Shown: piece after piece, positions 1-55,252 of the stretch | Layout of the letters: every line of letters starts with the position of its first letter | Position numbering within the stretch: the first letter of the stretch is position 1 | From: a virus | Lineage: Duplodnaviria > Caudoviricetes | Reading direction: 5' to 3' (one strand) | Length of the DNA: 55,252 nt | Virus record (IMG/VR): IMGVR_UViG_3300037258_000366 | Span: 1-55,252 of that record | Made by a program: the position numbers and the translations under genes | Notes under the pieces: model-generated | What the model was told of the DNA's origin: nothing | Database searches by the model: none | The model's input: the letters and a program-made list of their open reading frames with translations, nothing else

Positions 1-655
1 CCTCACCTAATATTCCGAATTCGGCTGCTGTTAGCCCTCCACCAGTATTAGTTGATGACGAGCTTATAGTACTAGCAGGAATTATACTATCGGGATTCAG
101 GTAAAGACTCATGGAAAGCTGCCCTGTGCTCAGTCTTCCAGTTACAGTACCTTCTATTCTTACCCACGAATTAAGTGGAATACTTGCACTAGCAGAACCA
201 ACAGTGCTGCCAGAAGCATTATTAACAGTCAGTGCTCCGATATTACTAAGATAGACAGAACACGCTCCAACAACAGAGATAATTTCTATCGTAGACCCGC
301 TGGAGCAGTAATTTGTCAGGTACACATAAAGCCGGTACCATAACTGGTTAACCGTGCCGTCTGTTATGGATGAACTCCACGATCCATAAGTCGTATGATT
401 CGTCGCAGATGAAATTCTGGCTGAATAGTTGTTATTGCCATTATAGGTATTGTCATAAGCTAAAGTTGACCCGGAACCTAAAGTTACAGTGTCAAAGGCA
501 TTACCTGACAAGCCACCAGAATTACCGGCTGTTATTGTCGTTCCCTGAGTTCCGCCTGAAAAATTATTGACTAAGTACGCGGACGGCGTTGATGTCTTCG
601 GAACTGTATTGTGTAGAAAATGTTTTCTCCACGCTTGTCCTGAAAAAGCTGGCAT
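1..655 (-). CDS. Virion/tail-associated beta-rich protein, partial (runs off window); paralog of 661..1593
   Basis: Not in ORF track. Manual translation from ATG at 655 is open to the window edge: MPAFSGQAWRKHF...NSGGLSGNAFDT...WYRLYVY...PLNSWVRIEG, matching NSGGLSGNAF, WFRLYVY and LNQWTRIEG of the neighbour. Confidence 0.8.
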   Translation of the reverse strand, partial: MPAFSGQAWRKHFLHNTVPKTSTPSAYLVNNFSGGTQGTTITAGNSGGLSGNAFDTVTLGSGSTLAYDNTYNGNNNYSARISSATNHTTYGSWSSSITDGTVNQLWYRLYVYLTNYCSSGSTIEIISVVGACSVYLSNIGALTVNNASGSTVGSASASIPLNSWVRIEGTVTGRLSTGQLSMSLYLNPDSIIPASTISSSSTNTGGGLTAAEFGILGE

Positions 656-660
656 TCACA

Positions 661-1593
661 TCACCCGTACATCAAAAAGAAGTCATCGTAGTAAGATGCT
701 CCTCCTCCACCGGCTGGATTTGTCACAGAATTAGGGCTGTAAACACTCTGCTGTCTGGCCATATGCTTTCTTCTCCATGTCTTACCCGGCTGAATTATAT
801 TTGAGTGCTGTCTCGATCCTGGATTAATCGGTGAAGATTGCCCAATCACAGGCCCAATATATCCTGTCTGAGTGGCAACTGCAACATCATCGATCCATGT
901 CGGTGAATAGACTACCCCATTAAAATCCCCGAACAGTATTTCTTTAACGGTGTTTCCGTTAAAAACCTGTGCTGGAGCAGAGGTTGTCGTAGACAGTGGT
1001 GTTACAGAATCCATCGGGTTAAAAATTTTTAATTCCGCCATGCCGCCGAGTGTGCTGACCGCAACAGGGGGTGCATATACATAACCCTCTATCCTGGTCC
1101 ACTGATTAAGCAATATCGGGGCCGGTGCTGTTGCTATTGCCAACGATGAGGAGTTAGTGATCGCTATAGCACCAGTCGGAGACACCTGCAGACGAGAAAT
1201 AAAAGTAGATCCTGTCGGACCTCCATACAATTCCAGGAAGGTTGCAACAGCAGGAAACCATTGGGTCGGGTATACATAAAGCCTGAACCAGACTACAGAC
1301 GAACCATCTGAGATATACCAGTTAACTGTCTGATTGCCACTATATGAGTGAATTAATGCAGATCGATACCCATGCGCTGCTTGTACAGTATCATACGACA
1401 ATTGATTCGGAGCAGCACCATTAATAGTGGTAAAAGCATTTCCGCTCAGCCCGCCGGAATTAGCGACAGTGATAGCTGTTCCAGGAGTTCCACCTTCAAA
1501 GGAATTATACAGGCTGGTAGACTGATTCGAAGTAAGTGGTGATGGTTGACGCCAGAATCGTTTTTTCCACGCTTGACCAGCGTTAACGGGCAT
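661..1593 (-). CDS. Putative minor tail/virion protein (LamG/lectin-like beta-sandwich)
   Basis: 310 aa, S/T/G-rich, WTRIE and WIDDVAV motifs typical of jelly-roll domains; lies in the tail gene block. Confidence 0.6.
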   Translation of the reverse strand: MPVNAGQAWKKRFWRQPSPLTSNQSTSLYNSFEGGTPGTAITVANSGGLSGNAFTTINGAAPNQLSYDTVQAAHGYRSALIHSYSGNQTVNWYISDGSSVVWFRLYVYPTQWFPAVATFLELYGGPTGSTFISRLQVSPTGAIAITNSSSLAIATAPAPILLNQWTRIEGYVYAPPVAVSTLGGMAELKIFNPMDSVTPLSTTTSAPAQVFNGNTVKEILFGDFNGVVYSPTWIDDVAVATQTGYIGPVIGQSSPINPGSRQHSNIIQPGKTWRRKHMARQQSVYSPNSVTNPAGGGGASYYDDFFLMYG

Positions 1594-1627
1594 ACTTCAC
1601 CACACTCTCAGCTAATTCTTGTTTCTG

Positions 1628-2221
1628 TTAGTTCTCGCCGCGAACAATTACAGTGTTTACAGTCATTGTGTTGCTTGCACTGTTTGTACTGAAGGTTGCT
1701 GACAAAGTTAACCACTGATTTACAGAGAAGTCTGTAGTCTGAAGTGCTGTTGGTGCAACGACTCCCCATACCTGGCTAGCAGTAGGTCCGGCGCCGCCCA
1801 TGAACCACCCTGAAGTCTCAAGGTTTGTGGCAACTGATGAAATTCCGAAGCCTGATCCTCTGTTAAGAATGTCGGCATGAAGAACTAGTGGTGCCGATGA
1901 AAAAGAAGTAACAGTAAGCGTTGGGAAAGTCAGGATAGGAAATGTGGCTGCTAGTGTGTTAGCTGCCGTGCTCAACTGAAGGGCAAGAATAAGTGTCGTC
2001 GCTGATGACTGACCTGAAACAGTAGCATAAATATCTATTGAAGATGTCTGACCCGTTCTTCCCTGCTGCCAGAATCCGCCCGCGAAAAGCGGCTGCTGAT
2101 AATTACCTGTTGCTGGGTTAAATGCATTAGCTGCCGCTGTAGAAGAAGCTCCTACTGCTGCGTACGGAGCAGGGGGGCCAGCAAATAGAACTTCTGACTG
2201 TGTGCCTGTGTAAAAACTCAT
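1628..2221 (-). CDS. Putative virion structural protein
   Basis: 197 aa S/T/A-rich beta protein preceded by a late-type promoter motif. Confidence 0.55.
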   Translation of the reverse strand: MSFYTGTQSEVLFAGPPAPYAAVGASSTAAANAFNPATGNYQQPLFAGGFWQQGRTGQTSSIDIYATVSGQSSATTLILALQLSTAANTLAATFPILTFPTLTVTSFSSAPLVLHADILNRGSGFGISSVATNLETSGWFMGGAGPTASQVWGVVAPTALQTTDFSVNQWLTLSATFSTNSASNTMTVNTVIVRGEN

Positions 2222-2249
2222 TATTAATCCTTACGTAAGAATTTTAATT

Positions 2250-2268
2250 TTCTGTATCCATAATATCA
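2250..2268 (-). promoter_or_regulatory. Putative late promoter (TGRTANNNT-N5-YAGAA)
   Basis: Minus strand TGATATTAT-GGATA-CAGAA; same motif at 10949, 25555 and 27487. Confidence 0.45.
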
Positions 2269-2270
2269 GA

Positions 2271-5200
2271 TTATGTAAACCCGTTAGCCACCGCCACGTA
2301 TAGCCACTGACCTATAGTAGCGTTGTAAACAAAGCCTATCAGATCAGTGTACCCCGAAGAGGTTGACAGTGAGGGTGGCGGAACGACTGACGGGAATTGG
2401 TAACCTGCTCCCCAGTTAATTAAGTATGGGCCACCGGAGCCCTGAGTTATCTGGAATAGTATTCTCTGACCGTCAGACGGACTCGATGGAGTAGCTATAG
2501 TGTGAGAATTTCCTGTGAGCGTAAGCCTGAAGTCATTTCCTAAGGCCGAATTTACGCTTATTGTCGATGCATCAGTAAGTGTTACTACATTAGGTGCCAC
2601 CGGGCTAATTGTAAGATCAATCCACGTCCCTCCCTTATAAACGGCGAGTGGTGTCATTGAGCTAACAGTATAACTGTTACTAAGATCGATGTAGTCTACC
2701 AGAACTACGTTGGCTGTACCAACAATGGAGAATCCTGATGTGTATGAATTCTGCATTGTGAAATTTGTAAACATTGCTGAAACATCAGCGCCGTTGCCGT
2801 TAAGCCGCACGAGAGGGGCATATGATGGTGACGTTCCTATAGCAAGTTTACAATTGCTGAACTCCCATCCTGCCGCACCTCCAGTGATATTGATAAGATA
2901 ATCATTAGGAGGTGCCGAAGAAGGCCACCCATTCCACAAAACATCTCGGAATGCTGTCAGTACAGTTGATGATCCGCCAGATCCGATAACAAAAATCTGA
3001 GCATTCTGAGACTGAATTGCCTGGCGGGTTTGCTGTACAACGCCAGTCTCATAGAAGTCGCAGTAATTTCCGCCAGGTTGTGCCCCGAAAAGCTGGTATC
3101 CGGAAGATGAATTGTAGTATCCGTAATAACACAGGCCAGCTGAGCAGTTAAACAGCACATGATCATACTGATTGCCTGAGATTCCATTGCCGATGTAGAA
3201 TCCGTACTGCCACGGTCCAGATGTTGTCCATGATCCTAATGTCTGTCCGCCGTTTACAACAATATCTATTAATGTTGATCCGTCAACCTGATATGCGCCG
3301 CCGATCGCACCAATTCTTATTCCTGCAGTAAAGTTCATATTTCTTACACGAATACTTCTCAGTGTGTTCCCGCTTGTTGAACGGCCAGCAGTAGATGGGT
3401 TCCATGTCAGGTAGAAAGCGTTGGGAGCAGTTCCGGTTCCCGCTATGGCGAACTTCTCGAATGTACTGTCAAGAGATCCATTTACAAATATTACAGCATT
3501 CGTGAAGCTAGTCCCTGTTGAGAAGATAGTTGTTGCCGTTGTGCCTGAACCAACTAGCTGAAAACCTAACACAGATACGATGTTAATATCTGATGAAATA
3601 TGATAGCTACCCGCACTCATATGTACCGGGCCGAGAGCATAAGCACTGCTTGTAGTCTGGTTGTATCCGATAAATGCTGACTGTGCTGAGAGATTACTTG
3701 TAGCAGCAGCAGCTACAGTATAACCGACTCCTGGTGTAACTGCAGTTATATGAGAATATCCGGTTGAGAAATTGGTGCTGTTAATATACAAACCTAGATC
3801 TGTTGACAGCGCTGAGGGATTAGTTACAGTTGTAGAGCTAGCTGTGTATCCCAGATTGTTGTAGAACCGACCGCCCAATGAAGCAGCAATTGTTTTATTG
3901 AACGCAAGCGTTGAATCTGTATTTCCTGTAGGATCAGCACCAAAAGCATCAACATCAAACCATGGCTTACCGGATTCAAAGATTTGGTTTCCTGTCCATG
4001 TGTTGGCTTCGGGCAGAAGTCCTACGTTGTTATTAACTCCTCCTATAATTACTGTATTCAGCGGAACATCAAGAAGAGGAGATCCACTCTCACCGCCAAC
4101 ATTTTCCAGTATCAGCGCTCCATAGGTTTCCGGGCAGTATACATGATATGCCCCCGTACTGAAACCCCCGCCTATGGTACCGCTATTGCGGATCGTAATG
4201 TTATTGCAGTAAAGTCCTGATCCGGTTCCCTTAAGAAGCTGAAACAAGGAACCTGTGAATGTCGTGGTATCGTAGCATTGAACATTCTCGATGACAGAAT
4301 AGCTGCATCCTGCCAGAGTGATAACTCCGGCATCACATTCTTCACAGTCGATATCCCTGAAAATGTTAGCCGCCTGCCACGCATCTCCCGTGCATTCGAT
4401 ATGGAAAAAAGTAGACGTTTGACTATGTGCCCCTTGTAGTACTAACGGCCCCCAAGTATTCGTGTTAATCGAGCTGGTCGGACCCACCATGTAAACAGCC
4501 GGGAGGGTGGCATTCCCGGCCATGTCCATGATTGTATGGCCACCAAAGTAACAGCCGATCCACGTCATACTTGTACCGTAAATGATGCAGTGACTTGAAC
4601 TATTGGACACGAACGCGCAGTTATTGACAACCCAGCCACCGGCTCCGGATGGGCCTGTTCCAAAGTCAAAAATATGACCGGCATCACACGTAAGGGAAAT
4701 ATTGGTCATCGTGAGATTGGTGATGCTCCCGCTATTTATCTGGAACATATCCGTGGTTTCATTTCGGATCTCACCGAGAGCCAAATCTCCCCCCTCAGCA
4801 GAGGCACCGAGAAAGGTGACATTGCTGTAAAGAGTCATGGGACTTGTGGTCTTAAATTTATACGTTCCCAGGTAAACGGTCCCGCCAACAGCACCGGCTG
4901 CTGTAATCGCATCTTGTACAGCGGTAGTATCATCTGTTAGGAGTGCTCCTCCAGCACCGTAATCCATCGGACTGAAAATATTACCAATGTGAGCAACGAT
5001 TAAATCTTCAGCATTAGTTCTGTTAGTCGTTTCAACAGACACTGCAGAATCTGCATAAGCAGTCGTAGCTATCTGAGTATTATTTGTCAGAGGAGAAGCA
5101 GTCGGCGCCGCAGGAATTCCTGTGAATACTGGTGAAACGATTGGTGCTGCACCTAAAGCTGTGCGAGCGGCAGATGCTGAAGTCGCAGAAGTACCACCTT

Positions 5201-8141
5201 GAGAAATTCCCAGGGCCTGTGTTACTGAAACAGGTGATCCTATAGCGCCTGTTCTGTAAACAACGTTAGGATCTAGCAGCAGTGTGCCGCTGTTATCTGT
5301 CACTGTAGCTGTTGAATATCCCCAGATTACAGAGTTGGCAATCATTACTTCAGCGGAAGTTCCAAGACTGGAGATGTGCAAACCATCGGCAGGATAAGAA
5401 GTCCCGGGAACTGATGCAACTCCAGTGAAGATTGCTGTTCCGTTGAATGACCCTGTTAAAGTAAACGCTGATCCTGAAGACTCACCGTCACTTACTGATC
5501 TTATGCCGGTGAACTGATACATTCCAGCACCTGGACCAGTCAGGTACCATCCGTCAAGATGGTTGAACTGAGAAGTACAGCCAGTAAATGCAAGCTCTCC
5601 AGTGAATCCAGAAACGGCAGTAAGGAACCATCCCTGTCCAGCACCAGAATTTTCTCCCTTGCACCCGACGTAGCGGCAGTTTCCGCAGTTGGTGATGTTC
5701 CAGTTAGAGCCAGTATTTCCTGTGGCCTCAACAGAGACGAAATATGAATCGGAAACTCCATTCATATTTACGCCGTTGCCACCCATAGATGAGAACTTAC
5801 AGTGAGCTACATCCCAGAAGTCAGGATTCTGATTTGTTCCTGGCCTCATATCCAGGCCATTTCCCCCAAGATTTGATGAGGTCCCCCCGTAAACCAGAAC
5901 GTCACGAAGCTTTACCCCAGCTACAGCATTGTAAGCCTGGATGCCGTGAATTGAGTTTGATGAAGGAGCATTCTGGCCGTCAATGGAAATCTGCTTTATC
6001 TGCTGCTGGCCTCCTTGTGCATTCCCGGTAGTAAGGTAGATTACAGCAGCACCGTTACCAGATGTTGGAGTGAATGCTGAGGAAGGCATAAGAATTGTGC
6101 CTGTTACAGGCACACCGCCAAGACCATAGTTTCCTGAAGGTTCTGCCCACCCTCCAGAGTCTCCCAGGAATGTGACTCCCTGAGGTATTGTCAGGGGCGC
6201 GGAAACTTTATAAGTACCTGCTGGAAGATAAGCAACTGATCCGTAAGCTCCTGTCACACCTTCAGCAGCAGCGTTAAGAGCAGCCTGTATAGATGCTGTA
6301 GCATCTATCGCGCCTGTATGATCAGCCGCGTATTCCTGAACGTTTATCCAGGACGGCGTTGGGTTGGATGTACTGTACGTAGGACCGGCTGATGTATCAA
6401 TAAGCCCTGCTGTTACGTTACCAAAGAACAGGACATCATTGATCACCGTGTCAGAAGAAGTCCCCTGAACAGAGATCCCGTACTTCTGCCAGTAAGAACC
6501 GTACGGTCTGTTAAATGCAAGTCCGCCAGTTATCTGCCAGTTCTTTGCCCCGTTTACCTGCCATCCACGACAGTAGGTTGAACCGCCATTCTGGCCATTT
6601 GAGTCAGCAGAGCAGTTATCGAAAGTACATCCGTAAGAACCATAAGTAGCGTCTCCGGTGTTGTCTCCGTAGAATCCTGACTGGTAGTTATCCTGAGCCT
6701 GGCATCCTGTGAAGTAGTTGTTGTATCCTACGATGTAGAATCCGTGTGTGTTACCGCCAGATGAGCCGCAGTAGAATGACTTGCAGTTTGTGAACCAGTT
6801 GTTAGCCCCGCCAATGAAGAACCCGCTGTCTCCTGTTGTATCAGCAATACAGTTAGTGAATACAGAATCTGTAACTGACGGGTAGGCCATGTAGAATCCG
6901 TTACCACCGACAGCCTTTACATGAACTCTGTTAAAGAGCATAACTCTTGTGTCAGCAGAAGCAGGAACCTGGATACCGTTGTTCGGGCATCCATTGATAT
7001 ACAGATCCTCGAATGTGTGCTGAGTATCTGTTGTACTCCACGGAGTATCGATGTAGATACCTGTTCCGTTTGAGTCTCCCGCGAAAAGCTGTATATAAAG
7101 TTTTCTTATCTTTACTTCTACTGTGCCTGTGCCAGTTATCTCTATAGCATAACTGATATCTGTTCCTTCAGGAACATTAAGCTTAGTTGAAACTCCCGTG
7201 CCCTCTAGCGAGATGCTGCTTGCTGTAATAGTAACAGGAGCGCTGATTGTGAATGTCCCTGCCGACAGTCTTACTGTTCCTCCAGCAGAAGCTACCGAGC
7301 TTATGGCGCTGTTGATTGTGTTCTGGTCATTAGTTCCTGTGCAGACATAATCAGCACCGGCCTTGATTTTAGCCGATGCGCCGCTGGCCGCAACTACTAT
7401 AGTATTTCCTGCTGCTATAGGCCACACAGTTGAGCCAGCATCAGTTAGCTGAAGTGTGGCAAGAGCAGCAGAAGATCCATTTGACCTTACATAATATCCG
7501 GAAGCCTGGGAACCTGTTATGTTCGTCAGGGCAGTTGACTGAGAAGCTACATCAGAAAGGTTTGCGGCCTTAGCTAATTTCAGTGCTTCAGCAGTTTCAG
7601 CGCGAGTTGTTTCTGTGGATACTGCAGAAGTTGCGAAAGTCTCAGCAGTTGACTGTGCTGTGGCAGCAGCACCAGCAGGATCAGCACCAACCTCAGTGTA
7701 AGTAAGGCCAGTTGGTGTTCCTGTAAAAGCCGGGGAAGCTAAAGTTTTATTGGTAAGAGTCTGAGTATCTGTTGTACCTACAACATCTCCTGTGACTCCG
7801 TGAACAGCATTGTCTGATCCAAGGTGATCTTGTGGTTCCTGGTAATCTCTGGCCGAAATTCCGTGAACTATTACTGCCCCGGAAGCATGAGTTGTTGCTG
7901 TAGTCCCATCCTCACCACGAATACACGGCAAAGAATAAGGTCCCGCTCCTGTTGGTGCTCCTGTTACATTGATGACTTCATAGGAAGCTGTATTCCAGTC
8001 AATGAGCATTGTGTACGGATACTGCTGCGGAAGTAACGTTATATTATAACTAGCGGGAATTTGTGGCTCGCTGACAGTATCCAGGTTGAATTCCAGAGTT
8101 GTACCTGGAGTTGTTGTGTCATAATATCTGTTAGGTGCCAT
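2271..8141 (-). CDS. Large tailspike/tail fibre with four tandem right-handed beta-helix (pectate-lyase-3-like) modules
   Basis: 1956 aa with four beta-helix N-cap motifs: ADYVCTGTNDQNTINSAI, WINVQEYAADHTGAIDATASIQAAL, FSPMDYGAGGALLTDDTTAVQDAI, WFDVDAFGADPTGNTDSTLAFNKTI; fibre-type linker FTGIPAAPTASPLTNNTQIATTAY. Confidence 0.8.
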   Translation of the reverse strand: MAPNRYYDTTTPGTTLEFNLDTVSEPQIPASYNITLLPQQYPYTMLIDWNTASYEVINVTGAPTGAGPYSLPCIRGEDGTTATTHASGAVIVHGISARDYQEPQDHLGSDNAVHGVTGDVVGTTDTQTLTNKTLASPAFTGTPTGLTYTEVGADPAGAAATAQSTAETFATSAVSTETTRAETAEALKLAKAANLSDVASQSTALTNITGSQASGYYVRSNGSSAALATLQLTDAGSTVWPIAAGNTIVVAASGASAKIKAGADYVCTGTNDQNTINSAISSVASAGGTVRLSAGTFTISAPVTITASSISLEGTGVSTKLNVPEGTDISYAIEITGTGTVEVKIRKLYIQLFAGDSNGTGIYIDTPWSTTDTQHTFEDLYINGCPNNGIQVPASADTRVMLFNRVHVKAVGGNGFYMAYPSVTDSVFTNCIADTTGDSGFFIGGANNWFTNCKSFYCGSSGGNTHGFYIVGYNNYFTGCQAQDNYQSGFYGDNTGDATYGSYGCTFDNCSADSNGQNGGSTYCRGWQVNGAKNWQITGGLAFNRPYGSYWQKYGISVQGTSSDTVINDVLFFGNVTAGLIDTSAGPTYSTSNPTPSWINVQEYAADHTGAIDATASIQAALNAAAEGVTGAYGSVAYLPAGTYKVSAPLTIPQGVTFLGDSGGWAEPSGNYGLGGVPVTGTILMPSSAFTPTSGNGAAVIYLTTGNAQGGQQQIKQISIDGQNAPSSNSIHGIQAYNAVAGVKLRDVLVYGGTSSNLGGNGLDMRPGTNQNPDFWDVAHCKFSSMGGNGVNMNGVSDSYFVSVEATGNTGSNWNITNCGNCRYVGCKGENSGAGQGWFLTAVSGFTGELAFTGCTSQFNHLDGWYLTGPGAGMYQFTGIRSVSDGESSGSAFTLTGSFNGTAIFTGVASVPGTSYPADGLHISSLGTSAEVMIANSVIWGYSTATVTDNSGTLLLDPNVVYRTGAIGSPVSVTQALGISQGGTSATSASAARTALGAAPIVSPVFTGIPAAPTASPLTNNTQIATTAYADSAVSVETTNRTNAEDLIVAHIGNIFSPMDYGAGGALLTDDTTAVQDAITAAGAVGGTVYLGTYKFKTTSPMTLYSNVTFLGASAEGGDLALGEIRNETTDMFQINSGSITNLTMTNISLTCDAGHIFDFGTGPSGAGGWVVNNCAFVSNSSSHCIIYGTSMTWIGCYFGGHTIMDMAGNATLPAVYMVGPTSSINTNTWGPLVLQGAHSQTSTFFHIECTGDAWQAANIFRDIDCEECDAGVITLAGCSYSVIENVQCYDTTTFTGSLFQLLKGTGSGLYCNNITIRNSGTIGGGFSTGAYHVYCPETYGALILENVGGESGSPLLDVPLNTVIIGGVNNNVGLLPEANTWTGNQIFESGKPWFDVDAFGADPTGNTDSTLAFNKTIAASLGGRFYNNLGYTASSTTVTNPSALSTDLGLYINSTNFSTGYSHITAVTPGVGYTVAAAATSNLSAQSAFIGYNQTTSSAYALGPVHMSAGSYHISSDINIVSVLGFQLVGSGTTATTIFSTGTSFTNAVIFVNGSLDSTFEKFAIAGTGTAPNAFYLTWNPSTAGRSTSGNTLRSIRVRNMNFTAGIRIGAIGGAYQVDGSTLIDIVVNGGQTLGSWTTSGPWQYGFYIGNGISGNQYDHVLFNCSAGLCYYGYYNSSSGYQLFGAQPGGNYCDFYETGVVQQTRQAIQSQNAQIFVIGSGGSSTVLTAFRDVLWNGWPSSAPPNDYLINITGGAAGWEFSNCKLAIGTSPSYAPLVRLNGNGADVSAMFTNFTMQNSYTSGFSIVGTANVVLVDYIDLSNSYTVSSMTPLAVYKGGTWIDLTISPVAPNVVTLTDASTISVNSALGNDFRLTLTGNSHTIATPSSPSDGQRILFQITQGSGGPYLINWGAGYQFPSVVPPPSLSTSSGYTDLIGFVYNATIGQWLYVAVANGFT

Positions 8142-8151
8142 TAAATTTCCT

Positions 8152-10203
8152 CTAGTATGTACTTCCTGTGATCAAGTTCTTCCACGATCCTGCCGATCCT
8201 GCGCCAGATGAGATACACGGGCCAGTTCCGCAAGAAAGACCAGAATTGCTGTTGTAAGCAAGATCTCCTACTCCGGTTCGTATTATCTGGGAGAGATCCA
8301 GGGGAAGACTTATGCCTACCGCCTGAACAGACTGAGAAGCTGTCAGGTTAATCATGGTAGGTGTTCCGCCAATCCGTATCTGGTCTCCCTTCAGGATGGT
8401 TAGTGGTGCTGCTCCTGTAACCTTAATACCGTAGGTTGTTATCGAAGGGAAACTGCATCCGTCAAAATTGAACTGCTTTGTGCCAGATGCTGATACTACG
8501 ATAGCGATATACTGTGTTGCAGTACACTCAAATCCTCCCGAAAATGTTATGACAGAAGTTGCCACAGAAGTATCATTATAAAGTGCTGCTGTACCTGTGC
8601 AAGTTCCGCCTGTGATATTCAGGTAAGATAATGTCGCGCCAATAGCAACCTGCACCAGATCACAGGAAGTATTCATCGAAACTGTGCATCCTATTACATC
8701 ACACACAGAGACTACTGCACCAGAAGTATTAACCTGAAGAAGGAAACCTGAGCCTGAAGGACGCTGGAATGTAACATGGTCAAACACCAGATGCCCAATT
8801 GTAACATCAGCAGTACCGTGCGTTACAACAGATGCCATGTTAGCAGTGCCCGTAACAATCAATTTACTTATCGTCACAACGCTGGTGCCTGTTACATAGA
8901 TAGCTGAAGTATTTCCGTTGCCTGCTGTCTGAGCCAGATTTATGCGGATTTCCTCGGCTGCCGGGGACTGCAGCGTCATAGCATAATTTGTTCCTAGCTG
9001 GCCAACGTGGCCAAAGTTGAATTTGCCATACGTTCCCCCGACCATCCATGCATCCGCCGCGTAATCTCCTATATAAATACCAGCAGAAGACCCGAAGATG
9101 TAATCCACATTAATCTTGTCCATCGTCATGCTTGCTCCCCCGACGATACGGACAGAATAATCGTGGGTAGACGTTCCGTAGATATAACGCACGTCAATAT
9201 TTTTCACGTTTCCGGATGACTGTACTCCACCAACATTATCTGCTCCCGACAGACAGCAGAAGTCATCATAGGTTAGTCCCGTAGCTCTGTTAACTACGAG
9301 ACCATAAACAGGCCCGACCGCGTAAATACCGGCAAGCTCAATGACATTTCCGTACAGGTTAGGTGCGTCTACATAACCATCTGTTGTATCATACTGCAGA
9401 ATACAGCGCCCAGAAGATGCTGTAGTGAGGCTCTGTATCTCTGCTGAGTAATGATCACAGTGACCGAATACGATCTCATAGTTAGCAAATGTAACTCCGC
9501 CTAAACCTGATGGGATGTTCCAGTTCCCGCCTTTTACATGAACATTGCTGTCCCTTGTGTAAAGAGAAATTGCTGCAGAGGAAACAGTAGCAGAAGCTGT
9601 AAGTGCAGAGCCGTCAAGATTAGTTATTGTGATCGTATTTGATGTTTGCGCTGACACATATCCAGTCAGGACTACATCACCACCCGGACCAGCACCTGCT
9701 ACTGTAACTGACTGCCCGGCAACAGCCACATTTCCCAGCGAACTTGTTATTACTGACTGCCCGCTCGTTATTGAAGCATCACTGGCTGTTGCCGCTGGAT
9801 TCACCGCTGCATAGTTCCTGGTTAACGCCCCAGTTCCAGGTGAAACAAGGTTGACTGTACAATCTCTCATGTCCAAGGTGCAATTAGAACCTATGACAAG
9901 ATATGTTTTCAGGTAATAAGTACTTCCTGCCACACCTTGCACACGGCCGCCTCCTGCAGTTTGCGCCGCAGTAAGAGCGGCTTGCAGTACAGTGACATCC
10001 GTCGCTCCTGTTGTGTCATTAGAAGCGGATACAAGACCAGCACTGCCACTAGCCCCAGTTTGCCAAGACGGAAGAACTCCCTGACCATTACTCGTGAATA
10101 CCTGACCGGCTGTTCCAGTTGAGTCACTTTGCTGTGTCGTTGTCTGCTGAGATACCCAGCCTTGCCTGATGACAGTACATCCATCTGTTTGTGCTGACTG
10201 CAT
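8152..10203 (-). CDS. Beta-helix tailspike/depolymerase-like protein
   Basis: 683 aa; GTAGQVFTSNG fibre motif, SNDTTGATDVTVLQAAL cap, G/S/T/V-rich repeats. Confidence 0.7.
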   Translation of the reverse strand: MQSAQTDGCTVIRQGWVSQQTTTQQSDSTGTAGQVFTSNGQGVLPSWQTGASGSAGLVSASNDTTGATDVTVLQAALTAAQTAGGGRVQGVAGSTYYLKTYLVIGSNCTLDMRDCTVNLVSPGTGALTRNYAAVNPAATASDASITSGQSVITSSLGNVAVAGQSVTVAGAGPGGDVVLTGYVSAQTSNTITITNLDGSALTASATVSSAAISLYTRDSNVHVKGGNWNIPSGLGGVTFANYEIVFGHCDHYSAEIQSLTTASSGRCILQYDTTDGYVDAPNLYGNVIELAGIYAVGPVYGLVVNRATGLTYDDFCCLSGADNVGGVQSSGNVKNIDVRYIYGTSTHDYSVRIVGGASMTMDKINVDYIFGSSAGIYIGDYAADAWMVGGTYGKFNFGHVGQLGTNYAMTLQSPAAEEIRINLAQTAGNGNTSAIYVTGTSVVTISKLIVTGTANMASVVTHGTADVTIGHLVFDHVTFQRPSGSGFLLQVNTSGAVVSVCDVIGCTVSMNTSCDLVQVAIGATLSYLNITGGTCTGTAALYNDTSVATSVITFSGGFECTATQYIAIVVSASGTKQFNFDGCSFPSITTYGIKVTGAAPLTILKGDQIRIGGTPTMINLTASQSVQAVGISLPLDLSQIIRTGVGDLAYNSNSGLSCGTGPCISSGAGSAGSWKNLITGSTY

Positions 10204-10931
10204 TACCTAAGCTCCATAGTTCCTGTTTCGGGCGAGCCAAACGTTACCGTAACTGCGCTGGATATAAGTCCTGGAGTATAAACCACAGTGCCGAATATCT
10301 GCTCACCTGAAGAATCTGTAGTTATGACTGCTGGCTCATACGGAAACGTATACGTCATCGTCCATGTTGTTTCCGCAGTAAATGTCTGGGAGATTGGGCA
10401 GTTGCTCACGTTTGAATCCTCAGAAGTAATAAGACTGTGTATATCAACGGGGCTGTTACTGGCAGACGGAACAGTTATGTCATATTCCTGGCCACGGAAG
10501 AAGTGCTCTTTTACATGATACGTAAATGAAGAAGGCACCATATTGACACCAGCATTGTCTGTAGCGAGAAGGTTCACCAGGAGATTGCCATTTCTGAGGT
10601 ACATCTTTCCTGTACCCCAGTACGCTCCTGCCTCATCCCACAGATTCATTCCCGCGCGTCTTTGCGGAATTGACGTAGTTATACCGTCAACTGTGAACAG
10701 CAGAGCGCTGCTAGGCCAGAAGCTGTAATAACCTGCTATAGGATCTCCGTCAGTATCAAACTGATTTGCTGTGACAGTTACATACAGCGCTCCAGCCGGA
10801 AATCCGGGTATGCTGAACTGACTCTCAGGAACAACCTGGTAATCAGGATCTTGAGAGGTCCAGCCTGGAGTATACCACGGATTTGCTAAAGGCTCGCCCG
10901 TAGTTTGCTGCTGTATGTAAGGATAGCTCAT
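10203..10931 (-). CDS. Putative virion/tail adaptor protein
   Basis: 242 aa, translationally coupled to the tailspike gene, with a late promoter upstream. Confidence 0.55.
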   Translation of the reverse strand: MSYPYIQQQTTGEPLANPWYTPGWTSQDPDYQVVPESQFSIPGFPAGALYVTVTANQFDTDGDPIAGYYSFWPSSALLFTVDGITTSIPQRRAGMNLWDEAGAYWGTGKMYLRNGNLLVNLLATDNAGVNMVPSSFTYHVKEHFFRGQEYDITVPSASNSPVDIHSLITSEDSNVSNCPISQTFTAETTWTMTYTFPYEPAVITTDSSGEQIFGTVVYTPGLISSAVTVTFGSPETGTMELR

Positions 10932-10948
10932 TAATATCCTGCCCGCTG

Positions 10949-10975
10949 AAAAATATTCTGCTTTTACTATATCAT
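10949..10975 (-). promoter_or_regulatory. Putative late promoter
   Basis: Minus strand ATGATATAGT-N5-CAGAATATTTTT, nearly identical to 25555..25581. Confidence 0.55.
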
Positions 10976-12570
10976 CTTTCGCGGCGGGATCTGTAAAGGA
11001 AGTTATCGTATTGCTCTACCTGATCTGTATTTTCCTCAGTCATCATAGACAATACGCAGGCCATAGATAATGAATCAGGATAATCATCATGAGCATCCAT
11101 TTCTTTAGGTGCTTCTGCCAGAAGATAAGGTCCCTTAAACAATATTTCCAGGTCTTCCATTTCCTGGCGGAATCTTCTGTAAACTTTAAGCTGCCGTACC
11201 TTAGCTCCTGCTGGCCATGATATCTGCCCTCTGTCTAATAGCTGCTTAAGATACTTCCACCTTACTGTCTGGTCAGACTGAGCAGCACCAAGCTCAACTA
11301 TCTCCGCATGAGGCATCATCAGCTTAAGTCTCTGAGCTACTACATCACCCAGGCCGCCAACATCAATGCCGATTTTCCACACATTGTAATTGGACAGGAA
11401 TTCAGTAATCCTGAAGTACTGTACTTCCCAGTCCTGTCCCTCAAGGTCAAGCCAGTTAAGTACATGATGATGGTAGAAGCCGAAAGGATCAGGATTGTTC
11501 CAGTCAACATAGAGAACCGTGACAATAGTCCTGTCCTGCTTTCTTCCGCAGTCTATCCCGGCAACTACAGGAGTCTGATGCCATGCGTGTACTACTGACT
11601 GCATAGACTTGTCCCCCAGATCATCAAGTCTTTCTGAGGTTGTGAACATACCCTTGTCGAGCAGCCACTGAATTCTGTAGGACAGCCTGAACTCATCAGA
11701 GTCCTCACCAAGACGGAGAAGCTCATTGTTAACGAATTTCTTGTATTCAGGATTAGCCTTAGCTGCTACTCGCCAGTCTATTTCGAAATGACTGTTCCTG
11801 TGTCCTGTCTTCGTGGCGTTTCTTTTGTTCCTCTGGATTTCCCGGTAGAAGACACCCTTATTATAAGATGGTGTCCCGGTGAATACCTTAGTTGCATTGG
11901 TGGCAGCGCCCATAGGCGAAACTCTGGCGTCAATTGTGTATGTGTCAGCAAACTGGCACTCATCAACTAAGATGATGTGATAGGTACGGCCTTCTATGGT
12001 CGCCCTTGGATGGCAGGTAGTCTTTCTTACTTCTGATTTACTGTTCTTCAGGACGAGTAATTTTCCTCTGCCGATAACTTGCTCATTGATCTCAGGATCG
12101 CTCATGATAACTTTAGCTGACTCAGAAGTAAGTCTTGCCACGATCCTGCCGTAGAGATTATCAGCCTGCTCCTCAACAGGAGCGAAAGCACCAACCTTTA
12201 CTCCCTCTTTAAACTTCCCGAGCCTTTCAGGGAATACCTTTGCGAGTCTCGGCATCATGATCATAGCTGTGGCTACAACATTAGATACAGTCTCAGTCTT
12301 TCCTGACTGCCTGGAGAACAGTGCAGTGATAGTAGCACCATCACCGATGATCAGAGACTCGAAGAATCTTCTGGCAAAGGGTTTCTGGTAGTCATAGAAG
12401 TTGTGCCCGCAGATGGCATCACATACAATCATCAGCCTGTCTGTCAGGTTGTCCACGAAGACTTTGCTGTTCTCATCAAGAACAACTTCTGATGAAAGTC
12501 TCGCTTCCCTCTCTGTCGCTGTCTCGTCAGCGAATTCCTCGTTATAGCCTTCCAGAATCGTGTCCATCAT
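10972..12570 (-). CDS. terL: Terminase large subunit
   Basis: Walker A SRQSGKT, Walker B IILVDECQ, motif III TGT, nuclease motifs GIDCGR and HDDYPDS. Confidence 0.93.
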   Translation of the reverse strand: MMDTILEGYNEEFADETATEREARLSSEVVLDENSKVFVDNLTDRLMIVCDAICGHNFYDYQKPFARRFFESLIIGDGATITALFSRQSGKTETVSNVVATAMIMMPRLAKVFPERLGKFKEGVKVGAFAPVEEQADNLYGRIVARLTSESAKVIMSDPEINEQVIGRGKLLVLKNSKSEVRKTTCHPRATIEGRTYHIILVDECQFADTYTIDARVSPMGAATNATKVFTGTPSYNKGVFYREIQRNKRNATKTGHRNSHFEIDWRVAAKANPEYKKFVNNELLRLGEDSDEFRLSYRIQWLLDKGMFTTSERLDDLGDKSMQSVVHAWHQTPVVAGIDCGRKQDRTIVTVLYVDWNNPDPFGFYHHHVLNWLDLEGQDWEVQYFRITEFLSNYNVWKIGIDVGGLGDVVAQRLKLMMPHAEIVELGAAQSDQTVRWKYLKQLLDRGQISWPAGAKVRQLKVYRRFRQEMEDLEILFKGPYLLAEAPKEMDAHDDYPDSLSMACVLSMMTEENTDQVEQYDNFLYRSRRER

Positions 12571-12590
12571 TTATGCCCCAAATAAAAATA

Positions 12591-12618
12591 GCCTTGAATA
12601 CTTGTACGTATTCAAGGC
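12591..12618 (-). terminator. Intrinsic terminator hairpin
   Basis: gccttgaatac-N6-gtattcaaggc followed by a T-rich tract on the minus strand. Confidence 0.6.
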
Positions 12619-12636
12619 TATCATAAATCTATTCGG

Positions 12637-12810
12637 TCAGTGGTTCCACTTCTTCGCATTCTCTGCGAAGATTATCTGCCTCTTTGTTGACTCTGAAGGA
12701 TGAGGACCAGGATTACTCTCATATGCTGAGAGAGATTTGCCAGCCGCTTTTGCTTTAGCAGTCAGCCTTCCCCTGTGAGACGGCTTGATATGAATTCCGC
12801 TATTCGACAT
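12637..12810 (-). CDS. Small basic phage protein
   Basis: MSNSGIHIKPSHRGRLTAKAK...FAENAKKWNH; start reassigned to the ATG at 12810. Confidence 0.7.
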   Translation of the reverse strand: MSNSGIHIKPSHRGRLTAKAKAAGKSLSAYESNPGPHPSESTKRQIIFAENAKKWNH

Positions 12811-13141
12811 TTTCTTCCAGCTTTCTCTGCTTCCTGAATTTGAACTGCGTCTTGACCACAAGCCACAAGTTCCATAGTGAGATACATCCTACAAACGCGA
12901 CTGCCCCAACCTGAAACCAGTACGTGCTGAGACTATTTGCAAAACTGAGACCGAAGACCCTGTTAAGTACGACTGGACTCAAAGCCAGTGCAATACCAAA
13001 ATCAAGTGAGATTCTGGCCCACCCTATTTCTCTCTTCCACCACGGTGTAAGGGCGGTGTATCCTATCATGAACAGGATAGCGGCAAAGAAAGCAAACTCC
13101 ACGATATTCGTGGAAAAACTAATTTCTGACGGGGTGACCAT
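12800..13141 (-). CDS. Holin-like membrane protein (3 TM)
   Basis: Three hydrophobic segments, PWW motif and basic C-terminus; part of an overlapping three-gene membrane cassette. Confidence 0.6.
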   Translation of the reverse strand: MVTPSEISFSTNIVEFAFFAAILFMIGYTALTPWWKREIGWARISLDFGIALALSPVVLNRVFGLSFANSLSTYWFQVGAVAFVGCISLWNLWLVVKTQFKFRKQRKLEENVE

Positions 13142-13322
13142 GTGCTTGTTTCCTTGCCTGAGTTAAAATTAGATCTTCCAGTTCATCAGCTATGTGATTT
13201 ACCCTGCGGATCTGATGAATATCTGCCAAAATTTGCTGAGACCTTCCAAGTCTTATCTCAGAAATTTCGCGCTGCTTTCTGGCCTCTATCAAATCAGGGC
13301 TAATCTTTCTTCTGGGCCACAT
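13119..13322 (-). CDS. Small protein of the lysis/membrane cassette
   Basis: MWPRRK...IRRVNHIADELE; overlaps both neighbours; start reassigned. Confidence 0.55.
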   Translation of the reverse strand: MWPRRKISPDLIEARKQREISEIRLGRSQQILADIHQIRRVNHIADELEDLILTQARKQAHGHPVRN

Positions 13323-13554
13323 CTGAACTCCTGGTTTGAAGAGCGAAGAGAACGTCTCTGGTTGTTGCTGCAGCAGCAGTAGCGGTATCCCCACGTTGTC
13401 TCTCTATTTCCAGTGCTCTCTTAAGCTCTTCGCATTCTTTCTTCTTATCGTCGTACACCCAGCCTGGCACAAGAATCTTGGTCAGGGTCATGATGTACAC
13501 CAATAGGGCAAGACCACCACCCGCCACGTAAGGCCAAAGTTCTTCAGTTCCCAT
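13300..13554 (-). CDS. Holin-like membrane protein (N-terminal TM plus coiled coil)
   Basis: GGGLALLVYIMTLTKILVPGWVY followed by a coiled coil. Confidence 0.6.
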   Translation of the reverse strand: MGTEELWPYVAGGGLALLVYIMTLTKILVPGWVYDDKKKECEELKRALEIERQRGDTATAAAATTRDVLFALQTRSSDVAQKKD

Positions 13555-13647
13555 TTAATCCAGCCTTTACATTACAAATGGCAGTACTCTACCAGTGTAC
13601 ATGAAATTCAGTATTGTCACAAACTAGTATAACATTTTGTAATTCGG

Positions 13648-13956
13648 TTAAGATGACTGCTTCTCTTCCAGTCTTTCCACGAGAGCCTGAAGACCTGACA
13701 CAGCGGTTTTAAGTTCTATAATGCTCACGGGATTTGCATCATGCCTGTAGTCATCTATGGCTTTTTCTATTCCGCTGGCTGCTGTACTTGCCCATTCCAG
13801 CATGTCGTGAATACTCATCTTCCTGGAATTAGTGACTGCTCTCCTGTAGTCAGGAGTGTCCCACAACTTCTCTATCCGCTCGTAAGTTTGCAGGGTCTTC
13901 TCTAGTTCCAGGATCTTCGCCCTCTGCCCGAAAAGTGCCGCCCTTGTCGCCTTCAA
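13648..13956 (-). CDS. Hypothetical protein (start uncertain)
   Basis: ORF track; helical coding-like composition. Confidence 0.55.
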   Translation of the reverse strand: MKATRAALFGQRAKILELEKTLQTYERIEKLWDTPDYRRAVTNSRKMSIHDMLEWASTAASGIEKAIDDYRHDANPVSIIELKTAVSGLQALVERLEEKQSS

Positions 13957-14245
13957 TTATTTTTCCTCTCATTGCAAACAGAAGCTGCTGTTCCTCAGTG
14001 AGCTTGCTCTCTCGCCATATACCTATCAGCAGGGCTTTGTTCCACCAGAAATGTATCATAACTGAGTGCAGGCATATCCTCCACGGATGCTCTATCTCTG
14101 TTACTGATGTTATCCACAATGGAGGAGTATACCATTTGACTTGCTGGAGTCCTGCGAACAGCTTATTTCCGTGCATCTGCGCCATGTGGCATGTCTTCCC
14201 ATTCCATTTTCTTTCCGTCTGCATCAAATATCCAGGTGTCTCCAT
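13850..14245 (-). CDS. Hypothetical protein (start uncertain)
   Basis: ORF track; packed in the minus-strand operon. Confidence 0.5.
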   Translation of the reverse strand: METPGYLMQTERKWNGKTCHMAQMHGNKLFAGLQQVKWYTPPLWITSVTEIEHPWRICLHSVMIHFWWNKALLIGIWRESKLTEEQQLLFAMRGKIIEGDKGGTFRAEGEDPGTREDPANLRADREVVGHS

Positions 14246-14396
14246 TCGGAGCTAAGACCAGTTTCCATCCATTACTCAGTTCAAGCATTACTCCCGAGTC
14301 TTCATTAAGATACAAACCTGGGATAACTATATCTCCGTCAAGACTTTTGTGAACTCCTGTGAAAATCTTCATTCCTTTTTCAGTTGATCCGCTCAT
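14163..14396 (-). CDS. Hypothetical protein
   Basis: GGAGG SD upstream; overlaps the KTSC gene end. Confidence 0.55.
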   Translation of the reverse strand: MSGSTEKGMKIFTGVHKSLDGDIVIPGLYLNEDSGVMLELSNGWKLVLAPNGDTWIFDADGKKMEWEDMPHGADARK

Positions 14397-14793
14397 ATCC
14401 GTATGCCTCCAGTGTTGTATTTATAAAACGCCCCGGACTATTAGCTCTGCGAAAAGCCATAGCAATATTAGGAGGAACAGGCTTAGAAGTACCATAATCA
14501 TACAGCGCTCCGTCAGTATAGAACTCTACCCTGAGTATTCCCCTCCTCTTGTCATATCCAGCAGCGGCAGTTCTTCTGTGATTGTACCCATTCGCTGGCC
14601 ATGAGGTATGAGTAGGATCATATGTTAAAGGTATGAACTCATCTTCAGCCTCAAACGCAGCGAATCTTTTGGGCTCAATTTTCTGGGATACCTTTTGCTC
14701 AGTATACCCGTACTGCTTAGGATTACGCCTTTTTACTCGCTGCTGTTCTGCTGCGATGTTAACGTTGCCTGCTGAGTTTCTTTTTCTAGCCAT
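14380..14793 (-). CDS. KTSC domain protein
   Basis: AGYDKRRGILRVEFYTDGALYDY...VPPNIAMAFRRANSPGRFIN fits the KTSC pattern. Confidence 0.8.
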   Translation of the reverse strand: MARKRNSAGNVNIAAEQQRVKRRNPKQYGYTEQKVSQKIEPKRFAAFEAEDEFIPLTYDPTHTSWPANGYNHRRTAAAGYDKRRGILRVEFYTDGALYDYGTSKPVPPNIAMAFRRANSPGRFINTTLEAYGYERIN

Positions 14794-14896
14794 TTCTTCC
14801 TCTTAAGATACTTCCAGGGCTCCCAGCCGTGAAGCATTGCTCCACCAGCCATAGCTATAAACGCTTGTACTATAAACCATATCCAAGTTTCCTTTA

Positions 14897-15100
14897 TCAT
14901 TTCTTCCTCCATCGCTTGGGTAGTCTGACCTGTTCGGCTTCTCTGGAAGATTTATAATTATCTTTCATTTTCTTGTACCGATTTCTTATCCCGAATCCTG
15001 CGGCAGCAAGACCTGAGTTGACCAAGGTGGCTTGTATATAGCTTGGCCACTTGAAGACATTCCACCAAGGATTATCCGGTGGTGGTATGTGTTTATGCAT
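14897..15100 (-). CDS. Small membrane protein
   Basis: GGAGG SD; one hydrophobic segment. Confidence 0.55.
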   Translation of the reverse strand: MHKHIPPPDNPWWNVFKWPSYIQATLVNSGLAAAGFGIRNRYKKMKDNYKSSREAEQVRLPKRWRKK

Positions 15101-15102
15101 TT

Positions 15103-15384
15103 TTAACCTCCTTGTGCTGTCCAGCCCTTCCTTATATTCTTTCCCATCTCATCTTCATAGTCAAAATGCGGGCAGTTCTTGGCCATAGATGTATGCTCAC
15201 CATCAGGACCGAATCTGCAAACCTCAGTGTACAGTCTCTGAGGAGGACCCACATAAGATCCTCTTTCTACTGCCTCTTCCCAGAATTTCTCTTTAGGATC
15301 TGATGGCTCCTCATCAAGGTTCTCTATCTCAGCCAATTTCGGGGGAAGTGTTTTCTCCCACGGATCTTCTACCCAGCCGCTCAT
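15103..15384 (-). CDS. Hypothetical protein
   Basis: ORF track; operon packing. Confidence 0.55.
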   Translation of the reverse strand: MSGWVEDPWEKTLPPKLAEIENLDEEPSDPKEKFWEEAVERGSYVGPPQRLYTEVCRFGPDGEHTSMAKNCPHFDYEDEMGKNIRKGWTAQGG

Positions 15385-15727
15385 ACCACAACCTGTAGTA
15401 TTCCTTTCCTATATCAGAAGTGTTCCAGTCCTGGAGAATAACTCTCTCAGTACTTAATTCTATGGTACGCCATCCCAGATCAGAAGCTACAGCTACTCTG
15501 TGGATTCCGTCTTTCAGCCGCTCTTTGTCTTTTGACACATGAAGTGGGGCAAGCTGCCCGTAGTACTTCATGGAGTCTTTCAGCATATGATACTGATCTG
15601 TCTTGCAGGACAGGATCTCCATGTATATATCAGGCAGCTTGTCGCTTACAGAAAACCTCACCTGATCAGGGTTGCAGAACATGCTTCCCAAATCCATTAC
15701 TTCTTTCATGCTTACTGTATAAATCAT
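15329..15727 (-). CDS. ParB/Srx-like N-terminal domain protein
   Basis: LKDSMKYYGQLAPLHV...LKDGIHRVAVA (DGxHR motif). Confidence 0.7.
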   Translation of the reverse strand: MIYTVSMKEVMDLGSMFCNPDQVRFSVSDKLPDIYMEILSCKTDQYHMLKDSMKYYGQLAPLHVSKDKERLKDGIHRVAVASDLGWRTIELSTERVILQDWNTSDIGKEYYRLWYERLGRRSVGENTSPEIG

Positions 15728-16752
15728 CCCGCTACTTCTGTAATACCTGTCCCGAAATCTCTCTTGTTACTCCTGCTCCACTTACCGCAATTTCTGCACA
15801 CGAATCTCTGGAACCTGGATACTGTAGTATACGCGTATCCTCTTCGCTCAATGTTCTTGCTGCCGCAATTAGGGCAGGAGAACATCTGTCCAGTATATGT
15901 ACCCATTCCAGGATGCTGCTGTATCCACGGCTGGAGTTTATAGTAAAGTTCTTTTAATATTTTGGTGTCATTTACATTATAGTCCCTGAATATATCCCAG
16001 TAATAAGGACTATTATCCATTACACCTAACCACGTTTCAGATCCTACAGAACCCTTTGACGGGATTTTTAACTGTTCGGTGACATAAGACAGCTTGTTAG
16101 ACGGGAACCCGAACTTCTTAACCGCAAGACACAAGTCAATCTGCTTGAACGGAGAAGGTGGCAAATCACCACGTTTCAGGAATTCTGTATTTATATTTGG
16201 CACATCAAAAGCCTTGCCGTAATAATGTATTACTACATCAGCTTCGTCTAGTAGCTGCCACAGGGCATCCATCATAGCTGGCCTGCCATTATGATACTCG
16301 GACGCGAAGATTATCTTATCTTCATCAATCCAGTTTGCGGAGAAGCACAGCATTTTAGTTGGCTTCACAATATACTGCGGCCATATCTCAGCGTCATGTA
16401 TCTTCCATGTCCATGCCAGATTAGGACTCATCTCGATATCTAAGAGGAGTATTCTGGGACGCGCTGAGACGGCCTCTGCCGGTTCTGGTTTGGCCGTCCA
16501 TGTTGGTAGTCGGACAGGAGCAGGAAGCCTCTCAGGTTTGCTCTCAGGGCCGTCTAGGGCTACTCTGGATTCTCTCCACCTGCGTACGCTGTGACGGGTT
16601 GTTGTAAAGTTAAGATGATCTTTATGCACGTTCTGCAAGTTTTCGCAGTAAGAACTAATTCCTTCTGCTGCTTCTGTGTTAGTGATACTTAAATCTTCAA
16701 GCACTTCCCTGACTTCGAAATTTGCTTCAGAGAGTTCTTTCAGTGTTGTCAT
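15724..16752 (-). CDS. RNase H-fold (DEDD/DnaQ-like) 3'-5' exonuclease with C-terminal zinc ribbon
   Basis: LDIEMSP, YYGKAFDVP, YNVNDT; CPNC...CRNC. Start moved to 16752 because the annotated start lies inside a terminator palindrome. Confidence 0.85.
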   Translation of the reverse strand: MTTLKELSEANFEVREVLEDLSITNTEAAEGISSYCENLQNVHKDHLNFTTTRHSVRRWRESRVALDGPESKPERLPAPVRLPTWTAKPEPAEAVSARPRILLLDIEMSPNLAWTWKIHDAEIWPQYIVKPTKMLCFSANWIDEDKIIFASEYHNGRPAMMDALWQLLDEADVVIHYYGKAFDVPNINTEFLKRGDLPPSPFKQIDLCLAVKKFGFPSNKLSYVTEQLKIPSKGSVGSETWLGVMDNSPYYWDIFRDYNVNDTKILKELYYKLQPWIQQHPGMGTYTGQMFSCPNCGSKNIERRGYAYTTVSRFQRFVCRNCGKWSRSNKRDFGTGITEVAG

Positions 16753-16780
16753 GTAGTTTTCCAATTGGTAGACAAATAAA

Positions 16781-16808
16781 AAAGGCACTTCCTTAAGGAA
16801 GTGCCTTT
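16781..16808 (-). terminator. Intrinsic terminator ending the tRNA transcript
   Basis: Perfect 28-bp palindrome aaaggcacttccttaaggaagtgccttt followed by a U-tract on the minus strand. Confidence 0.75.
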
Positions 16809-16828
16809 GAGAGGAACGTCTTCCTCAG

Positions 16829-16900
16829 TAGACCGAGGGAATTTTGAAATCCCGACTTCTGCTTTGTAGGAGCAGCGCTCTGCCTCTGAGCTACCGATCT
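16829..16900 (-). tRNA. tRNA-Val(TAC), atypical C33 and T-arm
   Basis: Cloverleaf; anticodon arm ctgct-CCTACAA-agcag. Confidence 0.8.
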
Positions 16901-17240
16901 ATAGTGGCAAATATAGCCTGCCAGAGATGTTAAGCAAATTTGACACGTTTTCTTTTTTGACGATTAAAAGATCCTCTACAGAAGACAGAAAGAATCTTGC
17001 TTGTCTGTATGCAAAGACAAGATAGTGATTTATGCCATGATCTGCTACTTGTGGTTTAGCATAAATTTTTCCAAATCCGTAGAGTTCCTGTATCCAGACT
17101 AGCGGCTTAGTGTCGTTCTGATATATTTTAGCCGACAGTCTAGGATATCTTATTCCATTAGACGCTTTGACGTTGCTTAGATATGCACTTCCTTCACCAT
17201 CAAAAAATCCTGCTATATATGCAAGTTCTGTGTCGTTCAT
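16899..17240 (-). mobile_element. Free-standing LAGLIDADG homing endonuclease gene (single motif)
   Basis: LAYIAGFFDGEGS motif; lies between tRNA-Glu and tRNA-Val; TGATATAAT with -10 six nt before the ATG (leaderless). Confidence 0.85.
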
Positions 17241-17275
17241 ACATCTATTATATCATATCTCACAAACAGATACGG

Positions 17276-17346
17276 CGCCTCTTAGGGGGATTGAACCCCT
17301 GCCGTCTGGCTGAGAACCAGATGATCTGCCATTAATCTAAAGAGGC
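17276..17346 (-). tRNA. tRNA-Glu(CTC)
   Basis: tctgg-TTCTCAG-ccaga; T-loop TTCAATC. Confidence 0.9.
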
Positions 17347-17373
17347 TTGACCGGCATTTCTGCCGGGTTAAAC

Positions 17374-18075
17374 TTAAACTGCTGGACCGAAATGAACACG
17401 AACTTCCTGGCTGTCTACAGCAGAACCACCGTTGAATACGGCAGTCTCTACCTTAGGCTGAGTTGCTGAAGCTGCTGTTGCAACTAGCGGATTGGAAAAG
17501 TTATTACTTCCTCCGTTAATTGCCCATGTTGTTCCTGATGAAGTGTTTCCGCCTGGCAGAGTGCTTGAAAGAATCCACACTGTGTCAGCAGCTACACCAC
17601 AAGGCTCTAGTCTCAGCTTCCATCCTGAAACAGCATTATCGTTGTTCCATGTGCCTACGCACATTGACTCGTCGCCGCCCTTATTTGGGTTAAACGCTAT
17701 CTCGTAAGTATCCGCGTTCATAAGACCGGCGATCTTCATTGCATGGCACTGGTTGTTGGTGAAAAGTGATCCTGTGTAAGCTGTTCCATTGATTGGATCA
17801 CAGTAAAGATCCTTAACCTCACCAACATTCTCCGGACTGAAATCTTCCTTCGATGCGGCATTACTTGCCGGGCGAAGATAGATCGCATTATTCGAATTTG
17901 TCAGTCCTGAGTGATCAGCCAGAATATCAGAGCGACCCTGGCTCACGAAACTTACATCAACACAAGCAGGTCCGCAAGCTGTTGTTGCAGCACTGGCGCT
18001 AGTTACGCCGAGTGCTACAGGAGCAAGTACGAGCGCAAGAGCACCAACACCTGCTGCAAATCTTTTTCCAATCAT
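17374..18075 (-). CDS. Secreted protein with signal peptide (actinobacterial type, possibly lectin-like)
   Basis: MIGKRFAAGVGALALVLAPVALGVTSASA signal; multiple Cys. Confidence 0.7.
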   Translation of the reverse strand: MIGKRFAAGVGALALVLAPVALGVTSASAATTACGPACVDVSFVSQGRSDILADHSGLTNSNNAIYLRPASNAASKEDFSPENVGEVKDLYCDPINGTAYTGSLFTNNQCHAMKIAGLMNADTYEIAFNPNKGGDESMCVGTWNNDNAVSGWKLRLEPCGVAADTVWILSSTLPGGNTSSGTTWAINGGSNNFSNPLVATAASATQPKVETAVFNGGSAVDSQEVRVHFGPAV

Positions 18076-18135
18076 TTTATCTCCGTATATCTATATAGAT
18101 TGCGAGGGACAAAATGCCCTCTTTATTTTACTGCG

Positions 18136-18208
18136 TACGTCCTATAGGATTTGAACCTATGATCCATCGGGTAAGAGCCGATTGCATTAACCACTGTGCT
18201 AAGGACGC
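18136..18208 (-). tRNA. tRNA-Lys(CTT)
   Basis: atcgg-CTCTTAC-ccgat. Confidence 0.92.
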
Positions 18209-18209
18209 T

Positions 18210-18306
18210 TGGTGGGCAGTGCCTTATTCCCCGATTAGATCATAAGGACCGGCAGACATGATCACATCTGTTATTCCGGCACGCCTTTCTTCAAGGGGCA
18301 CTACCA
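18210..18306 (-). ncRNA. Candidate structured RNA (multi-helix junction ending in CCA)
   Basis: Fills the whole Ser-Lys spacer; helices agtgc/gcact, cctt/aagg, ccgg/ccgg with inner caga/tctg, ccttat/ataagg. Confidence 0.4.
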
Positions 18307-18308
18307 CG

Positions 18309-18395
18309 CGGAAGATGAGAGATTCGAACTCCCAGAGGCTCATTACTTCCTCTACGGTTTTCAAGACCGCTACACGCACCAATGTTAGATCTTCC
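18309..18395 (-). tRNA. tRNA-Ser(TGA)
   Basis: gcggt-CTTGAAA-accgt; long variable arm. Confidence 0.9.
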
Positions 18396-18456
18396 ATTTA
18401 TGCTGCATGCCCGGCCCTCAAGTGGCGCGGTTAGGAGATGGCAGCCTCATCTCTTG

Positions 18457-18543
18457 CGGAAGTTACAGGATTTGAACCTGTGAGAGTGTTACCTCTGGCA
18501 GTTTAGCAAACTGCTGCCATAAACCTGACTAGGCGAAACTTCC
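18457..18543 (-). tRNA. tRNA-Ser(GCT)
   Basis: gcagt-TTGCTAA-actgc; long variable arm. Confidence 0.92.
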
Positions 18544-18604
18544 ATTAGAGAGAAATTCGTTTCTTTATCCGGACTCGACTAGGCCATTCGAGCGAATTTC
18601 TCAG

Positions 18605-18675
18605 AGCGCTATGCCAGGATTGAACTGGCGACATCAGATTGGAAGTCTGAAGTTTTACCACTAAACTAATAGCGC
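18605..18675 (-). tRNA. tRNA-Gly(TCC)
   Basis: tcaga-CTTCCAA-tctga. Confidence 0.92.
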
Positions 18676-18698
18676 ATGTTTGGGTGTCACACAGAACC

Positions 18699-18727
18699 AG
18701 TCTAGCATGACACCCACATCTTGTCAA
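18699..18727 (-). promoter_or_regulatory. Principal-sigma (HrdB/sigma70-type) promoter
   Basis: TTGACA-N17-TAGACT. Confidence 0.8.
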
Positions 18728-18741
18728 GCCTTACTTAATGC

Positions 18742-19098
18742 TTACTTCTCTGGCGGGAAAATCCGCTTATTCAGAATCGGGAAGCCAGCATTGTCATAAC
18801 GAGAATCACCATTAGCCTGAACGGCAACTAATGACCGTGCTCTGCTCGTATGAAGCCGCAGGAACCACTGAGTACCACAGACATCTTCCCAGACTTCACC
18901 AGCCTTAGGAGCCTCCTTAATCAGGGTCACACCCACTGGGGGATTACCTTCGCCAACATAAAACAAGTGATAGAGTCCAGATTCCGTGTTCCTAATCTGA
19001 GCCCAGTTATGCGGGACTAACATCCTTGACGGATAGCCTCCCCAGCCTGGATCATCCATAACACCATCGAATTCAACATGTACTTTCTGAGTCTTCAT
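18742..19098 (-). CDS. Hypothetical protein (KVxVxFxG...GxVW paralog family)
   Basis: GGAGG SD; motifs shared with 28328, 32422 and 52342. Confidence 0.65.
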   Translation of the reverse strand: MKTQKVHVEFDGVMDDPGWGGYPSRMLVPHNWAQIRNTESGLYHLFYVGEGNPPVGVTLIKEAPKAGEVWEDVCGTQWFLRLHTSRARSLVAVQANGDSRYDNAGFPILNKRIFPPEK

Positions 19099-19107
19099 TT
19101 TCCCTCC

Positions 19108-19404
19108 TTACGGATTTGCTCCTACTTTGATTGTGAAAGGTGCGCTGCAACTGCTCTGTATCGCCCACCATCCCAGATATCTCTGGGAATTTGCAGGAGG
19201 ACCATCAGGATAGTACTTGGCAATCCACGCACCATTTTCCCACATTATGGAACTAGGAAGATCATAAGACGGGCAATGGTACGGTGAGAGCTTATCGAAT
19301 ACCTGAAAGCCTGCATGAGATGAGGCTACTGGCCCGATTCCCTCGTATGTTAATCCCGCACATATGATCAGTATTACTGCTAATGTTCCTAATAGTTTCC
19401 TCAT
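19108..19404 (-). CDS. Secreted or membrane-anchored protein
   Basis: N-terminal hydrophobic signal. Confidence 0.6.
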   Translation of the reverse strand: MRKLLGTLAVILIICAGLTYEGIGPVASSHAGFQVFDKLSPYHCPSYDLPSSIMWENGAWIAKYYPDGPPANSQRYLGWWAIQSSCSAPFTIKVGANP

Positions 19405-19564
19405 AGGCTACTTCTTTTTAGAAGGAGCAACACCAGCCAGCCCGAAAACCAGCAGAATGACACCGAGAATGGAAATAACAACCTTGGCAGCCTTGCTGCC
19501 GTGAACCTTAGTGCGTAGAGCCTTCATTTTTCCTCCTTATTAGTGGTTAACTGTTAACCTGCAA

Positions 19565-20077
19565 TTACTGAGTGCTTCCTGTCTGGCAGGCGGTAACACT
19601 TACTGACTGTGCCAGGTCAACACCCTTGAATGTCGCACCCGTCTGAACCTTACGCGAATCCTGGTTAAACGCCTGAGCGGCAGAAATACATATTTGCTGT
19701 GATCCTGTAACTGCTGCCTGATCCTGTCCCTGCAACTGTGTCAAATTGCCTGTAGGATCTGCTGAAATCTGCGCTGGAGTGTACTCTTTCTCAAATGCCT
19801 TCAGCATGTTGATGTTTGTCTTAACAGCACCAAGATCGGTCTCATAAGTTCCGTACTCATTGTAGAACTTGTCATATTGCGCGATTCTGTTCTGTGCTGT
19901 GTTAACCTGCGACTTTTCCTGAAGCTTGCTTACCGTAGGTGACAGGGATGCATTAAGGAAGAGTCCTCCCAGATGCAGTCCAACGCCAAGAGCAACCAGA
20001 AGGATAAGACCAGCAATTGAGAAGCCGGTGATCTTTCCTCCGCGAATGCTTCCGTCCGCTCTAGTGAAATTAAACAT
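19565..20077 (-). CDS. Membrane-anchored protein
   Basis: GGAGG SD, N-terminal TM helix, own promoter. Confidence 0.7.
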   Translation of the reverse strand: MFNFTRADGSIRGGKITGFSIAGLILLVALGVGLHLGGLFLNASLSPTVSKLQEKSQVNTAQNRIAQYDKFYNEYGTYETDLGAVKTNINMLKAFEKEYTPAQISADPTGNLTQLQGQDQAAVTGSQQICISAAQAFNQDSRKVQTGATFKGVDLAQSVSVTACQTGSTQ

Positions 20078-20115
20078 TTATTACCTCCGATGTGGCCGTG
20101 TCTCTGATACCGTCA

Positions 20116-20144
20116 AGGCTACCAGAGACACGGGCCGTTGTCAA
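20116..20144 (-). promoter_or_regulatory. Principal-sigma promoter
   Basis: TTGACA-N17-TAGCCT. Confidence 0.75.
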
Positions 20145-20160
20145 GGGTCAATCTTCCCCG

Positions 20161-21759
20161 CTAGTCTTCCCAGGGCCAGCGAGCCTCTCTGCCGCGCTCT
20201 ATCAGCGGAATCATGCTGAATGTCGCATCGGACAAACCGCCCAGTTCATGCCTTGTCCCGACACCCGAAGGCATCATCGACTTGGAATAACCGCCAAGAT
20301 TGAATCCGTATAGATAAGTGTTCTTAGGAACAACATTATCTACTGATCCATGCCAGTCAAAGAAAGCCTGGCCATCTGTGAAAATAACTACCCTCTTTGC
20401 ATCCGCTCCAAGAGTACGACGCACTGAAGCTACTGTCTGAGTACCGTAGCCAACTTCACCATTTCTGCTGTAGAAGTGTGCTACTGCCTTAAGGACAGAA
20501 GAACCAGTTGGTATTACATACTCAAATACACCGTCAGCGTACCCGAACAATCTCACTCTTCCCTGATTCTTCCTGGCAAGAGCTACACCGAACAATCCGG
20601 CAGCCTCATGACAAGCCAGTTTGCTCTTGTCAGAAACGCGAGACTGCATGGAACCAGAAGTATCCACATAAATATAGGTTATTCCTGGCAACTCTGGGAT
20701 ATTCTGGGTTGAGTAATCAAGCGCCTTCTCCAGAGCCTTGCCGTAGTTAAGGCTGTTCAGTTCCTTGTAGGCAGAAACAAACCTGAAAGGGAACTGTCTT
20801 GACTTAGCCACGATCTCCGGGTTGGACAGCTTCTCGCAAACAGCCTCAACTGAAGCGTCAGAAATTCCCGCCTCATCGAAGTTACGAAGGTTTCTCAGAG
20901 TAGCCATATACCCCATTGAAGGTATCATAGCTTCCCATAGATCATCCTTAGGAACTCTTGATCCTGCCAGGGAAAGAGCATCTTCCCATGTCATTCCTGC
21001 TGCCTTCAGGTTCTCTGCGTCCAGAAGAGCCTCAGGATGATTTACTGCCTTCAGGCGAAGACCTTCATTAGCAGAAATCATAGGAAGCTGATGTCCAGAG
21101 CCTTCCCAGACATTATTGAATCTCCTGGCCTGAGAGAAACTGTAAACAGCAGCCTGATTCTCACCAACTGGTGATGCATGTACCATGTTCAGTACATCAG
21201 CGAATCTCCAGCCATGAGAAGCTGTGTCATACTTCAGCAGCGAATACTCGTTGTAGAGTCTTGCACATGCATCAGAAAGACCGCGCTTAACAGGCATTGG
21301 AAGAGGCTTGCCATACTTGGAAACCCAGTAAGCAAGAAACTCTCCTGGCTCATCCGCTCTCTGGCATACAGCCCTGATAAACTTCCTGTTCCATCCTTCG
21401 GTGCCCTGCATATTATCAGTCAGTCTTGCACGTACGGCAATTGCTGCTCCTGTGATAGAAGCAGTACGTATGTTTCCTGTACCACGCAGCCAGTTAAGGA
21501 ACCCAAGCATCCACTTAGGATCTTCTCTTGCTACAGCAGTAATCAGCTTCTCCCAGCGCACTTCTCTCTGGCTTGCTGACTCGTAGAAAGTCTGCTCACC
21601 GAAGAAATAGTTCACGCCCAGAAGGAATAGCTCGGACTTAGTCTCGCGGTCAAAAGCAATGCCACCCTCACAAGTGACTGAGCTTCCTGCTATTGACTTA
21701 ACTGGCGAGCGTCCTGCTGGTACTGTCCCTGGAGTGTTTAGCTTAGACATATTATTCAC
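20161..21759 (-). CDS. rsr: Ro60/Rsr-family TROVE domain protein with C-terminal vWA domain
   Basis: SELFLLGV..FFGEQTFYE, RADEPGE, MTWE, MGYMATLRNLRN, SRQFPFRF (TROVE); VDTSGSM and FTDGQ (MIDAS); Y-RNA-like array immediately upstream. Confidence 0.92.
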   Translation of the reverse strand: MNNMSKLNTPGTVPAGRSPVKSIAGSSVTCEGGIAFDRETKSELFLLGVNYFFGEQTFYESASQREVRWEKLITAVAREDPKWMLGFLNWLRGTGNIRTASITGAAIAVRARLTDNMQGTEGWNRKFIRAVCQRADEPGEFLAYWVSKYGKPLPMPVKRGLSDACARLYNEYSLLKYDTASHGWRFADVLNMVHASPVGENQAAVYSFSQARRFNNVWEGSGHQLPMISANEGLRLKAVNHPEALLDAENLKAAGMTWEDALSLAGSRVPKDDLWEAMIPSMGYMATLRNLRNFDEAGISDASVEAVCEKLSNPEIVAKSRQFPFRFVSAYKELNSLNYGKALEKALDYSTQNIPELPGITYIYVDTSGSMQSRVSDKSKLACHEAAGLFGVALARKNQGRVRLFGYADGVFEYVIPTGSSVLKAVAHFYSRNGEVGYGTQTVASVRRTLGADAKRVVIFTDGQAFFDWHGSVDNVVPKNTYLYGFNLGGYSKSMMPSGVGTRHELGGLSDATFSMIPLIERGREARWPWED

Positions 21760-21778
21760 ATCTCCTTACATAGAAAAA

Positions 21779-21870
21779 CCGCCTGAGGATAAGTCGTAAG
21801 TCAGTGTTTTTATCTGAACTGTTATTTAATATAACTATTAGAAGTAACTGACTAACCTCGCATCAGGCGG
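21779..21870 (-). ncRNA. Y-RNA-like gene A (Ro-binding stem, AU-rich payload)
   Basis: Terminal helix ccgcctga/tcaggcgg; motif GATGCG-N8-CAGTTACTTC; second helix agtcagt/actgact. Confidence 0.7.
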
Positions 21871-21882
21871 CGGTTAAAAATC

Positions 21883-21975
21883 ACCAGAGAACGAGGTGAG
21901 GACGGTTGGGGCCTTCTCGGACCCCTGATTGTGTTTCTTGGCGAGAAGAAGTATCCGTCACTCTTCACAACTGGT
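21883..21975 (-). ncRNA. Y-RNA-like gene B (two-hairpin payload)
   Basis: accag/ctggt; GTTGTG-N8-CGGATACTTC ... GTTCTCT; hairpins ttct/agaa and ggggtc/ggcccc. Confidence 0.7.
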
Positions 21976-21994
21976 TTTAAGTATTAAGTTTTAC

Positions 21995-22134
21995 GATGCT
22001 AGAGAATAATTCGGAAGCAGAAATTTTAGCGCTCTGCCGTTGAGCTACATCCCGAAGAAGCCGGGATGATAGGAGTCGAACCTATAACCTCTCGTTCCAT
22101 AGACGAAGTAACTGATTCCTGCACATCTAGCATC
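21995..22134 (-). ncRNA. YrlA-like Y RNA C carrying a complete circularly permuted tRNA domain
   Basis: gatgctag/ctagcatc; CAGTTACTTC; then anticodon-like arm, T arm atagg-TTCGACT-cctat, closed acceptor catcccg/cgggatg, D arm gctc-AACGGCA-gagc. Confidence 0.85.
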
Positions 22135-22145
22135 TTAAGTTTTTA

Positions 22146-22218
22146 AGGGCGCACTAAACCTTAGTGCTATACCGTCCGTTCCCAGGCAGCTATCAGGACT
22201 TGAACCTGAAATCTCCCT
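22146..22218 (-). ncRNA. Permuted tRNA-like element D without a Ro stem
   Basis: aggg...T arm tcagg-TTCAAGT-cctga, imperfect closed acceptor, D arm gcac-TAAGGTTTA-gtgc, g-ccct. Confidence 0.6.
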
Positions 22219-22225
22219 CGCTTGT

Positions 22226-22360
22226 GTACCAGAGAATCGTTTTGATCGCGGAGTTTGTATTCATAACCTCCGGGTTTTGAGCCCGGCGCTCTATTGTTGA
22301 GCTATAATCACTATTTTTGGTGTAATTAATGAAGTAACCGTGATCATTCACATCTAGTAC
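22226..22360 (-). ncRNA. Y-RNA-like gene E carrying a tRNA domain opened at the T-loop (anticodon CAA)
   Basis: gtactag/ctggtac; CGGTTACTTC; acceptor taattac-ACCAAAAATA-gtgatta, D arm, anticodon arm ccggg-CTCAAAA-cccgg, T stem atgaa/ttcat. Confidence 0.8.
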
Positions 22361-22363
22361 TAG

Positions 22364-22434
22364 AGGCACTTACTGGATTTGAACCAGCGTAAACGGTTTT
22401 GCAGACCGTCACCTTGCCACTCGGTCAAAGCGCC
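22364..22434 (-). tRNA. tRNA-Cys(GCA)
   Basis: acggt-CTGCAAA-accgt; U73. Confidence 0.92.
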
Positions 22435-22440
22435 ATATTT

Positions 22441-22547
22441 GTACTTGAGAATAAGATGAACTCCGGAATAGTGTGCCTTTACAGCATCTATTTCTAGATG
22501 CCTTGGAATCGAACCAAGAAGTAACCGTTGTTCTTCACATCAAGTAC
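22441..22547 (-). ncRNA. Y-RNA-like gene F (T arm plus closed acceptor minihelix)
   Basis: gtacttga/tcaagtac; CGGTTACTTC; cttgg-TTCGATT-ccaag; gcatcta-GAAA-tagatgc. Confidence 0.8.
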
Positions 22548-22550
22548 TAG

Positions 22551-22627
22551 TAGCGGTGGCCGGATTTGAACCGAGCGATCTCTTGCTTATGAGACAAGCG
22601 AGGACAACCGAACTCCTCTACACCGCA
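22551..22627 (-). tRNA. tRNA-Met(CAT), initiator-like 1:72 mismatch
   Basis: cttgt-CTCATAA-gcaag; U1:U72 mismatch, but lacks the three G-C anticodon-stem pairs of typical initiators. Confidence 0.85.
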
Positions 22628-22637
22628 CCGAAAGGAT

Positions 22638-22713
22638 AGAGAGCTAGAGAATAATTCGGGAACGGTGTCTATTCGCTGTAAGAAGTATCCGTACCCTGCA
22701 CAACTAGCACTCT
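22638..22713 (-). ncRNA. Y-RNA-like gene G (minimal, short payload)
   Basis: gctag/ctagc; GTTGTG-N7-CGGATACTTC ... TATTCTCT; gggtacgg/ccgttccc helix. Confidence 0.7.
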
Positions 22714-22747
22714 TTTTAAGGAGGAAAAATGATGCGCTTCCCTGATG

Positions 22748-22822
22748 TACCGCCTGCGGGAATCGAACCCGCGACAACCAGATTGAAAGTCTGGGCACCA
22801 ATACCATCATAGTAAAGGCGGC
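22748..22822 (-). tRNA. tRNA-Glu(TTC)
   Basis: ccaga-CTTTCAA-tctgg. Confidence 0.88.
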
Positions 22823-22884
22823 ATGTTGCCGATGAGATTGGAGCAGACTGTGCATGCATATCGATTCCCTCACCGGCAAGTACT

Positions 22885-22913
22885 ACTGTACCACAAGGCC
22901 GACTCTGTGTCAA
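22885..22913 (-). promoter_or_regulatory. Principal-sigma promoter for the tRNA/Y-RNA/Ro60 operon
   Basis: TTGACA-N17-TACAGT with TG extension. Confidence 0.8.
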
Positions 22914-22935
22914 GCCCTTTCTGAAATTTCTTTTT

Positions 22936-23946
22936 CTAGCCCAGAACCAGAAGACGTGTGCCTTTTATAAGCTTGCGGTTAATACTAGTTGACTGCACGA
23001 AAATAGTGTAGTCTCTGTAGTCTTCTGGCTTAACATCAACCTTCTCATCAGGGAGACCGAGCAACTGCCTGGCATTTCCTGTGTATACTGTCCCAGTTGA
23101 GTTAACCATGATGGCTAGCTGCTTCTGCGGCTGAATTGTTTCCTTCTTCATTAGCTGATAATAGCCAGTTCCTACCTTGTAAGGCATTCCTAGCCTGTCT
23201 GTGAAGAAATCATCAATCCTTCCGTCTGCCATAACGTTCTGAAGCGAGTAAAGATAATTCGGCAGGGGTGTAAGACTGCCTATAATCTCTGAAACAGACA
23301 CTTTGCTGAGCTTGAACAGGCTTCTGGTGCCTCTTATACCCTTAGTTCTGTTGACCATGAAGGTTTCAGAGGTTCTTCTGATGGTTTCTCCTACTTCAGC
23401 GAGACCATCAGTAGCAGAAGTGTTCCATACTGCTATGTTTTCTGCGGGAAAACCGAACTTTTTGGCCTCATGAACCCCAATTTGGTCAGGAACAAAGCCT
23501 GCAAGGGTCCAGTGATCAGGCAAACCCGCAATTTCAGCCGCTAGCTTGCCTGGTTTGGCCCTGCTATCGTTTTCTTTGCCGTCCGTGAGCACATAAACGA
23601 GAAAGGAATGCTCCCCATACTTCTCTGGAGTCATCTTCAGGTCCGAAATAGCCAGTAAGGTAGCGTCTATGAGCGCTGTAGTGCCGTATGCTTTGTACAA
23701 TCCGGCAATGCTTGGCATTCTCAGAACGTCTTTGTCGTAAATCAGGCACTGGATATTGTCCGGGTAGTCAAATGTGTATACTGTTATCCGTGTTTCCTGA
23801 TCTAGCTCCTTAGATCTCTGTGCTAAGTACTTAATCTGATTGTCCGCCACCTTTACAACGTCATCGGTGCGGTAATACATGCTTCCTGAGCCGTCAAGAA
23901 CTAATACAATGTGATTAATGTAGTTCGGGATTGCCGTGCTTGTCAT
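22936..23946 (-). CDS. von Willebrand factor A (vWA) domain protein
   Basis: VLDGSGSM MIDAS, TALIDA, LTDGKEN. Confidence 0.85.
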   Translation of the reverse strand: MTSTAIPNYINHIVLVLDGSGSMYYRTDDVVKVADNQIKYLAQRSKELDQETRITVYTFDYPDNIQCLIYDKDVLRMPSIAGLYKAYGTTALIDATLLAISDLKMTPEKYGEHSFLVYVLTDGKENDSRAKPGKLAAEIAGLPDHWTLAGFVPDQIGVHEAKKFGFPAENIAVWNTSATDGLAEVGETIRRTSETFMVNRTKGIRGTRSLFKLSKVSVSEIIGSLTPLPNYLYSLQNVMADGRIDDFFTDRLGMPYKVGTGYYQLMKKETIQPQKQLAIMVNSTGTVYTGNARQLLGLPDEKVDVKPEDYRDYTIFVQSTSINRKLIKGTRLLVLG

Positions 23947-24191
23947 TTTCCCTCCTCAAACTCTGGAACTGCCGGTACTCTTACCTGATTTTGCGCCTTA
24001 ATCATCTCTTCAGCATTGGTGCGGGCGATATAATGTGTTCCGCTTTTGTAGATATGTACGCCTACTCTGAAGACTCCATACCAGAACCAGCAGATCGCCG
24101 CGATAAACAATCCTGCGATGTGCAGGAAGATAAGAGCCAGTAGTGTCAGCACTCCAGCTATTATCAGTCTGGTTTTCCTGTTATTATGCAT
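23943..24191 (-). CDS. Membrane protein
   Basis: GGAGG SD; long hydrophobic segment. Confidence 0.6.
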   Translation of the reverse strand: MHNNRKTRLIIAGVLTLLALIFLHIAGLFIAAICWFWYGVFRVGVHIYKSGTHYIARTNAEEMIKAQNQVRVPAVPEFEEGK

Positions 24192-24598
24192 TTTTCCTCC
24201 TTAGAAGCATAGTGGATAAGTCCATACAGCATCCAGCACGCTGGGAGGATGGCCGCCAGCCAATAGAGAAGATTTTTCTGGTTATCTATGATGTTCGACA
24301 AGTACAGCGCAGAGATCACGACGACATTAAGGCAGTATATAAACCTCTTTAGCAGTCTCATCTTCTCCAACATCTCTTTTTTTGGCTTCAGTGTAACTTC
24401 TCCCGTGCGCGGATTTATTTTCCCTTGACGTGCTTGAGTATGACTGTCAATATAGCTCTTCAGTTTCCTTAAGCCGTTTCTTATCGCCTTAAGAGCTTCA
24501 CGAATTGGCAGAAACAATGCTCCCAGAGTTATCAGGAGCAGTTTTATGCTGGTGAAAAACTTAACTATCTCGTTTACATGATGCTGATGATGTGCCAA
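24164..24598 (-). CDS. Membrane protein
   Basis: GGAGG SD with TTG start; three hydrophobic segments. Confidence 0.6.
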   Translation of the reverse strand: MAHHQHHVNEIVKFFTSIKLLLITLGALFLPIREALKAIRNGLRKLKSYIDSHTQARQGKINPRTGEVTLKPKKEMLEKMRLLKRFIYCLNVVVISALYLSNIIDNQKNLLYWLAAILPACWMLYGLIHYASKEEKCIITGKPD

Positions 24599-24618
24599 TT
24601 TCCCTCCTTGGTTATTTA

Positions 24619-24765
24619 TCAGACGTATGTTCCGCCCGTAGCTATGTCAATAGCTGATGTTGCTGCTTGCTGTACTGTCCAGCCTGTCTGTGACCAGCCT
24701 GTATACGGGCCGACAATTGTGTCCAGTGCGCTTACGTTTGGGTAGGGATCTTGTGTAGCCATCAT
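24619..24765 (-). CDS. Small protein, possibly virion-associated
   Basis: MMATQDPYPNVSALD...; AAGGA SD; the longer annotated ORF overlaps tRNA-Gly. Confidence 0.55.
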   Translation of the reverse strand: MMATQDPYPNVSALDTIVGPYTGWSQTGWTVQQAATSAIDIATGGTYV

Positions 24766-24781
24766 TTTTCCTTTCTTTGCG

Positions 24782-24853
24782 AGCGAATGACGGGACTTGA
24801 ACCCGCTCTGGCACCATGGCAAGGTGCAGTGCAGCCAGTAACACTTCATTCAC
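24782..24853 (-). tRNA. tRNA-Gly(GCC)
   Basis: gcacc-TTGCCAT-ggtgc. Confidence 0.9.
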
Positions 24854-24921
24854 GTGCGGGAAGTCTTTCCGAACACCCAGCCGATTTAGGTTCTTCCCTA
24901 GTTCTCTCTGTGGACCGGCAA

Positions 24922-25536
24922 TTAGTAAGCAGTTGTTGATGTAATGATGCAAGCTGACATGGAAACCTGGAACACCATTTCCGGCTGAGGCATGTTACCC
25001 GAAGGCGATGCTGTTGTATACCCGGGAACCTGCACTAAAACTGGCTCAGAAGGATACTGAGTTACTGGCGCTGTCTGGCCAGTTTCTGTAAGCACTGCTC
25101 CTGAAGGATTACCAGCAGAGCCTGTTAGCGAGTTAGGAGTAATTACTACCTTGTAACCGCCATATTCTGTTGTTCCGTCCCAGGCTGTCGTCTGAAGCTG
25201 GATAATGTAATCTAGTGTAGGCAGAGCTTGTGCTGTTGATGATACATAACTTCCCGTGCCATTGTTCGCGCCGAAAATTCGCGCTGGAACGACACCCTCT
25301 TTGTCAAGAATGGCTGCTATATAAAGCGTAGAGCCTGGAGTGTACACGTACTGCCCGTTAGTCGGGAAAGTAGTACTCAGTGTGTATGAATACGGTGCAG
25401 CATTAGTAGGAACAGGGCTGTTAGATCCGCTAGTTGTCAGACCTGTAGGGTAAAAACTTGGCACTTTCGTTGACTGGAAGGCGGTATTCGCTACTGGCCA
25501 GCCCGAAAGGAAAATAGCTGTTAGTGTTGATGACAT
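24922..25536 (-). CDS. Putative virion decoration/structural protein
   Basis: 204 aa, T/S/P/G-rich; late-promoter motif upstream. Confidence 0.6.
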   Translation of the reverse strand: MSSTLTAIFLSGWPVANTAFQSTKVPSFYPTGLTTSGSNSPVPTNAAPYSYTLSTTFPTNGQYVYTPGSTLYIAAILDKEGVVPARIFGANNGTGSYVSSTAQALPTLDYIIQLQTTAWDGTTEYGGYKVVITPNSLTGSAGNPSGAVLTETGQTAPVTQYPSEPVLVQVPGYTTASPSGNMPQPEMVFQVSMSACIITSTTAY

Positions 25537-25554
25537 GAGACAAAACCTTTCGTA

Positions 25555-25581
25555 AAAAATATTCTGTCTCTAGTTTATCAT
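25555..25581 (-). promoter_or_regulatory. Putative late promoter
   Basis: ATGATAAACT-N5-CAGAATATTTTT. Confidence 0.55.
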
Positions 25582-25757
25582 AAAGGTACTTTGAATGGGC
25601 ATGCTCTTCCGGCTAGATGATCTGGCTGGCATTCAAGCGGAAGTGGTGCATACGGATGATCCCATACCCATGAAGGGAAACAGTCATCACAAAGATAACC
25701 TATACCTTTTAGTTTCTGCGGAACATTCCTCCGTTCGCAGCAATCACATTCATACAT
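25578..25757 (-). CDS. Small Cys-rich (zinc-finger-like) protein, 59 aa
   Basis: Below the ORF-track cutoff; AGGAG SD; MYECDCCERR...YLCDDCFPSW. Confidence 0.65.
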   Translation of the reverse strand: MYECDCCERRNVPQKLKGIGYLCDDCFPSWVWDHPYAPLPLECQPDHLAGRACPFKVPL

Positions 25758-25770
25758 GAAACTCCTAAGG

Positions 25771-25843
25771 TAGCGCTACTGGGGGTCGAACCCAGACTGA
25801 AACCCTTTTAAGGGGTCGTCCTCTGCCATTGGGATACAGCGCC
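25771..25843 (-). tRNA. tRNA-Leu(TAA), short variable loop
   Basis: gaccc-CTTAAAA-gggtt. Confidence 0.88.
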
Positions 25844-25844
25844 G

Positions 25845-25918
25845 TGGCCTGCTTGGGATTTGAACCCAAACTGTACACTTTTTGAGAGTGTCTTCTCTGC
25901 CGATTGGAATACCAGGCC
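25845..25918 (-). tRNA. tRNA-Leu(CAA), short variable loop
   Basis: acact-CTCAAAA-agtgt. Confidence 0.88.
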
Positions 25919-26054
25919 AAGAATTTGGTGAGGTGATTATTTCAGAATAGCGCCTGTAGCCTATTTCAGCTATCCGAGTATGCGTTGTGCTTTATAGACC
26001 TCACACACAACTTTTTCATGTCCCTCACCCTAACAGGAGCGACCTGTTAGTTTG

Positions 26055-26126
26055 TGTGTCCTGTAGGTAACGATCCTACCTTCTCGGTTCTTCAGACCGA
26101 CGCTAATCCATCTCAGCTAAAGACAC
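26055..26126 (-). tRNA. tRNA-Phe(GAA), atypical T-loop
   Basis: tcggt-CTGAAGA-accga; T-loop ATCGTTA. Confidence 0.85.
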
Positions 26127-26207
26127 ATGGTGCGGGTTTTTATAGTGGTTTTCCCGCTGCCACAAAGTAAAAATCTTTTACTTTCCGGTTAATCCGGAAT
26201 TCTTTGA

Positions 26208-26576
26208 TCAGCTAGTTGGTGCTGCTGGAACTAGTGCAGTAACGCTTGTAACTGCTGAATCCAGCGCAGTGTCTGCGCTTTCTACAGATGTCTGTAGTGT
26301 TGCAGCCTGTGCCGCTAGAGCATCAATTGCTGATGTGTCTACAGGCTGACCATTAGCAAGAGCGGCAGCAATTGCTGTCACTGCTGTGTTAATGTCAGTT
26401 ACCTGAGTAGCCACATCTGTAAGAACTGTCTGTACCTCAGTGAAGAGGCCAGAAATTGCTGTAGCATCTGCTGCAAGATCTGTCTGAACTGTCATGATTT
26501 TATCAACTTTCTCGTCTATAGACTTTACAATTTCTAGAATTTGGCAGAGTTCATCATGATTACGCCGATTTCTCAT
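26208..26576 (-). CDS. Ala/Thr-rich helical (coiled-coil) protein
   Basis: ORF track; amphipathic A/T/D/V composition. Confidence 0.6.
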   Translation of the reverse strand: MRNRRNHDELCQILEIVKSIDEKVDKIMTVQTDLAADATAISGLFTEVQTVLTDVATQVTDINTAVTAIAAALANGQPVDTSAIDALAAQAATLQTSVESADTALDSAVTSVTALVPAAPTS

Positions 26577-26600
26577 AATCTCCCTTTCTTATAGAACTCG

Positions 26601-26674
26601 TACCTATAGAGGGATTCGAACCCATCACTGTCATGTTCCTAAGACATGTGCCTCTGCCGTTGGGCTATATAGGT
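26601..26674 (-). tRNA. tRNA-Leu(TAG), short variable loop
   Basis: catgt-CTTAGGA-acatg. Confidence 0.88.
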
Positions 26675-26679
26675 ATAGC

Positions 26680-26878
26680 GCCCTGACTAAGTTCCTTCAT
26701 CGACTCAGGGCTTTATACTGCATCTTCATGACAGTGAAGATAAGGAACGCAGTATCCGGCCTCTACGGGATATACCGGATCAGTAATGAGACTGTCATCT
26801 CTCCCGTCTGCTTCTTTTGGGTTATTGACTAATAGGACATCAGCTATTTACCCGTATAGTCTAGCAGTGAAAGACTGC
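26680..26878 (-). ncRNA. Candidate multi-kissing-loop/pseudoknot ncRNA
   Basis: Several hairpins plus perfect long-range pairs gttcctt/aaggaac, tgacag/ctgtca, acggga/tcccgt, ctgct/agcag; fills the whole Tyr-Leu spacer. Confidence 0.6.
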
Positions 26879-26879
26879 G

Positions 26880-26963
26880 TGCCAGCACTTGGATTCGAAC
26901 CAAGGAAGGATATTTCCAACAGTTTTACAGACTGCCCGCTTTGAGCCGCTTGCATATACTGGC
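26880..26963 (-). tRNA. tRNA-Tyr(GTA)
   Basis: gcagt-CTGTAAA-actgt; long variable arm. Confidence 0.92.
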
Positions 26964-26967
26964 AAGT

Positions 26968-27034
26968 ACAGAGCGCGAGATCTTCGGAGGGAGGAGGAAA
27001 ACTCACCAGTGTTAGCTGGTGTCCCGCGCTCTGT
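26968..27034 (-). ncRNA. Candidate small RNA with an exposed C-rich (anti-SD-like) tract
   Basis: 10-bp terminal helix acagagcgcg/cgcgctctgt starting at the predicted TSS; internal CCTCCTCCCTCC. Confidence 0.45.
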
Positions 27035-27040
27035 GTGACT

Positions 27041-27069
27041 AGCCTACCATGAGGCCAGCCGTTTGTCAA
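27041..27069 (-). promoter_or_regulatory. Principal-sigma promoter
   Basis: TTGACA-N17-TAGGCT. Confidence 0.75.
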
Positions 27070-27089
27070 GGGATTTTATTCCCTAAATT

Positions 27090-27467
27090 TTAGCCGTAAG
27101 CTGTTGATGCCAGAAGGATTATAGCCATCTGGTCCAGGTAAATCTCACTATTTGCTGAAGGTGTATCGGGTGATCCTGCTGCCCATGAACCAAGAGTGAT
27201 GTAGAATCCGCCAGTCTTTGTGTTACCGGCTGCATCAACAATTGATACCTGCGTAACTTTTACAAGCTTGGGCAGGGCAATCGTTGATCCATCTGTGTAG
27301 TACAGCTTAGCTCTTGACTCACCATCAAGATATCCGGCTACGTACTGTGTACCAGACTGAGTGTAAACTCCGCTGGTGAACGCAAAAGAAGCCGCATCTA
27401 CATCAGTCAGTCCTGCTGTTGAGCCGAACTGAGGATAGTTAGACAAGTTAGCAACTGTTAGTGCCAT
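27090..27467 (-). CDS. Putative virion structural protein
   Basis: 125 aa; late-promoter-like motif at 27487..27512. Confidence 0.6.
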   Translation of the reverse strand: MALTVANLSNYPQFGSTAGLTDVDAASFAFTSGVYTQSGTQYVAGYLDGESRAKLYYTDGSTIALPKLVKVTQVSIVDAAGNTKTGGFYITLGSWAAGSPDTPSANSEIYLDQMAIILLASTAYG

Positions 27468-27497
27468 AATCTTACCTTTCGAAAGGAAATATTTCTA

Positions 27498-28010
27498 TCA
27501 GTATTCTACCATAGTAGCGAAATGCTGTCTAGCTATCTCTATGTGTTCTGGCTGGAGTCCATTATTTGGATGGACCTTGATGTGCTTCACGATTTTTCTT
27601 CCTTTCGGGCCTAACCAGTAGTCTATTCCTGGTTCATCATCAAACCAGACCGATCCTGTGACTCCCCATTGCTTACAATGGTCTATAACTCCCCTGGATT
27701 TCACTTCAGACACTGATTGTTCGCGTGTGTAAGGCTCAAAATGCACTACAGGAAGCTTTGGGAGACCAATTTTGGCGCCAATCTCTGCGTCTGCATCATC
27801 TTGCCATGTCGTTGCCCATGCCAAATTGGCTCCAGTTGAGGCAGATAGCCCTAAAAGCCACTTTGCATGTTCTTTATTGAGTGTCAGAGAGTAAAATATT
27901 CCATCGTACTCAGATTTACTCGATTTTCCCTTAGCCGGAAAGTAATCCGGCCCTGGATTGGAACCTAAAGCGTTGAGTACGCCGTCTACATCAATAAATA
28001 TGTATCTCAT
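27498..28010 (-). CDS. HAD-superfamily phosphatase (RNA-repair-associated type)
   Basis: IDVDGVLN, WATTW and WFDDE motifs. Confidence 0.8.
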   Translation of the reverse strand: MRYIFIDVDGVLNALGSNPGPDYFPAKGKSSKSEYDGIFYSLTLNKEHAKWLLGLSASTGANLAWATTWQDDADAEIGAKIGLPKLPVVHFEPYTREQSVSEVKSRGVIDHCKQWGVTGSVWFDDEPGIDYWLGPKGRKIVKHIKVHPNNGLQPEHIEIARQHFATMVEY

Positions 28011-28036
28011 ATCATCCTCCTAGTTACTATGAACCG

Positions 28037-28110
28037 TCTGGATAGCAGGATTCGAACCTGCGATCTCATGCTCCCAAAGCATGTGCCTTACCAAGCTGGG
28101 CTATATCCAG
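28037..28110 (-). tRNA. tRNA-Pro(TGG)
   Basis: catgc-TTTGGGA-gcatg. Confidence 0.93.
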
Positions 28111-28212
28111 ATACTGGCGGGCGTGTTCCGTTAAGAATCTCCCAGCATTATCAGTTTCGCTACTGTCGCACGTCTTCTTAATGCCGTTTCAGATAAATAT
28201 ATCTACGCCCTG

Positions 28213-28285
28213 TGGAGCACAAGGGATTCGAACCCTCATGAACTTGCTTGCAAAGCAAGCGCCTTACCTGTCGTGCCAATGCCCC
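28213..28285 (-). tRNA. tRNA-Ala(TGC)
   Basis: cttgc-TTTGCAA-gcaag; G3:U70. Confidence 0.9.
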
Positions 28286-28298
28286 ATGCTGCTATCTA

Positions 28299-28327
28299 AT
28301 GATAGCAGGTTAAACTTTTACTGTCAA
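28299..28327 (-). promoter_or_regulatory. Principal-sigma promoter
   Basis: TTGACA-N17-TATCAT. Confidence 0.7.
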
Positions 28328-28666
28328 CTACTCAGGCGAGAAAATTAGTTCTGCCTCTGGGTAGAGTCTGAAGAAAGTTTCTGCGCTGTGCTGAAGGGTG
28401 TCGTATGTAGCTTCCATTGTATAAAATTTCGGAATGCTGTTGTAACTTCTGTAGACAAACAGCGTCTTGCCTGCTTTCCATACCTGGCCAATTCTGACTT
28501 CTGGCTGAAGAACCTCAATGCTCTTTGCTGAACTAAGAAAGGTCTTCAAGGTGCAGTTACCATCAACAACGATCTTGTGAGGTGGACCGCCCCAGCTATC
28601 ATCAGCCTTCTGGTAAGTACCCTCGAATGTAACTCTTACCTTGTCTCCTGGCTTCGGTGCTCTCAT
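28328..28666 (-). CDS. Hypothetical protein (GDKVRVTFEG...GQVW family)
   Basis: AGGAGG SD; paralog of 32422, 52342 and 18742. Confidence 0.7.
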   Translation of the reverse strand: MRAPKPGDKVRVTFEGTYQKADDSWGGPPHKIVVDGNCTLKTFLSSAKSIEVLQPEVRIGQVWKAGKTLFVYRSYNSIPKFYTMEATYDTLQHSAETFFRLYPEAELIFSPE

Positions 28667-28772
28667 TTTTCCTCCTTGTTAGTTTCTTCTTATCTGAACT
28701 AGAACCCATATCACTATCAGAATTACTACCACACTGCCTATAATTGCTGCTGGCATTTCTCCTCCTTAGTTG

Positions 28773-28849
28773 TGGTTGGCCGTGCTGGACTTGAACCAGC
28801 GATCTTTCGTTTATAAGACGCCTGCATTAACCAACTATGCTAACGGCCA
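28773..28849 (-). tRNA. tRNA-Ile(TAT), CCA encoded
   Basis: cgt-CTTATAA-acg (upper anticodon stem mismatched); canonical D and T arms. Confidence 0.8.
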
Positions 28850-28850
28850 G

Positions 28851-28924
28851 TACCCCCTACAGGACTCGAACCTGTAACCCGCTGATTAAAAGTCAGCAAC
28901 TCTAGCCAATTGAGTTAAGGAGGC
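28851..28924 (-). tRNA. tRNA-Lys(TTT)
   Basis: gctga-CTTTTAA-tcagc. Confidence 0.93.
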
Positions 28925-28927
28925 TTG

Positions 28928-29134
28928 TTACTCAGTTAAATCGATTCCGCATTTCTTCTGATACCTTATCCAGCTTTCCCTGGAAGTCTTTCTCTCATTC
29001 TTATACCCGAAAGGCATTATGCCTAAGCCCTTAAAGTACTCAGTTCCTACGCCATGCTCTGGGCAATTCTCATGCCAGCTACGGTTTTCAAGAGTTTCCA
29101 TTCCCAGCATTACATGAGGACATTTGCAACTCAT
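28928..29134 (-). CDS. Small Cys/His-containing protein
   Basis: AGGAG SD; CKCP...CPEHG. Confidence 0.6.
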   Translation of the reverse strand: MSCKCPHVMLGMETLENRSWHENCPEHGVGTEYFKGLGIMPFGYKNERKTSRESWIRYQKKCGIDLTE

Positions 29135-29337
29135 TGTAACTCCTGTTCTTTGCCAGCCTAAACCCTCACCTGCTGACTGATGCGCTCCCTTTCCGTTGAC
29201 GCACTAGGTTCCCAGAGTACTCATTTTTCGCTGGTGACTGTAATCTAGAATAATAGTCCCTGTAGCGCGGCGGGAATATACGGAGTCCGTGACCCTGATC
29301 AGCCGCCGAAGATCAGTTCTAGCTATTTAAGGACTCG

Positions 29338-29412
29338 CGGTGAATACGGGATTTGAACCCGTGGCTTCTACCTTGACAGGGTAGCACTCTAACCTAGCTG
29401 AGTTAATCCACC
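29338..29412 (-). tRNA. tRNA-Asp(GTC)
   Basis: ctacc-CTGTCAA-ggtag. Confidence 0.93.
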
Positions 29413-29416
29413 ATTG

Positions 29417-29509
29417 CAGCTATTATCTGGCTCAGTTTGATTCTTCCTGCTCCATTTAAAGTTGCGCAACTTTGTGTGCAGGCGTGCTGTACCGTTACAC
29501 TAAATAGCT
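29417..29509 (-). ncRNA. tRNA-like RNA/pseudo-tRNA with expanded anticodon loop
   Basis: Acceptor agctatt/aatagct, D arm gtgt-AACGGTACA-gcac, cctgc/gcagg enclosing a 27-nt loop with a palindromic hairpin; no TTCR T-loop. Confidence 0.55.
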
Positions 29510-29511
29510 CG

Positions 29512-29583
29512 TACGAGTATCAGGATTCGAACCCGAATTTAGTGGTTAGGACCCACTTGCTCTATCCGTTGAACTATACCCGC
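29512..29583 (-). tRNA. tRNA-Arg(CCT)
   Basis: agtgg-GTCCTAA-ccact. Confidence 0.9.
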
Positions 29584-29584
29584 A

Positions 29585-29812
29585 TTACTCTTCATCTCTG
29601 AAGATGTTTCTTAACCAGGTCCAGTGCTGCAAACCTGTTTCTATCTTCTGTGAAGTTCCTCTGGTTCTCTTGAAGTACCTGAGTGTTCCTAAACACTCTG
29701 CAATTCTTTCCCTGCGTATCTGCATCATCTCTGCTCTGGCATTTTTTCTTCTGTAAAAATTATGATTCATCTTACCGACGAGATGTGCCGTTACCATTCT
29801 TTTCTGCGCCAC
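29585..29812 (-). CDS. Small basic protein
   Basis: GGAGG SD with GTG start; the annotated upstream part overlaps tRNA-Arg. Confidence 0.55.
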   Translation of the reverse strand: MAQKRMVTAHLVGKMNHNFYRRKNARAEMMQIRRERIAECLGTLRYFKRTRGTSQKIETGLQHWTWLRNIFRDEE

Positions 29813-29833
29813 GTAACCTCCGATTTTACAGTG

Positions 29834-29905
29834 CGCCCCCAGAAGGAGTCGAACCCTCATTGCAAGATTAGAAGTCTCGCGTCCTATCCATTGAACGATA
29901 GAGGC
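29834..29905 (-). tRNA. tRNA-Arg(TCT)
   Basis: cgaga-CTTCTAA-tcttg. Confidence 0.92.
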
Positions 29906-29910
29906 ATGAA

Positions 29911-29990
29911 GCGATAAACGAACCAGTGACACCTCTGAACTCTGGCCTTCTATCCGGTTTTCAGGTGCCCTATACCGGATATTTTACCGC
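29911..29990 (-). ncRNA. Candidate three-way-junction RNA with kissing loops
   Basis: P1 gcggtaaa/tttatcgc, P2 tatccggt/accggata, P3 ggccag/ctggtt; loops ggcacct/aggtgtc are complementary. Confidence 0.55.
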
Positions 29991-29992
29991 AG

Positions 29993-30066
29993 TTGGCCTT
30001 ATAGGACTTGAACCTATTACCTCTTGTGTATCAGACAAGTGCTCTGACCAGGTGAGCTAAAGGCCA
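29993..30066 (-). tRNA. tRNA-Ile(GAT)
   Basis: cttgt-CTGATAC-acaag. Confidence 0.92.
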
Positions 30067-30134
30067 TTGTGGTGAGGACGGCAAAAGCCTCTGGGTTTTC
30101 ACCAGCTAGAACATGTTCGGTCTATCCTCACGCG

Positions 30135-30206
30135 CACACCTACCAGGATTTGAACCCGGAATAAATCGTCCGTAGCGACTCGTGATATCCGTTTCACTAT
30201 AGGTGC
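30135..30206 (-). tRNA. tRNA-Arg(ACG)
   Basis: agtcg-CTACGGA-cgatt. Confidence 0.92.
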
Positions 30207-30278
30207 TTGTGTATTAGATTAAGCGAATAAGACGTTTCCATTGCTGATTCTTTATGCAGGCCCTAATACAGTGCCGAG

Positions 30279-30351
30279 GGTGAATACTCAGATTCGAACT
30301 GAGATGGACTTGGATCACAACCAAGCGCTTTGCCATTAAGCTATACCCACC
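30279..30351 (-). tRNA. tRNA-His(GTG)
   Basis: cttgg-TTGTGAT-ccaag; G-1:C73. Confidence 0.92.
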
Positions 30352-30497
30352 ATGAGCCAGTTATACTCTGGCAAGAGTACCAGGATTCACAGCTTCTGGT
30401 CTGCTGCTTGATAAGCGATGCCCTCGCAAATCTCCGGACACTAGTTTTGGATGCCTCAGCATCTTGTCTGCCTATTTCATCCGTCTTCCCAGACAAG

Positions 30498-30568
30498 CAG
30501 ATCGTTAAGGACTCGAACCCTAGCTAAGAGGTTTGGAAGCTCTTGTGCTACCACTACACCAACGACCT
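30498..30568 (-). tRNA. tRNA-Trp(CCA)
   Basis: agagc-TTCCAAA-cctct. Confidence 0.88.
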
Positions 30569-30821
30569 ATAGGTTAAACTCATTATTCTTAACGCCTTTT
30601 ATGAAAGCGTCCCATTCTTTTTCAGTAAAGCTCAGTACTGGCCCATCGGGATCTTTTGAATCCCTTACCTGACAGCCAGCTACTTCAACACAATTACCAT
30701 TTTCCGCGCTCCAAGAGCTTTTCTTCCACTCAACACAAGAACCATTATAACTGCTAAGTGAACTCTTCTTCCACTCAACGCAGTTACCGTTGTAACTGCT
30801 GTACGAACTCTTCATCCACAT
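30567..30821 (-). CDS. DUF397 family protein with triplicated N-terminal motif
   Basis: Three copies of WxKSSxSxxNGxCVE, then VRDSKDPDGPVLSFTEKEWDAFIKGVK; start reassigned to the ATG at 30821. Confidence 0.9.
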   Translation of the reverse strand: MWMKSSYSSYNGNCVEWKKSSLSSYNGSCVEWKKSSWSAENGNCVEVAGCQVRDSKDPDGPVLSFTEKEWDAFIKGVKNNEFNL

Positions 30822-31004
30822 CTCTGTCCTAACTGAATGACCAGACCTACCTAGCGCCCTACAACTTACCCCTGCCACAGTTTCTGCCGCAATAAGCGCT
30901 ATCCACCTTCTTAGCCTACCTCAGAAGCTAGCATTCAGGTAAGCCCCGAACCCTCGGACTGGTCAAGCTCTTAACAGTGTGACTGTCTCTCACTGTCTAC
31001 GACT

Positions 31005-31033
31005 ACTGTACCACGCTGACGGCCTGTTGTCAA
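31005..31033 (-). promoter_or_regulatory. Principal-sigma promoter
   Basis: TTGACA-N17-TACAGT. Confidence 0.8.
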
Positions 31034-31056
31034 GCCCTTTTTATTACGAATTAAAG

Positions 31057-31128
31057 CTGGAGAAGCAGGACTCGGACCTGCACCATCGTGATCCAAAGTC
31101 ACGCGTCCTACCATTAGACTATTCTCCA
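31057..31128 (-). tRNA. tRNA-Gln(TTG)
   Basis: cgtga-CTTTGGA-tcacg; T-loop TCCGAGT. Confidence 0.88.
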
Positions 31129-31133
31129 TTGTG

Positions 31134-31205
31134 CTGCAAGACCTGGATTTGAACCAAGATCAAAGGATTCAGAGTCCTTCGTGTTACCGATTACACCATC
31201 CTGCA
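31134..31205 (-). tRNA. tRNA-Gln(CTG)
   Basis: aagga-CTCTGAA-tcctt. Confidence 0.92.
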
Positions 31206-31246
31206 ATGTTAGGCAGTTTATCTGGTGATTGCCCGGCACCACGTAC

Positions 31247-31275
31247 AGTGTATCATGCTGCTACTGAGATGTCAA
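31247..31275 (-). promoter_or_regulatory. Principal-sigma promoter
   Basis: TTGACA-N17-TACACT. Confidence 0.75.
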
Positions 31276-31428
31276 GACCTTTATTTCTTTTTCTCAGCGG
31301 ACTGTCTTCTGGCAATTCTGCATCTCTTAGCTCAGCATCAAGCCTTTTCTGCATTTTATTCGCGGCGGCTACTCCCTTGTTTCTGGTCCTTACATCTTTT
31401 CTGCCAACGTAAGGACCACTGAATGCGC

Positions 31429-31668
31429 TCACACGTCACTACAGGAAATCATACCTTGAAGATGCTTATAATGGAAGAGAGGCTGACGAACACCAATATC
31501 TTCAAGAGCTTCGTATACTGAATCGTTATACTTCCTGTACTCTCCTTTACCGCTAACGTAACAATATGCAATTGCCATGAGATATTTTGCCTCATCAATC
31601 GTCAGGGTAAGCTCTACATCCCTTATATCTTCTTCCATACCTTGTGTAACTCTTCTTGCTGTGGCCAT
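31429..31668 (-). CDS. Hypothetical protein, paralog of 52747..53052
   Basis: Shared pattern V.L.L...EA..L.A....V.G...Y...V..AL...G. Confidence 0.65.
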   Translation of the reverse strand: MATARRVTQGMEEDIRDVELTLTIDEAKYLMAIAYCYVSGKGEYRKYNDSVYEALEDIGVRQPLFHYKHLQGMISCSDV

Positions 31669-31835
31669 TTTTCTCTCCTCAATCCAGGTAGGTTACTTCT
31701 GCGTCATGACCTAAGCCGTAAGTATTCTTTATAGCTGCCATTGTTTCTTTTTTATTCTCGCATTCAACAACAATGCCTTCTTTAAATACCCATCTCAGGT
31801 CATCTTCTGGCCATGTTATGGTGTCGAAAACCACC

Positions 31836-32420
31836 TTAACTTGTGTTCTCATCGATCAACTCCAGTATCGTATTAATCTCTACTGGCATAAGATTCCATG
31901 CATCCAGTCCTACGTGTACCTGAAGAGTATTCACTCCAGCGAAAGAAATTATCTCATCTGAATGCGTGTGACCATGCAGAAGTGTGTTGCCAAAATTCTT
32001 CAGGCGGCATTCATCGTATCTGTCGTCTGCGGAATGATCTCCTGTGTACGGGAAATGGGATAGCATCACTGTTTTGTGATTCATCTTTCTTCGCGCAAAA
32101 TCATTTGCGGCCATGACTCCCATATAATAATACTCGTCTCCATACTTGTACGCGTCTCTGTTGAATCCCCACCCGTAATCATGGTTACCCCAGATGACAT
32201 ACTTGTTCCCGTTCAGCCTGGAAAACAGGTGACCGAATACTGCTGGCTTCTTCAGAGACAGATCACCAAGAATCCACAGAGCATCGTCTTTTTTCACGCA
32301 GCTATTTATGTTTTCTATAAGTGCTTCGTCGTGTTCTTCGATACCTGAGAATCCCCTGATATCTTCAGCCAGCATTTTGTGCATGAAATGAAGATCTGAG
32401 GTAAACCATGCAGTGCTCAT
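31836..32420 (-). CDS. Calcineurin-like metallophosphoesterase
   Basis: SDLH, LGD, GNHD, SHFP and HGHTH motifs. Confidence 0.9.
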   Translation of the reverse strand: MSTAWFTSDLHFMHKMLAEDIRGFSGIEEHDEALIENINSCVKKDDALWILGDLSLKKPAVFGHLFSRLNGNKYVIWGNHDYGWGFNRDAYKYGDEYYYMGVMAANDFARRKMNHKTVMLSHFPYTGDHSADDRYDECRLKNFGNTLLHGHTHSDEIISFAGVNTLQVHVGLDAWNLMPVEINTILELIDENTS

Positions 32421-32421
32421 A

Positions 32422-32781
32422 TTAACCTCCGAAAATTACCCTGGCACCCTTGCCCTTACCTGAGAAGAATTTATCCTTCTCTACCATGCGGTCGTAAGTA
32501 TCCTTTCCTTTTACCTGGTAAAAGGAAAGTGTTCCATTGTATCTCTCAAGAACAACGTACTTGTCTCCAGACGCTGTTTCCCAGATCTGCCCTATCTTAA
32601 CCTCTGGAGGTACTATCTCAACTCCATCAGGCAGACCATCAACCCAGGTGAAGCCTTCGAAAATCTTGTACATCATTCCGTCAACCGTATTCCTGACGAA
32701 CATCCACGCGCCATCGAGTTTTTCAACCTCACCTGTGAAGCTGACCTTAATCTGGTCTCCTACTGCTACTTTTGCACTCAT
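32422..32781 (-). CDS. Hypothetical protein (GDQIKVSFTG...GQIW family)
   Basis: GGAGG SD; paralog family. Confidence 0.7.
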   Translation of the reverse strand: MSAKVAVGDQIKVSFTGEVEKLDGAWMFVRNTVDGMMYKIFEGFTWVDGLPDGVEIVPPEVKIGQIWETASGDKYVVLERYNGTLSFYQVKGKDTYDRMVEKDKFFSGKGKGARVIFGG

Positions 32782-32790
32782 ATTTCCTCC

Positions 32791-32994
32791 TTAGTTATGT
32801 GTATGTTTTTTCTCAAACTCTGATGGTGCTTTTGTATCACTTGTTACCTTCAGAGCGCCGCAGACACAGGACATGAAGAACTGCTCTCCGGACCTGAGAA
32901 TTCTGTTAGTGCCTCTTATTGTGTCGAGCAAAGCATTATTTGCCTTTGCAATTTCTCTTTCCGGTGGAATCGCCGGATCTATTGGATGTCTCAT
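32791..32994 (-). CDS. Small hypothetical protein
   Basis: Start moved outside tRNA-Thr. Confidence 0.45.
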   Translation of the reverse strand: MRHPIDPAIPPEREIAKANNALLDTIRGTNRILRSGEQFFMSCVCGALKVTSDTKAPSEFEKKHTHN

Positions 32995-32995
32995 G

Positions 32996-33068
32996 AGCCT
33001 CATGTACGATTTGAACGCACGACCTGAGCTTTACAAGAGCCCTGCTCTATCCACTGAGCTAATGAGGC
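32996..33068 (-). tRNA. tRNA-Thr(TGT)
   Basis: gggct-CTTGTAA-agctc. Confidence 0.92.
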
Positions 33069-33095
33069 GTGTGCCCTTTCGGGCTTTTAATTATA

Positions 33096-33563
33096 TCACG
33101 ACGGGCACTGACCTACTTCAGCACCTTTCTGAACTGTAACCCAGATATACCATCCCTGATGTTTATACAGGTAAACTGCTTCTCTTGCATTATCTATCGG
33201 TATGAACAGATTACTGGAACTGTCATGAACACTGTTAATCTGCCATAATCCTCTGTCTTCAGTTCCGTTACTGTCCATGTCAACATCACTCGGACCTGGA
33301 TTTCCGCCAGATTCTGCCATAGCAACTTCTGCCGCCATAAATCTCTGGGATACCGGGCCGCCTGCTCTGTCCCATAATCTTTCTAGCCTGGCGCATCCTA
33401 TGTTAGAAGATATAGGCTGAGCCGCTGCTGCTACCGGCAATTTAGGAAAATGGAATTTAGGAATCTTACCGTGACCGAAGAAGAGATAACTCACTACTAC
33501 TAGTGCTATCAGAAATGAGGCGACGTTTTCGAAAGTTTTATCTTTCTTTTTTTCTTTCGCCAT
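33096..33563 (-). CDS. Membrane-anchored lytic transglycosylase (SLT/lysozyme-like)
   Basis: N-terminal TM; AMAESGGNP, DRGLWQIN and W.IW motifs. Confidence 0.85.
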   Translation of the reverse strand: MAKEKKKDKTFENVASFLIALVVVSYLFFGHGKIPKFHFPKLPVAAAAQPISSNIGCARLERLWDRAGGPVSQRFMAAEVAMAESGGNPGPSDVDMDSNGTEDRGLWQINSVHDSSSNLFIPIDNAREAVYLYKHQGWYIWVTVQKGAEVGQCPS

Positions 33564-33945
33564 TTCCCCTCCCCAGGTTTATGCTATTCTCCACCACCAG
33601 ATCGCTGCGATGATGGCACATGCTATTTCTAATAGTTCAGCAGGACCGAGCGGCAAGATAAACGCTCCCAGAACTCCTGGAATAAGCGCTAATGCTCCTG
33701 GTCCTAAAATGCTTCTCTCTCTGCTTACTTTCTCAGCCATACTTCCTCCTTATTCTTCAGGCTTCTTTCTGTTATGTGCTATTCTCTCACCGGCATAAAT
33801 TAATCCTGCGAAGACAATAGTTATTGCTGTCCAGTCTCCTGTGCTTCCGCTTACTGTGACATACACCACAAACGCGGCAATAACCGCACAGACAAGAAGT
33901 ACAAGATCTTTCATATCAAGTAACATATTTCACCTCCAGACTAAA

Positions 33946-33963
33946 GCTCCCCCGGCTGGAATC
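33946..33963 (-). pseudogene. 3' remnant of a tRNA (partial T-loop, T stem and acceptor strand)
   Basis: Minus strand GATTC-CAGC-CGGGGGA-GC overlapping the endonuclease stop codon. Confidence 0.5.
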
Positions 33964-34432
33964 ATGAGAGCTTACGATAATGATTTAGTACAGTTACCTG
34001 ACTCACATGAAACCTTTTTGCCAATTGCCTTAAAGTGCCCTCACCATTTTTATAGGCCGCACCAGCTAACTTTCCTGGAATGGTTTTTTCATCTGCTCTC
34101 TTTGCAACAGCCTCACTGTGCTCTAAATGAAGATCTATCATGTTCTCTATTCTGCTCTTGCGGCGGCTAAACATAAAAGATTTTATAACCCTAGCTAGTT
34201 CTACTGCTTTATCTCCATTGAGATACCAGATGAATATTGGCTTCCAGTGCTCTTTGACTGCTTTCTGTCTGCAAATCTTTCCTTCGCAAAGACTTTGAAG
34301 TCGCAAAATAACATCTTCATCAGTCATTGCACAGGAAATTCTAGCATACCCACTTTTGGTGGAAAGAAAACAGCCTTCCCCTTCGAGAAGACCAGCAATC
34401 CAGTTTACTTGTGATTCAGTTAAAGTGTTCAT
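33962..34432 (-). mobile_element. Free-standing LAGLIDADG homing endonuclease gene with C-terminal HTH
   Basis: WIAGLLEGEGCF; TLRQLAKRFHVSQVTV HTH; TGCTATAAT with -10 seven nt before the ATG. Confidence 0.85.
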
Positions 34433-34466
34433 GCGTTTAATTATAGCACGTAATTAAATACAAAAG

Positions 34467-34539
34467 CTGTCTAGATTGGACTCGAACCAATGACAGTCAC
34501 TTTAACAGAGTGCTGCTCTACCAACTGAGCTACTAGACA
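34467..34539 (-). tRNA. tRNA-Asn(GTT)
   Basis: cact-CTGTTAA-agtg. Confidence 0.92.
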
Positions 34540-34583
34540 TTAAGTGGGACAGATTGCGCGCACCTCACTGCCCCACAACCAAC

Positions 34584-34612
34584 AGACTACCACAGCGGCG
34601 GCCCGTTGTCAA
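34584..34612 (-). promoter_or_regulatory. Principal-sigma promoter
   Basis: TTGACA-N17-TAGTCT. Confidence 0.75.
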
Positions 34613-34629
34613 GACTTCTTTTTAATTTT

Positions 34630-35412
34630 TTAACTTGACGAATTACTCAGTTCATTAAAGTCTGCCTGAAGCTGAGTGTAGTTGAACCCGTTAACATCAC
34701 TGCCCTGAACTGACAGCCAGTCTTCTGAAAGGCAGATCCATGCTTCTTCCACGTAGTTCCTGACGAATTCTCCGTTCATCTTCTGAAGTGCTCCCCACGT
34801 TATAACAGATTCCCCGTTCATAAGTGAGGAAGCTGAGTACTGCAGGCAAATAGCATGGCCCCCTTCTATTGGGGAATCTGGATCATATGTCCAGGGCAGT
34901 CCTTCAGAGAATTCCTGCTGAGCAGACTGAGGGCAGTTTATTCCCAGGTATACTGTACCGAACAGGTACAGTATCTGCTTCAGCGCTTTCGGGTTAGCAG
35001 GATAAGCCATTGATGCGAAAGCGGAAATCTTGTGCCCGCCTACACCTGTCTTATTCCAGTACCCGCAAACATCCTGAAGGTTCGCGCCATTATCAGTTGA
35101 GGGATTTCCTGGTACGTAACCTCCCACAGCCTCATACAAAGACAGGATGTCACTGTTAGGAAGAGTTACCTCATTTCCCGCATATGCTGTCCAGCCCTGA
35201 ATCATGTGCCCTACTGCCGCACAAGTGCAGTCTCCTAGCTGATCATTGTAATACATTGGCCATGATGATACTAGTGATGCTCTGTCTACTACTCCCGGTG
35301 CTGCTGGCAGAGCGGAAAAATCTACATACTTCTCCAGAGTTAGCCTCGGATGAGTTTCCTGTGGATGAGGAGCCGTTCTTCCTAGCTTCCCTGGTGTCCT
35401 GTTACTGTTCAT
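34630..35412 (-). CDS. Papain-like (C1-related) cysteine peptidase fold protein
   Basis: NDQLGDCTCA (catalytic Cys), GGHAI (His), ITWG. Confidence 0.7.
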   Translation of the reverse strand: MNSNRTPGKLGRTAPHPQETHPRLTLEKYVDFSALPAAPGVVDRASLVSSWPMYYNDQLGDCTCAAVGHMIQGWTAYAGNEVTLPNSDILSLYEAVGGYVPGNPSTDNGANLQDVCGYWNKTGVGGHKISAFASMAYPANPKALKQILYLFGTVYLGINCPQSAQQEFSEGLPWTYDPDSPIEGGHAICLQYSASSLMNGESVITWGALQKMNGEFVRNYVEEAWICLSEDWLSVQGSDVNGFNYTQLQADFNELSNSSS

Positions 35413-35454
35413 GATTCTCCTTATACTATTGATTTACCAATAGTATAGCAAGAA

Positions 35455-35886
35455 TCACCACATTCTGCGAAGCTCCAGGTTATCCATGAAGTCTCTCGTC
35501 ATCAGTCTTTCCGCGATTCTGTCCACCCTGGCCCAGTGCTTCTTCAGCATCTTCTCAGCATTCTCAAAAGCGTCAAATACGAAATCCTGATTATAGTATT
35601 CCTCAAGATAAAGAAGATCTTGTGATCCTTTGAACATGGAAGGAACGACATACAGAGCTTCAATGGTTTTTACAACATTCTGCCCACCAAGTTCCATCGT
35701 CTCACATGTAGTCCCGGCAATAGTTACGGCTGCATCCTGACCTTCAGTCTCAATCTCTCCTATCCGTGTCATGCCAAGATCACATAGAGGCGGCATCTTT
35801 ATAAAAAGAACATCTAACCCTAATGCGATAGCTGATACAGCATGACCTGCTTCATGATAGGCAGTTTCTTTTCTTTCTCTGCTCAT
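35455..35886 (-). CDS. Zinc metallopeptidase (M41/FtsH protease-domain-like, stand-alone)
   Basis: TAYHEAGHAV motif; GSQDL; W..VDRIAERL. Confidence 0.75.
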   Translation of the reverse strand: MSRERKETAYHEAGHAVSAIALGLDVLFIKMPPLCDLGMTRIGEIETEGQDAAVTIAGTTCETMELGGQNVVKTIEALYVVPSMFKGSQDLLYLEEYYNQDFVFDAFENAEKMLKKHWARVDRIAERLMTRDFMDNLELRRMW

Positions 35887-36359
35887 GACAGGTATTCCTC
35901 CACTCCTCTTGATATGAGTCTTACGTTGAGTCCTTCAGCATCCTCGAAGAAAAATTCCTCCCCCGAATTTCTGTCGGTTACAGACCATGTTACTTTCTTG
36001 TCTGCCCCGCACTGCGGGCACTCCTCTTCATAGACACCTACCTCACCTACAAGCAGAACTTCAACGATGTCATTTTCTGCTGGCTCATACTCTTCGCTGA
36101 TTAAAGATATCCCTCCTCTGAGTTCTTCTGCGAAAAGTTCGAGAGCACTTATGGCTTCATCTGACGGAACATCATCTTTGGCCATGTGTCCTGCTAAAGC
36201 TTCTGCTGCTAAGGCTATACGTTCAGTGACCCTTTCCTCTAACCGAGCCTGAACAGCCATGATCGCCTTTTCGAGCGAATAAGGATTTGGCTCAATCATC
36301 TGCTCAAGTTCGTATACTTCATTAGCTGCTCTTAATAGATCTTCGTCAACTAAATTCAT
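35883..36359 (-). CDS. Acidic hypothetical protein with CxxC
   Basis: ORF track; ATGA coupling. Confidence 0.65.
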   Translation of the reverse strand: MNLVDEDLLRAANEVYELEQMIEPNPYSLEKAIMAVQARLEERVTERIALAAEALAGHMAKDDVPSDEAISALELFAEELRGGISLISEEYEPAENDIVEVLLVGEVGVYEEECPQCGADKKVTWSVTDRNSGEEFFFEDAEGLNVRLISRGVEEYLS

Positions 36360-36360
36360 G

Positions 36361-36669
36361 CTACCTCCTTCTCCACCATTTTCTCTTATCCTCCAGAGTA
36401 TTCCACGCCGTCTTTACAGACGCAGAAACTCTCTGAACCGACTTTTTCGCTTTTTTCGCGGCATCTCTGGAAGCTTTCCATGATTTATAGACCCTCTTAA
36501 GCAAAGATTCGGCAGCATTCATAATTTTCTCAAAATAATGCTGAACTAAAGCCGCGAAAAGAACGGCGCCAATACCTAAGTCACGAAATCTTCTCCAGAG
36601 ATTCTCTGTCTCTGGCGGTTTCGCTGGTGGATGTGGCATCGTACTTCCTCCCCGCCCGAATGAATTCAT
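36361..36669 (-). CDS. Membrane-associated hypothetical protein (start uncertain)
   Basis: ORF track. Confidence 0.5.
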   Translation of the reverse strand: MNSFGRGGSTMPHPPAKPPETENLWRRFRDLGIGAVLFAALVQHYFEKIMNAAESLLKRVYKSWKASRDAAKKAKKSVQRVSASVKTAWNTLEDKRKWWRRR

Positions 36670-36910
36670 ACATAGCTGTAATCTCAGTTATACTCACTAC
36701 AGTAAGCCAGAACGGACTCCATGAAGACTGCGGATAAAACTCTGAAAGGATGAAAAGTCCTCCTATAAGCATCAGCACAACTAAGATGGCTCTCCTGACA
36801 TACTTTTTTGCCCTGTTAGTTTTTATCCACACCGGCCACCCTCTTGAGTAGTAGCCAGAACTGTAGGCGATAAGCCAAATTATAAAAATGTACCAATTTA
36901 TTCCTTGCAT
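36581..36910 (-). CDS. Membrane protein
   Basis: AGGAGG SD; three TM segments. Confidence 0.65.
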   Translation of the reverse strand: MQGINWYIFIIWLIAYSSGYYSRGWPVWIKTNRAKKYVRRAILVVLMLIGGLFILSEFYPQSSWSPFWLTVVSITEITAMYEFIRAGRKYDATSTSETARDRESLEKIS

Positions 36911-36921
36911 AAACTACCTCC

Positions 36922-37083
36922 TTAACTACGGCATGCTCTGAGACCTTCTTCCGCTGCGTGTGATATCTCATCTAGCGCATCTAAAAGTTCTTCTCTTTCA
37001 TCTTCAGTGATCTCAGCGTCGTTTATCTCATCAAGCATATCTTCCGATAAATCTAAAATATACCTGAAATCATCTTTTAACAT
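36922..37083 (-). CDS. Small acidic protein
   Basis: MLKDDF...; GGAG SD; TAATG coupling to the upstream gene. Confidence 0.55.
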   Translation of the reverse strand: MLKDDFRYILDLSEDMLDEINDAEITEDEREELLDALDEISHAAEEGLRACRS

Positions 37084-37835
37084 TATTCTCCATAGACCCA
37101 CTCCATTGTTTCTGTGTCCAGTATCCCCCAGTTTCCAGGACATCCATCACAGTTAAATCCGTTAACCCTTACCGGGCCATACCCAAAATCATATACGTCT
37201 TCCAGAGCCATGTGCTCATGACCATGCATCAGGAATGCTGGCTTTACATGATCAACAATGTCCTGCAGTTTTTCCATGTGAGCTTGTGATATGGCAAGAT
37301 CTTTGTCTGGCCAGTTTGAGTGCGGGAAAGTAATAGGAGCTTTAGACGGCCTGTCATGAGTCAGCATTACATCAGCATGACCACCTGCAATAGCGTAATC
37401 TCTCTGCTCATCTGTGATCAGTTCCTCAGGAAACCAGGACACATTTTCCTCGCGGTAAGATTTATCAACAGACGCTGCTCCTCCCATGATCAGCCAGACT
37501 TTACCGTCAAGAGTAAACCGGTAACCTCTTCTCATCCAGTAGATGTGATCGGATATAGTTACCAGCATATTACAGTCATTCTCTGCCTGCTTTATAAGCA
37601 GCTTGTGATTTTCATGATTACCGTCCAGAAATTGTAACTCCGCGTCGTTCTCAGCAAGAATCTTCTCCAGCCGTACTCTGTATCCCTTCCCAAACTTCCC
37701 CGGCCAGTACCCAAAATCCCCTAGATGGTAAATGACACGGAATGGCTGATCTTCTAGCTGAGCCGCGATTTTGGGTACTGTGATTTCTGCCCAGTAAGCG
37801 TTTCCGTGCCAGTCACCTGCAATCGCGACCTTCAT
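37083..37835 (-). CDS. Calcineurin-like metallophosphoesterase
   Basis: GDWHGN, GDFG, DGNHEN, THD and HGHEH motifs. Confidence 0.9.
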   Translation of the reverse strand: MKVAIAGDWHGNAYWAEITVPKIAAQLEDQPFRVIYHLGDFGYWPGKFGKGYRVRLEKILAENDAELQFLDGNHENHKLLIKQAENDCNMLVTISDHIYWMRRGYRFTLDGKVWLIMGGAASVDKSYREENVSWFPEELITDEQRDYAIAGGHADVMLTHDRPSKAPITFPHSNWPDKDLAISQAHMEKLQDIVDHVKPAFLMHGHEHMALEDVYDFGYGPVRVNGFNCDGCPGNWGILDTETMEWVYGE

Positions 37836-37844
37836 GTTATTCTC

Positions 37845-38033
37845 CTAAGCTGCTGCGTGCAATGGCCTCAAAGGCATTATGCCTACTCCTGCCATTACTT
37901 CTGTATCCTCAACATCCTTCCAGTAGAGTCTCTGTAACAGATCGAGATGGAACTCATGGTCATCTTGCCTGTCACACACGAGTTCCACCTCACCGTCTAC
38001 GTCAAACAGTTCTTTCCTTGCCCGGCACAACAT
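37845..38033 (-). CDS. Small hypothetical protein
   Basis: AGGAGG SD. Confidence 0.6.
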   Translation of the reverse strand: MLCRARKELFDVDGEVELVCDRQDDHEFHLDLLQRLYWKDVEDTEVMAGVGIMPLRPLHAAA

Positions 38034-38042
38034 TTTTCCTCC

Positions 38043-38462
38043 TTAACTGATTAACTCCCTGACATACTTTTCAGCCTCATAATCTGAGGCGGTTGCGACA
38101 TGTACACCGCCGTGACCACGGTGGTGGAATTCACAGAGCCAGAGAAGATTGTCAGCAGACTCCACCCACGACCCAACATGATCTGGATCACTGATTCCGG
38201 GATAGTCTGCTTCAAGCCACTTGAGATCCACTCCGTTTTGCAAGCTGAATTCAATGTGCGCGTGATGGAGTTCAAGTCCTCCTGAGCACTCGGAGTAATC
38301 GTTTCTGTGTTCCCCGATTGCGCATTTTGCTTCTGTTTTTGTCTTTTTCCTGTACGCTTCAAAGTCCACATAATGCGGATCATCCTTTCTCGCGGGATGT
38401 TCTGGGTAATGCATGAGATATTTGTGCGAAGATACCTGAGTATGTGCTGCTACTTCAGTCAT
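38043..38462 (-). CDS. HNH-like His/Cys-rich protein
   Basis: C...LELHHAHIE...NLLWLCEFHHRG..GVH. Confidence 0.6.
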   Translation of the reverse strand: MTEVAAHTQVSSHKYLMHYPEHPARKDDPHYVDFEAYRKKTKTEAKCAIGEHRNDYSECSGGLELHHAHIEFSLQNGVDLKWLEADYPGISDPDHVGSWVESADNLLWLCEFHHRGHGGVHVATASDYEAEKYVRELIS

Positions 38463-38924
38463 AATGACTCCTAAAGAGGTTTTGGCATTCCTCTCTTTAT
38501 CGTAGCATTATTCCTCGCCCTTCTTGCTCCTTCTTTGTCGCCGTTTCTGTTTCTGATTTTTGCGACGATTTCCCATAAAGCAGCAATAGTTGGGTCTTTA
38601 TCCTGATAGGCAGCAGCAGCCGGAAATGGCGGCTTGTATCTTTTCCTTACGTTCAACAGCAAAACCACCAGTCACAATTTTTATTGCTGCATTGCACTCC
38701 TGACCACAGCGCATCTATAGCACTGCCGCAATCAGGGCACATGTCAGTCTGGTCTGCATCATCGTACAGGTCATCCATTACTCAGTCACCTCGCCGCTTC
38801 TTTCCGCGATCTATGGACCTTATCATTCCCCGGCCCATTCTTGCTGATGCTGTTCTCTTCCATATGAAGACCAGCACTGCAATGATTATGATTACGGCGG
38901 CAACAGCTATTAACATATCTCCTC

Positions 38925-39245
38925 CTACTCTATTTCCCAGCCCCACGAGAGAGCCGCAAAAGCTTCCTGAGTCATCATTACAGAAGTTCCTCTTCCAGCA
39001 TTAACGACCATAACTTTACGCGGAGGATTATCTCCTGTTGCCTTGCCTTTTATCTTTGCTCTGTCGTTGTTATCAGAATGCTTATTCTGCCTTGGTGCAG
39101 TAAGCCATCCTGGGCTGTGCTTTCTTCTCAGAGGAATTTCCACTGGCTCTCCGGGCTGGCCTACATGAGGATCACTCTTGTAGAACCTCATACCGTTAGA
39201 GTCTATATAACCTGGACCTTCATATCTCCCGAAATTCTGCTTCAT
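38925..39245 (-). CDS. Hypothetical protein
   Basis: GGAGG SD. Confidence 0.6.
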   Translation of the reverse strand: MKQNFGRYEGPGYIDSNGMRFYKSDPHVGQPGEPVEIPLRRKHSPGWLTAPRQNKHSDNNDRAKIKGKATGDNPPRKVMVVNAGRGTSVMMTQEAFAALSWGWEIE

Positions 39246-39247
39246 GA

Positions 39248-39691
39248 CTATACCCTCCTTATTCCTCTCTTTATTTCTGCCGCACCTTTTTTCTTGTTTA
39301 CTTCTACTCTCGGGCCACGGTCTGATCCCACGATTCTTCTTATCATGCTGTGTTCCCTGTTTTTGTCCGACTCAAGCTGGCTCAGTTTATCCCGTGCCTG
39401 GATGAATTTCCCGACGAGGTGCAGTGGTGGTTCCCTGCCAGTTTCTATTCTGTTCTGCATGACAATATCAGCACTGTGCATACGGGACATCCATTTCTTC
39501 AGCGGCTTGCGGTATTCCCCGTCTATTTTTGCATCTTCGTGATTAATCTGGTGCTGAATTCTGGCTCCCTGACTTATATCAGTTCGCCTGTTCAGGGAAA
39601 ATACCCTCAGTATGAGAATGACCACTACCGCAATAACCAGGTAGATAACCGCATGCTCAGCGTCATCGAAGAGTACCACTAAGGCGTGCAT
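39248..39691 (-). CDS. Membrane-anchored protein
   Basis: N-terminal TM. Confidence 0.6.
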   Translation of the reverse strand: MHALVVLFDDAEHAVIYLVIAVVVILILRVFSLNRRTDISQGARIQHQINHEDAKIDGEYRKPLKKWMSRMHSADIVMQNRIETGREPPLHLVGKFIQARDKLSQLESDKNREHSMIRRIVGSDRGPRVEVNKKKGAAEIKRGIRRV

Positions 39692-39890
39692 GACTTACCC
39701 CTTTACTTTAGGCGGAGTCACCTTTGGGCCATGCAGTCCTGATGTGTGCCACCAGGTGGATACATCCGTAATAACATCATGCGTTAGATGACCAGCCGAG
39801 ACAGCACTGATCAGCATCAGTATAACCAGTCCTGCGAATATCCTGATTATCCATTTTTTCATTGAAGAAAACATTTACTTCTCCTTCCTG

Positions 39891-40106
39891 TTAATCTGCC
39901 TCTTTACCCGAGAATACCTGTTTAAAGAGGTGGCGCACAGGAGTATCCGTCGTTCCGAGTTTTTCATCAGCCTTACCGGCTGCTTTCCTGATGCCGACGA
40001 ACACGGCAACAACTGCCGCGAGAAACACGATCACGAGTACCGCAGTAAGGTAACTGCTGAGATGAGCAGTGGAAATTCCTGTGAAATTATTAGCTAAGTT
40101 ATTCAT
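39891..40106 (-). CDS. Membrane protein
   Basis: One TM; first gene after the leftward promoter. Confidence 0.6.
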   Translation of the reverse strand: MNNLANNFTGISTAHLSSYLTAVLVIVFLAAVVAVFVGIRKAAGKADEKLGTTDTPVRHLFKQVFSGKEAD

Positions 40107-40161
40107 TTTACCCCCTAAGTTTAGATGGCTGCATCCCGGCAGCCCTGTCTCTGCTGGTCAC

Positions 40162-40190
40162 AGCCTACACTGTGCGGAGGCAGTTGTCAA
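40162..40190 (-). promoter_or_regulatory. Leftward promoter of a divergent pair
   Basis: TTGACA-N17-TAGGCT. Confidence 0.8.
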
Positions 40191-40219
40191 GCCCCCGCGA
40201 AGATTTTTCCGCCTGCCCC

Positions 40220-40248
40220 TTGACAAGCCGGTCGCAGGCGTGTACAGT
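40220..40248 (+). promoter_or_regulatory. Rightward promoter of a divergent pair
   Basis: TTGACA-N17-TACAGT. Confidence 0.8.
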
Positions 40249-40352
40249 GGTACATGTAGCTAAGGGGTAGGGGATAGGCTGTAGCTCTTACAGGCTCCGC
40301 TTACGCTTCGCCTTACATAGCAGACAAGCCGGATGATGAGAAGGAGGATGAT

Positions 40353-40673
40353 GTGAGATTAAGATTCTGGAGAAATGATGATGCTGATGAAATTAAGGTT
40401 CTTCAAAGAGCAAAAAATTCACTAACTGAAGAAACCTGGGCTAAGGGAGAAGACCTAAACGCTTTAGCTAGTCCGCCAAGAATGTGCATCATCACAGCAG
40501 TATCGATTGAGTCAATGAAGTTCACCAACCCAGGACTGTACGGAAGAACAATACAGAGGATCAGGCAAGTTCTTCCTGAAGGTCAGGATATTATCATCAG
40601 ATTTAATGATGATTCATCAACAACACTTACTGATATACATGAAGTATTTGATAAAGCCATAGCGCTGAAGTGA
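40353..40673 (+). CDS. Actinophage hypothetical protein
   Basis: WAKG...MCIITAV...FNDD..TT..DI..VFDKAI. Confidence 0.7.
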   Translation: MRLRFWRNDDADEIKVLQRAKNSLTEETWAKGEDLNALASPPRMCIITAVSIESMKFTNPGLYGRTIQRIRQVLPEGQDIIIRFNDDSSTTLTDIHEVFDKAIALK

Positions 40674-40879
40674 CACAGATAGGAAAGAGACTGAGGTGGC
40701 CGTATGTATGCTGCTTATGTGGCAATGGATTTGGGGAGACGGGTAAAGTTACTCGTATGGCCATTGCTCTGCCCGTTAATAAACCAGAAAGGTTTACTGC
40801 AGATGTAGTTATCTGCACACAATGCAAGGAACACACAATAGGTATGCTGATAACATACCTCGAAAACATGGAGGAATAA
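40670..40879 (+). CDS. Small zinc-finger protein
   Basis: CCLC...CTQC; GTGA coupling. Confidence 0.6.
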   Translation: MTQIGKRLRWPYVCCLCGNGFGETGKVTRMAIALPVNKPERFTADVVICTQCKEHTIGMLITYLENMEE

Positions 40880-40880
40880 A

Positions 40881-41357
40881 ATGAGAACCTTATCGAGAAG
40901 TCTTTCCGAACTTGCGGGCTCTGCCCGCAGGGCAGTTGAAACATACGTTCAGATCTTCAGGAACCCTCAGACATTCAATCAGGGGTCGTGGAGAAGTGCC
41001 AGCAGGTGTAACACTACCTTCTGCTTTGCCGGGCATGTTGCTAACAATGCTGGCGGCAAGTGGCTCGGCGGTCCTGAGTCAGACGTGTCTTCATCACTTC
41101 TGTATGATCCCGCAGTTGATACTAATCCAGTTGAGATTGAGGCCGATTACTTCGGCACTCCGATTAAAGTTGAGATAGTCTCAGCTTCAAACAGGGCAAA
41201 AGATCTTCTTGGGCTTAGCGAATATGACGCATATAGCTTGTTCTCAGGCGCGAATTCGCTGGACAAGATCAGGAGCCTGATCACTGAGTACTTCGGTGCT
41301 GATCCTCACGATTACCTGTCAGGCACAGAACTGGCCGAGCGGGGATACTACAGCTAA
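40881..41357 (+). CDS. Hypothetical protein, tandem paralog of 41399..41983
   Basis: Shared P.T(F/W)(N/D)Q..WR...C....CF.GH...GG.W...A..LLG...G.N.L...R....Y.G.DP. Confidence 0.75.
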   Translation: MRTLSRSLSELAGSARRAVETYVQIFRNPQTFNQGSWRSASRCNTTFCFAGHVANNAGGKWLGGPESDVSSSLLYDPAVDTNPVEIEADYFGTPIKVEIVSASNRAKDLLGLSEYDAYSLFSGANSLDKIRSLITEYFGADPHDYLSGTELAERGYYS

Positions 41358-41398
41358 GATTTTTCCGGAAAAAGGTTACTAAACTAAGGAGAAGAAAA

Positions 41399-41983
41399 AT
41401 GACTACTCTGACAAAAGAGCAGGCAATAGCTGTTAAGTACTACCAGATCATCCGTGATCATCCTGAGACGTGGGATCAGTCTACCTGGAGAAACCTGGAT
41501 TCTGCGGCGGAAGAATATCCCCGTCCAGGTTCTTCCTGCCCGAAAAACAGGTGCGGCGCTAAACTCTGCTTCTTCGGGCATATTGCTGAAGGTGAAGGAG
41601 GAAGATGGGTTTCGGATAACGCTCTTTCTTCTTTTGCATCATCTCTTTTCGCTGAATCCGCAGATCCCTCTGACAGCGTGCAGATGTTTGATGTAAATCA
41701 GGACAGCTATCCCGGTCGCACGATCAGCATTCCTTATGTTTCTGTTGAGGTCCGGGTAGCGCGCCTCCTGGGTTTTGATGACCCAGAAGATGATGCTGTG
41801 ATGGATCTCTATGATGGCGAAAATGAGCTTGAGGATCTCCGGGATAAGATCATGGATTATCTCGGTGTTGATCCTGATTCCGGGGAACTTGTGGATGATG
41901 ACTGTAAATACTGCTGTGACCCGTTTATTTCAGACTTCAGCGATGGGTGGACAGACGGGTGGGATTTTGCCATTATTAACTAG
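41399..41983 (+). CDS. Hypothetical protein, tandem paralog of 40881..41357
   Basis: Same shared motifs; AGGAG SD. Confidence 0.75.
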   Translation: MTTLTKEQAIAVKYYQIIRDHPETWDQSTWRNLDSAAEEYPRPGSSCPKNRCGAKLCFFGHIAEGEGGRWVSDNALSSFASSLFAESADPSDSVQMFDVNQDSYPGRTISIPYVSVEVRVARLLGFDDPEDDAVMDLYDGENELEDLRDKIMDYLGVDPDSGELVDDDCKYCCDPFISDFSDGWTDGWDFAIIN

Positions 41984-42150
41984 AATCTGTAAACGCATCT
42001 GCATAATCTTCCGGGGTTTCTGCTCCTTGATCTGGAGTCAGGTAAAAATCATGTTCCAGGAAACCAGAGAGCAGAGGCTCCGTAAGATTGCGGAGCACAG
42101 CAGAAAACGTGAAATATACATAAGAGGAAAAACCATAGTTTAGGAGAGAT

Positions 42151-42570
42151 ATGTTATATCCAGAAGAACTTCAGCCGCAGATAAATAAGATCAGGAATTT
42201 GCGGGCAGAGTGGGTCAAATGGCTGGACAGCGGGGAGCTTGAGCAGACAACAAGCCAGTTAGCTGAATATGACTACGCCTCTTACTGCTGCTTAGGTGTA
42301 GCAGAGGAAAAGGTTGGCTACGTCTGTGATATTACGAGGGGTGCCGGTGGCGGGTACACAATGCCAGATCCTGATACTTACCGCAATTATGAAGACACGC
42401 TGTATGAGGATTCAGAGCTTCATAGTGCGCTCAGAGAAGCTCTTGGCCTGAGTGAGTCACAGCAGGATATACTTATCAGCCTCAATGACGAAGGAGCAAG
42501 TTTCGGGATGATTGCCAATGTGATCAGGCGGCTGCCGGTTTACGTCAATGGCAGTTACTACGACGTTTAA
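42151..42570 (+). CDS. Phage hypothetical protein (YCCLGV...LND.G.SF..IA family)
   Basis: AGGAG SD; conserved-looking motifs. Confidence 0.7.
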   Translation: MLYPEELQPQINKIRNLRAEWVKWLDSGELEQTTSQLAEYDYASYCCLGVAEEKVGYVCDITRGAGGGYTMPDPDTYRNYEDTLYEDSELHSALREALGLSESQQDILISLNDEGASFGMIANVIRRLPVYVNGSYYDV

Positions 42571-42687
42571 GACTATTGGTGACGCTATCAGTATGCTCCC
42601 GTTTTACATTGACGGGCAATATTACGACTAGAGGGAGGTGATAGCCATACCTGACGGGACACATCCCAGACCATGGAAATTAAAACC

Positions 42688-42724
42688 AGGCCCCTGATAC
42701 GGCAGTTAATGTATCAGGGGCCTT
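42688..42724 (+). terminator. Hairpin terminator
   Basis: aggcccctgatac-N10-gtatcaggggcct-tt. Confidence 0.6.
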
Positions 42725-42875
42725 TGGCATAAGGAGAGAAAATGAGCAAGGCTACGGGGGCAAAAAAGATAAAGCTCAGGGTGAGGATACGTATACTGGA
42801 AGCGCAGGTAGACGCTGAGAAGAGAAGAAATATCATCCTGAGAATTCTTCTGAGAGACAGGCACGAGGGAAATGA

Positions 42876-43103
42876 ATGAGATCACTCTCATGCTGGTTTG
42901 GCCATGCACTTCCCTCTCTTCATGTATTCTGCACTCTTGATGACTGCGGGTGCTTCTGCCATATGGGCGGGGAAAATCTTAAGTACAGGAAGTACACTGG
43001 CTCAGAACTGAAAGGTCATGTGAAACGGATGAAAAGAAGCAGGTTCTACGTACCAGGAAAAGGCAGTTCAATTATGCGGAGGAAAGACGATGCAGACGAC
43101 TGA
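42876..43103 (+). CDS. Small Cys/His-rich protein
   Basis: CWFGH...H..C...C.C.CH. Confidence 0.5.
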   Translation: MRSLSCWFGHALPSLHVFCTLDDCGCFCHMGGENLKYRKYTGSELKGHVKRMKRSRFYVPGKGSSIMRRKDDADD

Positions 43104-43560
43104 AACCATAACAAAATACTTTTGCGATCTTTGCGGGGAAGAGCACCTGAAAGAAGATCTTAAAGAGTTCTCAAGGCATTACACTGATACAAGCTATTCA
43201 GGAGCTTTTACGTAGTTTCCGCAGGAAACTACGTAAAAGCTGATGTATGCAGAAGATGCAGGCTGATCAAGTTCATGCAGCGACTTGATGATTTTCTGGA
43301 CAGCAAAATTTCTGGGAGGGAAATGCCAGCAAAGATATACGGAACAGGTGCAGACAGGATTATACCTGTATCTGTTCCCCCGCAATGGGAGGAGATAAGA
43401 TGAGCGGGAAAGATAAGGGCATGACATCATGGCTGTGCTATGTGAACGTTCACATTATCTGCCGGGGAAAGCACTGCCAGTGTGAGTGTCATGATGAAAG
43501 CAGAAAAACAAGAAACGGTATAGCATACCCTGATCCGTGGCACAAGACTAAGAATATAAA

Positions 43561-43752
43561 ATGAAACTGAAAAGCCACGACTGGATATGGGGCTCCCTTG
43601 CATCAAGATGTGCCAATTGCGGCCTGCCGTGGTTTGCTGACAGCAGCAGGGAAACGGCGGTAAGAAACCTGTCCAAAACATGTGAAGGAGCTAAAGGATC
43701 ATGGGAGCGGCTCCAGAAGAAAATAAGGAGGGATAATGAGCGGAACGTCTGA
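43561..43752 (+). CDS. Small hypothetical protein
   Basis: HDW...CANCG; plus-strand operon. Confidence 0.5.
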   Translation: MKLKSHDWIWGSLASRCANCGLPWFADSSRETAVRNLSKTCEGAKGSWERLQKKIRRDNERNV

Positions 43753-44038
43753 ATTCTGGCTTGGGATAATAATTTCGGCAGTAATAGCATTACTGATAAG
43801 CGCATACTTTTATTCTCGCGGCAGAAAAGATCTTGATAAGTCAGAGATACGGACAAGGAAACATACAGGTCTGCTGATGCGGGTCATACAGAGGGAACAG
43901 GTTTCCAAAGGCGCTGCAGAAGGGAAAACAAGAGTTTCAGCTGAAGTAAATTCTGAGTGGAATATTCTGAAGAAGGTGTTCCCCTGGACGATGATAGCAC
44001 TTATAATTATACTGGCACTGCTACTTTTCATACGATAG
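43736..44038 (+). CDS. Membrane protein (2 TM)
   Basis: AGGAGG SD; terminal hydrophobic helices. Confidence 0.65.
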   Translation: MSGTSEFWLGIIISAVIALLISAYFYSRGRKDLDKSEIRTRKHTGLLMRVIQREQVSKGAAEGKTRVSAEVNSEWNILKKVFPWTMIALIIILALLLFIR

Positions 44039-44047
44039 GAAGACAAA

Positions 44048-44314
44048 ATGAACCCGTACACTTTTCTGGGGCTGTTCCTGGTGACAGGAATAGTCCTGAG
44101 TATATTTCATGCCCAGGCAGTTAACAGGGCGCAAAGATCAGCAAATCGCCACCTGGAAGATGCTATCTATGCAGAATGGGGTAAGAGGATGGCATACATA
44201 GAAAAACTGATGCTAGATCCGGATGCTGTAGAGAACATAGTAGAGAATATGAAAACTATGAATCCTTCAGATGGGAGGATAGACAGGATGGGTAAAAGTT
44301 ATAAGAAAGACTGA
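44048..44314 (+). CDS. Membrane-anchored protein
   Basis: N-terminal TM. Confidence 0.6.
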   Translation: MNPYTFLGLFLVTGIVLSIFHAQAVNRAQRSANRHLEDAIYAEWGKRMAYIEKLMLDPDAVENIVENMKTMNPSDGRIDRMGKSYKKD

Positions 44315-44492
44315 TACTGTCAGGGTAAGCTATGTAAATATCTGTAATTTTTATCTGGCGTCCCCATATATGCCCATATGCCCGTTTAACTATGGGGGTG
44401 CCCGATTTATCATCATTTTACCCTCCACTGGCTGGCATAACGGACATGTGATGCTATTGTGGGTCATGTCCAGGAAGTGGAGGGTAAATCAT

Positions 44493-44584
44493 CATAGAGC
44501 ACTAACTAGGAGGAAGTGGGGGATATCAGAGTCATGGGGAGTAACTGAGGAAATATGTGGTATGCAGCCATAGAGCACTAACTA
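44493..44584. repeat. 16-bp direct repeat pair in the convergence gap
   Basis: catagagcactaacta at 44493 and 44569; aggaagtgg at 44472 and 44511. Confidence 0.7.
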
Positions 44585-44749
44585 CGGTACTATGACAGAC
44601 TATGGGGGACATAGGGTGTTATGTCGTTGTATCTAGTACTATGTTCATCTATGTAATCTTCATTGCACTTCTTTCCCGCGAAAATGTGTTATGTCCTTTG
44701 ATAGTCATAAAAATACCCCAGGCTGGCTGCCTGGGGCGGGATGTCCTGG

Positions 44750-45190
44750 TTAGAGGCTGTTTGTGTGGTCTATGTATCCTGCGAGGTAGTATGTGTAGTA
44801 TTTCTTCTTATTGTCCAGAGCCTGGCTGATTTGCAGGTGATCAGCCAGAATAGGCCATGATCGCACGGGTCCATCGCTTTTGACTGTTTGCTCAGCAATG
44901 AAGTCAATTCGCTCCATTATCGTCTTTTCAGCCGATTTCTTCGCTTCAGCGTCTTTGCGCACTTTGAGTGTTCCGAGGCTTTGGGCGGTTATGTCCAGTA
45001 TGGTCGATATGGCCCATTCACCCTCACTTGTGAGATCCGCCACATAATGGTACCGATCTGCCTCTATGAGACTGAATGCGACAGGCCAGTTGCTTCTGAT
45101 GTCCTTTGCGGTCTTTTGCGACTCATCGTCACCATTGGCCAGTTCCTTCATGTTTGAGCTGATATTGGCGATTGACTCATTGATGTACAT
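44750..45190 (-). CDS. Hypothetical protein (RKD...KxYxYY paralog family)
   Basis: AGGAG SD; weak similarity to 45243 and 49865. Confidence 0.65.
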   Translation of the reverse strand: MYINESIANISSNMKELANGDDESQKTAKDIRSNWPVAFSLIEADRYHYVADLTSEGEWAISTILDITAQSLGTLKVRKDAEAKKSAEKTIMERIDFIAEQTVKSDGPVRSWPILADHLQISQALDNKKKYYTYYLAGYIDHTNSL

Positions 45191-45242
45191 GATTGTCTCC
45201 TTTTGTGTTATTTTGCGGCTTTTGGGTGCTGGCGCGGCTGGG

Positions 45243-45671
45243 CTAGTCCTTTTTGCCCTCTATGAGGAGGCTGATGTAGTATCCGTACCACTTAAGCTGA
45301 TTTGCGAGCAGGCAGTATCTTTCGCGCATTTCAGCACAGAACTCGGCGAATTCGTAAGGATGACCAGAAAATCTGTTTTCATCGGTCATGCCCCTGATTG
45401 CCGCCTTGATCCCGGAATCAGGGTCTTTGCGGTCTTCGTACTCCTTGACCTTTCTGAGCAGTTCGTCTCTTAGTGCCCGGATTGTAACATCACAGTCATT
45501 ATAGACTGATTCGACCCATCCGCTCATTACGAGGGTTATGACCTGATTTGAGTACTTCCAGAATTCTTCGGCTCGCTTCAGGGCATCTTGTGCCGTTTTG
45601 TCACCTTTGGCCAGGTTTGCCTTGAGTCTGGTGATTTCATCAGCTATGAGGTTAAGCTCTGACTTCTTCAC
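45243..45671 (-). CDS. Hypothetical protein (RKDPD...KWYxYY family)
   Basis: AGGAG SD; paralog of 49865. Confidence 0.7.
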   Translation of the reverse strand: MKKSELNLIADEITRLKANLAKGDKTAQDALKRAEEFWKYSNQVITLVMSGWVESVYNDCDVTIRALRDELLRKVKEYEDRKDPDSGIKAAIRGMTDENRFSGHPYEFAEFCAEMRERYCLLANQLKWYGYYISLLIEGKKD

Positions 45672-45718
45672 GTTATGCTCCTTTTATGCTGTTTTGCGCG
45701 GATTTACGTGGTCTTGGG

Positions 45719-46117
45719 CTAAATCTCCTGGTACCAGCGGTATGTCTCCAGTTGATCCGTTGTGATCTTCTCGTCCAGCATTGTCATGGCGTCATCCATT
45801 TTGTCCAGGTTTGCTATGATCAGTTGCTGCTTCTCCACATCTGTCATGCTGAAGGCGAAATCTGCCTTCATCTCCCACATGTCCCGCTTTGCGTATGAAT
45901 GGGAGTAATATGCGTCTCTGCTGCTTTTCTGGTATGTGTCCGCCAGGTCCGCGTGTGAGAGGAATGCACCCATGAAGACATGTTCGAGGACAATTGCCTC
46001 CTTTGGATCCAGAACAGCACCCATGAACATTAGGCCGTCCTTGCCCTGATTTGACGGGTGAGCGGCATATGAGCGGAAGAAGTCCTGCTTGTCCTGAGTT
46101 GTCATCTTGAGAGACAT
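45719..46117 (-). CDS. Hypothetical protein
   Basis: YAAHPSNQG motif; ORF track. Confidence 0.65.
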   Translation of the reverse strand: MSLKMTTQDKQDFFRSYAAHPSNQGKDGLMFMGAVLDPKEAIVLEHVFMGAFLSHADLADTYQKSSRDAYYSHSYAKRDMWEMKADFAFSMTDVEKQQLIIANLDKMDDAMTMLDEKITTDQLETYRWYQEI

Positions 46118-46311
46118 TTTGTCTTAGTTCTCCTTGCTTGCGTCGTTTGCCAGGAATATCCTGTGCCTGCCCTTTTCGCGCCCCAGTGAGGCGATCAGGT
46201 AGCTTATGAGTGTTTTGATCACTTTACCTCCAGATTGCGATGATCAGGACGGCTGCGGGGAAAATGGCTGCCAAGGTGAAACTTATGGCATTTGCCACCT
46301 TTGCTCCCATT

Positions 46312-46569
46312 TCAGTAACTTATGCTCGCTTGCCCCGCTTTGCCCTCATTGAGGAAGTCCATAACGCTTGTCATCTCATATCCTGTTATGAAAACGCAGG
46401 TGTCCTTTTCTCCCTCATTCTTGATGAATATGAACACATTTCCGTGCTTGGTACGCTCGAAGATGAGTTCTGACGTTTTGCCCTTAGTTATGATGCTCAC
46501 GTCCCTTTTGCCCGCCAGCGCGGCATCCATAGGGTGATCTGCTGCGGTTGGGGTGAAATGAGGTACCAT
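46312..46569 (-). CDS. Hypothetical protein
   Basis: GGAGGAAACGGGCATG start context shared with the 49127 and 49763 starts. Confidence 0.6.
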   Translation of the reverse strand: MVPHFTPTAADHPMDAALAGKRDVSIITKGKTSELIFERTKHGNVFIFIKNEGEKDTCVFITGYEMTSVMDFLNEGKAGQASISY

Positions 46570-46612
46570 GCCCGTTTCCTCCGTAAGTCCGTTTTGATCC
46601 TTCACCCGCTAG

Positions 46613-46638
46613 AACAAAGACTAGCGCGGGTGTATTCC
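46613..46638 (-). promoter_or_regulatory. SigR/SigH-type ECF promoter
   Basis: GGAAT-N18-GTT. Confidence 0.7.
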
Positions 46639-46779
46639 CGCCGTTACATGATTGTTACATGATCATGGTTCGCGGCTCTGAGAGCGATTCTAACAAGATC
46701 AACAACAGACCCTTACTCAGGTATGCAGACGGCTCTGTTTGGCCCGTACGCTGCATCGCTGCAGGTCACAGCCCTATGC

Positions 46780-46817
46780 AGACAGGCTGCCATCCTGGCC
46801 AGGATGGCAGCCTGTCT
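46780..46817. terminator. Perfect 38-bp palindrome after the helicase gene
   Basis: agacaggctgccatcctgg|ccaggatggcagcctgtct. Confidence 0.7.
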
Positions 46818-46838
46818 TTGACCGGTTTGATATAGTTT

Positions 46839-49127
46839 TTACCTTCCGTACCTGTCTAGTGTCCTTTCGAGCAACTGGTTAAATATGTTCTCTTCCTCAT
46901 CTTCAACCTTTATGCCGCGATTGACAACCTGCGTCACCTTGCGCTTGGCTTCCACCAGTTCATACATGTCCTCGTCTATTGTCTCCATCCCCACCATGTA
47001 CCACGCGGTGACTGCATTGTCCTGGCCTATCCTGTGTGCCCTGTCTTCTGCCTGATTTTGCTTTTCGGCGTTCCAGTACTGCTCTGTGAACAATACGTCA
47101 CTTGCGGCGGTTAGTGTGTGTCCTTCCGCTCCGGCCATGAATGAGACGACTATGACGTTTGACTCTTTTGCCTGGAAACGCTGCTTATGCTCATCAATGC
47201 TCTTTGAATCCTGGCCTCCGAGGATATGAGTTACATTGTGTCCCGCTGCCCGCAATCCGTTAATCATTGCGGTTTGCACATTCTTGTGAATTGCGAACAC
47301 AATTAGGCTGTTACCAGACTCCAGAAAGTCATTTGCCCATTCTAGGGACTGTTCGATCTTTGCCGTCCCTACTGCGCCCCTGAGAGCGTTAAGGTAGACA
47401 ATGGCCTCTGCCTTTGTCTTTGCGGCCTTTTCTGCTCCTTCACGTGCCATGCGCACGTATGTGCTCATTGCTGACGACGTGAGAGCTATGAACTGCGCTG
47501 ACCGTGTTTTGGGGGGAAGTTCCCTGAGTACGTCTGTTTTGGTCCTTTGCACCATACACGTCTGCCTGAGCCATATGTGCAGTTCTTCTGTATTTGTCGC
47601 ACCATTGAATGACATCCACTTTGCGTTGCCGTTTTTCGCTTCTGGCTTGCAATAGCGGTATTTGAACCAGCTTACGGAACCTTCACCCTTTGTGCGGGGG
47701 TTTAGCACACCTAGCACCACTAGCTGCTGTACTAGCTCAATTGGCCTGTTAAGCACTGGAGTGCCCGTTAGCTCCATAACAAGAGCATTATCGGCAAGCA
47801 TGCACTCACTGCGGCGCTTTGTCTTATTTCCGTATGCATCCTGCTCTTCTATGGTGAGATTACCCGTAAGCTCCAGGATTGCCTTGGTTCTGTCTGCTTT
47901 CTCGTTTTTGATGTAGTGTGACTCATCACACACCAGCGCGCGAAGTTTGGGCAGGTAAGGTATGTATGAGGCCACTATGTTATAGCTCATGATGAGAATG
48001 TCCGCTTTCATGAGCCTTTGCCCTGTATTCTTGCTTCCGTACACATGTACGGTCCTGTGAGGGATAAGAGCCTTGATTTCCCTTTCCCACACGAATTTAA
48101 GGTTTGACGGGCACACGACCAATGCCGGGTAAGCCTCTTTTGTCTCAAGTGCTGAGATTGCCTGTCTTGTCTTGCCAAGACCCATGTCATCCGCATTCAG
48201 GCAACCAATGAATGGTGTGTCCTCATTGCGGCGTGTGATCATGTATGCCACGCCTGCCCGCTGATATGGCCTAAGGTCATCCATGATAGCTACATCCACA
48301 TTTGTGTCATGTGCCTTGGAATCAGCTATTGTGGCCTCTATTGCAGCGGCTTTTACCTCTTCATCCGCTCTGCCCTTTTCGATAAGAGCGCGTGCCTCGC
48401 CCGAAATGGTCAGCTTGTACTCTTCTGCCAGTTTGTACAGGTAAACTGACGTGCTGACATGATTTATCTTGTTTGGCCCGTCCCATCGCCTGCCAGGTAT
48501 TGCGCGGGTGACATGCAGAGGGATTTGCCCGAAAAACTCCTCCTTGATGATGATATGACCATCCATCACCTGAATGTGCGCCTCTTGTGCGGTTTGCTCA
48601 GGAGGTGTGTAATTTGCCGCGAGTGCCTGCATTTCCTGCTCCTGTGCAGCGGTGAGGCTTATATCCAGACCAAGGATAGTTGATGCTGCTTTCCCGTTAA
48701 GCTCTGAATCCCACGATTTGCCCGCATATGTGAACTCAAAGTCATTTCGCTTAAGCTCATTCTTAATTGAGAATGAATTGAAGACTTTGACCACATTGCC
48801 CGTTATCTTAACGTAAGGAGCATTCTTGCGCTTGTATTCCGCTTGCCGTGCTATGTCCCTTGCGCTGTAAACATCATGACTTTCGCTGATTGGTGCCAGT
48901 TTGATGGTTCCCAGATCGATATCGTGATCCATAAGCTGATTGCGGTAAGTTGGCAGCATACGCGAAACTTCAGCAGCTAGTTCTGCATTCCACTCACTTA
49001 CTGGCATTGCTGCTACTCTGCGCCCGAATTTGGCGTCCTGCCCGTTAAACCCGACAAAATCCCTTGCCAGTGCGCCATCACAGACAGCAGCAAGAGCGCT
49101 GACCGCTTTGTGCAGATCTTCGTACAT
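46839..49127 (-). CDS. SNF2/HARP-like superfamily 2 helicase/ATPase
   Basis: LRPYQ, ADDMGLGKT, DESHY, LTGTP, QAEDRAHRIGQ. Confidence 0.92.
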   Translation of the reverse strand: MYEDLHKAVSALAAVCDGALARDFVGFNGQDAKFGRRVAAMPVSEWNAELAAEVSRMLPTYRNQLMDHDIDLGTIKLAPISESHDVYSARDIARQAEYKRKNAPYVKITGNVVKVFNSFSIKNELKRNDFEFTYAGKSWDSELNGKAASTILGLDISLTAAQEQEMQALAANYTPPEQTAQEAHIQVMDGHIIIKEEFFGQIPLHVTRAIPGRRWDGPNKINHVSTSVYLYKLAEEYKLTISGEARALIEKGRADEEVKAAAIEATIADSKAHDTNVDVAIMDDLRPYQRAGVAYMITRRNEDTPFIGCLNADDMGLGKTRQAISALETKEAYPALVVCPSNLKFVWEREIKALIPHRTVHVYGSKNTGQRLMKADILIMSYNIVASYIPYLPKLRALVCDESHYIKNEKADRTKAILELTGNLTIEEQDAYGNKTKRRSECMLADNALVMELTGTPVLNRPIELVQQLVVLGVLNPRTKGEGSVSWFKYRYCKPEAKNGNAKWMSFNGATNTEELHIWLRQTCMVQRTKTDVLRELPPKTRSAQFIALTSSAMSTYVRMAREGAEKAAKTKAEAIVYLNALRGAVGTAKIEQSLEWANDFLESGNSLIVFAIHKNVQTAMINGLRAAGHNVTHILGGQDSKSIDEHKQRFQAKESNVIVVSFMAGAEGHTLTAASDVLFTEQYWNAEKQNQAEDRAHRIGQDNAVTAWYMVGMETIDEDMYELVEAKRKVTQVVNRGIKVEDEEENIFNQLLERTLDRYGR

Positions 49128-49174
49128 TGCCCGGTTTCGCCTCCTTGATTACGTTGTGGTCTAACGGGACTAGT

Positions 49175-49200
49175 AACAGTGCTGGCCTGGTGAGTATTCC
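49175..49200 (-). promoter_or_regulatory. SigR/SigH-type ECF promoter
   Basis: GGAAT-N18-GTT upstream of the helicase. Confidence 0.7.
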
Positions 49201-49318
49201 CGTTACCCGTGAGTAATTTTCTAAGCCATTCTGACAAGATCATTTAGCTACCCTCACTGAGGTATGGCTAGCCTGCTGTTTGCCTGTCAGCGTTGCCCTG
49301 AGAGACGCCTAGACACAA

Positions 49319-49351
49319 ACATGCCCCGTGGCCACTGGCCACGGGGCATGT
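49319..49351 (-). terminator. Hairpin terminator
   Basis: acatgccccgtggcca-c-tggccacggggcatgt. Confidence 0.7.
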
Positions 49352-49361
49352 CTGGTTTGTT

Positions 49362-49763
49362 CTAGTATGGGCGAGGTGAACCGTAATCCTTGCCCGTAAC
49401 TGCATACCAGTAGTTTTCCACCGCCTTCTTAGCTTCTAGCAGACTTGAGTGGGTTGCCTGCCGGTATTCCTTGATTGCGCAGATTTTGTTGCCAGCGAGC
49501 ATTTCACGCACACATGCAGGGATCTGTGAGGGATTGGACCATCCAGGCGGAGTTACCGGGGGAACAGCCGAAGCCTTCACCTCTGGGCGCATTGGCGCGA
49601 AATTGCTGAACACATCGGTTCGGTCTATGACGTAACCGCCGTCCGAAATTACCTGCACCCATTCCACATTGTCCATTGTGAGAAGCTTCTCACCATCGCT
49701 GGAATGGGTGAGTGCAAACAGGGTAGGGAAGTTCTGACCTGAAAACTGCACGACTGCGATCAT
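49362..49763 (-). CDS. Protein with C-terminal ribosomal L7/L12 CTD-like domain
   Basis: KICAIKEYRQATHSSLLEAKKAVE matches the L7/L12 pattern KI..IK..R..T...L.EAK..VE. Confidence 0.7.
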   Translation of the reverse strand: MIAVVQFSGQNFPTLFALTHSSDGEKLLTMDNVEWVQVISDGGYVIDRTDVFSNFAPMRPEVKASAVPPVTPPGWSNPSQIPACVREMLAGNKICAIKEYRQATHSSLLEAKKAVENYWYAVTGKDYGSPRPY

Positions 49764-49809
49764 TTGCCCGTTTCCTCCGATTTTCTCGATTGTGCCTAAC
49801 GCTATGAAG

Positions 49810-49835
49810 AACCAGAGACCAAGATCATTTATTCC
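49810..49835 (-). promoter_or_regulatory. SigR/SigH-type ECF promoter
   Basis: GGAAT-N18-GTT. Confidence 0.7.
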
Positions 49836-49864
49836 CGTGATCCTGAAAGTTTTTCAAGATCTTT

Positions 49865-50341
49865 TTACCTGCCCGAATAATCCGGGTAAGCCTTCTTCCA
49901 CTCATTCAGGTAATAAACATACCATTTCTGAAGATTGTTCAGGGTGTGAGGAATGTCCAGCTTGTCTTCAAGAACAGTTCTGCTCGAAAATGGGCCAATA
50001 TCTACAGAAACCGACTCCTTGCGAATTATTTCCGCAATCTGATCCTTGAGACTTTTGTCCGGGTCTTTCCTTTCCTGCCATTCTGCGACGATCTTTTCCA
50101 GTTCGTTACGAATCTTCTGCAAGCTACGAATTGAGTAATCAGCCCTCGGACCCACGGAAAGAATAACAGTACCAAGATGGAGATAATGCGCAAGAGGGTA
50201 AGTTACATCGTAAGCATTCCTGAGTTTGGCAAGAGCGACATCAGCCTCAATATCACCGCAATCGGCAATCTGATCTGAAGCCATGTAAATATAAGTTGCG
50301 TTTTCCTTAACGGTTGGCATTGTTTTTCCCTCCGCTTTCAT
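49865..50341 (-). CDS. Hypothetical protein (RKDPD...KWYxYY family)
   Basis: Paralog of 45243. Confidence 0.7.
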   Translation of the reverse strand: MKAEGKTMPTVKENATYIYMASDQIADCGDIEADVALAKLRNAYDVTYPLAHYLHLGTVILSVGPRADYSIRSLQKIRNELEKIVAEWQERKDPDKSLKDQIAEIIRKESVSVDIGPFSSRTVLEDKLDIPHTLNNLQKWYVYYLNEWKKAYPDYSGR

Positions 50342-50376
50342 TTAGGTCTCAAAATTGTTTACGAATTTTATTTCAT

Positions 50377-50559
50377 TTAACTAATCTTGCTTTTGCTGTG
50401 CTCTGCATTCAGGAGAATTACCGCGCTGACTGCCAGGCCGATGATTCCGAGAATAAATCCGAGAAAGAAGCCTAGCCACGCGGATTTACCTGCTTTCATT
50501 GTGCAATACGCGCTGGCAACTCCAATCACACACCATATGAATATCCAGATAACTATCAT
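50377..50559 (-). CDS. Small membrane protein
   Basis: Two TM segments, GFFLGFILGIIG. Confidence 0.65.
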   Translation of the reverse strand: MIVIWIFIWCVIGVASAYCTMKAGKSAWLGFFLGFILGIIGLAVSAVILLNAEHSKSKIS

Positions 50560-50775
50560 TTAAATCATCACGCTTTCAAGATTGTCTGTGTCATCATACA
50601 AATCATAATCCGCGCAGTCCTCAGCATTTTCCTGAATGAACCTGACCCGGTCACTACGCTGGACGTGCCCGCCATTGCCCTTAATTCTGCGGTATGCTCT
50701 GCGCTCGTCCCTTTCAGAAGCAATAGCGTCTTGCCTGCGAACCTTCTTGCTGTTGAGTCTTGCCGTGGCGCTCAT
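50560..50775 (-). CDS. Small hypothetical protein
   Basis: GAGGAG SD. Confidence 0.6.
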   Translation of the reverse strand: MSATARLNSKKVRRQDAIASERDERRAYRRIKGNGGHVQRSDRVRFIQENAEDCADYDLYDDTDNLESVMI

Positions 50776-50850
50776 TTCTTTCTCCTCCTCGTTCCTGGTA
50801 AGCTTTCACAGCTAGCTTACCAGGATTCCCCGCGTTGTCAAGAGCTAGTT

Positions 50851-51192
50851 TTAGCTGAAGTAGTAATAGGTCGTGTCTCCTATTTCCACCTCATCAGTAT
50901 CTTCTGTCCGCTTCTCTGTTACGTCATCCCAGTTAATGCAGGAATAAGGCAGTTCATCAAAATCAACACCGTAAACGATTTCAGTAAACTCCCCCTTAAT
51001 ATATTCATTAAGGTGAGTTCCCCGGACAAGTTGGCCATCTATGTAATAAGGCTCCAGATTCTGGAAAACCTCCGCAAGCTGCTTCAGTTCCTCCATAGCA
51101 CCAGCATCTGTGACATCATCCACAATCTCAGACATTCTCTCCGCCATGTCCTCAAGGTACAGAATATCAGCGGTAAAATTAGTGGTGTTCAT
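50851..51192 (-). CDS. Acidic hypothetical protein (weakly ArdA-like C-terminus)
   Basis: Highly acidic; YSCINWDDVTEKRTED..EVEIGDTTYYY. Confidence 0.6.
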   Translation of the reverse strand: MNTTNFTADILYLEDMAERMSEIVDDVTDAGAMEELKQLAEVFQNLEPYYIDGQLVRGTHLNEYIKGEFTEIVYGVDFDELPYSCINWDDVTEKRTEDTDEVEIGDTTYYYFS

Positions 51193-51229
51193 TTTATCCT
51201 CCTAAATAGATTTATTTACTGTAAACGCC

Positions 51230-51261
51230 TGTTGGCGGGCCGGATATCCGGCCCGCCAACA
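51230..51261. terminator. Perfect 32-bp palindrome/terminator
   Basis: tgttggcgggccggat|atccggcccgccaaca. Confidence 0.7.
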
Positions 51262-51273
51262 TTTTGCGGGGAT

Positions 51274-51609
51274 TTACTCGGCAGGTGACTGCTCCAGCCA
51301 CGCGTTACGGCTAACGGCCTGCGACTCGTCCACAACCGGAGCCGTGAACTTGACCATAAGACCCTTCTCCTTAGCCCAAGTGCGCATCTTGGTCTGAGCA
51401 CTCACGTCAGCAGCCTTGTTAGGGCTGGAGAAAGGAAACAGAAGCTCAGGATCACGCAGCGTGGCCAGAAGACCAGTTTCCATGTTCGGGATTTCAGCAG
51501 CCTTACGACCGCGCTTGCTCTCCTCACGAACACCCTTCACACAAATGCCATTCAGCAGCGTGGGGTCGGCAGTCTGGACAGCGCCACGGCCTGAGGTCTT
51601 AGTAGTCAT
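51274..51609 (-). CDS. Hypothetical protein
   Basis: GGAGG SD; own promoter and terminator. Confidence 0.7.
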   Translation of the reverse strand: MTTKTSGRGAVQTADPTLLNGICVKGVREESKRGRKAAEIPNMETGLLATLRDPELLFPFSSPNKAADVSAQTKMRTWAKEKGLMVKFTAPVVDESQAVSRNAWLEQSPAE

Positions 51610-51679
51610 TTTGAACCCTCCATTTTTCGGTCTGTGTTTTTATCTGTGAGGCTTGGTGCCTCCCTCGCTTTCAAGAGCA

Positions 51680-51708
51680 ACACTACCTGGTCACGCAACC
51701 GCTGTCAA
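51680..51708 (-). promoter_or_regulatory. Principal-sigma promoter
   Basis: TTGACA-N17-TAGTGT. Confidence 0.65.
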
Positions 51709-52133
51709 GATGTTTTCTCAAAATCTTTTACACGGCGCTGTTCCAGCGTTACTGCATACCCAACTACCCCTGTAAAGAAGACAGCTAGCAGCACGATAGC
51801 AACCACAACCGCGTTGTTGTAGAGGCTGACAAAGATGCTGACACCTACAGCTAGCAAGGCAGCAACCCACGCGCGCATAAGCCTTACATCAGGCTTCTTA
51901 TTCATGCCCAGTTTTTCCCTCAATTGCTCGAAATCTTGTGGCTTGATGTCAAATCCGGTAAATGCCCGGTCTGGCAGGTGAGAGACCAGAATAGCCGAGG
52001 AAGCCACAGCCCTCTGATAATCAGTCATATTGTAGGCTTCCACGTCCATATGGCCAAATGTCACCTCAACGTTGCCGTTTGACATTTTGTGCACTCTTAC
52101 TGCTTTACGCGGCATCTCACTCTGCATTGTCAT
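51705..52133 (-). CDS. Membrane protein
   Basis: Two C-terminal TM segments. Confidence 0.65.
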   Translation of the reverse strand: MTMQSEMPRKAVRVHKMSNGNVEVTFGHMDVEAYNMTDYQRAVASSAILVSHLPDRAFTGFDIKPQDFEQLREKLGMNKKPDVRLMRAWVAALLAVGVSIFVSLYNNAVVVAIVLLAVFFTGVVGYAVTLEQRRVKDFEKTS

Positions 52134-52341
52134 TTTGCACCTTCTTATGAGTGCTTATTACGATGTGTGCCATCTGAAGCCATTGTGCCTGAGATTTTGC
52201 TGAAGTGTCCTCCCATTTCAGGCCCTTATAACGATTTACCCTGGCGAAATGATCGAATGCAGCCTTTGCGGCTGCTTCTATAGGTGTCATATTTTCGCCT
52301 CCAAAATTACGATTTATGCTGGTAAATCAGTTTTCTTCTGC

Positions 52342-52692
52342 TTATGTCCTGAACTTCAGCACAATGTCAGGATAATTGCGCAGTACAACGTCTTCATGAA
52401 TAACTGTACCGCCCATACCAGTTCTCCGGATAACTCCTGCAGTGAACACATGGAACCAGTCATGTGTCTTTTCGCTGTACCACACATCATTTGCCTTTGG
52501 TGGCCAGTTGGCCGGGTCTGTGCGGGCAATGACTGAACTAGACAGGCTGTTGTCAAAAACCTCGTGATAGTTGTGATTCCTGTCATCTGTCACAATATAC
52601 CCGCACCGGTAACTCTCACTCGTTCCGGGCAGGTGTTTAACAACACCATCGAACTCTACATGAACCTTGTCGCCAACGCTAAACCTGTTCAT
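52342..52692 (-). CDS. Hypothetical protein (GDKVHVEFDG...PANWPP..NDVW family)
   Basis: GGAGG SD; paralog family. Confidence 0.7.
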   Translation of the reverse strand: MNRFSVGDKVHVEFDGVVKHLPGTSESYRCGYIVTDDRNHNYHEVFDNSLSSSVIARTDPANWPPKANDVWYSEKTHDWFHVFTAGVIRRTGMGGTVIHEDVVLRNYPDIVLKFRT

Positions 52693-52746
52693 TTTTCCTC
52701 CAGATTTCGTTTAAGTTTCGTTTATGATTACGAGTTTTATTTCGTT

Positions 52747-53052
52747 TTACTCCGGGTTATTTTCCGGATGATCTGCTGTGTTGGGCAGAGGGTTAAAATA
52801 CAGCGTGCCTCTATAGTCACTATTCACAAGAGTATTGCATGCTGAAGTATCATCTTCTGAAGAATAACCAGCATCAGCCAAAGCAGTCTTCACACGGTTA
52901 GTGTATCCTCTGGCAGACCTGCCGTAATCTCCGCCAACGTAATAGAAAAGCGCTGCAAGAGCCTCAGCCTCATAATCAGAAAGCTCAAGAACAACTCTCT
53001 TAACTTCAACTGGCCTCTGCTCAGTAACCTTCTTAACTGTTGCCTTTGCCAT
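52747..53052 (-). CDS. Hypothetical protein, paralog of 31429
   Basis: AGGAG SD. Confidence 0.7.
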   Translation of the reverse strand: MAKATVKKVTEQRPVEVKRVVLELSDYEAEALAALFYYVGGDYGRSARGYTNRVKTALADAGYSSEDDTSACNTLVNSDYRGTLYFNPLPNTADHPENNPE

Positions 53053-53094
53053 TTTTTTACTCTCCTTAAAAGGTCATGGATACTGCAGTTGTCT

Positions 53095-53319
53095 TTACTC
53101 AGCTTCCCTGAACTCAACTTTCTGAATAGTCCAGTCCGGATGATGGTTCATCTGACCAGTCCAGTTAATCATTTGCGGCTGAATCTGACCCCAGCCTGAG
53201 TGAGTACCATCCACATAATGGAACCTGAATTCCATTCTCTTAACTTCTGGCTTGACTTCTGGCTTAACTTCTGGTGCAGAATCAGTAACCTCAGTAATTT
53301 CGATGAGGTACTTCGTCAT
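53095..53319 (-). CDS. Small protein with PEVK x3 tandem repeat
   Basis: AGGAGG SD; 12-bp tandem repeat. Confidence 0.65.
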   Translation of the reverse strand: MTKYLIEITEVTDSAPEVKPEVKPEVKRMEFRFHYVDGTHSGWGQIQPQMINWTGQMNHHPDWTIQKVEFREAE

Positions 53320-53667
53320 TTTTCCTCCTTAAGAATTCTGGATAATATATTAACGGCCCCCGCCAGCCGCTAACATGTCAAGTCCCCGCACCACTCTACT
53401 CAGGAAATGACTCCCATACAGTGAAAGCTAGATAAACATGCCTTCCTCCCAGAATTGGGTACAGTTCTCCTAAACTATTCACATTCGCAATGTTACCTAT
53501 TCTTCCAACCTGAATATCATTAAAGCTCTCAGATCCCTTTGCCTTGCGAAAATTAAAAATCTGGGCTGACATTCAGTAACCTGGCAAATGCTGTCCTTGG
53601 CGCAGCGAATGGCAGATTTTACCAGCTATCCTCCGAGGGAGCCGTTCCGCTCCGTCTGAGAACTACT

Positions 53668-53919
53668 CTACTCGCTGGCATGCTCCGTGTCAAGACCTGT
53701 ACCAAGGTCTTTCGGAACTTCTTTCGCTGGCAGTGCTGCGAGCGTTGTCACAACGTCCGACATGTCCTGTCTTAGCAGCTTATGGCTTTCCAGCAGTACA
53801 TCAGTTTGCGCTTTATTTTTAAAATGTATCCATGTTGTTATTACAACTGCTGCGGCTAAATTAGGCCACACAGGCGTCCAGAAATCCCTGATGAACAAAT
53901 CATGCCAGAAAAATAACAC
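53668..53919 (-). CDS. Small membrane protein
   Basis: VWPNLAA motif plus TM. Confidence 0.55.
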   Translation of the reverse strand: MLFFWHDLFIRDFWTPVWPNLAAAVVITTWIHFKNKAQTDVLLESHKLLRQDMSDVVTTLAALPAKEVPKDLGTGLDTEHASE

Positions 53920-53978
53920 GGATAACTGCCAGAAGTCAGGGGATATAATCTCACTTAATTATATCCCCTGACAGTTAA

Positions 53979-54539
53979 TCAGGCAGTTTCCTCAATTGCC
54001 TGACGTACAGCCTGTCCCCACGGTACCTGACGATCCTGGTGACGCTGAGCCTTTTCCAGCAGATTCAGTGCATCAGGTCCAATGTACTTCTGAAGCACCT
54101 CATGACGGGAAATAGGCACAGTATTTCCGCTTGATGTGAATCCTCTGACGGAATCATGTGTCGCGCCTGACATTTCACTTAGCGGAATTCCCGCAAGATG
54201 AAGCATCCATCCTATCAGGCAAGAAGGAGCACCATCCTCCACATAAACACAGCTAGGTCCGCCACTAGGAGCCTTGTAAACAAATTCTTCCTTTGCATCT
54301 ACAGCGCGGCCAAGATAATAAATAGCTATTTCTCTTGACATACGAGTCTTAAGAAGTTCCTGCCTTCTGGCTTCTGCCGCCTTTGCTGCCTGCTTTTCCT
54401 CTTCAGCAGCCTTCTGCTCTCTTAACTTCTTTACCCTCAATTCAGCCTCCTTGACCTGCTCATCAAGACTAAGACTTTTCTCAACTGGCGGTGGCGAGTC
54501 ATAACTAATCACCATGCCGTAACTATCGTAACCATACAT
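53979..54539 (-). CDS. Actinophage hypothetical protein
   Basis: FVY...CVY..DGAPSCLIG...AQ..QD...PWG.A. Confidence 0.7.
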   Translation of the reverse strand: MYGYDSYGMVISYDSPPPVEKSLSLDEQVKEAELRVKKLREQKAAEEEKQAAKAAEARRQELLKTRMSREIAIYYLGRAVDAKEEFVYKAPSGGPSCVYVEDGAPSCLIGWMLHLAGIPLSEMSGATHDSVRGFTSSGNTVPISRHEVLQKYIGPDALNLLEKAQRHQDRQVPWGQAVRQAIEETA

Positions 54540-54580
54540 TTTTATTATCTCCTTTTTCTGTTTTATTTTTCCGGAAAATC

Positions 54581-54613
54581 AGTCAGGACTGGTCATCTGG
54601 ACCAGTCCTGACT
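54581..54613 (-). terminator. Hairpin terminator
   Basis: agtcaggactggtc-atctg-gaccagtcctgact. Confidence 0.7.
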
Positions 54614-54631
54614 CATACAGTAAAGCTTAGT

Positions 54632-55189
54632 TTAGCAACCATCATATGGTGCCCAGTTATTCTCACCTCCTGGAGCAGCCATAGCAGCGTCAAATACCTG
54701 ATTTTGCTCAGAAACAGAGGCATCCCCGAAATCTCCGGGATTTCCTCCGTATGCTGCCCAGGTAGACGCGCTGAACTGATAAAGACCATAGTGGCCGCTT
54801 GAATTCATTACCTGAGGATTTCCGCCCGATTCGCGTGAAATAACGCACTGCTGAAATCCGCTGCTTCCACTGTAAGTTGAATCCAGTGGAGTAGCATGCT
54901 CAACCGGCTCAGTCTCTTTGACTGATCTAGGTAACGGCTGAGATTTTACATAGGCAACCGGAGCCACATAGGGCTCTAAATTAGCCGGTTGCGCTGGGAT
55001 CTGACGCGGTAGTGGTGGTATACTGAGAGTTTCGCCTGTGCTGATCTCGTCAGCCCATTTGATATCGTTCGCGTAATAGATAACTGGCCAGTCAGCCGCG
55101 TTACCATATACATCCTCAGCAATCTGGGATAAATTCTGACCTCGCTGCACAATATACTGACCGGGTGACATCTTAGATGTCAGGCCCAT
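54632..55189 (-). CDS. LysM domain plus resuscitation-promoting-factor (Rpf)-type transglycosylase
   Basis: LysM YIVQRGQNLSQIA...IYYAN; Rpf CVISRESGGN...GHYGLYQFSASTWAAYGG...ASVSEQ...W; start may lie further upstream. Confidence 0.85.
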   Translation of the reverse strand: MGLTSKMSPGQYIVQRGQNLSQIAEDVYGNAADWPVIYYANDIKWADEISTGETLSIPPLPRQIPAQPANLEPYVAPVAYVKSQPLPRSVKETEPVEHATPLDSTYSGSSGFQQCVISRESGGNPQVMNSSGHYGLYQFSASTWAAYGGNPGDFGDASVSEQNQVFDAAMAAPGGENNWAPYDGC

Positions 55190-55252
55190 GAGATAATATC
55201 TCGGGTCATGCTGTGCGTGGTTAAAACTAACACTACTTACAGAAACAGTTGG

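Follow-up and report, generated by a model that had tools for sequence, protein, structure and literature searches.

Y RNAs of the YrlA type (RF02553) are known tRNA mimics, described in the available parts of the literature as lacking an anticodon loop and carrying, in some cases, an extra hairpin that is taken to be the variable arm. Chen et al. 2014 (PMC4201824) gave this stem-loop the letter V and considered the region equivalent to the tRNA variable arm; the solved YrlA of S. Typhimurium has an anticodon stem formed by nt 15-27 and 83-93 and “lacks the anticodon loop” (bioRxiv 10.1101/312249). In Mycobacterium smegmatis, RNase P cleaves the YrlA RNA in vivo and CCA is added to it (Chen et al. 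2014, PMC4201824). Binding by Rsr, pseudouridine 55 and dihydrouridine count among the marks of the YrlA type in the sense of Chen et al. 2014. A model deriving Y RNAs from dimeric tRNAs, and the occurrence of permuted pre-tRNAs in algae and one archaeon, are cited in the available part of bioRxiv 10.1101/312249.

The 140-nt unit described here, unit 4 (minus strand, 22134..21995), is a YrlA-type Y RNA gene of an uncultured soil phage, and belongs to a known class, not to a new one. Its head is a circularly permuted, complete tRNA mimic, anticodon-like arm included. The hairpin that forms this arm is already known as the fourth, “V” stem-loop of Chen et al. 2014 (PMC4201824), and re-reading it as an anticodon arm is a modest step. 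A limited literature search, which covered some sources in part, found no source that calls the YrlA V hairpin an anticodon arm; a term search of the report on a phage Ro60 structure (PMC12135203) gave no occurrence of “anticodon”, “tRNA-like” or “YrlA”.

Genomic context

The window, i.e. the whole stretch of DNA analyzed, comprises the 55,252 nucleotides of the IMG/VR record IMGVR_UViG_3300037258_000366 (Caudoviricetes); three soil-metagenome DNA runs contain this stretch or part of it, and among the sequencing runs listed none is recorded as RNA. Unit 4 is one of six Y-RNA-like units in an array on the minus strand (21772..22913), located between a promoter-like site and an rsr gene. In the direction of transcription, the promoter-like site (22913-22885) is followed by tRNA-Glu, unit 1, tRNA-Met, unit 2, tRNA-Cys, unit 3, a free permuted tRNA-like element, and units 4, 5 and 6, the last of which carries a stem plus U-run. 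The adjacent minus-strand gene (20161..21759) codes for a Ro60/Rsr ortholog of 532 aa, the presumed protein partner of unit 4, with a TROVE domain (E = 3.9e-19) and a vWA domain (VWA_2, 23.2 bits, under its cut-off of 27); relatives of the protein share 40-51% identity with it. Unit 4 lies on the same strand as this gene and ~240 nt upstream, within the ~4 kb used as a criterion for YrlA, in agreement with the first-pass annotation, which had called the RNA YrlA-like.

The motif GKWTACTTC occurs eight times in the window, as compared to 1.46 expected occurrences (0 of 100 shuffles reached eight), and four of the eight are inside the array. It recurs at 16 of the 19 viral loci that encode Rsr relatives, in most cases no more than ~500 nt upstream of the Rsr match. 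Units 4 and 6 share AGTTACTTC. Two cultivated relatives, the Streptomyces phages BRock and Alone3, likewise have corresponding units upstream of their Ro-like genes (loci L041, 2443-2546 and 2797-2900, and L042, 2435-2537 and 2790-2888). When the 1.18-kb array was compared with 50,697 phage records by blastn (“distant”), the embedded tRNAs alone matched (83 records), and no record covers 80% of the query. ARAGORN identified 30 real tRNAs in the window, including tRNA-His(gtg). For the window itself, the result is mainly one of annotation, namely a six-unit Y-RNA array with three tRNAs ahead of a phage rsr gene.

Secondary structure and its conservation

The Rfam YrlA model (RF02553), which is independent of this sequence, matches positions 22092-22028 at 29.8 bits (E = 4e-4 in a 1.25-kb scan, 4.3e-6 for the contig). 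The match spans model positions 24-84 of 114; the head aligns and the remainder of unit 4 does not. In this alignment to the YrlA model, which had been proposed as a check, the score stays under the gathering threshold of 69 bits, which is likewise missed at all 17 related viral loci. At gathering thresholds, Rfam reports tRNAs alone, both in the window (28 of 28 matches) and at the 17 loci (24 of 24). In its native linear order unit 4 is not recognized as a tRNA: RF00005 scores 22.8 bits (22130-22061) versus a cut-off of 29, and ARAGORN, applied to the window, makes no call at this site.

Folding of the single sequence gave a minimum free energy (MFE) of -42.8 kcal/mol, mildly better than that of shuffled sequences (z = -2.43; 3 of 200 shuffles equal it). 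Since this fold beats shuffles only mildly, whereas homologs keep the helices via compensatory changes, support for the structure rests on comparison. For an alignment of 32 full-length units located beside Rsr genes in viral contigs and Actinomycetes, RNAalifold predicts the basal stem, the upper helix, the T arm, the acceptor and the D arm, with compensatory changes in 27 of 32 pairs. Paired cells amount to 99.4% in the T arm (compensatory changes in four of five pairs), 97.6% in the acceptor, all seven pairs of which covary, and 100% in the D arm.

The basal stem of unit 4 is formed by GAUGCUAGA (22126..22134) and UCUAGCAUC (21995..22003), which pair over 9 bp; the limits 21995 and 22134 chosen in the first-pass annotation correspond exactly to its two strands, and the homologous columns 6-14 and 149-157 covary in the 32 units. 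The internal loop has UGUGCA (22120..22125) on its 5' side, at the place of the family block GGUGCG(C/A)AGG, and GAAUUAUUC (22004..22012) on its 3' side, corresponding to the family block CGAC-UUGAUCUC; the CCGAAUUAUUCUCUAGC run of the latter recurs in unit 1. By analogy with Chen et al. 2014 (PMC4201824), the 5' side is the presumed Ro60/Rsr contact. The place of the 5' motif reads UGUGCAGGAA in unit 4, which resembles GNCGAAN0-1G without matching it literally. The upper Y helix consists of GGAAUCAG (22112..22119) and CUGCUUCC (22013..22020) with one U.C mismatch, and columns 22-29 covary with columns 131-138. It is connected to the head by the 5' linker UUACUU (22106..22111), which holds the conserved YUAY (here UUAC) and an invariant UU, and by the 3' linker AAAAUUU (22021..22027), which in homologs is 6-8 nt long and often UACGU-like.

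All segments of the head listed in the first-pass annotation, which gave no strand, exist on the minus strand, and the pairs as written out in the present analysis are canonical. In tRNA numbering, the head starts with the anticodon-like hairpin (22093..22105), consisting of CGU (29-31), the loop CUAUGGA (32-38, triplet AUG; 22102-22096) and ACG (39-41). Positions 42-43 (A and G; 22091..22092) and the variable loop AGGUU (44-48; 22086..22090) are followed by the T arm AUAGG-UUCGACU-CCUAU (22069..22085) and a closed 7-bp acceptor, CAUCCCG/CGGGAUG (22048..22068) with the loop GCUUCUU (22055-22061). By analogy with the M. smegmatis YrlA (Chen et al. 2014, PMC4201824), an RNase P site is predicted between 22055 and 22054. 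The remainder of the head comprises U8-A9 (UA, 22047-22046) and the D arm GCUC-AACGGCA-GAGC (22045-22031), together spanning 22031..22047, and G26, C27 and U28 (22028..22030). U48, the last base of the variable loop, forms the Levitt pair with A15; in homologous units, N15:N48 has the composition G:C or A:U in 43 of 46 cases in one set and 16 of 18 in another. All four tRNA arms are represented in unit 4, as had been claimed.

The anticodon-like arm

From the best 50 matches listed, 47 units were retained, 28 of which have a 3-bp hairpin with a loop of 7-8 nt; the “class II” selection demanded the three inner hairpin pairs. The loop is 7 nt long in 25 of these 28 units, which show U33 in 24, a purine at position 37 in all 25, A38 in 24, and a pyrimidine at position 32 in 21 cases. 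The variable loop has 5 nt in 21 of the 28 units, and 26 of them carry a purine at position 26. A second set, obtained from 151 evenly drawn genomes of Actinomycetes, gave 18 further units, ten of them of the hairpin type (U33 in 10/10, A38 in 10/10, and R37 in 9/10). Over the 38 units, the loop is nearly always a 7-nt loop with Y32, U33, R37 and A38. Since loop size and signature of the hairpin are conserved in homologs, the objection that it might not be, which the first-pass annotation had itself raised, fails. The inner pairs of the hairpin covary (16-27: GC11, CG10, UG5, AU2, UA1; 17-26: AU15, CG6, UA4), while the triplet varies widely among homologs and is not conserved.

When the canonical order was restored, ARAGORN called 27 of the 28 units tRNA if they were joined for a break at 28/29, and 28 of 28 for a break at 26/27, as anticipated in the first-pass annotation. 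With its default setting ARAGORN is a weak discriminator, calling some tRNA in 24 of 28 units with a shuffled arm, ten of these with abnormal loops; its threshold was therefore scanned. Among 25 units, the 28/29 version persisted to a higher threshold than the 26/27 version in 19, to an equal one in 5, and to a lower one in 1. For de-permuted unit 4, the call of tRNA-His(atg) persisted until the threshold was raised to 121% of its default, a level at which only one of the 30 real tRNAs of the window survives, whereas unit 4 with a shuffled arm stopped at 100-109%; it is on par with the best real tRNAs of the phage. The presence of all four arms and of the core tertiary partners after restoration of the order signifies resemblance to tRNA, not membership.

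Position of the break and alternative readings

Covariation connects the bases following G26 with positions 42 and 43. The long-range pairs C22029-G22091 and U22028-A22092 would represent the two outer pairs of the anticodon-like stem; RNAalifold found them unprompted in a MAFFT alignment, with the compositions AU15, GC12, CG4 and GU1 (pair 29-98) and GC21, AU6, CG3 and UA2 (pair 30-97). In a second MAFFT alignment they were paired in 85.9% of the cells, as compared to 65.1% in shuffles, with 15 compensatory cells; none of 500 shuffles reached this value, a control that overstates significance because the homologs are related. Slid controls mostly gave 23-42%, and a slide of +1 gave 73%. Pair 42-28 occurs in 27/28 and 10/10 units and pair 43-27 in 28/28 and 10/10, as counted in alignments fitted to a model that already contains these pairs. 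In the RNAalifold prediction for the full-length alignment, the 3-bp hairpin and the 2-bp closing helix are both missing, and for a shorter alignment the closing helix alone is predicted. The support for a composite stem thus consists of two base pairs in related sequences. On the basis of this covariation, the entry point of the Y scaffold is most likely located between positions 28 and 29 of the tRNA, and not between 26 and 27.

The latter break had been proposed in the first-pass annotation, which regarded the RNA as the same YrlA-type Y RNA but closed the arm as a self-contained 5-bp hairpin, UUCGU (22107-22103) with ACGAG (22095-22091), so that U22106 and U22107, its positions 27-28, are the partners of positions 42-43 and the bases after G26 remain unpaired. 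Energy alone favors this hairpin (-39.3 versus -33.8 kcal/mol for unit 4 with the composite stem), in a nearest-neighbor model that takes no account of coaxial stacking or tertiary contacts. The invariant UU is able to pair with positions 42-43 in 25/28 and 24/28 units, all 28 units de-permuted in this manner are called tRNA, four homologs are called tRNA-Asn by ARAGORN in native order via the local hairpin, and a homolog without D arm (in contig L013, ~3876-3892) forms a local 5-bp hairpin CCUGA/UCAGG, the UU not being used. However, the outer pairs involving the UU, which is beyond a covariation test because it is invariant, show no compensatory change, and their pairing of 87.5% is attained by 500 of 500 shuffles and exceeded by the slide -1 control (90.6%). 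The units in which the UU fails to pair are moreover precisely those with a pyrimidine at position 42 or 43, and there the long-range partners change in such a way that pairing is kept. As the 28/29 de-permutation also has the better ARAGORN scores in most units, we consider the local 5-bp stem doubtful, although it deserves to be taken seriously. Much less credit is due to the view that the hairpin is absent altogether, with ACUUC (22109-22105) pairing with GAGGU (22091-22087), or that the region is unstructured debris of an old tRNA. Both the MFE and the centroid structure of unit 4 use the ACUUC/GAGGU pairing in place of the first-pass hairpin, and 76.2% of the cells are pairable in homologs, but none of its pairs shows a compensatory change, each side being conserved for other reasons; as a conserved fold it was rejected for want of covariation. 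The covarying inner pairs, and the loop length and signature kept across viral and bacterial homologs, render the absence of the hairpin very unlikely.

The published interpretation, according to which the hairpin is the variable arm, the upper Y helix is the anticodon stem and an anticodon loop does not exist, agrees with the naming of Chen et al., with the solved Salmonella RNA, and with the Rfam YrlA consensus, whose closing helix comprises 4 bp and which lacks the hairpin. For the present subfamily it appears quite improbable: the 5 nt (RGGUN) that 21 of the 28 units have between hairpin and T stem correspond to a class-I variable loop with the Levitt partner last, the gap between D stem and upper Y helix is 1+2+6-8 nt and not one base, and the loop bears the signature of an anticodon loop (7 nt, U33, R37, A38) rather than being a short V-arm loop. 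Least credible of all is a true permuted tRNA gene, whose product would be processed to a decoding tRNA-His (AUG) with the Y-like flanks acting as processing scaffold, even though ARAGORN recognizes tRNA-His(atg) in de-permuted unit 4 when its threshold is set high, the M. smegmatis RNA is a substrate of RNase P and CCA addition, and permuted pre-tRNAs do exist elsewhere. A decoding role is disfavored because the triplet is not conserved among homologs; besides, the acceptor loop GCUUCUU has no encoded CCA, the phage already encodes tRNA-His(gtg), and homologs maintain the flanks as a Y-RNA stem beside Rsr. To our knowledge, bacteria have no ligation step that could rejoin the anticodon stem.

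Proposed function and origin

Our overall interpretation, to which we assign a probability of about 60%, is that unit 4 encodes a YrlA-type Y RNA with a permuted but complete tRNA head, a break at 28/29, and descent from tandem tRNAs. Judging from the layout, one promoter-like site would drive unit 4, the five other Y-like units and the three tRNAs, and unit 4 would be cut from a common precursor. Covariation in the homologs shows that the tRNA-shaped head of the RNA sits on an upper helix, which is followed by an internal loop and a basal stem; the last two probably bind the phage's own Ro60/Rsr protein, as in the family. The head comprises the T arm, the 7-bp looped acceptor, U8-A9, the D arm, G26, the 5-nt variable loop and the A15:U48 pair, together with an anticodon-like arm of 5 bp whose 7-nt loop reads C32 U33 A U G G37 A38. 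This arm would have a composite stem, with three local pairs (22105-22103 with 22095-22093) and two contributed by C27 and U28 (22029 and 22028 with 22091 and 22092), which close it from the 3' side; the Y scaffold would enter and leave at 28/29, where the anticodon stem is in effect nicked in its 5' strand. Enzymes of tRNA metabolism may handle the head as in published YrlAs, with RNase P cutting the acceptor and CCA being added subsequently, by analogy with M. smegmatis, and the RNA may act as a tether or gate of Rsr when RNA is surveyed in the infected cell.

As to origin, the architecture is accounted for best by descent from the junction of two tandem tRNA genes, the upstream copy providing the anticodon arm, the variable loop, the T arm and the 3' strand of the acceptor, and the downstream copy the 5' strand of the acceptor, the D arm and positions 26-28. 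In a class-wide search with a subfamily model, the matches other than Y RNAs included seven junctions of tandem tRNA-Asn(GUU) genes and two of tandem tRNA-Gly genes; such matches scored 62-70 bits over model positions 15-92. The anticodon loop of tRNA-Asn, CUGUUAA, is also the commonest loop among the units of the family. The first-pass annotation had observed, correctly, that neighboring units hold other arrangements of tRNA parts, and had deduced repeated capture of tRNA sequences. Such capture is unnecessary, because the positional counterparts which units 4 and 3 each have in the related viral contig L018, together with the tandem tRNA-Asn matches, suit dimeric descent followed by diversification. 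In a ranking against 160 real tRNAs and 50 other units, the de-permuted head shared 77.5% identity with the best Y unit and 72.4% with the best tRNA (means 64% versus 60%), a small margin that is indecisive on capture. The matches to tandem tRNA-Asn junctions fit the published dimeric-tRNA origin better than recent capture.

The anticodon-arm reading widens the range of candidate partners of these RNAs from elbow-binding proteins to readers of the anticodon arm. If the mimic works, synthetases, anticodon-loop modification enzymes and host anticodon nucleases could engage the arm. It is conceivable, but unlikely enough to be regarded as speculation, that the V stem-loop of actinobacterial and phage YrlAs is a working anticodon-arm mimic derived from the upstream copy of a tandem tRNA gene pair. 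A phage with 30 tRNAs could then use its Y-RNA array as decoys or sensors for tRNA-directed host defense, coupled to Rsr-mediated RNA surveillance.

Comparison with known systems

Red and green algae and an archaeon have permuted tRNA genes (cited in bioRxiv 10.1101/312249) that resemble unit 4 in their closed-loop acceptor and rotated order. The transcripts of these genes, however, are circularized and reopened to decoding tRNAs, whereas the triplet of unit 4 is not conserved. We know of no such circularize-and-reopen pathway for tRNA in bacteria or phages. Yrn1 of Deinococcus radiodurans (RF01053) shares with the family the CGGUUACUUC block of the 5' strand (Rfam consensus) and the presence of tRNA-like parts, but its D-like, anticodon-like and T elements occur in normal order within the stem, so that it resembles unit 3 (23.2 bits, E = 0.21) and not unit 4.

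Closest are the YrlA RNAs (RF02553; PMC4201824 and bioRxiv 10.1101/312249, as far as these texts were available). Common features are the gene beside rsr on the same strand, the stem with the presumed Ro60 site, and the head order T arm, closed acceptor, U8-A9 and D arm. Covariation of the 15:48 Levitt pair is shared as well, as are the conserved YUAY, a motif named by Chen et al. 2014, and a fourth stem-loop located upstream of T, which is described for “many” YrlAs. In contrast, both the Rfam consensus and the RNA solved from Salmonella possess a closing helix but lack an anticodon loop, whereas in unit 4 the anticodon-like stem is mostly a local hairpin with a 7-nt loop and the head is closed by 2 bp only; the motif of the 5' stem is UGUGCAGG as compared to the published GNCGAAN0-1G. 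The YrlA of Mycobacterium smegmatis (PMC4201824, in the part available) is similar to unit 4 in its size of ~147 nt (140 nt in unit 4), its 7-bp acceptor, its location upstream of rsr, and its processing from a precursor shared with a second Y RNA, as is presumed for unit 4. RNase P cleavage, CCA addition and Rsr binding have been demonstrated for that RNA and are presumed, by analogy, for unit 4.

The junctions of tandem tRNA-Asn(GUU) genes of Actinomycetes have their elements arranged as in unit 4, beginning with the anticodon arm of copy 1 and ending at position 28 of copy 2, with a spacer of 4-5 nt (six genomes) or 57 nt (one genome) where the Y RNA has the acceptor loop. They differ from unit 4 in being real tRNA genes with complete arms in each copy, without a Y stem, UUACUU linker or rsr neighbor. 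The anticodon-like arm accounts for the tRNA labels assigned by tRNA finders and in at least one GenBank phage record, and the subfamily data support the dimeric-tRNA origin and point to a tRNA-Asn-like pair.

Organization of the Y-RNA array

The single linear viral contig (55,252 bases; CheckV completeness estimate, 48%) carries 30 tRNA genes, every one on the minus strand. A 532-aa ORF at 21759..20161 (minus strand; TROVE match, E = 3.9e-19; vWA match, 23.2 bits, cut-off 27) is a Ro60/Rsr ortholog. It starts about 240 nt downstream of unit 4, the YrlA-type Y RNA considered here, on the same strand; the outer limits of unit 4 are the strands of a 9-bp stem, 22134-22126 with 22003-21995. From a promoter-like site at 22913-22885 (minus strand; TTGACA, 17 nt, TACAGT, with an upstream TG; 10/12 matches) to rsr, the array consists of tRNA-Glu, unit 1, tRNA-Met, unit 2, tRNA-Cys, unit 3, a free permuted tRNA-like element, and units 4, 5 and 6. 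No tRNA parts are present in units 1 (22716-22638, short), 5 (21978-21883) and 6 (21875-21772), which are Y-like stems on the minus strand; unit 6 ends in a long stem followed by UUUUU, just ahead of the rsr ribosome-binding site. In unit 2 (22549-22439, minus strand; z = -4.23), the Y stem encloses nothing but the T arm UUGG-UUCGAUU-CCAA and an acceptor-like closed hairpin of 7 bp. The motif GKWTACTTC occurs eight times in the window, compared to 1.46 expected (eight were reached in 0/100 shuffles), with four occurrences inside the 1.1-kb array; its variant AGTTACTTC is present in units 4 and 6.

The gene directly upstream of the promoter-like site codes for a second vWA-domain protein (336 aa, 22936-23946, minus strand) with weak Pfam matches below the cut-offs. 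Genes labelled "stress protein" or assigned to the TerD family lie near the Ro-like gene in BRock and Alone3, two phages of Streptomyces. Within the array, the Rfam alignment flags a U.U mismatch at the first acceptor pair of tRNA-Met(CAT), 22627-22550 (minus strand); since a 1:72 mismatch is a mark of bacterial initiator tRNA, this tRNA may be initiator-like. By eye, a short A-rich block (ACAACU..AGAUG / AACUUAAGAUG) is seen ahead of the basal stem in many units, at about 22145-22131 of the window and also upstream of units in the loci L001, L011, L012, L014 and L015; it is possibly a processing site.

Family identity and relatives

At curated thresholds, Rfam detected nothing but tRNAs in the window (28/28 matches). 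In a permissive scan, YrlA matched 22092-22028 (29.8 bits against a cut-off of 69; E = 4e-4); the aligned part of the model, positions 24-84 of 114, comprises only the tRNA-like head. Together with the conserved fold and the adjacent rsr gene, this match bears out the YrlA-like class proposed in the first-pass annotation. Because none of the 17 scanned viral loci reaches the YrlA cut-off, the curated Rfam model covers the Y-RNA group of these loci poorly.

Relatives of the Rsr protein are encoded on 19 viral contigs (40-49% identity) and in 19 genome records (40-52%), 18 of them from Actinomycetota. The closest isolated phages by Rsr, with 38-42.5% identity, have Streptomyces, Gordonia and Arthrobacter as hosts; 98 records match overall. 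A regular expression for the T-loop/D-arm core, followed by the covariance model R1 (33 aligned units), located units next to Rsr in most loci. At E <= 0.01 the matches numbered 82 in 39 sources, a count including tRNA-tRNA junctions that were taken out by inspection. For 32 full-length units, RNAalifold predicted a basal stem, an upper helix, a T arm, an acceptor and a D arm, with compensatory changes in 27 of the 32 pairs. Unit 4 fits all five elements; its upper helix, GGAAUCAG / CUGCUUCC, has one U.C mismatch, and its terminal stem, as read from the alignment rows, departs from the family consensus through paired changes.

Junction between the Y scaffold and the tRNA-like head

Unit 4 had been described as containing all four tRNA arms in permuted order, with the chain break at the D/anticodon junction. 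A base-by-base check found every listed segment present and in order from 22134 to 21995 (minus strand), with all pairs canonical. The T, acceptor and D arms are conserved in the predicted family fold, and the three inner pairs of the proposed UUCGU/ACGAG anticodon-like stem are supported by covariation (C-G constant; then GC11 CG10 UG5 AU2 UA1; then AU15 CG6 UA4). The break is probably located elsewhere than proposed.

According to the first-pass annotation the break falls between tRNA positions 26 and 27, which requires two outer pairs that rely on two invariant U. In the MAFFT alignment of 32 units, 87.5% of the cells of these UU pairs were paired, exactly as in 500/500 shuffles, and 0 cells had changed on both sides. 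Run on an earlier, first MAFFT alignment that predates the model, RNAalifold paired the same two 3' bases with the two bases directly after position 26 (AU15 GC12 CG4 GU1 and GC21 AU6 CG3 UA2). In a second MAFFT alignment these long-range pairs were formed in 85.9% of cells versus 65.1 +/- 3.5% after shuffling (0/500 reach this value), and in 15 cells both partners had changed. The slid controls gave 23-42% pairing, but 73% at a slide of +1. In alignments fitted to the model, pair 42-28 was formed in 27/28 and 10/10 units and pair 43-27 in 28/28 and 10/10, and the UU pairing breaks where a pyrimidine occupies position 42 or 43. The corresponding pairs in unit 4 are C22029-G22091 and U22028-A22092 (minus strand). 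We therefore favor, at a probability of roughly 0.6, a scaffold joined between positions 28 and 29, the 5-bp stem being composed of two long-range and three local stacked pairs; the support comes from two pairs in related sequences, with two of the counts taken from model-fitted alignments. Nearest-neighbour energies of unit 4 count against this arrangement (-33.8 kcal/mol, as compared to -39.3 kcal/mol for the 26/27 pairing and -42.8 kcal/mol for the minimum free energy structure). Despite its lower energy, a break at 26/27 appears less likely, given that its outer pairs lack covariation and form at the rate of every shuffle. The two pairings may also alternate.

Conservation and tRNA-likeness of the anticodon-like arm

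From the 50 best R1 alignment rows, three were removed (two tRNA-tRNA junctions and one partial hit), leaving 47 units. A local 3-bp hairpin with a 7- or 8-nt loop, defining class II, is present in 28 of these; the loop has 7 nt in 25. Among the latter, position 2 is U in 24/25, position 6 a purine in 25/25, position 7 A in 24/25 and position 1 a pyrimidine in 21/25. Five nucleotides connect the hairpin region to the T stem in 21/28 class II units, and a purine directly follows the D stem in 26/28. The other units (class I) have, as read by eye, a 4-5-bp closing helix without an anticodon-like loop and correspond to the Rfam-type topology; in the Rfam YrlA consensus, a 4-bp helix closes the head and no hairpin precedes the variable loop. 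Units outside model building were sought in the class to which one Streptomyces locus belongs; of 151 genomes drawn evenly from it, 20 had an R1 match at E <= 1e-10. Realignment of 28 matches from 23 returned loci yielded 18 Y-scaffold units and 10 tRNA-tRNA junctions; ten of the 18 belong to class II, with U33 in 10/10, A38 in 10/10 and a purine at 37 in 9/10. U33 and purine 37 are marks of tRNA anticodon loops. The hairpin is thus conserved in homologs.

When the class II pieces were rejoined by script in tRNA order, ARAGORN called tRNAs in 27/28 (break at 28/29) or 28/28 cases (26/27). The yes/no call is a weak test, because shuffled-arm controls were also called in 24/28 cases, ten of them with abnormal loops. 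For the 25 units whose loop has 7 nt, the threshold was therefore raised in steps: the mean highest passing level was 115.7% (28/29, lowered by one wholly uncalled unit) or 117.0% (26/27), against 71-96% for five shuffle sets. Unit by unit, the 28/29 version scored higher in 19 cases, equal in five and lower in one. Unit 4 passes as tRNA-His(atg) up to 121% (28/29) or 118% (26/27), its shuffles stopping at 100-109%; at 121%, ARAGORN retains only 1/30 real tRNAs of the window. At the 15:48 Levitt pair, 43/46 and 16/18 units have G:C or A:U (A:U in unit 4). Core triples of class-I tRNA join 26 with 44, 9 with 12-23, 45 with 10-25 and 46 with 13-22; unit 4 offers G26+A44, A9+U12-A23, G45+G10-C25 and G46+C13-G22.

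Neighbouring tRNA-like elements and misannotation

Unit 3 (22362-22222, minus strand; fold z-score -5.24) is a Y-like unit enclosing a tRNA body whose parts follow the usual order: a 7-bp acceptor (UAAUUAC / GUGAUUA) closed by a loop that starts with ACCA, then UA, a D arm, G, the anticodon arm CCGGG-CUCAAAA-CCCGG, and AGGUU. It has no T loop; the stem UUCAU / AUGAA runs into the Y scaffold instead. Its counterpart at 6812-6962 of the related viral contig L018 has kept the full T arm. Rfam calls a tRNA at 22311-22185 (minus strand; 40.4 bits, cut-off 29) with a 56-nt insertion, a chimera that takes its D and anticodon arms from unit 3 and its T arm from the element that follows; pairing between the acceptor strands is minimal and ARAGORN makes no call. 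This is likely a false tRNA annotation. That next element, the free permuted one (22226-22140, minus strand), is closed by GAGGG / CCCUU and has no Y motif. Its T arm is UCAGG-UUCAAGU-CCUGA, its acceptor-like hairpin is weak, and GCAC..GUGC forms a D-like arm. It folds little better than shuffled sequences (z = -1.58; 15/200 shuffles as good), and its R1 score is only 20.5 bits.

In Streptomyces phage Alone3 (OR725492.1; locus L042), the 74-nt tRNA-Ser(gct) annotated at 2774-2847, directly upstream of the Ro-like gene, overlaps an R1 unit at 2790-2888 (48.3 bits), and its "anticodon" falls in the CUGCUAA loop of that unit. This annotated tRNA is probably a Y RNA. Four other units, read in native order, are likewise taken for tRNA-Asn by ARAGORN.

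Origin

Away from rsr loci, the strongest R1 hits of the class-wide search span model positions 15-92 and score 62-70 bits. ARAGORN identified seven as junctions of two tandem tRNA-Asn(GUU) genes in Actinomycetes genomes (L048, L059, L061, L063, L069, L070 and L073), spaced by 4-5 nt in six genomes and 57 nt in one, and followed by tRNA-Met in six; two further hits are tandem tRNA-Gly(GCC) junctions and one is an Ile-Ala junction. CUGUUAA, the commonest loop among class II units (5/28, plus near variants), is also the anticodon loop sequence that the real tRNA-Asn genes found here carry. The head order thus appears to fit a dimeric-tRNA model better than recent capture: everything from the anticodon arm to the acceptor 3' strand would come from the upstream copy, the acceptor loop from the spacer, and the part running from the acceptor 5' strand to position 28 from the downstream copy.

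Repeated capture of tRNA sequences into the Y scaffold had been suggested from the different unit arrangements. After de-permutation, the head of unit 4 is most similar to the unit occupying the same place in L018 (77.5% identity), followed by other Y units; the best real tRNA reaches 72.4% and the best window tRNA 70.7%, a small margin. Unit 3 and its L018 counterpart share 72% mean column identity, and compensating changes distinguish their anticodon-like stems. Judged by these two counterparts, the different arrangements resemble old paralogs that related phages have retained rather than recent captures. The first-pass interpretation is thus partly supported, being right on the class and the four arms.

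Proposed function and comparison with known YrlA RNAs

By analogy with the family, the basal stem and internal loop of unit 4, whose sequence, conserved fold and link to rsr are observed, would bind the phage Rsr, and tRNA enzymes would handle the head. Given the 7-bp acceptor stem, RNase P would cut between 22055 and 22054, and trimming and CCA addition would follow, as described for M. smegmatis by Chen et al. 2014 (PMC4201824). The RNA would tether or gate Rsr for structured-RNA degradation, a role derived from D. radiodurans and S. Typhimurium as outlined in the same source. Since the frame of the anticodon-like loop is conserved and the triplet varies, sequence comparison speaks for a structural or protein-recognition role rather than decoding.

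A complete anticodon arm with a composite stem was not found in the literature search on YrlA, which covered passages of text. According to passages of a preprint (bioRxiv 10.1101/312249), most YrlAs are akin to circularly permuted tRNAs, S. Typhimurium YrlA "lacks the anticodon loop", and a model of Sim and Wolin, cited there, derives YrlAs from dimeric tRNA transcripts. The YUAY motif, as given in the text of Chen et al. 2014 (PMC4201824), corresponds to UUAC at 22111-22108 in unit 4. From the same account, where a fourth stem-loop "V" is described, the hairpin is a known feature under another name.

Follow-up and report, generated by a model that had tools for sequence, protein, structure and literature searches.

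A phage Y-RNA-like gene with a probable tRNA-derived four-way junction in a layout distinct from YrlA and Yrn1

The window analyzed here is the whole 55,252-nt stretch of record IMGVR_UViG_3300037258_000366, a 55-kb fragment (48% complete by CheckV) assigned to the Caudoviricetes, from a soil phage. Six Y-RNA-like genes (Y0–Y5), interspersed with tRNA genes, lie immediately upstream of the phage rsr gene:

22885–22913, minus strand: sigma-70-like promoter match upstream of the tRNA/Y RNA array (10 of 12, with TG; a consensus match alone)
22638–22710, minus strand: Y0, short Y-RNA paralogue
22438–22548, minus strand: Y1, Y-RNA paralogue with a T arm, a closed acceptor hairpin and a degenerate D arm
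22363–22434, minus strand: tRNA-Cys, directly 5′ of Y2
22226–22360, minus strand: Y2, the Y-RNA-like gene considered here; its terminal stem pairs 22360 with 22226
21993–22133, minus strand: Y3, canonical YrlA-type paralogue (V hairpin, T arm, closed acceptor, D arm; YrlA model score 29.8 bits)
21878–21977, minus strand: Y4, Y-RNA paralogue
21776–21872, minus strand: Y5, Y-RNA paralogue just before rsr
20161–21759, minus strand: Rsr/Ro60 homologue (TROVE and vWA domains), with a likely true start at the ATG at 21750

The TROVE domain of the Rsr reading frame scores 69.6 bits, and the best named relatives of this protein are encoded by actinophage “Ro-like RNA binding protein” genes (~42% identity). 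All six Y RNA scaffolds have a 5′ YYAGNUGUG...UACUUC strand and a 3′ UUCUCURG strand in common. The island also encodes a protein with a HAD_SAK_2 domain (Pfam “Swiss Army Knife RNA repair proteins”) and two metallophosphoesterases. Only one of the window's 30 tRNA genes encodes its CCA.

Read from its 5′ end, Y2 contains on the minus strand every element listed in the preliminary description of this locus, each in its place; the tRNA-like module is numbered here by the standard tRNA convention:

22338–22360, minus strand: 5′ scaffold strand (terminal stem and presumed Rsr-binding helix), containing GAUGUGA
22334–22337, minus strand: UUAC, an instance of the YUAY motif of YrlA-type RNAs (motif as given in the available text of Chen 2014)
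22329–22333, minus strand: UUCAU, proposed 3′ strand of a T stem
22322–22328, minus strand: UAAUUAC, acceptor 3′ strand
22318–22321, minus strand: ACCA (discriminator A plus CCA), opening the acceptor loop
22312–22317, minus strand: AAAAUA, spacer completing the acceptor loop, shortened by 4 nt in a soil-metagenome variant
22305–22311, minus strand: GUGAUUA, acceptor 5′ strand; G3 pairs with U70
22303–22304, minus strand: UA (U8 A9)
22288–22302, minus strand: D arm (GCUC/AACAAUA/GAGC), its loop without G18 G19
22287, minus strand: G26
22270–22286, minus strand: anticodon-like arm (CCGGG/CUCAAAA/CCCGG), with CAA at 22279–22277
22265–22269, minus strand: AGGUU variable loop, placing U48 opposite A15
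22260–22264, minus strand: AUGAA, proposed 5′ strand of a T stem
22252–22259, minus strand: UACAAACU, internal loop, aligning with the T loop and 3′ T stem of relatives
22226–22251, minus strand: 3′ scaffold strand, CCGCGAUC...UUCUCUGGUAC

As drawn, the module has the helix lengths (7, 4, 5, and 5) and junction linkers (0, 2, 1, and 5 nt) of a class I tRNA. The acceptor stem consists of six Watson-Crick pairs and one G-U, and the nucleotides of the tRNA tertiary core are present: U8, A14, A21, G10-C25-G45, C13-G22-G46, G26-A44, and a 15-48 pair. The earlier picture of a cloverleaf module closed at its acceptor, with an internal ACCA and with the scaffold entering at the T-loop position, is borne out: the order is acceptor, D arm, anticodon arm, and variable loop, and there is no T hairpin. 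By its alignment, the UACAAACU segment may be a T-arm remnant. The loop CUCAAAA, which has the canonical U33 and A37, indeed recurs unchanged as the anticodon loop in the phage's tRNA-Leu(CAA) gene (25844–25918), although the two stems differ. None of the window's 30 tRNAs could be recognized as a parent of the module.

That Y2 is a Y-RNA-type gene, as had been proposed, agrees with its position (the rsr gene lies 466 nt downstream, on the same strand), with the paralogous scaffolds of its five neighbors, and with a full-length match of 22223–22360 to the Deinococcus_Y_RNA model (RF01053), which is weak (23.2 bits, E = 0.5, against a gathering score of 80). In that alignment the CCGGG hairpin is taken for the T arm; we reject this placement, since in relatives of Y2 the same hairpin is followed by AGGUC and then by the real T arm. 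The YrlA model (RF02553, gathering score 69 bits) found nothing on Y2 with E values of up to 10 allowed, and two features of YrlA-type RNAs are absent from it, a T arm 5′ of the closed acceptor and the D/T-loop elbow nucleotides (G18 G19). Neither a tRNA nor a tmRNA was called at Y2 by ARAGORN; for a tRNA, the acceptor would have to be open and a T loop present, while that of Y2 is closed and the T loop is missing.

Folds were computed on 22223–22360, which includes 3 nt beyond 22226. The minimum free energy (MFE) structure, at -37.8 kcal/mol (z = -4.53; none of 200 shuffles was equally stable), includes the long terminal stem, the acceptor hairpin, the D arm, and the anticodon-like arm. Pair probabilities are 0.63–0.73 for the acceptor and above 0.97 for the D and anticodon arms. 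The long terminal stem predicted for Y2 also covaries among paralogues and relatives, and the GAUGUGA string of its 5′ strand recurs at the 5′ end of Mycobacterium smegmatis YrlA, as judged from the primer text of Chen (2014). The Rsr motif in the available text of the same paper, GNCGAAN0-1G, has no exact match in Y2.

Relatives of Y2 were found by a pattern scan and with a model designated R2. Nine further elements within the same scaffold were recovered from other viral or metagenome contigs (L015, L018, L023, L030, L061, L077, L252, L257, and L264). Y2, which is in the R2 training set, scores 75.7 bits, other training members score 73.5–81.4, and the new finds 43.8–62.2. Their common layout, to which Y2 conforms, is acceptor 3′ strand, NCCA, spacer, acceptor 5′ strand, UA, D arm, one nucleotide of any kind, a stem of at least 5 bp, and AGGUY. 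A complete T arm follows the variable loop in all nine relatives and is absent in Y2; in the relatives, the point of attachment to the scaffold lies between T stem and acceptor 3′ strand. An Rsr gene lies within about 1.3 kb in five of the six loci tested. Two of the relatives are called as tRNA genes by ARAGORN.

The pairings of the module are conserved across this group. Across five members, every one of the 16 pairs is standard in every cell, and both sides have changed in 10 of them, which none of 500 shuffles equaled; the acceptor and anticodon stems are among those that covary. RNAalifold, applied to seven full-length members, independently yields the scaffold, the closed acceptor, the D arm, the anticodon stem, and the T arm, with compensatory changes in 27 of the 40 pairs of that structure. 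At position 15/48, Y2 and L264 have A15-U48, and six relatives have G15-C48. A canonical 7-nt anticodon loop occurs in just 3 of the 10 members, the others having 3-, 4-, 6-, or 12-nt loops or extended stems. NCCA stands at the start of the acceptor loop in 9 of the 10 elements, Y2 included, as against 1 of 27 ordinary YrlA-type hairpins preceded by a T arm in the same loci; L023 and L030 came from a pattern requiring CCA, which biases this count, and without them it is 7 of 8. It was in register in six of seven elements in a first comparison, and then in all three later finds.

Within this group Y2 is singular. Among 36 closed-acceptor elements it is the only one whose D loop (AACAAUA) lacks GG and the only one without a T loop. 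No second T-loop-less copy was found with R2 in 158 sources (not de-duplicated) or in 71 loci with R1, a model built from Y2 alone; the exact Y2 D-arm pattern had no other copy in IMG/VR, and Rsr-based scans, one of which kept 80 of 486 IMG/VR contigs with rsr, returned no relative closer than ~52% over the full length. The one orthologue found for covariation is on a soil DNA contig that matches 22231–22900, its sole difference within Y2 being a 4-nt deletion in the acceptor loop; this is placed at 22316 and may take one C of the CCA instead of spacer As. Six rsr loci of cultured actinophages held no convincing relative, their best R2 matches (43.6 bits or less) falling on annotated tRNA genes, and these were left out of the counts, as was a loose structure scan on account of its noise. 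A pattern scan of bacterial genomes gave 103 matches, none of them true; the two with a complementary upstream strand proved to be normal tRNAs, each having a 3′ strand of its own.

The T stem is open to another reading. Both UUCAU and AUGAA are present, as the preliminary description had it, and they stand exactly where tRNA geometry requires them, one abutting the acceptor 3′ strand (0 nt apart), the other right after the 5-nt variable loop (we estimate the chance of such a placement at a few in a thousand; this was not computed by a tool). Their pairing (four A-U and one G-C) is supported by one sequence and is outside the MFE structure: the full fold proposed earlier comes to -37.4, 0.4 kcal/mol costlier and in effect a tie, and the T stem has a pair probability of 0.21–0.28, against 0.39–0.53 for a competing local hairpin at 22268–22252. 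It is thus conceivable, if rather unlikely, that there is no long-range T stem, that the segment after the anticodon arm forms a weak local hairpin (a decayed T arm), and that UUACUUCAU is single-stranded, with the Y RNA, closed acceptor, D, and anticodon arms unchanged. This alternative has the MFE on its side, and AUGAAUACAAACUCC sits in the T-arm columns of the relatives in the family alignment. However, the local hairpin would sequester the GGUU of the AGGUY variable loop, which is conserved in 10 of 10 members and whose last base covaries with D-loop position 15.

Other readings concern the whole element. Y2 might be a decaying, functionless duplicate of a T-arm-bearing member that has lost the T loop and the D-loop GG; it is the only such copy across the loci searched, and the D arm is likewise gone from the neighboring paralogue Y1. 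We consider this distinctly improbable, as the four helices, U8, A9, G26, AGGUU, ACCA, and the entire scaffold are intact, the losses are coordinated (the T loop together with its GG partners) and not scattered, and a second soil population has Y2 unchanged save for the loop indel. The earlier proposal of a decoy, in which the intact anticodon arm would draw off a host anticodon nuclease targeting tRNA-Leu(CAA), fares worse in the comparison. While CUCAAAA is canonical and the same as the loop of the phage tRNA, and the HAD_SAK_2 protein and two metallophosphoesterases are encoded on the island, the scarcity of canonical 7-nt loops among the ten members indicates that conservation in the family does not center on the loop; the two RNAs have different stems, no nuclease is known at the locus, and by our estimate an identical loop would turn up by chance among 30 tRNAs a few percent of the time. 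We give the decoy very little credence. Less credible still is that an Rfam tRNA match at 22185–22311 is real, namely a tRNA gene with a 56-nt insert, to which Y2 would contribute the 5′ acceptor strand and the D and anticodon arms, and the next module the T arm and 3′ strand. This match is above threshold (40.4 bits, gathering score 29), and six of its seven acceptor pairs are possible, three being G-U. Against it, the local acceptor partner forms six Watson-Crick pairs and one G-U and carries the ACCA, nine relatives have a closed acceptor in a Y scaffold with a T arm of their own, ARAGORN makes no call, and the T arm used is part of a separate, self-contained T-acceptor-D module.

The reading we prefer, with a probability of about 0.7, is that Y2 is an Rsr-tethered tRNA mimic, a phage Y RNA with a tRNA-derived four-way junction in a permutation unreported for YrlA and Yrn1. 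Y2 is probably a partner of the phage Ro60-like protein, binding to Rsr being suggested by its position and its paralogy. It would be co-transcribed with the neighboring tRNAs and freed by their processing, with 3′ processing of tRNA-Cys setting its 5′ end. The long terminal stem would serve as the scaffold for Rsr. If the 5′ T-stem strand pairs with the bases just 5′ of the acceptor, a single long rod, lacking a tRNA elbow, would run from the acceptor through the T-like stem into the scaffold. Bound by its scaffold, Y2 could then offer an acceptor/CCA-type tRNA mimic to a tRNA-binding partner, for which PNPase or a tRNA end-processing or repair enzyme are candidates; complexes of Ro, Y RNA, and PNPase are known. 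By analogy with M. smegmatis YrlA, RNase P possibly opens the acceptor loop. If so, the cut would probably fall 5′ of G 22311, and trimming back to ACCA would leave the RNA nicked into two pieces, its CCA end free. Cutting after CCA, as the preliminary description had envisaged, is plausible given the NCCA of 9 of the 10 members, and this strong retention of NCCA makes opening of the loop by RNase P a concrete proposal. In M. smegmatis, as described in the available text of Chen (2014), YrlA (with a 7-bp acceptor) is cut by RNase P and gains CCA, and both halves remain bound to Rsr.

A bolder extension, to which we attach only a slight chance, is that the ten elements are “tRNAs on a leash”, in which opening of the NCCA loop by RNase P and 3′ trimming leaves a two-piece RNA, its tRNA body held with the CCA end free on the Ro ring, and that the elbow-less rod of Y2, with its G3:U70, A73, and CCA, is alanylated or at least bound by alanyl-tRNA synthetase (AlaRS), the CCA-adding enzyme, or a defense nuclease. 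Together, G3:U70, A73, and CCA make up the minimal identity set for AlaRS, one that tmRNA and Ala minihelices also carry; because the Y2 rod has them, it could be alanylated or bound by the enzyme. If this were true, the phage would have in Y2 a sensor, decoy, or protected end coupled to Ro while the host attacks tRNAs.

YrlA and Yrn1 are the two known layouts in which bacterial Y RNAs mimic tRNAs. Y2 and its nine relatives represent a third, in which a near-whole tRNA lies inside a Ro scaffold, its order permuted around a closed acceptor and its parts including an encoded NCCA and an anticodon arm. Where the acceptor 3′ strand, NCCA, spacer, and acceptor 5′ strand meet, the sequence looks like the frozen boundary of two tandem tRNAs, a likeness of direct relevance to the published hypothesis, cited in the Wang 2018 preprint (available text), of an origin of Y RNAs from dimeric tRNA transcripts. 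Since the elbow and its D-loop partners were lost together, the T-loop-less Y2 is also a natural experiment on what such a module needs. On the practical side, elements of this kind can be read as tRNA genes by ARAGORN and Rfam, so that counts of phage tRNAs near rsr can be inflated.

The preliminary description had called Y2 a new permutation class. Its layout was indeed not found described in the parts consulted of the literature searched on bacterial and phage Y RNAs, but Y2 does not stand alone, being the T-loop-less member of a phage group with nine others. The phage YrlAs of Chen (2014; Supplemental Fig. S1 and Table S2) may include related elements. According to its available text, that study dropped YrlA matches overlapping tandem tRNA genes, a filter that might have removed elements like Y2.

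YrlA (RF02553) resembles Y2 in its adjacency to rsr, its scaffold stem, loop-closed acceptor, YUAY motif, D arm after UA, and alternation of A15:U48 with G15:C48. It differs in its order (V, T arm, acceptor, D arm) and in that the scaffold replaces the anticodon stem. Published YrlA keeps its T arm, as the preliminary description stated, and is without an anticodon loop and CCA end (Chen 2014; Wang 2018 preprint; available text of both); where YrlA lacks a complete encoded CCA by the account of the preprint, Y2 encodes the whole ACCA, and its T loop is missing. Yrn1 of Deinococcus radiodurans (RF01053) shares with Y2 a CUUC motif with a distal GAA closing the helix, and a 5-bp hairpin resembling an anticodon arm; unlike Y2, in the description available from Chen (2014), it has a T arm, a vestigial D arm, and a 6-nt “anticodon” loop, with no closed acceptor hairpin or CCA.

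Permuted genes offer a further parallel. Permuted tRNA and tmRNA precursors mature into working RNAs, whereas Y2 is without a T loop and sits inside a Ro scaffold. Two-piece (permuted) tmRNA genes likewise encode the CCA-bearing acceptor 3′ strand upstream of the 5′ strand, and there too the loop in between must be removed before the ends are free. In the algal case the circular intermediate is made by a splicing endonuclease that is not known in bacteria. The red-algal circularly permuted tRNA genes have, like Y2, the CCA-bearing acceptor 3′ strand upstream of the 5′ strand, with an intervening loop that must be excised (Wang 2018 preprint, available text). The b7a-tRNA of the same preprint is, like Y2, a near-complete tRNA look-alike, predicted at RNA-repair loci (RtcB/Band-7) and sometimes near Rsr; in the text available, by whose description alone we set it apart, it is a free-standing tRNA-like gene with no Y scaffold.

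The nearest comparison remains that with the nine phage relatives. They have the scaffold motifs of Y2 and its series from the acceptor 3′ strand and NCCA through the spacer, acceptor 5′ strand, UA, D arm, single nucleotide, and anticodon stem to AGGUY; unlike Y2, they retain GG in the D loop and possess an entire T arm, whose loop is of the UUCGA type, and their scaffold is joined after that arm.

The elements listed in the preliminary description of Y2, the Y-RNA-like element under study, are all present at 22360-22226 on the minus strand.

Features of Y2 (read from the sequence, in transcript order) and of its surroundings
5' end of Y2, minus: 5' scaffold strand (scaffold: the terminal stem, presumed to bind Rsr), ending UUAC
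22333-22329, minus: UUCAU
22328-22322, minus: UAAUUAC
22321-22318, minus: ACCA, followed by AAAAUA
22311-22305, minus: GUGAUUA, forming 7 bp with UAAUUAC, including G3:U70
3' of GUGAUUA, minus: UA, D arm GCUC/AACAAUA/GAGC, G
After the D arm and G, minus: CCGGG/CUCAAAA/CCCGG, then AGGUU
22264-22260, minus: AUGAA
After AUGAA, minus: 3' scaffold strand, pairing with the 5' end
22913-22885, minus: promoter-like site at the upstream end of the tRNA/Y RNA array
20161-21759, minus: ORF for Rsr (Ro60-like protein), with TROVE (69.6 bits) and vWA domains
27498-28010, 31836-32420, and 37083-37835, minus: HAD_SAK_2 protein and two calcineurin-like metallophosphoesterases, inside the tRNA island

Reading the closing helix as the T stem gives Y2 the helix lengths (7, 4, 5, and 5) and linkers (0, 2, 1, and 5) of a class I tRNA; rotating the arm labels in any other way gives no fit. 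The tRNA core is kept (U8, A9, G10-C25-G45, C13-G22-G46, G26-A44, and a 15-48 pair), and Y2 shares its loop CUCAAAA, base for base, with the anticodon arm of the phage tRNA-Leu(CAA). ARAGORN does not recognise Y2 as a tRNA. When folded, 22223-22360 reaches -37.8 kcal/mol (z = -4.53, with none of 200 shuffles as stable), the minimum free energy structure containing the scaffold, the acceptor hairpin, the D arm, and the anticodon-like arm; the complete fold proposed earlier comes to -37.4 kcal/mol. The T stem of Y2 is seen in one sequence and is predicted to be about as stable as a hairpin formed locally by 22268-22252 (pair probabilities of 0.21-0.28 vs. 0.39-0.53 for the hairpin).

The identification of Y2 as a Y RNA is supported by the scaffold common to all six Y elements of the array (mutually pairing 5' YYAGNUGUG...UACUUC and 3' ...UUCUCURG strands), with rsr lying downstream. 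In the window, a 55-kb fragment of an IMG/VR virus record, the order from the promoter-like site toward rsr is tRNA-Glu, Y0, tRNA-Met, Y1, tRNA-Cys, Y2, a free-standing T-acceptor-D module, Y3, Y4, and Y5. At ~42% identity, the Rsr ORF resembles genes annotated “Ro-like RNA binding protein” in Streptomyces, Gordonia, and Arthrobacter phages. A model built from Y2 alone matches Y1 (31.7 bits) and Y3 (22.9 bits), while the Rfam models give a weak full-length match of the Deinococcus Y RNA to Y2 (23.2 bits; gathering score 80) and a partial match of YrlA on Y3 (29.8 bits; gathering score 69). The end of tRNA-Cys lies 3 nt ahead of Y2. The tRNA-Cys/Y2 (22360-22363) and tRNA-Met/Y1 (22547-22550) junctions, both on the minus strand, carry the same UAGUACU, pointing to duplication of a unit made of a tRNA and a Y RNA. 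Adjoining the promoter-like site on its upstream side is a 336-aa protein (22936-23946, minus) that matches vWA weakly and phrog_26613, a family without assigned function, strongly.

Relatives of Y2 were sought in several ways. Among loci retrieved by way of Rsr (19 viral, 50 metagenome, and 80 further viral), none exceeded ~52% across the full length. With a pattern derived from the module, 15 IMG/VR stretches were matched, four of them true relatives and the remainder tandem or intron-bearing tRNAs; R2, a covariance model built on the part common to the members and applied to 72, 6, and 80 sources, added L061, L077, L252, L257, and L264. In all nine relatives the module lies inside the same Y scaffold: it runs from the acceptor 3' strand through N-CCA (CACA in L077), a 3-8 nt spacer, the acceptor 5' strand, UA, a D arm, N, a 5-7 bp stem, and AGGUY to an entire T arm (loop of the UUCGA type), after which comes the 3' scaffold strand. 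Rsr is at most ~1.3 kb away in five of six loci tested. Bacterial genomes yielded no true case among 103 pattern matches, nor did six cultured actinophage rsr loci, and within the scan covered the layout looks phage-restricted.

Pairing is standard in all 80 pair cells of five members (16 pairs), with both sides changed in 10 of the 16, six of these among the seven acceptor pairs; neither the 500 shuffles nor any slid register came near this covariation. These five were picked for a complementary acceptor, so that this helix is partly selected, which the anticodon stem is not. RNAalifold on seven full-length members returned the whole architecture independently, with compensatory changes in 27 of 40 pairs. 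The proposal of a permuted tRNA within Y2 is supported. The “new class” of the preliminary description is toned down: Y2 is not a lone class but the odd member of a small new subgroup.

What makes it odd is the elbow. Of the ten members, Y2 alone lacks a T hairpin. Scanning for a closed 7-bp acceptor hairpin plus D arm gave 36 distinct elements, 35 with GG in the D loop, Y2 (AACAAUA) being the sole exception. Y2 has thus lost the T loop together with its D-loop partners and retained the tRNA core. Y2 has A15 and U48, as does L264; the six T-arm-bearing relatives in the 36-element table have G15 and C48. The segment AUGAA-UACAAAC-UCC falls on the relatives' T arm in the family alignment, which suggests that the T arm of Y2 decayed, its 5' strand re-pairing with UUCAU, next to the acceptor strand, and the rest, on the 3' side, turning into scaffold. 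This fits the original description of a tRNA opened at the T loop.

Two functional readings can be weighed against what the family conserves. An anticodon decoy, as first proposed for Y2, is not supported by the comparison: a canonical “anticodon” loop (7 nt, U33, purine at 37) occurs in only three of ten members (Y2, L018, and L023), the remainder having loops of 3, 4, 6, or 12 nt, or longer stems. The stem is retained and co-varying, the loop free; a free loop on a conserved stem speaks against an anticodon-specific role as the family function and for a role of the acceptor/CCA end. The acceptor loop opens with an in-register NCCA in nine of ten members (6/7 in the 36-element scan and 3/3 later finds), or 7/8 without two loci found by a CCA-containing pattern, and in just one of 27 ordinary T-arm-preceded YrlA-type hairpins from the same loci. 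That one (L030 5638-5682, minus) has a T arm, acceptor, and D arm, with the loop UCCAU. Nor is ACCA a local habit, since 29 of the 30 tRNA genes in the window (all minus strand) lack an encoded CCA, most stopping one C past the discriminator; the exception, tRNA-Ile(tat) at 28773-28849, has ACCA at its end. The G3:U70, A73, and CCA of Y2 match AlaRS identity rules; G3:U70 is found in just two of the 36 closed-acceptor hairpins, taken as chance level, and the match is therefore kept only as a bold reading.

By analogy with published Y RNAs, Y2 would be released from a tRNA/Y RNA co-transcript, bind phage Rsr through its scaffold, and offer a rod of acceptor and T stem, lacking the elbow but bearing D and anticodon arms, to a partner that binds tRNAs, its NCCA loop probably being nicked. 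Such opening is plausible given the precedent of M. smegmatis YrlA, for which Chen (2014) describes a 7-bp closed acceptor, RNase P cleavage in vitro and in vivo, a 5' half that gains CCA, and halves that both remain with Rsr. YrlA RNAs bind Rsr in published work, the Wang (2018) preprint gives their tRNA-like module an L-shaped fold, and host PNPase is bound by a phage Ro60 with its Y-like RNAs (NAR 2025, PMC12135203). The tRNA island encodes two metallophosphoesterases and a HAD_SAK_2 domain protein, which Pfam describes as the HAD domain of “Swiss Army Knife” RNA repair proteins; the subset of ORFs scanned included no RNA ligase. None of the sequencing runs listed for the Y2 sequence is of RNA. 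A soil DNA contig matches 22231-22900, its sole difference inside Y2 being a 4-nt deletion within the loop, placed at 22316, which may remove either spacer As or one C of CCA. This contig joins 22143 to 22231, skipping the 87 nt of the free-standing module; it may derive from a related phage, since the far side is only 30 nt and the remainder is unlike the window.

The free-standing tRNA-like module between Y2 and Y3 (22144-22230, minus) lacks its own Y scaffold and consists of a 5-bp closing stem and AGAUU, then a T arm (UCAGG/UUCAAGU/CCUGA), an acceptor hairpin that is closed and bulged, and finally UA and a D arm. An Rfam tRNA match at 22185-22311 (minus; 40.4 bits, above gathering score) was regarded as a chimera of the 5' two-thirds of the Y2 module (acceptor 5' strand, D and anticodon arms) and the next module's T arm. 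ARAGORN likewise labels relatives' modules as tRNA genes (L018 6863-6936, “Phe”; L015 3578-3655, “Gly”), and such readings can inflate the number of tRNAs counted close to rsr genes. The Y RNA arrays of the window, L015 (2700-3950), and L018 (6100-7060) hold many paralogues with tRNA-like modules cut or decayed at differing places: Y1 (22438-22548, minus) has a T arm and acceptor without a D arm; in L015 3700-3840 an anticodon-like arm comes after T, acceptor, and D; at L015 3196-3340 the variable arm is long, as in a class II tRNA; and several short Y RNAs carry nothing of a tRNA. A long variable arm is the norm for tRNA-Leu in bacteria; the taa, caa, and tag tRNA-Leu genes of the window (25769-25918 and 26600-26674, minus) are all 75 nt with a short variable region, its Ser and Tyr tRNAs retaining long arms (85-88 nt). 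Streptomyces phage Alone3 also lists Leu tRNAs of 74-75 nt.

No description of the layout turned up in the literature searched, which included passages of Chen (2014), where matches overlapping tandem tRNAs were discarded, and of Wang (2018). In its proposed working Y2 may be likened to a YrlA-type tRNA mimic, but it differs from YrlA in having no match to the model, no T arm, no elbow, and another arm order. It differs as well from Yrn1, which has a T arm but neither a closed acceptor nor CCA. The closest things to Y2 are its nine T-arm-bearing relatives; permuted tRNA and tmRNA genes come nearest as analogues of its closed acceptor with a CCA inside.

Follow-up and report, generated by a model that had tools for sequence, protein, structure and literature searches.

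Does the gap between two neighbouring tRNA genes of a soil phage hold an RNA of its own? The window analysed here is a whole virus record of IMG/VR (55,252 bp, linear, with completeness estimated at 48%). A preliminary description of it had singled out the spacer between tRNA-Tyr and tRNA-Leu(tag) as a candidate structured non-coding RNA with four loop-loop or loop-bulge pairings. The six segment pairs named there are exact reverse complements (Table 1), the element does fill the Tyr-Leu gap, and the absence of a credible ORF holds as well, i.e. there is none of at least 20 aa inside the spacer on the tRNA strand. Both flanking tRNAs lie on the minus strand, so that the letters read in that description have to be reverse-complemented to give the RNA; RNA positions 1-204 run along the minus strand, position p corresponding to + coordinate 26879 - p.

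Thirty tRNA genes are detected by ARAGORN in the window. They span 16.8-34.5 kb and are all on the minus strand, which also carries nearly all the genes of the window. The large terminase is 55% identical to its counterpart in Streptomyces phage BRock, which has its own tRNA array with an "RNA-binding protein" inside. Homologues of the 125-aa protein (40 of similar length, 54-99% identity) include several on ~116-kb contigs; the phage group of the element is that of ~116-kb soil phages, distant kin of BRock. Among phage GenBank records tRNA pieces alone match, and a close relative was not found. Besides the TROVE/Ro60-like, vWA and HAD proteins, the window also encodes phosphoesterases. The product of orf122 has a weak Pfam NPV_P10 match, and this gene is probably carried by the same transcript as tRNA-Leu.

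Two further observations concern this gene setting. The type of Leu tRNA varies among close relatives: the three tRNA-Leu genes of the window (26600-26674, 25769-25843 and 25844-25918) are all 75 nt long without long variable arm, and the tRNA-Leu(tag) found at the same position in L003, L006, L010, L012 and L015 is 82-86 nt long with a long arm. Two small proteins without family matches (24922-25536 and 27090-27467, minus strand) are interspersed in the tRNA array and have similar C-terminal motifs (…ITSTTAY and …LLASTAYG). Database homologues of 149-199 aa match the shorter one, many over ~60% of its length, and the two proteins may be paralogues.

Table 1. Features of the window around the Tyr-Leu spacer (+ coordinates of the 55,252-nt stretch).
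Feature	Position	Strand	Details
TROVE/Ro60-like protein	20161-21759	minus	
vWA protein	22936-23946		
orf122 (122 aa)	26208-26576	minus	ORF list; start 23 nt past tRNA-Leu
tRNA-Leu (TAG)	26600-26674	minus	75 nt, without long variable arm; ARAGORN; Rfam tRNA 48.2 bits
Tyr-Leu spacer	26675-26878	minus	204 nt, between tRNA-Tyr and tRNA-Leu(tag)
Tail between H4 and tRNA-Leu	26675-26679	minus	5 nt; sequence
Conserved core	26680-26807	minus	RNA 72-199, ~128 nt; model match to L006
H4	26705-11 with 26680-86	minus	loop part pairing with bulge 26691-97
H3 inner	26735-41 with 26722-28	minus	loop 26729-34
H3 bulge	26742-48	minus	7 nt, GUUCCUU
H3 outer	26749-53 with 26717-21	minus	ACUGC/GCAGU
H2	26775-80 with 26754-59	minus	
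H1	26788-26801	minus	stem 78-81 with 88-91 (RNA); loop 26792-97
PK1	26802-07 with 26765-70	minus	ACGGGA (RNA 72-77) with UCCCGU (RNA 109-114)
Variable 5' domain	26808-26878	minus	RNA 1-71; holds CUGCU/AGCAG
tRNA-Tyr (GTA)	26879-26963	minus	CCA not encoded; ARAGORN; Rfam tRNA 45.9 bits
Leader hairpin, promoter to tRNA-Tyr	26964-27036	minus	MFE -31.2 kcal/mol, z -5.68, 0/200 shuffles
Sigma-70-like promoter (predicted)	27041-27070	minus	-35 TTGACA 27069-27064, 17-nt spacer, TG-extended -10 TAGGCT 27046-27041
125-aa protein gene	27090-27467	minus	directly upstream of tRNA-Tyr
HAD protein	27498-28010		RNA-repair "Swiss Army Knife" type
Promoter family sites	20120-20145, 22866-22920, 27045-27070, 31009-31034, 34588-34613	minus	
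Exact segment pairs of the preliminary description	26680-86/26705-11, 26691-97/26742-48, 26715-21/26749-55, 26729-34/26792-97, 26765-70/26802-07, 26808-12/26863-67		given as + coordinates

By itself, the sequence of the window spacer is not distinguishable from chance. On the minus strand it folds with a minimum free energy (MFE) of -57.9 kcal/mol (z -1.65), a value reached by 11 of 200 shuffles; z is -1.15 for the plus strand. Of the 16 other inter-tRNA gaps between 50 and 450 nt long, 8 show a more negative z than this one. The shuffle check that had been suggested for the pairings gives a divided answer: the spacer contains 14 complementary 6-mer pairs vs 5.3 in shuffles, of which a fraction of 0.009 reaches 14, but 54 of 1080 windows of equal size on the same contig also hold at least 14. 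Most of the noted "loop-loop" pairs turn into ordinary nested helices in the MFE fold. In the local MFE fold the 7-nt loop-bulge pair alone stays unpaired, i.e. is tertiary; at least one unpaired complementary 6-mer is left after MFE folding in a fraction of 0.070 of 500 shuffles. Elsewhere in the array, the gaps 25919-26053, 22435-22549 and 18209-18307 (minus strand) fold with z of -4.19, -3.94 and -3.39 vs shuffles. The second of these gaps includes a T-arm-like repeat (22502-22518), together with 55 nt that directly repeat the sequence preceding tRNA-Cys.

Judged by these folding statistics of a single sequence, the feature would be dismissed; it is the comparison with one diverged relative that rescues it. 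A covariance model made from the window spacer alone (R1) was searched against 125 kb made up of the window, BRock and the loci of the relatives. It has one match besides itself, at 4591-4763 of L006 (24.8 bits, E 1.2e-5), inside the Tyr-Leu spacer; with filters off, the next best matches do not exceed 4.3 bits. A second model in which H2 replaces PK1 matches L006 with 22.0 bits. L006 is the closest accessible relative, with a 125-aa protein 74% identical to that of the window. BLAST aligns the two phages over genes and some tRNAs only, at 67-80% identity, and aligned nothing from 27094 to 26120, a stretch including tRNA-Tyr and tRNA-Leu(tag). None of the other non-coding stretches aligns between them by BLAST. 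The two phages are thus so far apart that neutral sequence should be unalignable.

Between the window and L006, 30 of the 48 proposed pairs are unchanged and 12 are changed on both sides yet remain Watson-Crick: three in H1, two in H2, two in the inner stem of H3, three in H4 and two in the bulge-loop pairing. The others are one U-A become U-G, two pairs broken by a single change, one broken by a double change and two lost through indels; in L006, H4 has two U-U mismatches and PK1 has lost one pair. Pairing is thus kept in 12 of the 13 doubly changed pairs, for which a binomial with p = 1/3 gives 1.7e-5, a value that errs on the optimistic side, since the structure guided the alignment. We set the helix boundaries and the register of L006 while consulting the model alignment. 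Between H1 and H2 the indels could not be placed by MAFFT, and an R2-based alignment set the 5' strand of H2 one base off; the H2 pairs were counted via explicit coordinates.

Pairs were also counted in the alignment made by R1 (A4), leaving out H2 because its 5' strand is misplaced there. It comprises 42 pairs; 96.3% of their cells pair, and in 10 of them both partners have changed. In slid controls, in which the 3' partners were moved by 1-3 columns, 34-43% of cells are paired, with 0-3 double changes. A shuffle control of A4 has little meaning, as it consists of two rows. The columns of the kiss and of the bulge-loop pairing were not fitted, since neither pairing is in R1. Folded alone, the L006 spacer is predicted by MFE to form H1, H2, the inner stem of H3 and H4, with a z of -0.87.

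The architecture was also written as a descriptor: a hairpin loop kisses that of a second, bulged hairpin, and the bulge in turn pairs with the loop of the hairpin that follows. It has one match in the window (both strands), one in the L006 spacer and one unrelated match in the 304 kb searched, and none in 20,000 dinucleotide shuffles for either spacer. The descriptor was written post hoc for the window; the L006 match is independent.

In the resulting fold the loops engaged in tertiary contacts are invariant or co-vary, and the junctions vary in sequence and length. The loop of H2 carries the 3' strand of PK1, and PK1 and H2 thus form an H-type pseudoknot in which H1 is inserted. The loop of H1, UGACAG, is the same in both phages on stems that differ (GAGA/UCUC in the window vs CACG/CGUG in L006), and the strands of H2 are AUCCGG/CCGGAU vs UACCGG/CCGGUA. 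H3 follows H2 directly with zero linker. Its inner stem is AUCUUCA/UGAAGAU vs AACUUA/UAAGUU, the loop CUGUCA being the same in both; the kiss between this loop and that of H1 makes 6 bp (duplex -6.3 kcal/mol). The bulge of H3 (GUUCCUU vs UUUCCGU) is complementary over 7 bp to the loop of H4 (AAGGAAC vs GCGGAAA) in both phages: bulge positions 1 and 6 are changed (G to U and U to G) and their partners match (C to A and A to C). The stem of H4 is GCCCUGA/UCAGGGC in the window vs GUCUUAGCC/GGCUUUGAC in L006. Three junctions measure 7 vs 10, 4 vs 8 and 5 vs 7 nt, and their sequences differ too. Few unpaired nucleotides are kept in both, just AGG before H2 and AUAA after H3.

The four long-range pairings of the preliminary description do not fare alike in this comparison. 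The loop-bulge pairing, the kiss and ACGGGA/UCCCGU are kept in L006; CUGCU/AGCAG is not, and no counterpart of the 5' third of the spacer that contains it was found there. In L006 the place of this 5' domain is taken by 32 nt that contain a hairpin of their own (8 bp), and ~110 further bases follow H4 before tRNA-Leu. What had been described as the second copy of a "loop-to-bulge module" is in fact the pseudoknot, in which the loop of the CCGG hairpin pairs with an upstream single strand.

The element belongs to none of the families represented in Rfam 15 (4227 models). At gathering score the whole window gives 28 matches, all tRNA; 26560-27100 searched at E up to 10 gives nothing inside the spacer, and the relatives' loci, including the L006 spacer, give no match at E up to 0.5. 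The claim of a structured non-coding RNA outside known families is supported by these searches together with the pairings kept in the diverged L006. Three other identities were considered and rejected. Known ribozymes and riboswitches have no Rfam match in the spacer, and a pseudo-tRNA remnant would leave a tRNA-like match, of which the spacer has none. As for a coding sequence on either strand, the antisense ORFs (34 and 20 aa) do not have a frame in common and the indels measure 1-4 nt, both of which speak against it.

That GOLLD and ROOL lie near phage tRNA islands, as the preliminary description says, is stated in PMC12286853, which presents them as phage and prophage RNAs, often near such islands, with pseudoknots and kissing loops, many GOLLD members exceeding 800 nt. 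The element resembles them in lying between two of 30 phage tRNA genes, a likeness of context and not of membership, and in having several pseudoknot or kissing-loop pairings. Unlike them it has a spacer of 204 nt, a core of ~128 nt, an unrelated fold and no shared sequence, and the ROOL and GOLLD models have no match in the window. The species I and II RNAs of T4 are described as small RNAs from the primary transcript of a tRNA cluster (PMC2330249). The element is likewise encoded within a phage tRNA gene cluster, a likeness by position alone, T4 being an unrelated phage with a different host group. To our knowledge neither these two T4 RNAs nor GOLLD and ROOL have an assigned function. H-type pseudoknots with loop-loop kisses occur in small ribozymes and riboswitch aptamers, which the element resembles in size and density of tertiary pairings; unlike these, it lies between two tRNAs and not in a 5' UTR, without ligand- or cleavage-related context. 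Finally, PMC10690425 reports 8495 unnamed candidate RNAs from IMG/VR with a pipeline that required at least three IMG/VR regions; our scans of IMG/VR found fewer than three for the element.

Bacterial Y RNAs are described in PMC4201824 as lying within 4 kb of a Ro60 gene on the same strand, with GNCGAAN0-1G near the 5' end, within the stem that binds Ro. As with YrlA, the element would be a non-coding RNA of a Ro60/TROVE-encoding genome, in an RNA-repair context and on the same strand; unlike Y RNAs, it has no tRNA-like module, no GNCGAAN0-1G motif and no RF02553 match. The window does contain an RF02553 match at 22028-22092 (29.8 bits, under the gathering score of 69), where T-arm, hairpin and D-arm follow each other in permuted order on the minus strand just upstream of the TROVE gene; the YrlA-like candidate as a whole is placed at 22028-22130. 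The region 21980-22360 (minus strand), just upstream of the TROVE/Ro60-like gene, contains further tRNA-like pieces, namely a weak tRNA match at 22061-22130 and, at 22185-22311, 127 nt that Rfam scores as "tRNA" (40.4 bits) but that are missing from the ARAGORN calls. These pieces are probably one or more phage Y RNAs.

How would the spacer be transcribed? A promoter that we predict to be active lies ~80 nt upstream of tRNA-Tyr. The window contains four copies of the motif CTTGACAA-N14-17-GGTA, always on the minus strand, vs 0.04 expected, and one of these is at 27045-27070. The looser TTGACA-N15-18-GGTA is present between the 125-aa gene and tRNA-Tyr in six of eight relatives (L003, L005, L006/L007, L010, L015 and L016) and absent from L004 and L012/L013; in L009 it follows the 125-aa gene and the contig ends there. 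No terminator or promoter was found inside the Tyr-Leu spacer. Co-transcription with the tRNAs is plausible because of this conserved promoter upstream of tRNA-Tyr. Near-consensus promoters of the form (C)TTGACA-N17-TG-extended -10, all directed along the minus strand, split the tRNA region into several transcription units. The leader hairpin between promoter and tRNA-Tyr has a counterpart in L006 (4432-4513, z -3.93) with a similar basal stem, ACAGAGCG.GGG being common to both, and the leader interiors of L006 and L016 have sequence stretches in common.

To determine how widely the element occurs, an alignment of the 125-aa protein (A1) was used as query and recovered two loci from IMG/VR and 12 from JGI metagenomes. 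In eight distinct relatives the sequence extends to the tRNAs, always in the order Tyr(gta) then Leu(tag). Their Tyr-Leu spacers measure 205 (L003), 98 (L004), 10 (L005), 274 (L006), 10 (L010), 25 (L012), 79 (L015) and 183 nt (L016), so that three of the eight have just 10-25 nt. MAFFT and BLAST found no similarity among them, all BLAST matches having E >0.1, and the 79-205-nt spacers of L003, L004, L015 and L016 are unrelated, without descriptor or model match. The search for homologues yields the compensatory changes of L006 on the one hand, but on the other the element is absent from seven of the eight relatives that keep the Tyr-Leu adjacency. As most spacers are short or unrelated, the element is not constant in the phage group, and its absence from these seven shows that it is dispensable. 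L007 is identical to L006 over the Tyr-Leu spacer stretch, and the carriers amount to two independent lineages only, the window and L006/L007. In L016 the unrelated 183-nt spacer (547-729) is itself strongly structured (z -4.45), and it has two collinear 9-mers in common with the L003 spacer (4573-4777). The Tyr-Leu gap may be a site where lineages carry different structured inserts.

Other searches did not add a third lineage. An exact 24-mer of the spacer has no match in IMG/VR, peptides of the HAD protein used as query gave none, a homologue of the 125-aa protein (P0002) returned L004 only, and BRock has neither Tyr-Leu adjacency nor a model match. Degenerate patterns drawn from the window/L006 alignment gave 1, 62 and 15 matches in IMG/VR and 12 in GTDB genomes. 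None of the 62, 15 and 12 is matched by R1 at E up to 1. The single match (L017), judged from its context and not by the model, is a chance one: it lies in GC-rich coding sequence with no tRNA and without the upstream motifs. A tRNA is likewise absent from L107. A1 searched against GTDB genomes revealed no third lineage. With TerL as query IMG/VR gave L018-L020, and the only TerL-derived contig that reaches the tRNA region (G001) has Tyr then Arg and no model match. One other soil DNA run contains an identical copy of 26575-26903, which therefore offers no variation to use; the listed sequencing runs carrying the spacer include no RNA run. In this second soil run one contig matches 26575-26604 and continues into a different, tRNA-like sequence, so a co-occurring related strain differs from here on.

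Would an ordinary inter-tRNA spacer drifting neutrally, with chance complementarities and an L006 likeness that is residual homology, account for these data? The single-sequence statistics at chance level (z -1.65; 54/1080 windows; 8/16 gaps) and the missing or unrelated element in 7/8 relatives are what it predicts. But pairing persists in 12/13 doubly changed pairs and few changes (three) are single-sided, the opposite of independent drift; moreover, pairing drops to 34-43% in slid controls, the architecture appears in 0/20,000 shuffles and the two phages have no further non-coding stretch that BLAST aligns. We regard neutral drift as improbable. A structure that works in cis only, as a folding insulator, processing guide or nuclease block of the precursor degraded after cleavage, would suit a transcription unit whose promoter is conserved and whose leader is strongly structured, in an array where the three other gaps mentioned above are structured as well (z -3.4 to -4.2). 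Its distances to the tRNAs are nevertheless not kept (71 nt from Tyr in the window vs 32 nt in L006, and 5 vs ~111 nt to Leu), relatives manage without it, and a three-fold tertiary lock would exceed the need of an insulator. We regard this reading as unlikely.

Small ribozymes typically have compact folds with several pseudoknots, and a patchy, accessory distribution in phages would also suit a new class of self-cleaving ribozyme helping to cut the tRNA precursor. We find this very improbable: even searches at E up to 10 give no match to a ribozyme family, conserved unpaired nucleotides are few (the AGG and AUAA above), and cutting is already explained by RNase P and 3' processing. Scarcely credible is a Y-RNA-like partner of the phage Ro60/TROVE protein. 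The TROVE, vWA and RNA-repair-type HAD proteins are encoded in the window and the element is on the strand of the TROVE gene, but at E up to 10 neither YrlA nor Y_RNA matches the spacer, which has no CGAA anywhere in its 204 nt, let alone GNCGAAN0-1G; the element ends at 26675, 4.9 kb from the start of the TROVE gene at 21759, which is adjoined by a far better candidate (the YrlA match of 29.8 bits, E 0.001). A last alternative leaves the fold intact and makes the UGACAG/CUGUCA pairing intermolecular, giving dimers or larger rings as miniatures of ROOL and GOLLD assemblies, whose chains are bridged by kissing loops according to PMC12286853. Both loops are invariant in the two lineages on changed stems, and covariation is blind to the difference between pairing within and between molecules. 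Pairing within one molecule fits equally well and, for a domain of 128 nt, is the simpler solution; we doubt strongly that the kiss is intermolecular.

We consider it likely that the Tyr-Leu core is a selected RNA structure, and the element is probably a new structured RNA (new relative to Rfam 15) of restricted distribution; it is a lineage-restricted accessory element. The explanation that we favour, with reasonable though not high confidence, is a self-folding domain; our leading idea for it is that it would be released, stable and active through its fold. The minus strand of 26680-26807 would encode a compact ~128-nt RNA that folds by itself, its four hairpins H1-H4 being tied by three tertiary pairings (PK1, the 6-bp kiss and the 7-bp bulge-loop pairing). 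It would be transcribed from the promoter at 27041-27070 as a unit leader - tRNA-Tyr - element - tRNA-Leu - orf122, and freed by the RNase P cut at the 5' end of tRNA-Leu together with 3' processing of tRNA-Tyr. The freed RNA would then persist, stable and defined in shape, and act through its fold by binding a protein or another partner. Antisense pairing would not be its mode, because every loop is used internally. That it acts in trans once released is a tentative proposal, which we hold as possible but short of likely.

A bolder reading seems quite unlikely to us: a new minimal class of tRNA-island RNA that oligomerises via UGACAG/CUGUCA, or a new catalytic or nuclease-blocking module between tRNAs. 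If the former were true, ~128-nt molecules would be linked head to tail through the invariant loops, and the defined homo-oligomers so formed would be small analogues of the ROOL and GOLLD cages; if the latter, the module would protect or mature the phage tRNA supply when the host attacks RNA.

Returning to the self-folding domain, its predicted fold has three explicit tertiary contacts, each separately testable, and at ~130 nt it is small enough for complete mutate-and-rescue probing, crystallography and scaffolded cryo-EM. Phage tRNA islands are known to hold the large RNAs GOLLD and ROOL and, in T4, small RNAs of the tRNA transcript. As the phage also has Ro60/TROVE, vWA and RNA-repair-type genes, the element could offer a tractable way into the roles of structured RNAs in phage tRNA biology and RNA repair.
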